From a virus (Duplodnaviria > Caudoviricetes): a stretch of 32,311 nucleotides of DNA. The stretch is from the IMG/VR virus record IMGVR_UViG_3300021560_000046, positions 1 through 32,311 of that record. One strand, written 5' to 3'. The notes under the pieces are model-generated. The model saw nothing but the letters and a program-made list of their open reading frames with translations, made no database searches and was not told the DNA's origin. A program made the position numbers and the translations under genes. How positions within the stretch are numbered: the first letter of the stretch is position 1; each line of letters opens with the position of its first letter. Below are positions 1 through 32,311 of this stretch, piece after piece.

Positions 1-17
1 ACAGATGAGGTGGCGCA

Positions 18-272
18 ATGCTTGATCTGACCCACCAAGAGGCCGCAGCCGTCTGGCTATGCGCTGCCGAGAGCGACATCACTGCCTTTGAGGTGATCTG
101 CAAGCGCAACAATCTCGGGCCGGAGATGATCACCCGCATAGCCGAGAACTACGTCCGCGGGATGAACAAGCTGCGCGATTTCATGAAGGAAGGCGCGGAC
201 ACCCGCGTGCTCCTGACGGTGATCGAAGGCGGCAAGCAGGACGACCGCCTCGATGATATGCCAGTCGGATGA
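18..272 (+). CDS. hypothetical phage protein (84 aa)
   Basis: ORF with a GAGG RBS upstream. First of a tightly packed run of small plus-strand ORFs; no recognisable domain. Confidence 0.6.
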   Translation: MLDLTHQEAAAVWLCAAESDITAFEVICKRNNLGPEMITRIAENYVRGMNKLRDFMKEGADTRVLLTVIEGGKQDDRLDDMPVG

Positions 273-295
273 CCTTCTCAGGAGGCGAAATCCGC

Positions 296-487
296 ATGAA
301 TTCAAGCGAGCCGTCGCTGAGCCAGGGCCGGCCGGTGGGCTACCGGCTGGTGGTCACCCAGCCCACCGGCAAGCGGTCGAGCGCGGAAGCCAAGGCCGAC
401 AGCATGCAGCCGCTTCTCGATCTGGCAAACCAGTTTGAGAAACTGGGGTATGAATTCGTGAAGCTCGAACGCATCTACGGCGGATAA
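296..487 (+). CDS. hypothetical phage protein (63 aa; alternative start 269)
   Basis: AGGAGG RBS about 10 nt before ATG 296; protein-like composition. Confidence 0.6.
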   Translation: MNSSEPSLSQGRPVGYRLVVTQPTGKRSSAEAKADSMQPLLDLANQFEKLGYEFVKLERIYGG

Positions 488-496
488 GGAAAAAGC

Positions 497-718
497 ATGT
501 CGATCTACCGCTACCGCTACATCGCATCGAGGCCAGTCAGCTATAAGGAACTGGGCGACGTGCGCTGGTGCTATGTCGAGGCCCCGCAAAAGCTGGCCGA
601 GAACGCGGCCGGCATCCCGGTCTCGAAGCATGAGCACGGCGTCATCGCGACCGACCGCTTTGTCCTGCAATCGATGCAAGAGGCCGCGGGCCTGACGCCG
701 CAGAAGGGCACGGCATGA
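497..718 (+). CDS. hypothetical protein, weak resemblance to DarA C-terminal-like small domain
   Basis: AAGGA RBS. The YRY..SRP...HGVIATDR pattern recalls the YRY...RP...HG.I.Y.R.L pattern of DarA_C-like phage proteins (by eye only). Confidence 0.6.
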   Translation: MSIYRYRYIASRPVSYKELGDVRWCYVEAPQKLAENAAGIPVSKHEHGVIATDRFVLQSMQEAAGLTPQKGTA

Positions 719-740
719 ACGTCAGGCAGATAAGACACCC

Positions 741-932
741 ATGATCCAAGCCGAAGACGCCGAACAGCTAGCCGAACTGGCGGAATATTGCCGGCGCACA
801 TCGCGCGACAAACGGGCCAGCGCGTCCTTGTTGCGGCTGGGGCTGCGCTCCGTCGCCGAGGAACTCGACGCTCTCCGCATGCGGCTGATAACCGAGGAGA
901 ACACATGCCCATCACCACGCCGGCCGGCGTGA
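741..932 (+). CDS. hypothetical protein (63 aa, helical)
   Basis: Fills the gap between neighbouring genes; weak RBS. Confidence 0.45.
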   Translation: MIQAEDAEQLAELAEYCRRTSRDKRASASLLRLGLRSVAEELDALRMRLITEENTCPSPRRPA

Positions 933-1162
933 AAAAGATGACGCGGGAGGAGGCCAAGCTGATCTTGCTACGCTCGCTCCTCGATAAGCCCAAGATCATC
1001 CACTTTGGTCGCACGCCGGTCGATGCCATCGAACTAGCGATGGAGATGACGCAGGAAGGGCTGACGGTGATCAATGGCAAATACATCGCGCTCACCGATA
1101 AGGGCCGAGCGCATCTCGCGGCCGAGGCCGCGTTGACGGGGCAGAGCCGAGGCGGCAGCTAG
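905..1162 (+). CDS. small winged-helix-like protein (85 aa)
   Basis: GAGGAG RBS before ATG 905. The C-terminal 'EGLTVINGKYIALTDKGRAHL' is a typical wing plus LT.KG motif. Confidence 0.6.
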   Translation: MPITTPAGVKKMTREEAKLILLRSLLDKPKIIHFGRTPVDAIELAMEMTQEGLTVINGKYIALTDKGRAHLAAEAALTGQSRGGS

Positions 1163-1354
1163 AAGCCGCGTAAGGCTAGGGGGCCAGAAGGTGGAGGGGG
1201 ACATAGGGCATTCCGCGGTGCCCTCCCTGTGGAAGCCGGCTGGCCCCCGGCGCTTCGTCCGCAAATCCGGGCGGAAACTAAATCTAACTAATTTCCGGAA
1301 TTCCAACTCCGCTGAATTTTAAACCGTTGAAATTGTTCGTTGGCATTTTGGGAG

Positions 1355-1389
1355 GGGGATTTAATGCCGGAGCCGGCACAAAAATCCCC
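1355..1389. promoter_or_regulatory. inverted repeat / hairpin in convergent intergenic region
   Basis: GGGGATTT(1355-1362)..TGCCGG-AG-CCGGCA..AAATCCCC(1382-1389). Confidence 0.5.
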
Positions 1390-1440
1390 GCATTTTCCGG
1401 CCGGATTTTCCCGAGGCTCTAGGAAGGCCCCAGACGCACA

Positions 1441-1479
1441 AAGGGGCTGCACCGGCTCATGATACCGGGGCAGCCCCTT
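1441..1479. terminator. probable terminator hairpin for the late operon (possibly bidirectional)
   Basis: AAGGGGCTGC-A-CCGG-loop-CCGG-G-GCAGCCCCTT, 36 nt downstream of the last minus-strand gene; only a weak U-tract. Confidence 0.55.
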
Positions 1480-1515
1480 CCGCTTACCAGTGACGCCCTG
1501 ACGCGTCCTCTGGGG

Positions 1516-1863
1516 CTATCTGGGCAGTGAGCTATTCGGCGGCGACGATGCCGGCACCGAACCGGACGGTTCTGAGGCGGCACCGGAATGGTGCGGGCTC
1601 ACATGGCGGCGATAATAGCTTGCCGGGTGGACTGGTCGGACGTTCCCGCCACGGTGATAGCGGTGAGCGTAATAGTGATACCGGCCGTGATGGTAGTGCC
1701 GGTGCAGCGGCGGATTGGCGATCGGGGCCATCTCCGCAGGCGGCGGAACAAACGCCGGAGGCGGCGGCGGCACAGCGGCAATAGGGACCGGGGCTGGCGG
1801 AGGAGGGGGAGCACAGGCCGCCAGCACAGCGCAGGCGGCAGCAAGGACAATGACGCGGCGCAT
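1516..1863 (-). CDS. Pro-rich, His/Tyr-rich lipoprotein (115 aa)
   Basis: AGGAGG RBS. MRR + hydrophobic stretch + lipobox LAA-C, then poly-Pro and HRHYHHGRYHYYAHRYH. Confidence 0.75.
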   Translation of the reverse strand: MRRVIVLAAACAVLAACAPPPPPAPVPIAAVPPPPPAFVPPPAEMAPIANPPLHRHYHHGRYHYYAHRYHRGGNVRPVHPASYYRRHVSPHHSGAASEPSGSVPASSPPNSSLPR

Positions 1864-1876
1864 TTGGATTTCCCTC

Positions 1877-2539
1877 CTATTCAACTGGATTTGGTGGGCT
1901 CGGCTCGACCGTTACCTCAAACCGCTGAGGACCGACAGGGGCTTGCGTTTGGGCAGCGGTAGCGGCGGCGGCTGCGGCACCGGGCTGCGTCAGTGGCGGC
2001 TGTGGTGTCGGCGGCAGCGGCACCGGATCGGCCGGGAAGGCCCCACCTCCCGGCGGCTGCGGTTCGCCCTCGATCGGCGGCGGGCCTGGGTGCGGCTCCG
2101 GCGGAGGCGGCGGGATAACCGGCGGGCTCCAAGCAGGCGGGACAGTCGGCGACGGCCCGTAAGGTGGTGGCTCAAGCGGTGGCGGCTCTGCAAACGGTAT
2201 GATGCGCGGAGCCCCCCAGAGCGTGCCTGCCGTGCGGCTCTCGGTATAGCCCATCTCGACCAGTTTGGCGGTGATACGGTCGGCTTGATTTTGCAGCAAC
2301 ACCGTCACCGTCGCGACATCATCGGGATCGGTGATGATCGGATAGAGGATGACCGATGACGGCGGGACGAGCGACGAACCGCCCGCCGCCTCTCGCGCCT
2401 TTCCATCGAGCGCGGGCGGCGACGATATCGTCATCCCCTGCACGCCCGCGCCGTTGTTCAGCGAGAAGATCGCTTGATTGAGCGCCGTCAACTGGTCTTG
2501 CAGTAGCGACGCGGCCGGGATCGTGTTGATGTCTGGCAT
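1877..2539 (-). CDS. fibre-associated small protein, paralog 3, with Pro-rich C-terminal extension
   Basis: Directly follows fibre 3. The N-terminal ~100 aa align by eye with the ORFs at 8858-9160 and 11117-11458. Confidence 0.75.
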   Translation of the reverse strand: MPDINTIPAASLLQDQLTALNQAIFSLNNGAGVQGMTISSPPALDGKAREAAGGSSLVPPSSVILYPIITDPDDVATVTVLLQNQADRITAKLVEMGYTESRTAGTLWGAPRIIPFAEPPPLEPPPYGPSPTVPPAWSPPVIPPPPPEPHPGPPPIEGEPQPPGGGAFPADPVPLPPTPQPPLTQPGAAAAAATAAQTQAPVGPQRFEVTVEPSPPNPVE

Positions 2540-2541
2540 AA

Positions 2542-4752
2542 TCAGCCCCTTCCTTCCAGCGCCTCGACTTTAGCCGCCAGCGCCTTCACGGCGTTGATCA
2601 AGGCATAAACGATCGGTGTCGCTTCGATGGTCTTGAGGTGTTCAGTGATTTCCCCGGTGGTCGAGGCCGGATCGACCCACGGCAGCGGCTGAGCCAGGAG
2701 TTCTGGCATCACGTCTTCGATTTCCTCGACCACCAGACCGATATAAGGCCTGCCGTCATCGACATGCCCATACGTCCCATTGAATTCAAACCGGCGTGGG
2801 CGCAGCTTTTTAATCTTTTCGAGGCCGCCATCATAGTCCTCGATATTTTTCTTCAACCGGCCCTCGGAACTGTCGGCCCACATCCCGCCACCCGGTTTGT
2901 AGCCATTGCCGTTATTGGCGACCAAGAAGCCGCCGGGGAAGGAGGCAGACCAGTCGTACCATCCTTGACCAAGCGGTTGTCCATCCGCGGGCCACGACAA
3001 AATCTGCGACTGAAAATAGGCCCCGCCCCATTGCTGGCCGATACGTGTTGACCACCATGTCGGGCAGTAGCCGTTGAGGCCCTGGTAGTTGACAGCACCA
3101 TTGTGCATCTCGATCTGCGAATTATTCCCCGCCATCTGAAAGGAGGTTTGGCAGTACATCGTCCAGCTATGGCAGTCGCCGGAGGAATAAAGATAGCTCG
3201 CAGTGACGTTACCGGCGACATTGCAATGGCCGTTGCTCTGAAGGTAGTTGGTGATCACCGTATTCGATGATGTCTGGTTGTTGCAGTTGAGATTGCCGTT
3301 GACCTGAGTGCTACCATTGGATGTCAGATTGCCATTGACCCCGACATTCGAGGCGAACCACCACGGGTTCGTGACACCAGCCTGACCGCCGCCGCCATCG
3401 TAGATATAGCCCGCCCCGCCGATGTAATAGCCGCCGGAGATATGGACATCCCAGACGTTCCAGAGGCTCTGGTTGCCAAAGGAGGCCCCGCCCGAGGCGA
3501 CATTGATCGAGCCATAGACAGTGAGCCCGTTGTAAACAACTTCGCCATTGTCCACGTAAAGGTTCCCGCCCGCGGTAAAGCTGCCGTAGGCGGTGACATT
3601 GCCGCTTGTGTCAATCTGCCAGCGGATCGCGTGCGCGCTCTCATCGGCAATCGCGTAGTTGCCGTTGTTGAGACAGCCGACTGACCAGTCGCGCGTGCTC
3701 CCCACGATAAAGTGGGTGCGGGCGTAATAGCCGTAATCGGCATAGACTTGAAAGGGATCGTTGCCGCTGGGGATATAGGCGCGGCCCCCAGCCTGCATGT
3801 AGGTATAGCCGTTGACCCATAGCTGACCCAGCGGATTGACATTGCTGTGGAGGTAAACCCAACCGTTGCCGCCGTAGATATGGGCCTCGGTGACCGCCCC
3901 CGCACCGATCTGCAAGACATTGCTTGAGGCGGCAAAGCCCACCACACTGCGCGCGGTCCCGGCGCTGTCGCGGCAGTAGAGATTTTGATTAACGCCGGTA
4001 ACAAAGTTGCCGCTGGACCACAGCGAACCACCCGCGCCGACATCGGCCCAGACTGGGACACCACCGCCAATGTGAATGTTGTTGTCGGAGAGGAAGCCGA
4101 CAATCGGTCTGGGATTGTTCGACGTATCACGTCCGGACCAGTAGATGTTGTTACCCGTCAACGGTGTGCCGTTGATGATGACGTAAGGCGCTGTGCCGTC
4201 GTTGACGTAGACGTTGTTGTCGCTCGATTTGATGATGAGCCCGCGCGGCTGTCCACCGGTATCCTTGGCAAAATACCACGTGTTGTTGGCAAGGACGGTC
4301 GAGATACCGGCCTGGAACTGGATGTTACCAACCATCGTGCCGCCCGCGAGGGGGAGGTAGAGGCCCAAATTCGGGCCTTGCGGGATGAGCGCCAGGACAA
4401 AGGCCGAGAGCGCGTTCTGGAATTCGGTGATCCAGTTGATCTGGCTCCCGTCGTCGGGGACGTAGATATTCGATTGGTTGCTGATCCACTGGCACAGGCT
4501 CGACGCGACAAACGTCCCCTGGCGCAGCGCGCGGTTGTTAAAGGCCGATATCGCCAGACCGGGGAGATTGCCGGTCGCCAGCAAAGGATCGGTAAAATAG
4601 CCGGTCAAGGGCTCGATATTCGCCCCCGCCCCGATCGCCACCGCCTTAAAATCGGTGCCGGGGCCGGCGAGCGGCGTCACGCCATCGGTCAAGGTGGGCA
4701 CGCCGCCTCCGCCGTTGCCGGGAGCCCCGGTGGTGGTGATGATATCGCTCAT
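2542..4752 (-). CDS. tail fibre 3 (baseplate-anchored) with C-terminal Peptidase_S74 intramolecular chaperone
   Basis: The N-terminal 'G...G.A.S...N.ALRQ.TF.AS.L.Q.I' anchor is typical of fibres after DUF2612. G/N/aromatic beta-rich body; C-terminal SEGRLKKNI...LRPRRF...IGLVVEEIE...LINAVKALAAKVEALE. Confidence 0.9.
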   Translation of the reverse strand: MSDIITTTGAPGNGGGGVPTLTDGVTPLAGPGTDFKAVAIGAGANIEPLTGYFTDPLLATGNLPGLAISAFNNRALRQGTFVASSLCQWISNQSNIYVPDDGSQINWITEFQNALSAFVLALIPQGPNLGLYLPLAGGTMVGNIQFQAGISTVLANNTWYFAKDTGGQPRGLIIKSSDNNVYVNDGTAPYVIINGTPLTGNNIYWSGRDTSNNPRPIVGFLSDNNIHIGGGVPVWADVGAGGSLWSSGNFVTGVNQNLYCRDSAGTARSVVGFAASSNVLQIGAGAVTEAHIYGGNGWVYLHSNVNPLGQLWVNGYTYMQAGGRAYIPSGNDPFQVYADYGYYARTHFIVGSTRDWSVGCLNNGNYAIADESAHAIRWQIDTSGNVTAYGSFTAGGNLYVDNGEVVYNGLTVYGSINVASGGASFGNQSLWNVWDVHISGGYYIGGAGYIYDGGGGQAGVTNPWWFASNVGVNGNLTSNGSTQVNGNLNCNNQTSSNTVITNYLQSNGHCNVAGNVTASYLYSSGDCHSWTMYCQTSFQMAGNNSQIEMHNGAVNYQGLNGYCPTWWSTRIGQQWGGAYFQSQILSWPADGQPLGQGWYDWSASFPGGFLVANNGNGYKPGGGMWADSSEGRLKKNIEDYDGGLEKIKKLRPRRFEFNGTYGHVDDGRPYIGLVVEEIEDVMPELLAQPLPWVDPASTTGEITEHLKTIEATPIVYALINAVKALAAKVEALEGRG

Positions 4753-4762
4753 CGTTCTCCCC

Positions 4763-6292
4763 TCACTTCTTTAAGTCCCAGCGAGTGTTGCCGTCGTCCC
4801 AAATCGTGCGCGAGACGATCTGATCGTCCCGTTGCCCAAGGCCGCGCGGCGTCCCTGGTTGGGTGTCCCAAATCGTCCCATAAGCCGGGATGTAGCTGTC
4901 GCCCGGTGTCAGCATCAGCCCCCAGTAGCCGGCATCCCAGCCGTGGACACTGTCGGAAGCGCTATCCCAGGAAAAGAACGGCTCCCCCGGTGTCGGCTGT
5001 AGCGCGTAGGCGCGAAGTTCAATTCCCTCCGGCCGCAAATTCATCTGGCCGGTAGTAAAGAGCGACAACAGGACAATGTCGGGTGTGCTCTCCGAGAGGA
5101 GCCCGTAGAGCATCGTCATGTTGCCGTAGTCTTGGATCACCACTTTGAGGCCGGTGTACTGGAAAAGCGTGTCCCACGCCGCGTAGGCCGAGGGGATGGA
5201 CCCATCCCAGTGGTTGGCAATGACCGTCGCGTAGAGCAAAAGCCGGTAGTGGTAGTCGTCCAGTCGCTGCAACGCGTTGTCGGCGTCCATCGGCCCTTTC
5301 CAGTTGGCTTGGTTCCAACCCAGCCCCTCTGTGTCCCACGAGAAATAGACCGCGGGGAGTTCAATCCAGCGGCTCTTGCCGATCCACTGGCCGGTAAAAT
5401 CCTCTTGCTGCCCGACTGAATAATCCAGATCGAAGAGCCCCGGCAGGCCCGCCGCCAGTTGCTGGTCGCTGATCATCGGATCGACGCTCATCGCCACCGT
5501 CGCCATGTATTTCGGGCGCTGGTTGTGCTCGGAGGTGATCCGGTTGAGATAGTCGAGGGTCGAAAAACTCGGGAATGGGTCGGGATACGGCGGCAGCGGT
5601 TGCTGGATTTCCAGCGGGCCGAACAACAGTTCCAGTTGCGCCGTGATCCGGCCTTCGAGCACCGGATACCACGGCATCACCCGGCGCGACTGGATCAGCG
5701 TTGCCGCCGTGATCCTGCCCGCGAGATTGGCGACGTAGTTGCCAGTGACGCTGGCGAGCCCCGCCTGCGCCTGTCCGCTGATCCGCCCCGAGAGGAAGAG
5801 ATAATCGGGGCTCACGCGGACGCGGACGCGTAGTTGTGCCTGCCCGCTGATCCGCCCGCCAAGGGACACGGCAAACGGCGGCTGTGGCGTATAGGGCAGG
5901 AGCCCTGCCTGCGACCGTCCGGTGATCCGTCCCGCGAGGTCGAGCCTAAACTGCGGCGAGGCGAGCCGCAGCCGCGCCTGCGCGGTGATCCGGCCGTAGA
6001 TCGGCGGGCCAAAGATCAGCGGCGGCGAAAACGGCTTGGCCTGCGCGGTGATATTGCCGCCGAGCCAAGCCCGGTTGGTGTAGAGCCGTAGCCGCGCCTG
6101 CCCGGTGATCCGCCCGGTCAGATAGGTTCTTGCCCAGCGGGCCTGTAGGAACGACTTGGAAAAGATCGTCCCGGTGAGCGGCGGATAAAAAATAAGCGTC
6201 CCGCCCCACGACACGCTGGACGCGGTGATGGTGCCGCCGAGTTCTACGACAACCGGGTCATCTCGGGGCGTGACATCGGGCGGGGCGGCCAT
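4763..6292 (-). CDS. DUF2612 baseplate wedge protein with N-terminal 10-repeat 'rope' extension
   Basis: C-terminal half has YL.RITSEH.Q.PKY, FDLD..VG.Q.D..G.WIG.SR, LDD..YR.LL and V.I.D..NMTM (DUF2612 pattern). N-terminal half has LxGxI(T/S)xQ repeats. Confidence 0.85.
   Translation of the reverse strand: MAAPPDVTPRDDPVVVELGGTITASSVSWGGTLIFYPPLTGTIFSKSFLQARWARTYLTGRITGQARLRLYTNRAWLGGNITAQAKPFSPPLIFGPPIYGRITAQARLRLASPQFRLDLAGRITGRSQAGLLPYTPQPPFAVSLGGRISGQAQLRVRVRVSPDYLFLSGRISGQAQAGLASVTGNYVANLAGRITAATLIQSRRVMPWYPVLEGRITAQLELLFGPLEIQQPLPPYPDPFPSFSTLDYLNRITSEHNQRPKYMATVAMSVDPMISDQQLAAGLPGLFDLDYSVGQQEDFTGQWIGKSRWIELPAVYFSWDTEGLGWNQANWKGPMDADNALQRLDDYHYRLLLYATVIANHWDGSIPSAYAAWDTLFQYTGLKVVIQDYGNMTMLYGLLSESTPDIVLLSLFTTGQMNLRPEGIELRAYALQPTPGEPFFSWDSASDSVHGWDAGYWGLMLTPGDSYIPAYGTIWDTQPGTPRGLGQRDDQIVSRTIWDDGNTRWDLKK
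5618..6244 (-). repeat. 10 degenerate ~20-aa coding repeats, consensus LxGRI(T/S)(A/G)QA
   Basis: LGGTITAS, LTGTIFSK, LTGRITGQ, LGGNITAQ, IYGRITAQ, LAGRITGR, LGGRISGQ, LSGRISGQ, LAGRITAA, LEGRITAQ. Confidence 0.8.
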
Positions 6293-6952
6293 TTACGCAA
6301 GCGAGATATTCAGCGCATTGGCGGGGAATGTCGCCTGGACATTGGCGATGATTTGCTGCGAGGCCACTTTGCGGATCATCCCATCGCCACTGGTCGCGGT
6401 GTTGACGATGATCCCGCCATTGGTAACGGTAAAGGTGTCGGTCAGCGAATTCTGGACCAGCATCGGGCCGGTAAACGAACCGGCGAGGAAGGTCGGCGAC
6501 GTGCCGCCATATTCGTTCGACCACATCACCGTGTCGCCATTGAGATAAGAATGCCGCGGCGCGGTGATGACACCGGGAGACGCAGCGCTGGCGGTCGCGG
6601 GAAGCCACGGGAAATTCCCGAAATAATCCCACGCCAGGAGATTGCCGGCGGTCGCCGCATCATAGAGCCCAAAGGCGATGATCGTGCCCCAGACCGCTGT
6701 CGAATTAGGGAAGACGATCGGATTGTTGTTGGTAATGACACTGGGCGCGGCGGCGGTCGGTGTGGCCCAGTCCGCAGGGAGCGTCGCGACGCGGGCGTAG
6801 GCCCCGCCCGACAATTCGGTAAAGCCGGTGCCGTCATCCGCCCCGGCCGCCGAGAAGAGCGCGATATAAGCCGCGCGCAGCGGGAAGATCGCCGTCTTCC
6901 CGGTGATGTGCCCGAGGAGCCCCGAGGCTGTGTAAGTGGTGAGGCCAGACAT
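6293..6952 (-). CDS. Gp80-like fibre 'bead' protein with inserted beta domain
   Basis: YIALF.A....G....E.SGG.YARV...W......N...I.FP..T..WGTI..FGLYDAATAGNLL, and C-terminal TFPA.AL.ISL, is the widespread Gp80-like pattern; it is split by an ~80-aa insert. Confidence 0.8.
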   Translation of the reverse strand: MSGLTTYTASGLLGHITGKTAIFPLRAAYIALFSAAGADDGTGFTELSGGAYARVATLPADWATPTAAAPSVITNNNPIVFPNSTAVWGTIIAFGLYDAATAGNLLAWDYFGNFPWLPATASAASPGVITAPRHSYLNGDTVMWSNEYGGTSPTFLAGSFTGPMLVQNSLTDTFTVTNGGIIVNTATSGDGMIRKVASQQIIANVQATFPANALNISLA

Positions 6953-6962
6953 TTCCCCTCCT

Positions 6963-8138
6963 CTAAGTCACGGTAATGGTGATCAAGGTCGCATCGGTCG
7001 TCGCCGCCTCGATATAGCTGATCGGCAGATCGTTGGCGGTCGGCGTAAAGCCTTGGCGGGCTTGCTGGACGATCGTCACGTCATAGGTCAGCCCATCAGG
7101 CTCCGGTAACTCGGTCGCCGCGATCAGCTTCGAGATGTAGCTGTCGTAGCCGATCGGCAGCCCCACCAGAAAGGCAACGACTTGCGCGACAAGCTCGTTC
7201 TCGATCGCCTGGGTAAAACCGGCGAGTGCCTTCAGCGTGATGTTGACGACGATCGGCACCAGCGTCAGCGGAAAGAAATTGATCTGGGATGGGATACCGC
7301 GCGGATCGTAAACGATGATCTGGGTGGTGCCGTAAGTCGGGGAACCGGGCGTTTTTCTGAGCGCGATGGCCTGGGCGACAGCCTGGGCGTCGCCGCCCTG
7401 CACCACGCACGCCAGCGAATAAGGCGGGATGCCGTTGGCATCGGGCGCGCTGGTCGGATTTTCGTAGACCATGACACGCTGCACGCCCGCGAGATTTTCG
7501 ATCGCCCCCTGGATGCCCAGCACCACCGTCTGCGATGGGTTGGCAACCGATTGCGTTTGCCGGCGGCGCAGTTGCGCATCGGTCTCGACCGGAGCCCCGA
7601 TCGTGGCCGGCACATCGTTCTCGACCGTCTGCCAGCCGAGGGCCGGCGTCAAAATCTCAGTGATCGTGCCGATATCGGCGGGGATCGCGCCGAGATAGAG
7701 ATTGGTCGCGGTAACGGTGATTTCCCCGTTGTCGGGGATGATGATCCCCGGCGGCAACTGCCACTGAGTTCCCAGATTGAGATTATCCCCCACAACACCG
7801 TTGCCGATGGCCGAGCCGGCCTGCCCGACACAGCGAACGAGGACGGTGCTGACCGAGGCCCGCAAGCGCCGGATGCCGTTGATCTTGACGACGCTACTGA
7901 GCCCGACCCCCTGCGCGTAGGTGGGGCTGTAGGCTTGGTAGGCCGCGGCGACGGTCATGTTGGTATCGTTGATCGCAGAGGCGATCACGGCGATCCACTG
8001 ACCGTCCTGTGTGTCCGGATCGATGTCGATGTCGATCCCGTAAATCGCCCGATACTGGTCCTGCAAATAGGCCAGGACATCGGAGAAGAGCGGGACGTAC
8101 ACGCCGCTCCCGTCGATGATGGTGATCGGAAAGGCCAT
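6963..8138 (-). CDS. baseplate J/gp47-like wedge protein
   Basis: YG.DI..DPDT.DGQW, A.GV.L...V.INGI.R, G...ETDA.LR.R, VYEN.T...DANGIPP.S...VV.GGD. Confidence 0.92.
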   Translation of the reverse strand: MAFPITIIDGSGVYVPLFSDVLAYLQDQYRAIYGIDIDIDPDTQDGQWIAVIASAINDTNMTVAAAYQAYSPTYAQGVGLSSVVKINGIRRLRASVSTVLVRCVGQAGSAIGNGVVGDNLNLGTQWQLPPGIIIPDNGEITVTATNLYLGAIPADIGTITEILTPALGWQTVENDVPATIGAPVETDAQLRRRQTQSVANPSQTVVLGIQGAIENLAGVQRVMVYENPTSAPDANGIPPYSLACVVQGGDAQAVAQAIALRKTPGSPTYGTTQIIVYDPRGIPSQINFFPLTLVPIVVNITLKALAGFTQAIENELVAQVVAFLVGLPIGYDSYISKLIAATELPEPDGLTYDVTIVQQARQGFTPTANDLPISYIEAATTDATLITITVT

Positions 8139-8629
8139 CAGCGCCTCGCGGGTAATCGCTGTAAGAGCGGGGCCGGGGGCATGCGCTGCATCATGGTCGG
8201 CTGTGGCACGACGGCGACGTGGATGGTGGGATGCGCCTGCCCGACTTGGTCGATCGTGATCTGCGCGCGGCCGTAGATCGTGTCGATCGTCGCGTTGACG
8301 ACAAAGCCCCGGCTATCCGGATCGAGCACGCTGTCGTAATCGTTGATCGTGATCACGCCATTGGTCGTCAGGATGCGCTCGCGGATCGCGGCGTCGCGCG
8401 ACAACTGCGTGTGAACACCCAGTATCCGCCCTTGTTGGACCACCAGATCATTGAGGGGAAAACCGCCCCACGGTGTCCCCTCTGATGTGTTGAGAAACCA
8501 TTCGCCGGTAAACAACAAGAGCCGCGTCATCACCGACTGACCCACGCCTTCCGGCTGGTCATGCCAGAAATCCCCAGCGCCGTGGCCGAATTGCATGTCG
8601 CCATCGGCGTCGAGTTTCCGGTAGCGCAT
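8138..8629 (-). CDS. baseplate wedge / sheath initiator (gp25-like)
   Basis: MRYRKLD.DGD..FG...V.Q.V.TRL.LF.GEWFL.T..GTPW...I.ERIL.T.GV...TIDTIYG; located before baseplate J. Confidence 0.85.
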   Translation of the reverse strand: MRYRKLDADGDMQFGHGAGDFWHDQPEGVGQSVMTRLLLFTGEWFLNTSEGTPWGGFPLNDLVVQQGRILGVHTQLSRDAAIRERILTTNGVITINDYDSVLDPDSRGFVVNATIDTIYGRAQITIDQVGQAHPTIHVAVVPQPTMMQRMPPAPLLQRLPARR

Positions 8630-8853
8630 TAGTTCATCGGGGGCGGAGGCGCGACCGGAAGGCCGGTGCCATTGACCGACTGCGGAGCCTGTTGCTGCAA
8701 TTGCTGGGCGATCGCCTGGATCAGCGGGGCCACTTGGTCATAGGGGCCTTTGACCAGCGCCGCCATGACGCCGTTCCATTGCTGGGCTTCCAGGGTGATC
8801 TGGAAGGGCTGGGTCGGGGAGACCGGCTGTTGGCTGAGGATACCGTCGTTCAT
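8629..8853 (-). CDS. small helical protein downstream of fibres (74 aa)
   Basis: RBS before ATG 8853. The W..V..AL.K.PY..VAPLI..I..Q motif is common in small genes next to phage fibres. Confidence 0.7.
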   Translation of the reverse strand: MNDGILSQQPVSPTQPFQITLEAQQWNGVMAALVKGPYDQVAPLIQAIAQQLQQQAPQSVNGTGLPVAPPPPMN

Positions 8854-8857
8854 CGAA

Positions 8858-9160
8858 TTACCCTTTCCTCTCTGGTGGATTGATGATGCCAAGATCGGCA
8901 AGCTGCATGTCGATATCGGCTTGTTGCTGGACGCACCACGCGCGGGCGCTCGCTAGCATCTCTGGGCTTGCGGTGTCGGCCGGGACGAGGACCGTCAAGG
9001 CAAGCTCGGCCGGCGCTACCTCACCGGCTTCGGCCGGCCGGGGCGACACGGCAAATTGCGAGACATAGCCGCCGGTATCGATCAGCGAGATGATCTGGCT
9101 CACCAGTTCGCGCCGATAGTGCAGCGCCGTGGCCTGCGGCAAATGAGCATATTCGGTCAT
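8858..9160 (-). CDS. fibre-associated small protein, paralog 2
   Basis: ATGA overlap with the fibre 2 stop; clear similarity to 11117-11458. Confidence 0.8.
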   Translation of the reverse strand: MTEYAHLPQATALHYRRELVSQIISLIDTGGYVSQFAVSPRPAEAGEVAPAELALTVLVPADTASPEMLASARAWCVQQQADIDMQLADLGIINPPERKG

Positions 9161-11109
9161 TGCGCCTTCCCTTTTAGCGTTTTTAGCGTTTCGACTTCAG
9201 CGGCCAGTTCTTTCATTCCATTGATCAGCACACAGACCAGCGTCATCAGATCGAGGCTCAATATGCTGTCGCCGTCCTCGACCATATCCGGCGCGGAACC
9301 GATGCTCATCGGAAGGTGCGGCTGGACATCCTCAGCAATCAGCGAGATGTGCCGCCTGTCGTCCGGTCTGATCCGCTTCTCGCCGCGCTCACACCACTCA
9401 AAGCTGACGGGCTCTAGCGTGCGGATGACGGCCAGACCGGCGGTCCACGGCTCGATCGCCTGCTTCAGCCGGCGGCTCGATGTCGAATTGAAGGCGCTCG
9501 CCGTCATCCCCGAATTCCACGCGTAGAAGCCCGCATCGCCCGAGCCCGCGCCCCTGACCACTTGGCCGTTTGAGCTATCGGCGGTGAAATTGCCGTTAGC
9601 ACACTCGTAATTGCCGTTGTCGGCGTAAAAGCCGTTCCCCCAGGTGCGGAAGCCTTGAACCGACCCAGTCCAGCCGCCGTAATTCTGGATCGTGCAACCG
9701 CCTACTTGGACCGTGCTGTCGGCTATGAGGCTGCCAAGCGCATGGACGTTGTTGCTGGACATGAAGTCCCAGGTGCGCAGACTGCCGCTGAAATACAGCC
9801 AGCCATTGCCAAAGGCGTTGTAGAAGGTGCCGCCATAGACGTTGAGTTGGCCGTCGATGGAGCAGTCACCCTGGACGTGGGTCGAGGTGTTGATCGTCAG
9901 CCAGCCGCCGCTATTCTGCAAATAGATACCGTTGATCCAGACGTAGCCGCCGGTCGCCAGCGAGTGGCTGGAGGAGACTTCGCCGGTCGCGCTGATCGTG
10001 CTGCCGCCGCTGATCGCCGCGTCGGCGTGCATATACCCGCCGCTGTTGTACCACCACAGCCCGTTGACGGCGATCTGGGTGCAGTACATCGCAGCCTGGG
10101 CATGCACGTCGCCATTGTTGTAGATGAACAGATGATCGCCGCCGCTGTTCGACCAAATCCGGCAGATGCCGCTGTCGGCGTAGAGGCACCATTGCTGGCC
10201 GGTGTTGTCGTTCCAGTAGAAGTGCCCGTTATTGGTGAGGCTGATGCTCCCGTTTGAGGTGATCCCACCGCAGGAGAGCGAGCCGTTGATCGTGGCGTTC
10301 CCGTCTTGGATGATCGACGCGCCGCGCAGCCGAAGGTTGAGATTGCCATCACCGATATAAATCTGGTCGTCGTTCCAGATCGTCGCGATAAAGCGCTGCG
10401 TGCCGTTTACCTGTCGCCCGTAGAGATAGATCGCATTTTGCAGTTGGAGGCCGGTGCCGATGCTGACGAGGCCGTCCACCATGCCGATCATGAACGGGCG
10501 AAGGTTGTTCCACGTGCCGTTCTGGTTTCCCGAATTGGTGAGCAATATATAAAAGTTCGAGCCGTCCTGGCGGAACATCGCGCCATAGCTGCCACCCACC
10601 AGCCGGAGCCCGCCATAATTGCCCGCCCCGATGGTGCTGATGAATTCTCCCTGCGCGATGACATTGCCGCCATCGAGATAAATTATTGTTCCCCGCAGAT
10701 GCGCGGGGCGGTCGGTATTGCCGACATATAGTTGGTTGTCGCCCCACATGGTGATGAGGCCGCGCGCCGCCCCACCCGTGTCCATCCCAAAAAGCCATTG
10801 CTGATTGGCGAGGATCAGACCGGCATTGGCGGTCGGTGCGCTGTTGAAGATGATCTGGCTTGCCGCTGCCGCGGTCAGCGTACTGTTGACCGTTACCGCG
10901 CCGTTGGCGGTGAGCGCACCATTGGCGGTGAGCGCACCATTGACTATCAAATTGCCGGGGCTATCGAGCGTCCCTCCGGCAAGCGGAAGGAATGGGCCGG
11001 ATTGCACCGTGATAGCCGAATTCCACTTGGTCCCGTCCCACGACCAGCTACCGAGGCCGGCCGTATAAATTGCCCCGATAGCAGGACTGTTGGGGTAATC
11101 CAGAGCCAT
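9157..11109 (-). CDS. tail fibre 2 with Peptidase_S74 chaperone (650 aa)
   Basis: Probable start MALDYPNSP. Has the YG.MFRQDGSNFYILLTNSGNQNG.WN.LRPF fibre motif; C-terminal SSRRLKQAI..LEPVSFEW..LIAEDV..LINGMKEL. Confidence 0.9.
   Translation of the reverse strand: MALDYPNSPAIGAIYTAGLGSWSWDGTKWNSAITVQSGPFLPLAGGTLDSPGNLIVNGALTANGALTANGAVTVNSTLTAAAASQIIFNSAPTANAGLILANQQWLFGMDTGGAARGLITMWGDNQLYVGNTDRPAHLRGTIIYLDGGNVIAQGEFISTIGAGNYGGLRLVGGSYGAMFRQDGSNFYILLTNSGNQNGTWNNLRPFMIGMVDGLVSIGTGLQLQNAIYLYGRQVNGTQRFIATIWNDDQIYIGDGNLNLRLRGASIIQDGNATINGSLSCGGITSNGSISLTNNGHFYWNDNTGQQWCLYADSGICRIWSNSGGDHLFIYNNGDVHAQAAMYCTQIAVNGLWWYNSGGYMHADAAISGGSTISATGEVSSSHSLATGGYVWINGIYLQNSGGWLTINTSTHVQGDCSIDGQLNVYGGTFYNAFGNGWLYFSGSLRTWDFMSSNNVHALGSLIADSTVQVGGCTIQNYGGWTGSVQGFRTWGNGFYADNGNYECANGNFTADSSNGQVVRGAGSGDAGFYAWNSGMTASAFNSTSSRRLKQAIEPWTAGLAVIRTLEPVSFEWCERGEKRIRPDDRRHISLIAEDVQPHLPMSIGSAPDMVEDGDSILSLDLMTLVCVLINGMKELAAEVETLKTLKGKAQ
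10904..10942. repeat. 18-bp tandem duplication (NGALTA x2) in fibre 2
   Basis: TTGGCGGTGAGCGCACCA twice, in frame. Confidence 0.8.
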
Positions 11110-11116
11110 CGGAATT

Positions 11117-11458
11117 TTACTTCTTTGCCGGCGGCGTGGCGCTGGCGAGTGCCGGAGGGGACGTGACACCAAGATCGGTAAGCTGTTGTTCAAGACTGGC
11201 CTGTCGCGTCACCAGCCATGCGCGAAGGTCGGCCATCAGTGTATCCGATGCCGGAGCGTCCAAAGTAATCGTAACCGCCATTGGAAACGCCGTGGTTCCG
11301 ACAGGCGGAGCCGGTTGGATACCCATTGGTGGAGGTGGAGCACCGACTGAGAAGTTTGTCAAAGTGCCACCACTATCAATATTACTGATAGCCTGTTGTG
11401 TACGTTCACATTCACCGTGTAACACATTCACTTGCGGCACATCGGCATAGTCAGTCAT
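11117..11458 (-). CDS. fibre-associated small protein, paralog 1
   Basis: ATGA overlap with the fibre 1 stop; helix-hairpin-helix-like pattern ending QL.DLG...PP. Confidence 0.8.
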   Translation of the reverse strand: MTDYADVPQVNVLHGECERTQQAISNIDSGGTLTNFSVGAPPPPMGIQPAPPVGTTAFPMAVTITLDAPASDTLMADLRAWLVTRQASLEQQLTDLGVTSPPALASATPPAKK

Positions 11459-13857
11459 GCTACCCTCGCTTTTAAGGTTGCCACTTCATCACTTAACTCT
11501 TGCACCGCTTTCCACAGCACGGCCATAAGCTCGAACGGCGCGAGGGCTTGCATTCGCGGGCTTTTAGGCACCTCCGGCGGGGGCGCTGGGAATGGGTGGT
11601 CCTCGCGATAGTGACCGCCAAAATCGTGGCCCGCGGCCTCCATCGCCGCTCCGACATCCTGGGCAACAAACCCCCAGTGAAGCCGCCAGCGGTCATAGAC
11701 CGGCGCGTTGATGAGACGGTAGCGCCGGGGCCGGATCGCCTGCACGAGATCAAGACAGGTCGGCAGATCGGCAAAGTCTGTTTTCTCGCGGGCGTCCGAG
11801 GCGTTGACAAAGGCGTATGAGCCGACCGCCCCCCAGCTTTGGGTCCACGGCTGAACCCCGCACCACCAAGAGTTGTCCTGGGCGGCCATGTGGTTCCAGC
11901 ATTTAGAGTTGCTGTTGACGTTGAGGTCCATGCAGCCGGTGGTGCTGAAATTGCCGCTAACCGTCATGTTACTGCCACATGTCATGGCCCCGTCGCAGTG
12001 GAGACTGGTGTAGGAATACAGCCCGTTGCCACCCGCCAGATAGCCTTGCGGGCAGTACATCCAGCCGTTCCATGAGATATAGCCCCCGCCCGTCCCGCCA
12101 GCATATAAAGAGCCACCCGCGATAATGTTGCTGCCAGACAGAATGGGACTGCCGGTGTACATATAGCCGCTACTGTTTGACCAAGCTGGACCATTTATCC
12201 CGCTGCATCTTAGATAACCGTTAGCGGCGATGTCACCGGCAGAGTTGATCGAGGCGTTGGTGTACATATAACCGCTGTTCATTCCCCAAAAGTTGTTGCT
12301 GGCGCTGAGATAGATCGCGCCATTAAGGTGCTCGTCTCCCCCGGCAGTGACGTACCACAGCGCGCTGCCTTGGTAATTCCAGAAGATCAGCGCGCCATCG
12401 CTGCTACGCCACTGTAAGCTCCAGTTGTCACTGCTAAACTGGAACTTAGCGCCGCCGCTATCGTAGTAAATCCGAAAGGCGGTGCTATTATTGTAGGACG
12501 GGTATAAACTATTACCGCAGACTATGTCGCCGGTTGACTGAAGCCTAGCGGCGCTAAACCAGCCACTGGTATTGATCGACGCGACATTCGTCCCAGCATA
12601 ATTCTGAAACCACCAACCGTTAGTACCACTACCCATTTTGAAAACTATAGTATTAGCATCAACGTAAAACAGCGGTCCGCCCGTCGTATTAACATCGCCA
12701 CCAGCACCCGCGAAGTAGAGATGGTTACCGGATAACCACAGACCGTTAGTACCGAAAGTCGCGATCTGCGCCCAAGCCGGGGCTGTCCCTGCCGCTGCAC
12801 TCGGCGCGTTGTAAAACTGAAACCCCCCACTCCCCATATTAAGCGCGGCGGCAGGGCCGGTATTTAGTAGTTTCGCGGCACCGGCTGCGCCGACATAGGC
12901 GTTCTGAAATAGTACACTCCCGCCGTTACTGGTGAGAGCTTGGTTCATGATGACCGCGCCGGTATACAAATCACCGGGCGCAGGAGTGTAACCGATAGTA
13001 ATGCCACCAACCGCGTTTATATAGAAATCGGTATAAGTCCCTCTTGGACTGAGCCAAAGAGCGTTGGTTGTGAACGCGCCGATTATACCGTTATTGAGTT
13101 GACCAGTACCGGCTAACAAATAAACACCGCCCTGTCGCGCCCACAGCATAAGGTTGCCGGTAGCATCGCCGGAAGTGGCGTTAGCCTTTTGTGCCAGTAT
13201 ACCGCCGTAGTCGGCCCAGGCTCCCGCCGTCGTGTATTGTCCCTGAAACGCGAGGCCGCCGCCAACACCAGCCGCCATCGCGCGACCATCTTGAAAAGAC
13301 GCTGTTTCTATATCCCAATAGTTAACTGGCGACGCTCCGGGTGTACGCAGGGCCGCGAGTGTCGCGCCGGCAGGATTGGCTGCACCACCAATCAAGAGCG
13401 GACCGCCGGGGATGCTCACAACCCCATTAGTCCCAACGACCATCCCCACCGCTTCCGAGCCTGCGCTAGAAACGTAGAAAGTGTGGGCCTGCGAAATATA
13501 GTCGATCGATCCGGCAGAGAGGCCGATGCCAAACGAGCCGGGGCCTGTGCCACCGTTAAAGAAGTCGATTTTGTTAATGACGGGCGGCGAACTGGCATAC
13601 GTCCCGCCAAATTGCAGGACGCCGGTCAGCGGCACCGTCGCGCCAGCGGTCAGCGGCAGATACGGACCACCGCCAGCACTATAGCCAGGGCCGCCAATCG
13701 GGATGACATTAGTCGCCATCTGCGCGCCGTTGTCACCCTTCCCGTAGTACAGGATGTTATCAGCCTCGTTATAGGCCAGTTCCGCCGTCGCCAAGCTCGA
13801 CGGTGCGCCCGTCGCGCCGGGTGCGAGCCGCCGCTTAATACGAATGACATCGACCAT
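11455..13857 (-). CDS. tail fibre 1: Mtd_N/hyaluronidase-like N-terminus, Peptidase_S74 C-terminus
   Basis: N-terminal VIRIKRR....AP.SLA.AELAYNEADNILYYGKG; C-terminal SDAREKTD..IRPRRY..HWGFVAQDV..LWKAVQELSDEV. Confidence 0.9.
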   Translation of the reverse strand: MVDVIRIKRRLAPGATGAPSSLATAELAYNEADNILYYGKGDNGAQMATNVIPIGGPGYSAGGGPYLPLTAGATVPLTGVLQFGGTYASSPPVINKIDFFNGGTGPGSFGIGLSAGSIDYISQAHTFYVSSAGSEAVGMVVGTNGVVSIPGGPLLIGGAANPAGATLAALRTPGASPVNYWDIETASFQDGRAMAAGVGGGLAFQGQYTTAGAWADYGGILAQKANATSGDATGNLMLWARQGGVYLLAGTGQLNNGIIGAFTTNALWLSPRGTYTDFYINAVGGITIGYTPAPGDLYTGAVIMNQALTSNGGSVLFQNAYVGAAGAAKLLNTGPAAALNMGSGGFQFYNAPSAAAGTAPAWAQIATFGTNGLWLSGNHLYFAGAGGDVNTTGGPLFYVDANTIVFKMGSGTNGWWFQNYAGTNVASINTSGWFSAARLQSTGDIVCGNSLYPSYNNSTAFRIYYDSGGAKFQFSSDNWSLQWRSSDGALIFWNYQGSALWYVTAGGDEHLNGAIYLSASNNFWGMNSGYMYTNASINSAGDIAANGYLRCSGINGPAWSNSSGYMYTGSPILSGSNIIAGGSLYAGGTGGGYISWNGWMYCPQGYLAGGNGLYSYTSLHCDGAMTCGSNMTVSGNFSTTGCMDLNVNSNSKCWNHMAAQDNSWWCGVQPWTQSWGAVGSYAFVNASDAREKTDFADLPTCLDLVQAIRPRRYRLINAPVYDRWRLHWGFVAQDVGAAMEAAGHDFGGHYREDHPFPAPPPEVPKSPRMQALAPFELMAVLWKAVQELSDEVATLKARVA

Positions 13858-15423
13858 CTAGAACGTCCCACCATCAATGGTAATACCGTCTATGGTCCCG
13901 CCGGTTATCGCGACGGCCGTCGCGTTCTGGGTGGACATCGTCCCGAGGCCGGTGATGTCGGTGTTGGGAATAGTCGCGACGGTGGTAAAGGGATTGGCCG
14001 CATTGGCCTTGAGGTAGCCGGCCGTAAAGGTTGCCGCCCCGCTGCCGCCGCGCGCCACAGTGATCAGCGAGCCGTTCCAAGTCCCGGTTGTGATGGTCCC
14101 GAGCGTGGTGATGCTCGTCTGGCCGACATAGGTCGGGTCGATGGTGATGCCGCTGCCGCCAACCGAGATAAAGCCCGCTACCCCCAGCGCGGTAATGACG
14201 TTGCCCGAGATGGTGATGCCGTTGCCGGCGATGATGTCGGTCGCACCGTTCAACTGGACGAAGGGGATCGTGGTGGTGCCGACAGTGACCGGCGTCGATG
14301 GGTTCGACAGCCACAAGGTGTTGGAATTGACGGTCCCCATCTCGACCGGGACAAACGCGCCGGGGAATTCGGCGCTGCTATCCATATCGACGTTGCGGGT
14401 CAGGATAAACGGCAGCGTGCCGGAACCGACCTGGGTGACGTTGTAAAGCCCGTTCTGCGCCGCCGCGGCTTGGTTCTTGATCAGCACGATGTTGCCGACA
14501 GCGGGCGCGTTACCGTCGATCGAGAGCGCGCCGTTGGCGGTCGCGGTCAGGGTCGCGCCCACACCCGCGGTGCCGTTGGCGTAGGTAACCGCCGGCAATG
14601 CCGCCGCTGTCGCGTACTGCGCCGTAGGCTTGTACTGAACGCCCTGTATCGTTGCATCTACATAGTTTTTCGTCGCCGCGTCTTGCGGATTTGTTGGGTC
14701 GAGGAGGCCGGTGATCTTGTGGCTGCCCCAAGGGACATCGATGTTGGGCGGCTGAAGCTGATCGATACGGGTCGCGAGGACAAACTGCGTGGTCGCGATC
14801 TGGGTGGTGTTGGTCCCGTTGGCGGCGGTCGGCGCGAGGGGCGTACCGTTAAAGCTGGGCGATGTTAGCGTCGCGGCGTTGAGCATCGTCATGACCTGGG
14901 CAACGGTCAGATCGAGCGCGTTCGCGCCCGCGCCGGTATTGTTGCCCTTGAGGCTCATTGTCGGCATCTGCGCAGCGAGCGCGTTGGTGATGCCGTTGGT
15001 CGCGACCGCGATCGTGACGTTGCCGGTGCCGCCGCCGGTCAGGCCGGTGCCGGCGGTGATGTTCGTCACACCGGAACTCACCGCGCTGATCGCGCTCTGG
15101 ACAAAGGCGGTAGTGGCGATCTTGGTTGTGTTGTCGGTCGCGGGCGTGACGGTCGGCGCTGTCGCCGGATGCACGTGGTCGGAGCGCGACCAAGTCCCGT
15201 TTACGCCGGAAACGGCAGTAGCCGCCGGTTGTAAGGGGAGCAAATTTGACGCGAGCCCCTGCCCAGCAATGGCAACGATCGCCGTCGCGTTACCGCTGGA
15301 ATTGCCTTCGCCATAATACAGCGTGTGATCGACTTCGTTGTACGCAAGTTCGGCGTTGGCAAGCCCTGCCGGAGCCCCCGGCGAGCCGGTCAACCGGCGC
15401 TTGACGCGGAGGGTATCAGTCAA
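13858..15423 (-). CDS. fibre/adaptor protein: Mtd_N-like N-terminus, IDGGTF C-terminus
   Basis: TLRVKRR...LANAELAYNEVDHTLYYGEG; fibre motifs SRSDHVH, P.APTA..GTNTTQIATT.FV, DPT.PQDAATKNYVD and VLIKNQ..A.QNG.Y.V. Confidence 0.85.
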   Translation of the reverse strand: MTDTLRVKRRLTGSPGAPAGLANAELAYNEVDHTLYYGEGNSSGNATAIVAIAGQGLASNLLPLQPAATAVSGVNGTWSRSDHVHPATAPTVTPATDNTTKIATTAFVQSAISAVSSGVTNITAGTGLTGGGTGNVTIAVATNGITNALAAQMPTMSLKGNNTGAGANALDLTVAQVMTMLNAATLTSPSFNGTPLAPTAANGTNTTQIATTQFVLATRIDQLQPPNIDVPWGSHKITGLLDPTNPQDAATKNYVDATIQGVQYKPTAQYATAAALPAVTYANGTAGVGATLTATANGALSIDGNAPAVGNIVLIKNQAAAAQNGLYNVTQVGSGTLPFILTRNVDMDSSAEFPGAFVPVEMGTVNSNTLWLSNPSTPVTVGTTTIPFVQLNGATDIIAGNGITISGNVITALGVAGFISVGGSGITIDPTYVGQTSITTLGTITTGTWNGSLITVARGGSGAATFTAGYLKANAANPFTTVATIPNTDITGLGTMSTQNATAVAITGGTIDGITIDGGTF

Positions 15424-16763
15424 AAGTTGCCTCCATCGATCACGTCGTTATTCGCCATAATGACCTGTGTCCAAGCTGCGTTCTGTCTGCCATAACCAAA
15501 GCCGTCTTGCGGGGCCTCTGGTATCCCGCCGCCGCCTCCTCCGCTCCCTGGCGGGCCGGCCGGCCCCGTATCGCCCTTGTCGCCCTTTGGGGCGGTGTTC
15601 GCGATAACCCACTGGACGCTATTTCCGTCGTCAAATCTCACATAGAGCTGACCGCCATTGGTGTCCCACCAAAGAGTTCCGGGGCCTGCGACCGGAGGCA
15701 CGGTCCCCATCGCGACTTGGGCGATGCCATAGCCCTGGTTCTTGACCCACGCCGTCGTCGCAAAATGCGTCGAGCTATCACCCGTCGTCATCGTGACGCC
15801 GGTCGCCTGCCCCAACGCCGTGGTCCCCTGCACTGTCAGATTGCCGGTAATCGTCCCGCCCGCGAGCGGGAGAGCGCCCAAGTTAATCAACGCCTGCGCC
15901 GCGGTCGTCGCGTTGGTGCCGCCATTGGCGATCGTGACCGGGATCGCGAGCGCGATCGTGCCGCTGGTGGTGATCGTCCCGCCCGTGAGCCCGGTGCCCG
16001 CGGTGATGCTGGTCACCGTCCCGCTGCCGCCGCCTCCGCCGCCTCCGCCGCCGCCAATCGGCTGACCATTCTGAAAAAAGCCGCCGGATGCGTCGATTTT
16101 GCCATCCGCCTTGGTATCGCCCGTGATGTGCGTGTTGGGCGAATTGAGCGTGTTGGTGCCGCTCGCCTTCAGCGTGTTGTTCTCGGTGTCGGTGTTAAAG
16201 CCCTTGCCGTTGACCGCGAGCGGATTTTGCGGCGTGGCAAAGGTAAATGTACCGCCCCCAGACGGATTAAAATCCATGTTGGTCTTGCCGTCTGTCGTCC
16301 GCATCTGCCAGCTATTGGCGCTGACATTGGGGAGCGCATTCGGCGTCGAGCGGAAGCCGGGGATAAAGAAGCCGTCCGACAGATCGTGCATCCGGCTCGA
16401 AAACTGGTTTTGCTGCCCGCCTTGCTGGTGCCACAGATCGATCGAGCGGTCGGCAAAGATCGCCAAGCCCTCGTCGCCCTTTTGCACCGGGATGGTGATC
16501 GCCATCCCGCCGCCGCCGAGATAGAGCGTCGGCATGGTCAGCTTGGGGATGGCCTGCCAGCTAACCGTGCCATCCGGTTGCAGGATGGCGGATTTGGTCG
16601 CGACATTGCCGTCTACCGTGTTGCCCTTGGTATCGTGGCTCTCTGCGATGACCGGGGCGGCGACGCGGATCGACGCTTGGTGCATCTCGCGGTTTTGCCG
16701 CAATTGCTCATCCGGCTCGTAATACCGCTCAGAGACATCAAAAACGCCGGCATCGTCGGGCAT
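15420..16763 (-). CDS. baseplate central spike (Gp138-like N-terminal domain) fused to fibre-like C-terminus
   Basis: GGGG..IT.PV.KGDEGL.IFADR.ID.W...G......R.HDLSDGF.IPG (Gp138_N). Followed by a poly-Gly linker, fibre motifs, a short collagen-like run and IDGGNF. Confidence 0.88.
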   Translation of the reverse strand: MPDDAGVFDVSERYYEPDEQLRQNREMHQASIRVAAPVIAESHDTKGNTVDGNVATKSAILQPDGTVSWQAIPKLTMPTLYLGGGGMAITIPVQKGDEGLAIFADRSIDLWHQQGGQQNQFSSRMHDLSDGFFIPGFRSTPNALPNVSANSWQMRTTDGKTNMDFNPSGGGTFTFATPQNPLAVNGKGFNTDTENNTLKASGTNTLNSPNTHITGDTKADGKIDASGGFFQNGQPIGGGGGGGGGGSGTVTSITAGTGLTGGTITTSGTIALAIPVTIANGGTNATTAAQALINLGALPLAGGTITGNLTVQGTTALGQATGVTMTTGDSSTHFATTAWVKNQGYGIAQVAMGTVPPVAGPGTLWWDTNGGQLYVRFDDGNSVQWVIANTAPKGDKGDTGPAGPPGSGGGGGGIPEAPQDGFGYGRQNAAWTQVIMANNDVIDGGNF

Positions 16764-16770
16764 CAGCGCC

Positions 16771-17106
16771 TCACGGCATCACAAGGAAGACGTGCCCGTC
16801 TATCCCAAGATTGAGAAAAGTCGGCACGCTGTCCGGTGACACAAAGGGACCGACAGTCGTGGTTTGCAGCATGGTAAAGGCCCCCAGCGATAGGTAGCCA
16901 AATTGCTCCAAAAGGTCCGCGCCGGTCACGATGGCGATCCCATTGATCACGGGCGTGCGCCCGTCAGCCGCATAGATGTCGAGCACCCAGCACAGCGTGA
17001 CCGTGTTCCACTTGAAATAGAGCGTGTAGGAAAGTCCGTCGTTCCACCCGATGAGTTCGTAGAACGGATGCCCGCTCTCGGTCGGAATTTCCGCGTAGGT
17101 CGCCAT
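16771..17106 (-). CDS. baseplate plug-like protein (DUF6983-like)
   Basis: Y.L...WN.....WVLDI...DG..P.I.GI.IVTGADLL.QF.YL..G......PTF.NLG...H.F. Confidence 0.8.
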   Translation of the reverse strand: MATYAEIPTESGHPFYELIGWNDGLSYTLYFKWNTVTLCWVLDIYAADGRTPVINGIAIVTGADLLEQFGYLSLGAFTMLQTTTVGPFVSPDSVPTFLNLGIDGHVFLVMP

Positions 17107-17107
17107 G

Positions 17108-18004
17108 TCAGGGACTGCTGATCGTGGCGGGCGAGGCACCGGGCGGCGGCTCGATAAATTCCGAGGCTTGCATCGGCGGCGCGGGCTTGATCGGGATCAC
17201 CTGTCCCGCTTCGTTCCCGGTGTTGAAGGTGCCAAGCTGCTCGACATTGGTGGTGTTGATTTCCTTTTCGGGGGGCGGCCCATCCGGATAATTCTTGATC
17301 GAGGCATCCTCATAATTCTGCACATCGGCGCTCGACGGCGTCTTGGTCGCTGTTTCGCCCTTACCAGCGGGGGTCGCGGTCTTTTCCGGATCGGTCTGTT
17401 CGCTGTTGCTATCCGATTTACCGCTGACCGTTGTGGACGTGGTGTTGACGATGATGACTTGGCGGCAAACGATATTGGCGACGAGGCTGAATTCGTTGTG
17501 CTGGTCGGTGGTCACCGCCAACCGCTCGATCAGCATGTTCTTATAGTGGCGCTTCCCGGTGTAGATATCGAAGGGCTGGAATGATGTCTGCAACGAGAGG
17601 AGAAGCCCATAAACACCACTCTCGGCGGATAGATCAAACGCAGTAGCTTTTGACCATCCCGCAGTAATCGCAACTTGTTGTGGACGAGCGAAAGCATGAT
17701 CTGAAATCGGAGCCCCAGCTTCTACTGGATGGTCTGTGATCTGCACTTCATCGGTGTGCTGTTCGTCTATAGTAATCTGGGCAAATATGCCGCCAATACT
17801 ACGCCGATAAGGAATAAACAGCGCGGGCGTCCAATTGGCAAACGGCGTGACATAAGAAGCCGCGCGCCCTGCGATGGTGCTGACGACATTACTAACAGCC
17901 GTGCCCGCGATACCGCCGAGCGGGCCGCCGATCGCATTAGCGACCGCGCCGCCAGCGAGGCCCCCGGCCAAGCCGGGGAGATTGGGAGGAAGAAAGCCTG
18001 CCAT
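17108..18004 (-). CDS. Dit-like tail tube initiator / baseplate protein
   Basis: TI.E.H.D...IT.HPVE.GA.ISDHAF..P, Y..LL.LQ....PF.I.TGKR.Y.NMLI. Confidence 0.85.
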   Translation of the reverse strand: MAGFLPPNLPGLAGGLAGGAVANAIGGPLGGIAGTAVSNVVSTIAGRAASYVTPFANWTPALFIPYRRSIGGIFAQITIDEQHTDEVQITDHPVEAGAPISDHAFARPQQVAITAGWSKATAFDLSAESGVYGLLLSLQTSFQPFDIYTGKRHYKNMLIERLAVTTDQHNEFSLVANIVCRQVIIVNTTSTTVSGKSDSNSEQTDPEKTATPAGKGETATKTPSSADVQNYEDASIKNYPDGPPPEKEINTTNVEQLGTFNTGNEAGQVIPIKPAPPMQASEFIEPPPGASPATISSP

Positions 18005-18010
18005 TGAGCC

Positions 18011-19411
18011 CTACGTCGGTGGGGGATGCGAGGGATCGAGGGCAGGGACGCCATCACCGCTGGCCGGTGGTTTTTCTGGCGGTGCCGCCGGCTGTTGCGT
18101 CGTAGACGGCTTTGTCTGATCGCCTTGCCGCGCAAAGACTGATCCCGGCGTGTTCATGACATTGCCGTTGCCGTCAAGCCCGAGGCAGATCAGATCGCAG
18201 TACCAAGGCTGGCCGCGGTTATCCCCGGTGTATTCGATCATGAATACTTTATAAGTGCCGGTCGGACTGGTGGGCACCGGCACTTCTACCTTTTGCCCTT
18301 TCTGTTCATTGGGGACGCGTGCCGCTTGTTGGTTCTCCGGGGTGATTTCGTCCCCGCCGGGAATAAAGGCGACGCCCGATATCAGTTCCTTATCCAATTG
18401 GACGAGGCCGCCGATCTTGATCCGAGGATTAAGGAGGCAGCGGATTTGGATGCCCTCCGGTGTCGCTTCGGGGATACCGACAAGCCCGGTACTGGGCTTG
18501 AGCACCACTTTCTCGCCATCAACATAGTCGCGTTGCTCAACTACTTGCAGTGTGCCTTTATCGGGGAAGCACTGCGCATTGTATTTAAGCATCATATCGC
18601 GGATGTATTTCTGCGTCGGGCCACAGAGCACCCACGGCCGCACCAGTGTTTGCGTGCCGATCTTGGGCGACATATAACCCACCGGCATCTTGACATCGCT
18701 CTCGATCATCTTCTTGAGCGCGTCCCGCTCTGTCTCCCCCGCCTCATGCCGCCGCGCGGTGATCGCCTGCGACAGCTTATCGCCATCCATCGCCTTAATT
18801 TCTAAGTAGGTGTCGGTTGGGTTCTCCTTGCCACGCCGGTACTGCACCACCTGACCGTCAAAGATCACGCCATACTGGGCGTATTTGTAGCCCGCCATCA
18901 GTTTGACGCGGCCAAACTGGAAGACTTTCTTCATCGTGCCGGGGCTCAGATTGTAGATGCGCGCGTCGAGTTCACTGGGTGTCGTGGACGTGCTCACATG
19001 GACGTTGAAGGTCACGCGCAGCGCCGACAGTTCGATCCCCGCGCCACTATCGCCCTGTTGCGTCGTGGAGGCCGGTTTGGGGGCCGGTGCGGTGACCTTG
19101 ACATCATCAAGCGTGGTCGATGGCGGGCTGTCCCCCGGTGCGGGCTGCGCCCGCTGGTGTGGTGCCGGTGCCGGTGCTGACGATGGTGATGGCGACGGTG
19201 CTACCGGCGCGAAGGGAGAGGGAGAATTCGCGGCGTAGACGACAAGACTGCACGCCCGCAGCCACTGCTTGCCGCCATCCGTTGTCCCGCCCGTCCCGCT
19301 CGTATCCTTACCGGGGCCGGCAAAGGGACCAGTCGAGGCCGGAAGCTGTTGCGCCAGCTTAGTCCAGGCCTCCTGCGTGCCCGGTGGAAAGGAGAATGTC
19401 CCATCCGGCAT
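18011..19411 (-). CDS. baseplate hub protein
   Basis: LRV.F.V......P.....RIYNLS..T, L.AGY....G.IF.G, I.A.DGD, TGL.G.PE.T..GI...CLLNP.I..G..V.L, G.Y.V..I.Y.GD.RG..WY..L.C. Confidence 0.85.
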   Translation of the reverse strand: MPDGTFSFPPGTQEAWTKLAQQLPASTGPFAGPGKDTSGTGGTTDGGKQWLRACSLVVYAANSPSPFAPVAPSPSPSSAPAPAPHQRAQPAPGDSPPSTTLDDVKVTAPAPKPASTTQQGDSGAGIELSALRVTFNVHVSTSTTPSELDARIYNLSPGTMKKVFQFGRVKLMAGYKYAQYGVIFDGQVVQYRRGKENPTDTYLEIKAMDGDKLSQAITARRHEAGETERDALKKMIESDVKMPVGYMSPKIGTQTLVRPWVLCGPTQKYIRDMMLKYNAQCFPDKGTLQVVEQRDYVDGEKVVLKPSTGLVGIPEATPEGIQIRCLLNPRIKIGGLVQLDKELISGVAFIPGGDEITPENQQAARVPNEQKGQKVEVPVPTSPTGTYKVFMIEYTGDNRGQPWYCDLICLGLDGNGNVMNTPGSVFARQGDQTKPSTTQQPAAPPEKPPASGDGVPALDPSHPPPT

Positions 19412-19413
19412 CG

Positions 19414-22164
19414 CTAGGCCATGTAGACGCGGTTATTGCGCTGTAGCGCCGCCAGCGAGCGATCCTGGGTGTATTTGATCTGCTTGGCGGTCGCGGTGGG
19501 GCTGTGGCTCTCATTGACGTTATAGGTCACGTGCTGGACCACAGTCGGCTTGGTTTGGGCTGCTTGCTGGTTCTGTTGGCGGCGCAGTACCTCCTCGTGC
19601 CGACGACGGAATGTCAGTTCGTCCTCGCGATACCAGTCGATGGCGACTTGTCGGTGTCCCCTGACGCCCTGCGTGTTGCCCGCAATCATCTGCACCATGT
19701 TGCCGACATGCTGGAGAACGACGCCTACATGGTGAAAATCACTACCCACCATCGCGACATCGCCGCGCTGTTCCTGGCCGCGCTGCACACTGTCGCCAAA
19801 GTTCTTGAAGGAGCTAGCCATCGCGTTGGTGTTCGGGAAGAGGCCGTTCTTGCCAAGCGAGGCGTTGAGAAACGCGGCGCACCATGCCGCGCTCATCGGA
19901 TCGAAATTACCCGCGTTCTGCTTCATGAATTCGCGGACATGCGGGTTGTCTTGGTACTCGCCCAAGAAGGCCATCATCGTGTTGATGACGCCCTCCATTG
20001 AGCCGCCGCCACCTGTTGCAGTCCCGCCTCCCGTGCCGAACTGCCTCATCAACTGCGCGCCCTTGCCGAGATTGCCGGTGAGCGCGCCGTAGTCGCCAAA
20101 GCCGCCCGCCCTGGGTGCGCGGTGCATCAGATCGATGACCTGCTCGGGGGTCAGCTTGGCGAGGTTGGGGTTCAGCTTGAGGAGGCTCTGATAGACATAG
20201 GCCGTCTGTGCCGCGACATCCCCCGGCTTGCCACCTCCGGCGAGATACGCATCGAGAGCGCCGTGTTTGTGCAGTTGCCACGGGCCAAACGAAGTCGCCT
20301 CGCCCGGTGCGCCGCCAAAGCGCGGCCCGACATCGCCGCCCTTCCACGCTTCCTCGACACCTCCCTCGCCTTGCGTCGCGGCGAGCATCGCCTGGATCGT
20401 CGCTTCGCTGGCCCCGGCTTTGCGGAGCGTGTCAACAATCGTGCCAACGATCTGCGCGCTACCTTTGAGATTAGTAGCGCCTGCGGGTAGGCCGCCGGGT
20501 CGGCCCCATCCTGAACCGCCGTCGCCCGAACCAGCACCGCTCGAACCAGCACCGCTCGAACCAGCACCGCTCGAACCAGCGCCAGTGCCAGTGCCTTTGT
20601 TTGGGTCGTAGCCCATCTTTTCGAGCGTGGTATCGGACAAATCCACTTGCGGCTTATAGGACGTGTCGCCGGCAAACCAACCGAGGAAGGATTGGAGAAG
20701 CCGCCTGGATGTCTCGACAAAGGAGCCGCCGCCACCCGAGAAAAAGCCCATCAAGCCAGCGCTGATACTCGACGGCAGCACCATCTCGCCCGCGTGCAAG
20801 GCCGAGGGAACGATCCCGCCTGCGGCGTGTCCCGTCCCCATCCACTTCTTCCAAAGGTACGGCCCGAGGCCGCCCCACATCTGATTTTCCGGCGTGTCGG
20901 TGCGCTCGATCTGGTAGCCTTCTCGACCGACACCGGCTTCCCACATCGCCATGATCATGCCGATCGGGCCGCCCGCCATCGACCACAGACTGGGCCGATT
21001 TCCGACACCACCCGGTCTTCCCCCGCCCGCGCCCTGCTGGACGCCCTGACGCACGCCTGCGCCCACCGCCGCCCCGGCGGCGGGAGCCGCCGCCCGCAGC
21101 GGGCCAAACATCAAGCCGACCAGTTGCTTGCCGAGCGCCCCGATAATCGTGACGATCGCGCGGCGGAAGGCAAAAATCCCCACCAGCATGACCGTCCCCA
21201 ATTCGGGGCCAAACGTATTCTTAAAGAACTTCCACACCTCATCGATGGCGTGGGCGATATCGATGACGGCCCTCCCGATCGCCTTCATATCTTCGGCAAA
21301 GTCTTTGCGTGCGTTGGGATCGTTAAAGAAATTGGCTATGCTGGCGGCAATCTCGCGGACAGCCTTTTGTGTCTCCGGATCGATCAGCCACTTACTAAAG
21401 GCGACCGCCACATCGTTGATCGCGTCAACGACCGTCTTGCCTGTCTGCTTATCCGGTGTAAAAAGAAATTCCGCAAAGACGCCGCGCATGGTGTTGCCCA
21501 GCGTCCAGAACGTGCGCTCCATCTTAGCGCTGTCGTCGTAGATTTTTTGGACTGACGGCCCCCCGCCCGCAGCGATCCGCTTCCACATAGTCTCTGAGGC
21601 GTCGGCCGTTTCCTTGGCCTCGGCCTGGAACTTCCACAGCGCGCGGATAGCCTCTAAATTACCGCCGAACGCCATCTTCAGCATTTGCATCTGGCCGCTA
21701 ATGCCAGCCGCGACTTCGTCACCGCCATACGCCTTGACGACTTCGCCGTATTCCTTCACCGCCGCCGCAATGACATCCACGCCATTAGCGAAGTGGCCGG
21801 TGTGCTGTACCCACCCTTCAAGCTGCGCCCGTTGAACAGGATCACGCAGTTGGGCGTAGAGATTGTTGAGGAGCGGCGCGGCTTCGTCGGCGGAACGCCC
21901 CGCGCCCACCAAGGAGGCACGCAGCTTTTCCATCGCTTCGGCCGACACATTGGCCGACTTCGCGGCATAACTTAGCTGACCAAAGCCGGTGGTGGTGCGG
22001 CGGACCAGTTCCTCGACGCCCGTGATCGCGCCGATGACGGCGAGGCGGAAGGCATTTAATTGGCCAACACTATTGCTGATGCTGTCGCGGAATTTCTTCG
22101 CCGCGGCTTCATCGAATTCGTATTTCAGTTTGATGACAAAGGATTGCAGGACCGTATCAGCCAC
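19414..22164 (-). CDS. tape measure protein with C-terminal lysozyme-like and CHAP/NlpC-like (TIGR02594-type) domains
   Basis: Located after the chaperones; Ala-rich helical N-terminal half; E-G...GD.G...TSFGPWQLH; AWCAAFLN...GDV......HVG......GN. Confidence 0.88.
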   Translation of the reverse strand: MADTVLQSFVIKLKYEFDEAAAKKFRDSISNSVGQLNAFRLAVIGAITGVEELVRRTTTGFGQLSYAAKSANVSAEAMEKLRASLVGAGRSADEAAPLLNNLYAQLRDPVQRAQLEGWVQHTGHFANGVDVIAAAVKEYGEVVKAYGGDEVAAGISGQMQMLKMAFGGNLEAIRALWKFQAEAKETADASETMWKRIAAGGGPSVQKIYDDSAKMERTFWTLGNTMRGVFAEFLFTPDKQTGKTVVDAINDVAVAFSKWLIDPETQKAVREIAASIANFFNDPNARKDFAEDMKAIGRAVIDIAHAIDEVWKFFKNTFGPELGTVMLVGIFAFRRAIVTIIGALGKQLVGLMFGPLRAAAPAAGAAVGAGVRQGVQQGAGGGRPGGVGNRPSLWSMAGGPIGMIMAMWEAGVGREGYQIERTDTPENQMWGGLGPYLWKKWMGTGHAAGGIVPSALHAGEMVLPSSISAGLMGFFSGGGGSFVETSRRLLQSFLGWFAGDTSYKPQVDLSDTTLEKMGYDPNKGTGTGAGSSGAGSSGAGSSGAGSGDGGSGWGRPGGLPAGATNLKGSAQIVGTIVDTLRKAGASEATIQAMLAATQGEGGVEEAWKGGDVGPRFGGAPGEATSFGPWQLHKHGALDAYLAGGGKPGDVAAQTAYVYQSLLKLNPNLAKLTPEQVIDLMHRAPRAGGFGDYGALTGNLGKGAQLMRQFGTGGGTATGGGGSMEGVINTMMAFLGEYQDNPHVREFMKQNAGNFDPMSAAWCAAFLNASLGKNGLFPNTNAMASSFKNFGDSVQRGQEQRGDVAMVGSDFHHVGVVLQHVGNMVQMIAGNTQGVRGHRQVAIDWYREDELTFRRRHEEVLRRQQNQQAAQTKPTVVQHVTYNVNESHSPTATAKQIKYTQDRSLAALQRNNRVYMA
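20527..20580. repeat. 15-bp perfect tandem repeat x3.6 encoding a (SGAGS)n linker
   Basis: CGAACCAGCACCGCT at 20527, 20542 and 20557, partial copy at 20572. Confidence 0.9.
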
Positions 22165-22336
22165 GATTTCCCTCCGCAGCGGCTTCGTTCATCCGTGCTT
22201 CGTTTTCCGCTTGGCAATCCAGCGCTTCATTCATCCGAGAGATATCGAACAGCCCCAGCGTGCCGTCGATCAAGCTCTCGTACTTACACAGCCCCGAGAG
22301 AACCGGACGCATGATCCAGTCTTCTTCGTCGTTCAT
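22157..22336 (-). CDS. tail assembly chaperone, post-frameshift part (DUF6889-like, 59 aa; absent from ORF track)
   Basis: Translated by hand: MNDEEDWIMRPVLSGLCKYESLIDGTLGLFDISRMNEALDCQAENEAR...; the frame is open back to the slippery site at 22402-22408. Confidence 0.85.
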   Translation of the reverse strand: MNDEEDWIMRPVLSGLCKYESLIDGTLGLFDISRMNEALDCQAENEARMNEAAAEGNRG

Positions 22337-22776
22337 TGCGACGAAGGTAACGCTGTTGATGGGGCCATTGCGGTGTCCAAACCGTTGGGCTGGGGTACGG
22401 GAAAAAAATTGCCGAGATTGTCCTGTATCACCGTAAAGGCCAGTTGGATCATGGTCTGCATGTCCATGTCGTCAAACATCAACTGGCCCTGCGGCGTGGT
22501 GATCGGCACCCACGTTCGCCCGTTATACATGGTCACCGCCGAGAGGCACGTCTTGAGGCACCATTCGCTGTCATCAGTAGACATGTCCGCGACGGCCTGT
22601 GCGATCGGCCCCAGCGAATGCCAGAAATCCTTCTGGGCGATCTGATCCCCCATCTCGGAGAAGGTCTCGCCCAGACCGCTGAACAGAGGCATGAGCTTAC
22701 GGACCAAGTGGAATTGCTTGAACGCGTCAAGCTTACCGGACCGATACTTGACACCGTTGACTTCAACCTCTTGCAT
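22333..22776 (-). CDS. tail assembly chaperone (gpG-like)
   Basis: Between tube and TMP; Y..GKL.AF.QFH..RKL.P...MF.D.D...M..L...VI.DNLGNFF. Confidence 0.85.
   Translation of the reverse strand: MQEVEVNGVKYRSGKLDAFKQFHLVRKLMPLFSGLGETFSEMGDQIAQKDFWHSLGPIAQAVADMSTDDSEWCLKTCLSAVTMYNGRTWVPITTPQGQLMFDDMDMQTMIQLAFTVIQDNLGNFFPVPQPNGLDTAMAPSTALPSSQ
22401..22410 (-). other. putative -1 programmed ribosomal frameshift site (AAU UUU UUU C)
   Basis: Run of 7 T on the coding strand, in codons N-F-F; the -1 frame runs open to the TGA at 22157. Confidence 0.75.
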
Positions 22777-22788
22777 GATCCTCTCCTA

Positions 22789-23253
22789 TTACACCACTCC
22801 CGCCGGGACTGCGATGCCCGATCCCAGGATGAAATCGGTGATGCCGGCGTGGAATGTCCACACCATTTCACCGCCCTCTTTGCTGTAAGTGACATCCGCG
22901 AATTTGGCGAAGGCGCACTGTTGCGCTACCACCACGTCGTTTAGTTGCAGATCGCGCACCGAGATGGTGTTGAAGCCGTAGACGCCGCTGCCACTGGTGT
23001 CGAGCGCGTACATCTGCGACAGCAACTGATTGGTCGGTGATGTCTTGAGAAGCCGCACGGTCACGGTCGAGCCCTTGCCCGCGTGCAGGCTGTGCATGAC
23101 CGCGCCGTCAGCGCCGATCGTCATCGTGGATTTATCTTCCACCATGACGATCGAGATACCACCGTCGCTCGCCGCCGAGCCCGCCCCCAGACTGACGGTG
23201 CCGCTAGGCCCGGTGATCGACGCCATGATGTCTTGGAACGAATAGGTTGCCAT
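22789..23253 (-). CDS. tail tube protein (DUF3277-like)
   Basis: TYSF.D..ASI.GP.G...LG.G......GI.I....DK..MTIGADG..MHSLHA.K...VTVRLLKTSP.N. Confidence 0.9.
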   Translation of the reverse strand: MATYSFQDIMASITGPSGTVSLGAGSAASDGGISIVMVEDKSTMTIGADGAVMHSLHAGKGSTVTVRLLKTSPTNQLLSQMYALDTSGSGVYGFNTISVRDLQLNDVVVAQQCAFAKFADVTYSKEGGEMVWTFHAGITDFILGSGIAVPAGVV

Positions 23254-23371
23254 GCAGTCCTCCTTCTACTGCGTTGTAGTCATGCCAGTGTGCCAATGCC
23301 GCGCCCAGCGCCATCCCAAACAACAGAACAGCCAGGAGGATGCCCCAAAACTGTTCGACGCTGAAGTTCAC
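23204..23371 (-). CDS. possible 55-aa single-TM membrane protein (absent from ORF track)
   Basis: GTG overlaps the sheath stop; MNFSVEQFWGILLAVLLFGMALGAALAHWHDY...; overlaps the tube start by 50 nt. Confidence 0.35.
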   Translation of the reverse strand: MNFSVEQFWGILLAVLLFGMALGAALAHWHDYNAVEGGLHGNLFVPRHHGVDHRA

Positions 23372-24852
23372 TAACGGTTGACGTTGATAACCACATTGGC
23401 AAAGTGAACGGCACCAGCCAACTTCACCGCGATCTGGATCAGCGGCGCGATACGCGCTTCACGATCGGCTTGATCCTGGGTGTCAACGCTGTTGGCAAAG
23501 GTGTACCAGCCGTTCGCCAGATAGTTGCCGTATTGCAGCGTGCCAAAGCCCGGTGCGTTCCACACGCCCGGTGCGATCAGACCGTTGATCACGCCCTGTG
23601 ACAGACCGCCATCCGCCGTGTTGACCAGCATGTGGACGCCGGGATTGGTCTGCGGCACCTTGGGCGACTGGTAAAGCAAATTCCACATGTCGTTCTGAAT
23701 GCGGTTTGCCAACCAGTCGAGCCCGTGGATTTCGTCCCAATAGGCGCGGCCCGACATCACGCCTTCCTGCACGATCGATGTCTGGTTGTTGTACTGGACA
23801 TAGACGTTGCAGCGCTTCTGCGCGAGCGTTGACGCCTGGGCTCCGGTCAGAAGCTCCGGTGTGACACCCGGCTGGACCTTGAACTTCGCGGTGATCGTCG
23901 TGTTCGAGCCCTCGAAATTCACCGTCAGCACGCGACCAAAGAAGCTGCAAATCGCGTAGAGATTGGTGATCGAATATTGCAGCACCGTCCGCATGTAGTC
24001 CGCCAGCATGGCCTGCGACGCCAAATCCGTGGTGTTGGTCGGATCGAGCGTGATCGCCTCCGCCGTGGTAGCGCCGTAGACGTGCTTGTCGCTTGCCGCC
24101 TCGATATAGGCGGAACAGGCGAGGTGCTGAGGATCGGTCAACGGCACGCTGGCGGCAAAGGAGGCCGCGTACCAGCCGCGGCCATCGACGCGCGCGAGCG
24201 CGGCGACGGGTGTCTCGGCCGCGAGCCCGCTGGCCGTGCGCTCGGCCAAGGCCGCGGTCATGTGCAACATGGCCGAGATATCGGTGCCGCTTGTCGGCGC
24301 GCTCGCAAAGCCCACCGAGGAATTCGTCCCGGCGGTGCCGCTGGTCATGATGAATTGCTGCCCGTTCCAGACAAACGTGGCTCCCGGCACCAGCGCCACC
24401 AGCGCCGTCTGGATCGTGCTCGCGACCATGTTGAGATTGGTCGCGAGCGCGAAATTGAGCCCTCCGACATGCACCGGAGCCCCACCATCCATCGAGACCG
24501 TAAAGCCGCCCGTGGTGATCCCGGTCCAGTTGCTGAGGAGCATTTCGGTCGGGGCCAGGGGGCCGCCGGTCAGCCGGCCCTTGGTCGGCACCCGCGCCCA
24601 TGTCCCGATAAACAGGACCGATGGCTGAGGCACCTGTCCAAAGAACAAGGAGGCCGCCAGATATTCCGGCGCGGTGGTGCCGAAATCGCCGACCACATCC
24701 TCGATCGTGTTGTATTCGCGGATGCCTTCCCCTGCATCCACCACGCCTGTGTCGCCCATGATCAGAAGCGTGTCAAACCGCTGTTGGGCGGCGGCCTGCG
24801 GGGTGAAATTGACTTGGACATTGACAACACGCGAGACAGACAAGCCCTGCAT
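23371..24852 (-). CDS. tail sheath protein (DUF3383-like)
   Basis: L.VSRVVNV, DFG...PEY.AA..FF.Q.P.P, T.KFK..PGV..E, DE.HGLDWL, ADREAR.AP.IQ.A.KLAGAVH. Confidence 0.93.
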   Translation of the reverse strand: MQGLSVSRVVNVQVNFTPQAAAQQRFDTLLIMGDTGVVDAGEGIREYNTIEDVVGDFGTTAPEYLAASLFFGQVPQPSVLFIGTWARVPTKGRLTGGPLAPTEMLLSNWTGITTGGFTVSMDGGAPVHVGGLNFALATNLNMVASTIQTALVALVPGATFVWNGQQFIMTSGTAGTNSSVGFASAPTSGTDISAMLHMTAALAERTASGLAAETPVAALARVDGRGWYAASFAASVPLTDPQHLACSAYIEAASDKHVYGATTAEAITLDPTNTTDLASQAMLADYMRTVLQYSITNLYAICSFFGRVLTVNFEGSNTTITAKFKVQPGVTPELLTGAQASTLAQKRCNVYVQYNNQTSIVQEGVMSGRAYWDEIHGLDWLANRIQNDMWNLLYQSPKVPQTNPGVHMLVNTADGGLSQGVINGLIAPGVWNAPGFGTLQYGNYLANGWYTFANSVDTQDQADREARIAPLIQIAVKLAGAVHFANVVINVNR

Positions 24853-24862
24853 GGCGGTCCTC

Positions 24863-25468
24863 CTATGGCGTCAGCGGATCGAGAAGCTCGAAAGCGGTCA
24901 CGGTGATTTCGGACAGTATCGCGCTGCCGCTGTCGCAGCGATAAGCCCCACCAATCCAATAGTTGTCGTTCAGCACCAAACCGCTGAGCAACGCTGTGGC
25001 CGAAAAGGGTCGGCTCTCCCCCGGTTTTGATGTCGAAATGCTGACCAGCGCACCCACCAACGTGCCGTTGGTCCCGGTGATCGGTGTTCCGGCAGCCGGC
25101 GGAGCGCCTGCGCCGTAGATCAATTGGAAGTAGCTGGTGCCCGCGTTGGCGGTGTTGCCCAGCGCGCCTTCCGCCGTGACGTATCCGCGCGAGGAACCAG
25201 ACGGGATAAAGCTGATATCGAGCCCCGCCGTGACAAAATCGACCGATGCGGTATCGGGCGGATTGGCCGTTATCTGTGATTGAGCGGCCTGTTGTCGCGC
25301 CAGGAGCCGCGTATTGTCGGCTATGAGGCTTTCGATCTGGCTTTGCATCGACATGACAGCGGTCTGCAAATCGCTGATTTCGATGCGGGCGGTCTCGAAC
25401 TGGGCTCGGACATTGGCCGTATAGGCGTTGCCCTCGCGCGGATACGAGCTATCGATTTGTGAAGGCAT
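24863..25468 (-). CDS. putative collar/whisker-type virion protein
   Basis: N-terminal S.ID..YP..G......VR..F..A..EI.DLQ, a coiled coil, then a beta-rich C-terminal domain; lies between terminator and sheath. Confidence 0.7.
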   Translation of the reverse strand: MPSQIDSSYPREGNAYTANVRAQFETARIEISDLQTAVMSMQSQIESLIADNTRLLARQQAAQSQITANPPDTASVDFVTAGLDISFIPSGSSRGYVTAEGALGNTANAGTSYFQLIYGAGAPPAAGTPITGTNGTLVGALVSISTSKPGESRPFSATALLSGLVLNDNYWIGGAYRCDSGSAILSEITVTAFELLDPLTP

Positions 25469-26166
25469 TATTTGACATCCCAGGTGGTCGATCCGTCATC
25501 CCAGACCGTTACGTCGCTCGCGCGGGCGGTAGAGACATCCCACAGCGTCCCCGGCACGATCGCGCTGGCGGTGTCGTAGGTGACGGTGACCGTGCGCTGC
25601 CCGAAATCGTTGCCGGTGATCGTCCCCTTGGCGCGCAACAGCGTGCGAACGTTGTAAACGCGGCGCACTTGCCGGTTGAGGATGATTTCGAGGTGGTAGG
25701 CGTCGCGCCATTGCTGACGGAAGAGTTCTGGGACGTGGTCGATCCGCTCGGCCTCGACCAAGCCCACCGAATTCTCCCGCCACAGTTGCCGGTTCTGGTC
25801 GATAAAGAGCCCGTCGCGCAGGATCGCTATCACATCGCCTGCGTGCGGCCCGTAGCTCGACACGCGGTAGGTCACCTGTTCGGATCGGCCCAGCCGGTCG
25901 TATCCCGGTTCTTCTTCGCCGTGATGCTTCAAGTAAGGGCTGAACTGCGCCACGGTGCGGGTAATCCCACAAGCCACCCAATCGACCGAGACATCGGGCG
26001 TGGGCGACGGATTTGGTTGCCAGCGGGGACGCACCAGTTCCCCCGGCAGACCAGTGATCCCGGCGACGCATTGCTGAAGGAAATTCTCCCAGTCAAGCGC
26101 GTCTAAGGTCTCGGTCGGCGCAGGACCGAGATAACCGGGCTGGGTGCTGTCGGCCGCCCACGTCAT
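25468..26166 (-). CDS. tail terminator / neck protein
   Basis: S...GYL.P, GITGLPG.LVRPRWQ..P...P....DW.A.G, YGP.A......LRDGL...QN; located before the sheath. Confidence 0.8.
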   Translation of the reverse strand: MTWAADSTQPGYLGPAPTETLDALDWENFLQQCVAGITGLPGELVRPRWQPNPSPTPDVSVDWVACGITRTVAQFSPYLKHHGEEEPGYDRLGRSEQVTYRVSSYGPHAGDVIAILRDGLFIDQNRQLWRENSVGLVEAERIDHVPELFRQQWRDAYHLEIILNRQVRRVYNVRTLLRAKGTITGNDFGQRTVTVTYDTASAIVPGTLWDVSTARASDVTVWDDGSTTWDVK

Positions 26167-26609
26167 CAGTGGACCGTGCCGGTGGGCGCGGGCACGGGAT
26201 TATCCCCGCCCTGCGCAGGCGGCGGCGGATCGACCGCGTTGATCGAGACCGCCACGACATGGACAAAGCCGCGGCCGTAGCCGGCGTAGTCATCGAGCGT
26301 GCGGACGACAAAGACCGAGCCATGCCAGTAGATGTGGTCGGGATGGGTGACGACATTACCGAGTTCATCGGTCGAGGTGCCCTGGAAGCGGAACGGCGAA
26401 TAGACATCGATCGCCTTGTTGAAATATTCCTCTTCCGGCACCCGCTGAAGCTCGTTCGGGCCTGCGGCGGTCACCACCGCGCGGGTGGTGATCGATGTCT
26501 CGTTGACCGTGTTGCGCCCGTTATTGTCCATCACGACTTGGCGGCGGACGACGACGATGTTGTCCCAGAACGACGGGTCAAACGCTTCGTTGACATCCAA
26601 CCAAGGCAT
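26166..26609 (-). CDS. head closure / head-tail joining protein
   Basis: MP.LDV....DP.F.D...V.R......GR, L.R.PE, D.I.W.G..F.V.....Y..YG.GF. Confidence 0.8.
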   Translation of the reverse strand: MPWLDVNEAFDPSFWDNIVVVRRQVVMDNNGRNTVNETSITTRAVVTAAGPNELQRVPEEEYFNKAIDVYSPFRFQGTSTDELGNVVTHPDHIYWHGSVFVVRTLDDYAGYGRGFVHVVAVSINAVDPPPPAQGGDNPVPAPTGTVH

Positions 26610-26615
26610 GCCTCA

Positions 26616-27212
26616 TCACCTCTTAATAACGTATGTAATACTGTTAAGCATTTGTGCGGTATCGACCAGGGGCGTCACATCGTCGGATGTCCGCGCCTGC
26701 CGCGAGGGGGTGCGAGACCGCCGCGCCGCGATCGTGCGTGGGCTCAGTGCCGGTTGCAACCCGTCCACGATCCGCCCCTTGACGGACGAGACCGCGGTCA
26801 TCCCGGCAGCGTGGAGCCCGCGATCCAAGAGGCTCTGACTGTCGTTGTTGAGCGACAAGGCCGCCTCAGCGGCCCGCTGCATATAGCGCAGCCAATCGGC
26901 CTTGCTCTCCTCAACACCCGGCCCCAACCACGGCCGGGGCGGGATGTTGGCGGATGGAGCCCCGTGCTCATGGATATAGCCCAACGTCGCGTTGGACTGG
27001 ATGCCGCCCTCGCCGTCGTCGCGGCGTCGCTCGGTATCATCCCCGCCCGCGCGCTGGCCGCTCTCGGTGTAGTGGGGCTGATCCCTATCGCTGGGGATAC
27101 CGATCAGCACCTCGATCCGGCTTAAATCATCGACCACTGCCTGCAACTGATCGGTGCGGTCAGTCTCCACCCGCAGCGTGTTGTTGGGCGGGATACGCTG
27201 CGTCTGGGCCAT
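26616..27212 (-). CDS. neck / tail completion protein
   Basis: VL.GIP, NA.LGYIHE.G.P..NIPPRP.L.PG, LSP.T.A.R, PLVDT.QM.NSITYV. Confidence 0.82.
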   Translation of the reverse strand: MAQTQRIPPNNTLRVETDRTDQLQAVVDDLSRIEVLIGIPSDRDQPHYTESGQRAGGDDTERRRDDGEGGIQSNATLGYIHEHGAPSANIPPRPWLGPGVEESKADWLRYMQRAAEAALSLNNDSQSLLDRGLHAAGMTAVSSVKGRIVDGLQPALSPRTIAARRSRTPSRQARTSDDVTPLVDTAQMLNSITYVIKR

Positions 27213-27216
27213 TTTT

Positions 27217-27546
27217 TTAGTGGAGGACCGGCTTTACAAACCAACCGGCATCCGGCTTGAGATTTGCGCCTTCGTTGCGCAGCGGGCGCTCCGCACGCTG
27301 AGCCTGTTCGACCGCGTTGATCTGCGGATCGGCCTTGAGCACATCGGTCAGTTGCTGCACCACATCGTCGTGCATCTCGGCCAGTTTCTCACTGGCTGAT
27401 TGCGGCGGCTTGGGGGCTCCGCGTCCCGCGGCCGGCGCGGGATGGGCCTCCTTTTCCTTTTTGTCTTCGGCGCGGTAGTGCTCCGCCATCGCCGCGTGAT
27501 AGTCGATATTGCGCGTCAGCTTAGCCCGCATCGTTGGGGACATCAT
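27217..27546 (-). CDS. hypothetical protein (109 aa)
   Basis: GAGGAGG RBS before ATG 27546; sits in the operon between neck genes. Confidence 0.65.
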   Translation of the reverse strand: MMSPTMRAKLTRNIDYHAAMAEHYRAEDKKEKEAHPAPAAGRGAPKPPQSASEKLAEMHDDVVQQLTDVLKADPQINAVEQAQRAERPLRNEGANLKPDAGWFVKPVLH

Positions 27547-27556
27547 CAAGCCTCCT

Positions 27557-28339
27557 CTAACCGGGCGCACCAATCAGATGGATCGGGGCAGAGCCGGCCA
27601 ATCTCAGGTAGTAGAGGAACTGGTTGCCCCACGGCGTGAGGCCCCACCATCCGGCATTCGCTTCCATGCCGATTGAATTGTCATAAGAGAGCGACACGCC
27701 GCCAACGCTCTTCGAGGCGGCGATACCGGAGCCGACAAGCGGTGTGTAGCCGTAGCTACCGCCAGGGCCGGTCACCATTCCTGGGGGGCCGGCTCGCTGT
27801 ACCATCATGTCCGCGACAGCCAAATTGTGCGCCACCCACAGGTTGAGGCCCAAATTGAAAAACTGGCCCCAACGACGCTCATTGAGCGCGTAGGAGATGT
27901 TTGGCGGCGAACAGGCTTGGTTGATCCAATACTGAATTTCCGCGTCTGTAAAGCGGGCTGTGTTGGCGAAGGCCGGGAAGTCGATGCGGAACTGCCCCAC
28001 CGTCATGTAGACATCGGCCGGTTCGGTCGAGGTGCAAAGGAGCGTCGCGCTGTCGGTGAGCACCCGCGTATCCGCGAGCGTCACATCGGCCTGGATGACG
28101 TACATCACGCCGTCGAGCATCTGGCCCAGCATCGCGCTCGTCTTGTTGGTCGAGAAGGTCGGGGGCGCGAGGATGCGGCTCGCCGGATCGGGATCGGGGA
28201 CGGGCGAGGAGGGATCGACCGTAAGGGTCCATATCGCCGTGGTGATCGGGCTCACCAGCGGGCCGATTTGCGCCGTGAAGTCAAAGACAAAGAAATCCGA
28301 TGCCGGGGCCGGCTTGATCGGACCAAATGCGTCTGCCAT
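27557..28339 (-). CDS. fusion: fibre-adaptor-like (Gp77-like) N-terminal domain + DUF4054 head-tail adaptor
   Basis: N-terminal K.....D.F.FDF......I..A.W.......G..Y.I...VT....R.L..S..L; C-terminal FR.DFP.F.....D..I, L.VAH.L, SKSVG.VS.SYD, W..T.WG..F. Confidence 0.8.
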   Translation of the reverse strand: MADAFGPIKPAPASDFFVFDFTAQIGPLVSPITTAIWTLTVDPSSPVPDPDPASRILAPPTFSTNKTSAMLGQMLDGVMYVIQADVTLADTRVLTDSATLLCTSTEPADVYMTVGQFRIDFPAFANTARFTDAEIQYWINQACSPPNISYALNERRWGQFFNLGLNLWVAHNLAVADMMVQRAGPPGMVTGPGGSYGYTPLVGSGIAASKSVGGVSLSYDNSIGMEANAGWWGLTPWGNQFLYYLRLAGSAPIHLIGAPG

Positions 28340-30645
28340 TAGGCCGCTCTCCTGACCGCTGGGACCACTACAACGCGCTGGCTGTCATTGCCCCCCACCA
28401 CGCGATTACCCGCACCGTTGCCCGCCACACGGCCGCTGGGAGGGGCTGTAGCGACACGGTCGTATTGCTCATAGGTCTGCCGGTCATACGGCACGTCCGG
28501 TATCTCGCCCGGTATGCCGGCGGCCGAGTTTGCGGCGTGGACCGCGCCCGTGAGCACCATGACATCGATCGGTTCGGTCGCGACCAGTGTGCCGGTGCCG
28601 TAGATGCCACCGGCCAGATTGGCGGTGTCCGCCGCTTCGACCGCGTCGAGGACGCCGTTGTCGATGACGCCGCCGGCCAGGGACGCGTGATCGGGATTGT
28701 CGTTGGCGGCGAGCGTCGCCTGCCATGCGACGCCGCCGACAAACGATGTCGTGTCAGGGATATCAGTCGCCGCCAGGATACCGGCGACGCCGGTCACGCT
28801 ACCCGCGACCGTCGCCCCATCGATCGGGTCGGTCGCGCCGAGCGTCCCGCCCAGCCCCGAGAGCACTTGGCCCGCCAACGCCAGCGTGTCGCGGGCGTCG
28901 GTGAGCGCAAAGGAACCGCTGACATTGGTAAAGACGGTGCCCGCGACAGTGGCGGTATCGACCGGATCGGTTGCCGCCAGCGCGGCGTTCCACCGGATGG
29001 TGCCACTAAGACTGGCGGCATCGCGGTTGTCGGTTGTCGCCAGTGCCGCCAGCCACGCGATCGTGCCCGCAACACCTCCGGTATCGACCGGATCGGTCGC
29101 GGCCAGGACACATGTCCAGGCCACAAGTCCTGCAATGGCCGCCACGTCCACGTGGTCGGCGGCGGCCAGCGCTCCGGCAATCCCGGTAACCTGACCGGCC
29201 GCGGCGGCCGTATCGACCGGATCGGTCGCCGCCAGCGTCCCGCCTACGCCCGAGAGCACCGAGCCGCCAACATTGGCAGCATCGATGCTGTCGGTTGCTG
29301 CCAGCGTGCCGCTGAGCGCAATCAGCACCGTCCCAGCGAGTGCTGCCGCGTCGAGGGGATCGGCCGCCGCCAGTGCGGCTTGCCATGCCACGCCCCCGGT
29401 GAGCGCCGCGGTATCCCGCTGATCAGTGGCGGCCAGCGTGGCCGCCCAACTAACTTGACCGGCGAAACTACCGCTATCGATGAGGTCGGTACACGCCAGC
29501 GTACCGAGCCATGCCACAGTGGCGCTCAAGCTGGCAGCATCGATCGGATCGGTTGCTGCCAGGGTGCCGGTGGGCAGGACGACCAAATTGCCGGTGAGCG
29601 CCGCGACATCGACCGGATCGGTCGCGACCAGCGTGCCTGTGGCATAGATGCCGCCCGTGATGGCAGCCACATCTAGCGGGTCGGTGGTGGCTAGAGTTGC
29701 CTGCCAGACGATGGTGCCGGAGATGGTGGCACCATCTACGGGATCGGTTGCTGCCAGCGTCCCGGTGAGGCCGGTATCGACGACGGTCCCGGCCATCGCG
29801 CCGGTATCGACAACGTCGGTCGCTGCCAACGGGCCGATAAGGTCGGCAGTGCCGGTAATCGCTGCCGTGTCGATTGGATCGGTCGCCGCCAGCGGGCCGA
29901 TAAGGTCGGCAGTGCCGGTAATCGCTGCCGTATCGACGTGGTCGGTCGATGCCAACGGCCCGGTGACGATGTCTTGATAGTTCGGCGTCGTGAAGTTGCA
30001 GGCCGAGATATAGAATTTGGCGTCGCAGCTATTGGAACCGCCCGCCGTCGTAGTAATCCACTCTAAGGCAAGGAAAAGATATTCGTTGTTTAGCGTTATG
30101 GCCGGTGCGGCCCAGGTGTAGGTCGAGTTATAGGTTGTCGTCGTTGTCGCCAGCGAGATCGTCGTCGCCTGGACAGCGCCGGTTGTCAGTTCCCGCGCGC
30201 CCGAGCCCGTCTGGTTAGTCGAGGCATAGACGCGCAGCCGCATCGCCCCGGCCTGGGACGACGAAGTCGTGCAGCGCATGCCAAAGGTGAAGACCCAGTT
30301 GCCGGAAACAAAATTGCCGGTATAGGCACTCGCCGATGAGAAGGTATTTCCAGCGGTTGTCGCGCCGTTGCCGGTGCCGACACGCAGACCGGAGGTAAGA
30401 TACGAGGTGGTCGATGAAGTGGTGCCTGCCGCCGTCGCACCGAGATAGGCGTTAAAGTAGGTAGAGGCGGATGTCTTGGCGACGGTCCAGCCAAAGGTGG
30501 AAACGACGGCTGTCGGCGCGGTGCCGCCGTCTTGCAGCGAGCCGTTCCAATCCGGCGTCGTCGCCGTCGTGTTGAGGACATAAAAGGTTTTGGGAGCCGG
30601 GGCCGCTAGGGGCTCGATGGCTAGGGGCTCGATGCCGTCAAACAT
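28339..30645 (-). CDS. 768-aa 'rope'-type fibre protein: Thr/Ser-rich N-terminal domain + 22 repeats
   Basis: Repeats GxLAATDxxDxAAxxGxV; C-terminal RVVVVPAVRR; located in the head/neck gene block. Confidence 0.85.
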   Translation of the reverse strand: MFDGIEPLAIEPLAAPAPKTFYVLNTTATTPDWNGSLQDGGTAPTAVVSTFGWTVAKTSASTYFNAYLGATAAGTTSSTTSYLTSGLRVGTGNGATTAGNTFSSASAYTGNFVSGNWVFTFGMRCTTSSSQAGAMRLRVYASTNQTGSGARELTTGAVQATTISLATTTTTYNSTYTWAAPAITLNNEYLFLALEWITTTAGGSNSCDAKFYISACNFTTPNYQDIVTGPLASTDHVDTAAITGTADLIGPLAATDPIDTAAITGTADLIGPLAATDVVDTGAMAGTVVDTGLTGTLAATDPVDGATISGTIVWQATLATTDPLDVAAITGGIYATGTLVATDPVDVAALTGNLVVLPTGTLAATDPIDAASLSATVAWLGTLACTDLIDSGSFAGQVSWAATLAATDQRDTAALTGGVAWQAALAAADPLDAAALAGTVLIALSGTLAATDSIDAANVGGSVLSGVGGTLAATDPVDTAAAAGQVTGIAGALAAADHVDVAAIAGLVAWTCVLAATDPVDTGGVAGTIAWLAALATTDNRDAASLSGTIRWNAALAATDPVDTATVAGTVFTNVSGSFALTDARDTLALAGQVLSGLGGTLGATDPIDGATVAGSVTGVAGILAATDIPDTTSFVGGVAWQATLAANDNPDHASLAGGVIDNGVLDAVEAADTANLAGGIYGTGTLVATEPIDVMVLTGAVHAANSAAGIPGEIPDVPYDRQTYEQYDRVATAPPSGRVAGNGAGNRVVGGNDSQRVVVVPAVRRAA
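28531..29961 (-). repeat. 22 coding repeats of 21-24 aa (63-72 bp)
   Basis: Counted from GPLASTDHVD to GTLVATEPID; a 39-bp exact DNA duplication occurs at 29830-29868 and 29893-29931. Confidence 0.9.
30605..30634. repeat. 15-bp tandem duplication (IEPLA x2)
   Basis: GCTAGGGGCTCGATG twice. Confidence 0.8.
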
Positions 30646-30928
30646 CGACCCACTCCCATTTGTAGGAACAGGACGGACAGTGCGCGACGTGCGATGGCTG
30701 GGTCGGCCACACGTTGCAGCCGCTCAGATAATAGGGATCGGTGCCGTGGCCCAGGCATGCCGAAAGCCCGTCTGTTGATTTAAAAGTCAACAGCGGGCAC
30801 ATCCCTTCGCGTTCTGGCTTTTGTCGCATCAATTCCGAGCGGCGCGGGTCGTCCTCGCCATGCGGGAACGGATCACCGATACAGCATTCACCACATCGGT
30901 TGCATTCGCCGTGGCGCTGCCACGGCAT
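30638..30928 (-). CDS. YkgJ-like CxxCxxCC cysteine-cluster (Zn/Fe-chelating) protein
   Basis: CNRCGECC ... CPLL ... C ... C..WP ... CPSC. Confidence 0.78.
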   Translation of the reverse strand: MPWQRHGECNRCGECCIGDPFPHGEDDPRRSELMRQKPEREGMCPLLTFKSTDGLSACLGHGTDPYYLSGCNVWPTQPSHVAHCPSCSYKWEWVDV

Positions 30929-30931
30929 GGA

Positions 30932-31342
30932 TCACCCGTGAGTTAATGTGCCAGCCGTGATCGTGACGGTCTGGCCGCTGGTGATCGAGGTGCTGTTCAG
31001 ATTGATATCGGAGCCTGACGTGCCCACGGTCAAACCGCTGATCACCGTGGTCCCGGCGTTGTTGCGGAATTCCGCCAAGGCGGCGGTCCCGGTCGCGGAC
31101 GCGGTCGCGGAGAGCGGCACGCCTTGCAGTGTCGCCACCGCACCGGAGACAGTAAACGCCGTGGCGGGGAGCGCGATCGTCGCGAGCACGCCGGTCGCCC
31201 CGGCGAGCGCCGCCGTACCGATCACAAGCTGGCCCGCCGTTGCGGTCCCGGTCGCCGCCGCTGGTGTTCGGCTGGCGATGACATCAGCCATGACTTGCAT
31301 GCGGGGTGTTTTTACCGTCGCGGTAGCATAGGTGACCGTCAT
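30932..31342 (-). CDS. Ala/Thr-rich virion protein, probable fibre 'bead' subunit (Gp80-like)
   Basis: L.I.T......VLA.I.L....F....G...L......A.ATGTA..A......G......LTVGTSG.D..L..T.I..GQTV.IT..T.TH; lies upstream of the rope gene. Confidence 0.75.
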   Translation of the reverse strand: MTVTYATATVKTPRMQVMADVIASRTPAAATGTATAGQLVIGTAALAGATGVLATIALPATAFTVSGAVATLQGVPLSATASATGTAALAEFRNNAGTTVISGLTVGTSGSDINLNSTSITSGQTVTITAGTLTHG

Positions 31343-31503
31343 CGCGGTTCCTCCTTGGGAGCCTGCGGTGCGAGGTCGTCCGCTTCCTCGACAATGTCGA
31401 TCGTGCCCTCGATCGGCGGCAGCAACGTCCCACAGGCCGGATTATGCTGGTCGGTTGTCCCGTCGCAATACGGGCACCGGGTGTCGCCCATCATCACGCT
31501 CAT
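31339..31503 (-). CDS. 54-aa CxxC..H..C zinc-finger-like protein (absent from ORF track)
   Basis: MSVMMGDTRCPYCDGTTDQHNPACG...EEPR; ATGA overlaps at both ends. Confidence 0.65.
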   Translation of the reverse strand: MSVMMGDTRCPYCDGTTDQHNPACGTLLPPIEGTIDIVEEADDLAPQAPKEEPR

Positions 31504-32311
31504 CGCTTGTTGCGCGCCCAGAAGGCACGGTTGCGGAGGTTCTGGTTGTGCAGACTGTCGCCCACTTGGACGCCCGTGTAGGGCACCACGGAGCCCGTGG
31601 TCTTACCGGGATTACCGGGCGAGGAGAGATTGTTCATCGGTGGCTGGACGCCCTTCAGATTGACCTTCTCGTCCCGGCTGTCGGTGTTGATCCGGTAGCC
31701 CGTGGTCTTGCCGCCTACCGTGGAACTCGCCCCGACTTCGCCGTCCATCATCGGGGACGTACCGCCCGTGCTCGACATCGACATGCCGGCGGTCGGCGTG
31801 CCGCTCATCGAGCCGGTCATTATGTCTTGGTCGCCGGTCGAGGCCTCGGTCTGCTTTTCGGGCGCTTTGAATTTGCGATCGGCCGGCGGGATGCCCTGCG
31901 GCGTCATCACCGTGCCGAGAAGGTCGGGGCGGCGCTTGGGCGTCGCCAAGTCGAGGTTGCTCCGCACTTGCGACGGGGCAGCGACGACATCCTTGTCCGG
32001 GTGAAAAGCACTGACTTCGTCGGCGTCGCCGGTCTTGGCGCTCGCCTTCATCCACGGCGGCAATTTGCCGGAGGGGCCGCTCATGCCGCGGCCGGGGCCG
32101 CTGGCGTTGCTGGGCATGCTGGGCGTCGGCATGCCCGCAGGATTGCTTGGGCCTTTGGTCGGCGGGCCAGCCGCATCCCCGGCACTGGCACCGGGAGCAT
32201 GGGTCGCTAAGCCACCATCGTCTTTGTAGGATTTCCCGGCGTTGCGCAGCGCAGCAGCAACCGCCTGCTTCTGCGGATGACCGCTGTGCATCATCTCCGA
32301 TATATTCTCGG
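31500..32311 (-). CDS. low-complexity G/S/P/M-rich protein, probably 5'-truncated
   Basis: The frame stays open to the window edge (ENISEMMHSGHPQKQAVAAA...). The NI.E....G.PQKQAVA.A motif is common in phage head-region proteins. Confidence 0.7.
   Translation of the reverse strand, partial: ENISEMMHSGHPQKQAVAAALRNAGKSYKDDGGLATHAPGASAGDAAGPPTKGPSNPAGMPTPSMPSNASGPGRGMSGPSGKLPPWMKASAKTGDADEVSAFHPDKDVVAAPSQVRSNLDLATPKRRPDLLGTVMTPQGIPPADRKFKAPEKQTEASTGDQDIMTGSMSGTPTAGMSMSSTGGTSPMMDGEVGASSTVGGKTTGYRINTDSRDEKVNLKGVQPPMNNLSSPGNPGKTTGSVVPYTGVQVGDSLHNQNLRNRAFWARNKR

Follow-up and report, generated by a model that had tools for sequence, protein, structure and literature searches.

The window, meaning the whole 32,311-base virus record that was analysed (completeness estimate 29%), carries on its minus strand an E217/Pam3-like contractile tail module, as judged from the annotation of its genes. 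Besides the baseplate genes, the module includes the sheath, tube, tape measure, hub and spike, and three fibres that have S74 chaperones. Within it, five genes follow one another in the order listed, and the features of the two central products are given beneath each gene:

8138..8629, minus strand: baseplate wedge subunit (phrog_120, E 2e-22)
6963..8138, minus strand: baseplate J / wedge 2 (PF04865, E 2e-8; phrog_6, E 1e-47)
6293..6952, minus strand: putative type-A bead subunit, 219 aa; Gp80-family core (aa 1–111 and 200–219) with an inserted barrel
6356..6619, minus strand: the inserted beta-barrel, FCCH-like (aa 112–199), from fold matches of middling Z
4763..6292, minus strand: rope-wedge fusion protein, 509 aa
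5621..6241, minus strand: putative rope of ten type-A repeats (aa 18–224), from motif, profile and sequence inspection
6203–6241, 6140–6178, 6083–6121, 6026–6064 and 5963–6001, minus strand: 13-aa cores of repeats 1–5
5900–5938, 5825–5863, 5756–5794, 5687–5725 and 5621–5659, minus strand: 13-aa cores of repeats 6–10
5558..5620, minus strand: proline-rich linker from rope to wedge domain (aa 225–245), from sequence; kept in relatives
4898..5584, minus strand: baseplate wedge 3 (T4 gp7-like), DUF2612 (aa 237–465), from profile and fold matches
2542..4752, minus strand: S74-chaperone tail fibre, downstream of the wedge gene

From its size and position, the product of 8138..8629 is likely a gp25-like sheath initiator. 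The gene for the 219-aa protein has a strong Shine-Dalgarno-like site, and its stop abuts the start of the 509-aa gene. An earlier note on this DNA had read the locus as a Gp80-like gene set between baseplate J and DUF2612 genes that are normally adjacent. Both reading frames were recovered where that note had placed them, on the minus strand and with the domains matched, and the usual adjacency was borne out by a survey of wedge loci. Among the best 80 of 120 loci, 47 were ropeless; in 46 of these the end of J lay at most 104 bases from the start of the wedge domain, and in the 47th J fell outside the locus.

A Gp80 domain was recognized at aa 4–109 of the 219-aa protein (PF23140, E 1e-22, 80.9 bits against a cut-off of 27). 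A profile of 121 bead sequences matched GP4 gp80 in the PDB (8jou_a, E 1.2e-5); a PDB search with the single sequence gave a chance match only (E 0.42). The AlphaFold2 model (pLDDT 92.9) had 8jou_a as its best match among 48,161 chains (Z 16.1, rmsd 1.8 Å, 128 of 136 residues, model residues 3–217). The N-terminal helix and incomplete beta-sandwich of GP4 gp80 were both present in the model, with the core split by an 88-residue barrel. Lower-scoring matches included neck chains of Sf14 (Z 8.0) and Bas63 (Z 7.8). The barrel itself resembled the FCCH domain of the ubiquitin E1 Uba1 (Z 8.3, rmsd 2.3 Å over 73 residues), the N-domain of the T1 tail tube (Z 7.6) and an endosialidase barrel (Z 7.0). 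Judging from its solved relatives, the bead would dimerize, with the N-terminal helices as the expected contact in the Gp80 family. Relatives of the bead were also found at six bacterial genome loci, all six in Alphaproteobacteria, which hints at this class as the host group of these phages.

In the 509-aa protein, ten phased repeats precede the DUF2612 match (aa 248–425, PF11041, E 2e-38). They start at aa 18, 39, 58, 77, 98, 119, 144, 167, 190 and 212, with a spacing of 19–25 residues (mean 21.6) and only 17 residues ahead of the first. Ten repeats of the form LxGxI(T/S)xQ had been described previously; their number and placement held, and the exact motif occurred in only five of the ten. 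Each unit consists of a 13-residue alternating strand, [LI]xGxIx[AGS]x[SA]x[AL]x[L], and a spacer of 6–12 residues that is often proline-rich. Even positions of the strand are small or hydrophobic and odd positions are R, T, Q or S, and this in/out alternation is unbroken through the 13 residues, with no conserved turn. The array is basic, with 23 K/R against 4 D/E. A motif taken from the rope itself gave 10 matches, whereas 20,000 shuffles averaged 0.08 and never exceeded 3. A repeat profile built from relatives only found 10 of 10 repeats and had no match within DUF2612; the 100 shuffles tried with it gave no more than one. Searched alone, the rope had zero matches in cultured phages, and no ESM Atlas match scored above 0.80, so that these are leads at best; full-length proteins of this kind were absent from 50,697 cultured-phage records.

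The wedge domain was matched by profile to gp89 of 9zd7 (E 4e-8), XM1 gp17 (E 1e-3) and Pam3 gp23 (E 0.12). By fold it matched Pam3 gp23 (Z 11.2, rmsd 12.7 Å over 216 residues; model residues 237–465 on chain residues 1–234) and the wedge proteins of XM1, phiTE, Pa193, Bas63 and 812. Because these matches run mostly from the first residues of the wedge proteins, the domain was assigned as gp7-like wedge 3 and the repeats as an N-terminal addition to it. Consistent with this assignment, the domain has a core-bundle helix and the trifurcation fold, and its gene lies after baseplate J and before the tail fibre. In XM1 and Milano, according to the published descriptions, the N-terminal helices of the wedge protein form the core bundle, which is capped by the sheath initiator; the rope would therefore be expected to exit near the first sheath ring.

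To relate rope and bead, the bead gene was sought in the gap between J and the wedge gene across the same best 80 of 120 loci. Rope A occurred with bead A at 32 loci, a second rope type with a second bead type (type B, described below) at one, and neither at 47, with no discordant locus; the survey for adjacent Gp80-like genes that the earlier note had proposed thus found one at 32 of 32 rope-A loci in this sample. After clustering at 90% identity the counts were 14, 1 and 30. In a quick tree of the wedges, all 49 rope-bearing members of the 61 rows formed one clade (SH-aLRT 99), so that the table represents one gain and one swap rather than 45 events, and by itself it is weak. PF23140 was found in none of five records with ropeless or type-B wedges, four of which are incomplete and in all of which the built-in controls also went undetected.

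Two independent lines beyond this table support the pairing, namely the bead loci outside the baseplate and the joint swap given below. Of 31 bead loci found, 14 lay away from this baseplate, and phased type-A repeats were present in the downstream protein at eight of them, against none of 12 control loci; they were absent at the remaining six. Some of these neighbouring proteins contain just two type-A repeats. Across 45 wedge proteins the number of repeats ranged from 3 to 20 profile matches, odd counts included, and the baseplate genes of close relatives were 61–82% identical to those of the window. The apparent long extensions of wedges at loci L107, L133, L139, L144, L147 and L148 run into baseplate J and were discarded as start-codon artefacts.

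The window also contains a second set of such genes, which lies near the neck genes:

30932..31342, minus strand: putative type-B bead, 136 aa (phrog_3758, E 1e-12; PDB 9rkv_A, E 2.4e-5)
28339..30645, minus strand: putative type-B rope, 768 aa; N-terminal domain of ~225 aa and about 22 acidic 21-aa repeats
27557..28339, minus strand: head-tail connector (DUF4054) with an extra 105-aa N-terminal domain; E217 connector, E 1e-4 (aa 116–249)

The type-B rope gave 20 pattern matches at a spacing of 21–24 residues with one double gap, and an autocorrelation peak at 21; it is acidic, with 4 K/R against 49 D/E. Its gene adjoins that of the head-tail connector, and our guess is that the connector's extra N-terminal domain anchors this rope. 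That domain gave no alignment with the 93-aa small tail protein of GP4. The bead match, 9rkv_A, is a 141-residue, four-chain protein of 9RKV, an entry described as the 7-7-1 tail-fibre model with the garland included; we take the chain to be the garland protein. The type-B set was also present in two of five relatives searched.

At one wedge locus, L063, a 124-aa phrog_3758 protein occupies the slot between J and the wedge, and the repeats on the wedge are acidic and follow the other pattern. Bead and rope have thus been swapped jointly at the same gene slot. A further locus, L064, shares this rope type and, on inspection by eye, the end of this bead. The clade of the three type-B wedges lies within the type-A ones, and the wedge of relative P0143 carries both repeat types.

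The rope-bead arrangement is a real, conserved feature. Building on the observed folds, repeats, gene order, co-occurrence and joint swap, we propose, at a probability of about 0.8, that the window encodes a gp7-like wedge with an extended rope of ten repeats on which the Gp80-family bead is threaded as dimers, giving six beaded fibres per virion. The 219-aa beads would thread as dimers, probably one per repeat. By analogy with the solved relatives, each 13-residue strand would pass through the grooves of a dimer and complete its open beta-sandwiches, and the spacer would act as a hinge between successive dimers. With about ten dimers per wedge, a virion would hold as many as 120 bead copies, and the fibre would measure roughly 27–72 nm beside a tail of ~137 nm. 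The rope would leave the baseplate at the N-terminal core bundle of the wedge, next to the sheath initiator, via the proline-rich linker. The repeat sequence may serve as an address, with the basic rope A at the wedge and the acidic rope B near the neck each carrying its own bead.

The bead-on-rope fibre was the central suggestion of the earlier note, and the fold, the co-occurrence, the co-replacement and a weak pass in complex prediction all speak for it; the note's count of five dimers and its claim of novelty fared worse, as detailed below. The prediction that the note had suggested, of a bead dimer with a stretch of rope, was run with two beads and aa 163–204. It scored 0.36 against 0.02 for the best of three controls, a weak pass that returned no interface. 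The mark used was passed by 116 of 157 solved pairs and 2 of 215 mismatched pairs, with 18 of the 157 solved pairs and both mismatched ones at 0.60 or under. At least 4% of contacts were common to the runs and partner pLDDT was at least 39. Part of the score may derive from likeness to solved complexes.

Alternatively, the repeats could fold on their own as a single-chain beta-helix spike on the wedge, with the Gp80-like protein binding elsewhere or capping the spike, an outcome that had been named beforehand as one that would count against threading. AlphaFold2 of the whole 509-aa protein did give a beta-helix-like shape with two strands per repeat, and this rope model matched right-handed beta-helices at Z 9–12.5, the best being Awp1 (Z 12.5, rmsd 3.0 Å over 193 residues, 9% identity). 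However, the block pLDDT of the model was only 38–65 and identity to the beta-helix matches only 3–13%. The unbroken 13-residue alternation without a conserved turn, and the irregular, often proline-rich spacers, are likewise at odds with a helix. Proteins with two to four repeats beside the same bead would be short for a free solenoid, and a beta-helix leaves the joint change of rope type and bead type unexplained. The beta-helix model was given little weight in view of its low confidence, the spacers, the versions that have two to four repeats, and the joint swap, and we consider a self-folding spike highly improbable.

A different question within the threaded arrangement is how many dimers the ten repeats would hold. 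The earlier note had suggested five, which would follow if each bead monomer occupied a whole repeat. This count is favoured by GP4, for which five gp80 dimers are reported, as relayed in a citing paper, and in which the gene that follows gp80 contains about 11 units with a period of 20. We infer that this gene encodes the GP4 rope, a 325-aa protein. It had no sequence match in the PDB, and its identity and register as the rope are unproven. The type-A repeat profile had zero matches in it, which counts against the proposed reading of the window, as do the five dimers against 11 units, a loose end for one dimer per repeat. A pseudo-palindrome within the repeat, sought with a reversed profile, was unconvincing, with one reverse match in the window rope and none in GP4.

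Other systems point to about ten dimers. For A1002, PMC13730344 describes 11 dimers, seven of gp40 and then four of gp41, on a fibre-dock domain centred on residues 243–468 (about 226 residues). Its genus-mate KPP25 encodes proteins of 620, 147 and 171 aa in a row, and residues 243–468 of the first (ORF005) show seven units followed by four of another pattern at ~20-residue spacing, with patterns chosen by eye; this 7 + 4 order matches that of the A1002 dimers. In Bas63, two dimers sit on the collar N-terminus according to PMC12609058, on a rope stretch of at most 51 residues by cysteine numbering. Because A1002, KPP25 and Bas63 all give ~20 residues per dimer, one repeat per dimer fits best. 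The odd repeat numbers among relatives also argue against a monomer on each repeat. We therefore regard five dimers as quite improbable, and one dimer per repeat, with about ten dimers on the ten repeats, as more likely.

The most likely job of the beaded fibres so envisaged, at about even odds, would be to bind surface polysaccharide of the host multivalently and reversibly by means of the repeated barrels, ahead of the three tail fibres that bear chaperones. For the solved bead-rope fibres, both adhesion to LPS and bracing have been proposed. Two features favour adhesion here: the spread in length among close relatives, from 3 to 20 profile matches, and the outward barrel that each bead adds. 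The main rival, which differs in function only, is that the chains form a brace or garland against the sheath or round the folded tail fibres and so stabilize the extended tail. Bas63 whiskers touch the sheath, terminator and capsid and were proposed as anchors (PMC12609058), and in 7-7-1 and Milano the tips of the fibres are enveloped by the garlands. The type-B bead, which is able to replace bead A, is a garland relative, and the barrel of bead A also resembles a tail-tube outer domain. Against this, rope length varies several-fold while baseplate genes stay 61–82% identical, which would suit a free fibre over a fitted ring. A bracing role is possible but somewhat doubtful.

Further, two orthogonal address codes, basic and acidic repeats, could sort the two beads to two sites on the virion, with the cassette swappable and mixable on the wedge. 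As the rope of the wedge would exit next to the sheath initiator, the six adjustable-length, barrel-studded chains could act as feelers whose pull on the wedge helps to trigger contraction. This extended scheme is speculative, and we think it rather unlikely.

The bead-and-rope principle itself is known, having already been solved in several phages. The earlier note had known of no baseplate bead chain in a myophage, a claim overtaken by the published dimers strung on the wedge in A511 and 812 and by the garlands of Milano and 7-7-1. The closest bead is that of Fiber I of the Ralstonia podophage GP4 (8JOU, PF23140), which shares bead family and fold (Z 16.1); its bead gene is immediately followed by one that encodes 20-residue repeats. 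The GP4 rope differs in being a separate protein docked on the podophage tail adaptor, as described in PMC13730344 and PMC12609058; its bead has 140 aa and lacks the barrel, and the repeat sequence is another. In A1002, the nozzle rope gp39 with gp40 and gp41 is likewise carried on a six-fold tail part at ~20 residues per dimer and with two bead proteins, but on a podophage nozzle and with both beads on one rope (PMC13730344). The window has separate ropes and sites, and both types meet on one wedge only in relative P0143.

Among myophages, the collar whiskers of Bas63 and Sf14 also have a rope that extends the N-terminus of a structural protein, as well as GP4-like bead dimers (Z 7.8–8.0). 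They differ in their anchor at the neck collar, their 12 copies with two dimers each and their 110-aa bead (PMC12609058). The arms of A511 and 812 are alike in placing dimers on an extended chain of a gp7-like wedge protein, with beta-sheet completion and six per baseplate. PMC10811340 describes three gp105 dimers like beads on the extended BW3 chain of A511, and PMC13433997 an 812 arm of the scaffold gp117 with six dimers formed by the arm-segment protein gp118. Their string lies C-terminal of the wedge module, whereas here a plain repeat array (aa 18–224) lies N-terminal of it; in 812 the module is the N-terminal 176 residues, which align to aa 243–360 of the 509-aa protein. The A511/812 string also contains folded domains, docking loops and receptor-binding proteins, unlike the rope, which has spacers of 6–12 residues and 17 residues before its first repeat. 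Their beads are gp8-like, whereas that of the window belongs to the GP4 family with an extra barrel; it matched a 176-residue chain of 812, whichever protein this is, only weakly (Z 4.9, rmsd 4.4 Å over 103 residues). The garlands of Milano (gp125/gp127) and 7-7-1 (gp014; 9RKV) resemble the proposed chains in being bead dimers at a myophage baseplate, and the type-B bead is a sequence relative of that of 7-7-1 (E 2.4e-5). In those papers the string of the garland goes unnamed and encircles the tips of the fibres, whereas the string of the window belongs to the wedge. Further sources for comparison were PMC12796354, bioRxiv 2021.12.18.469577 and PMC11972413.

A search of the openly accessible literature for DUF2612 with an N-terminal rope gave no such report among the papers listed. 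New relative to the systems above are the placement of the rope at the N-terminus of a minimal wedge, beads that bear a barrel, a length that varies and two bead-rope codes that can be exchanged. The bead-and-rope module is here grafted to the wedge at the core of a minimal contractile tail, opposite the side used by the A511/812 arms. If the fibre is real, the myophage baseplate would bear a genetically fused display fibre of tunable length, of interest to phage structural biologists, and the repeat pattern could be used to seek the string of the Milano and 7-7-1 garlands. Two bead families are tied to two readable repeat codes in one genome, which offers a small two-by-two system for testing bead-rope specificity and stoichiometry. 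Compared with what has been solved in other phages, the new element of most use is this naturally occurring system of two beads and two codes, in which a swap on one anchor is documented.

A second bead-and-rope gene kit, here termed type B, was found in the window at 27557-31342 on the minus strand.

Within 27557-31342 (-): type-B bead, 136 aa, phrog_3758
Within 27557-31342 (-): type-B rope protein, 768 aa, ~22 acidic repeats
Within 27557-31342 (-): head-tail connector with an additional N-terminal domain
30638-30928 (-): cysteine-rich small protein, 96 aa
L075 1813-2181: cysteine-rich small protein
L076 1836-2144: cysteine-rich small protein

The same gene set was present in L075, with a far lower repeat number. 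In all three loci (window, L075 and L076) the cysteine-rich gene lay between the type-B bead and rope genes, and its product had CxxCxxCC at its start followed by more cysteines. The window copy matched no Pfam or PHROG family, and the protein is possibly metal-binding.

Type-B ropes were also carried by baseplate wedges, with about 11 and 17 units in L063 and L064, and there the type-B bead occupied the slot between baseplate J and the wedge gene.

L063 4619-6425: wedge with type-B rope, type-B bead in slot
L064 1-1976: wedge with type-B rope and, judged by eye, the terminal part of the type-B bead in slot

The related wedge protein P0143, known here from the protein alone, had type-B repeats first and then type-A repeats, possibly a fibre bearing two bead kinds.

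The 219-aa (type-A) bead was likewise present in phages of other tail types (L018-L025, L077), followed by a ~500-aa gene and a short carrier of two to five type-A repeats with conserved end motifs. Longer beads of 285-328 aa had an additional insertion.

L026 5001-5861: longer bead
L027 4578-5435: longer bead
L080-L082: longer beads

In L027 and L028 the bead adjoined an 847-aa protein that combined a glycine-rich domain with a long array of repeats, in a setting of head and neck genes.

Three mutually related small unannotated proteins were encoded in the window, one directly 3' of each of the three S74-bearing tail fibre genes, and are likely partners in fibre assembly or at the tip.

1877-2539 (-): small post-fibre protein
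8858-9160 (-): small post-fibre protein
11117-11458 (-): small post-fibre protein
13858-16763 (-): spike gene region

At its C-terminal end the spike gene product had extensions resembling fibres. The products of the two genes 3' of it, 521 aa and 800 aa long, shared an N-terminal motif; this region may be the attachment of a branched fibre set.

For the podophage A1002, the main text of the paper (PMC13730344) does not use the word 'repeat'. In its genus-mate KPP25, ORF005 (L073 7852-9714) contained seven plus four 20-residue units, by patterns picked by eye, in agreement with the 7 + 4 dimers reported in that paper (PMC13730344).
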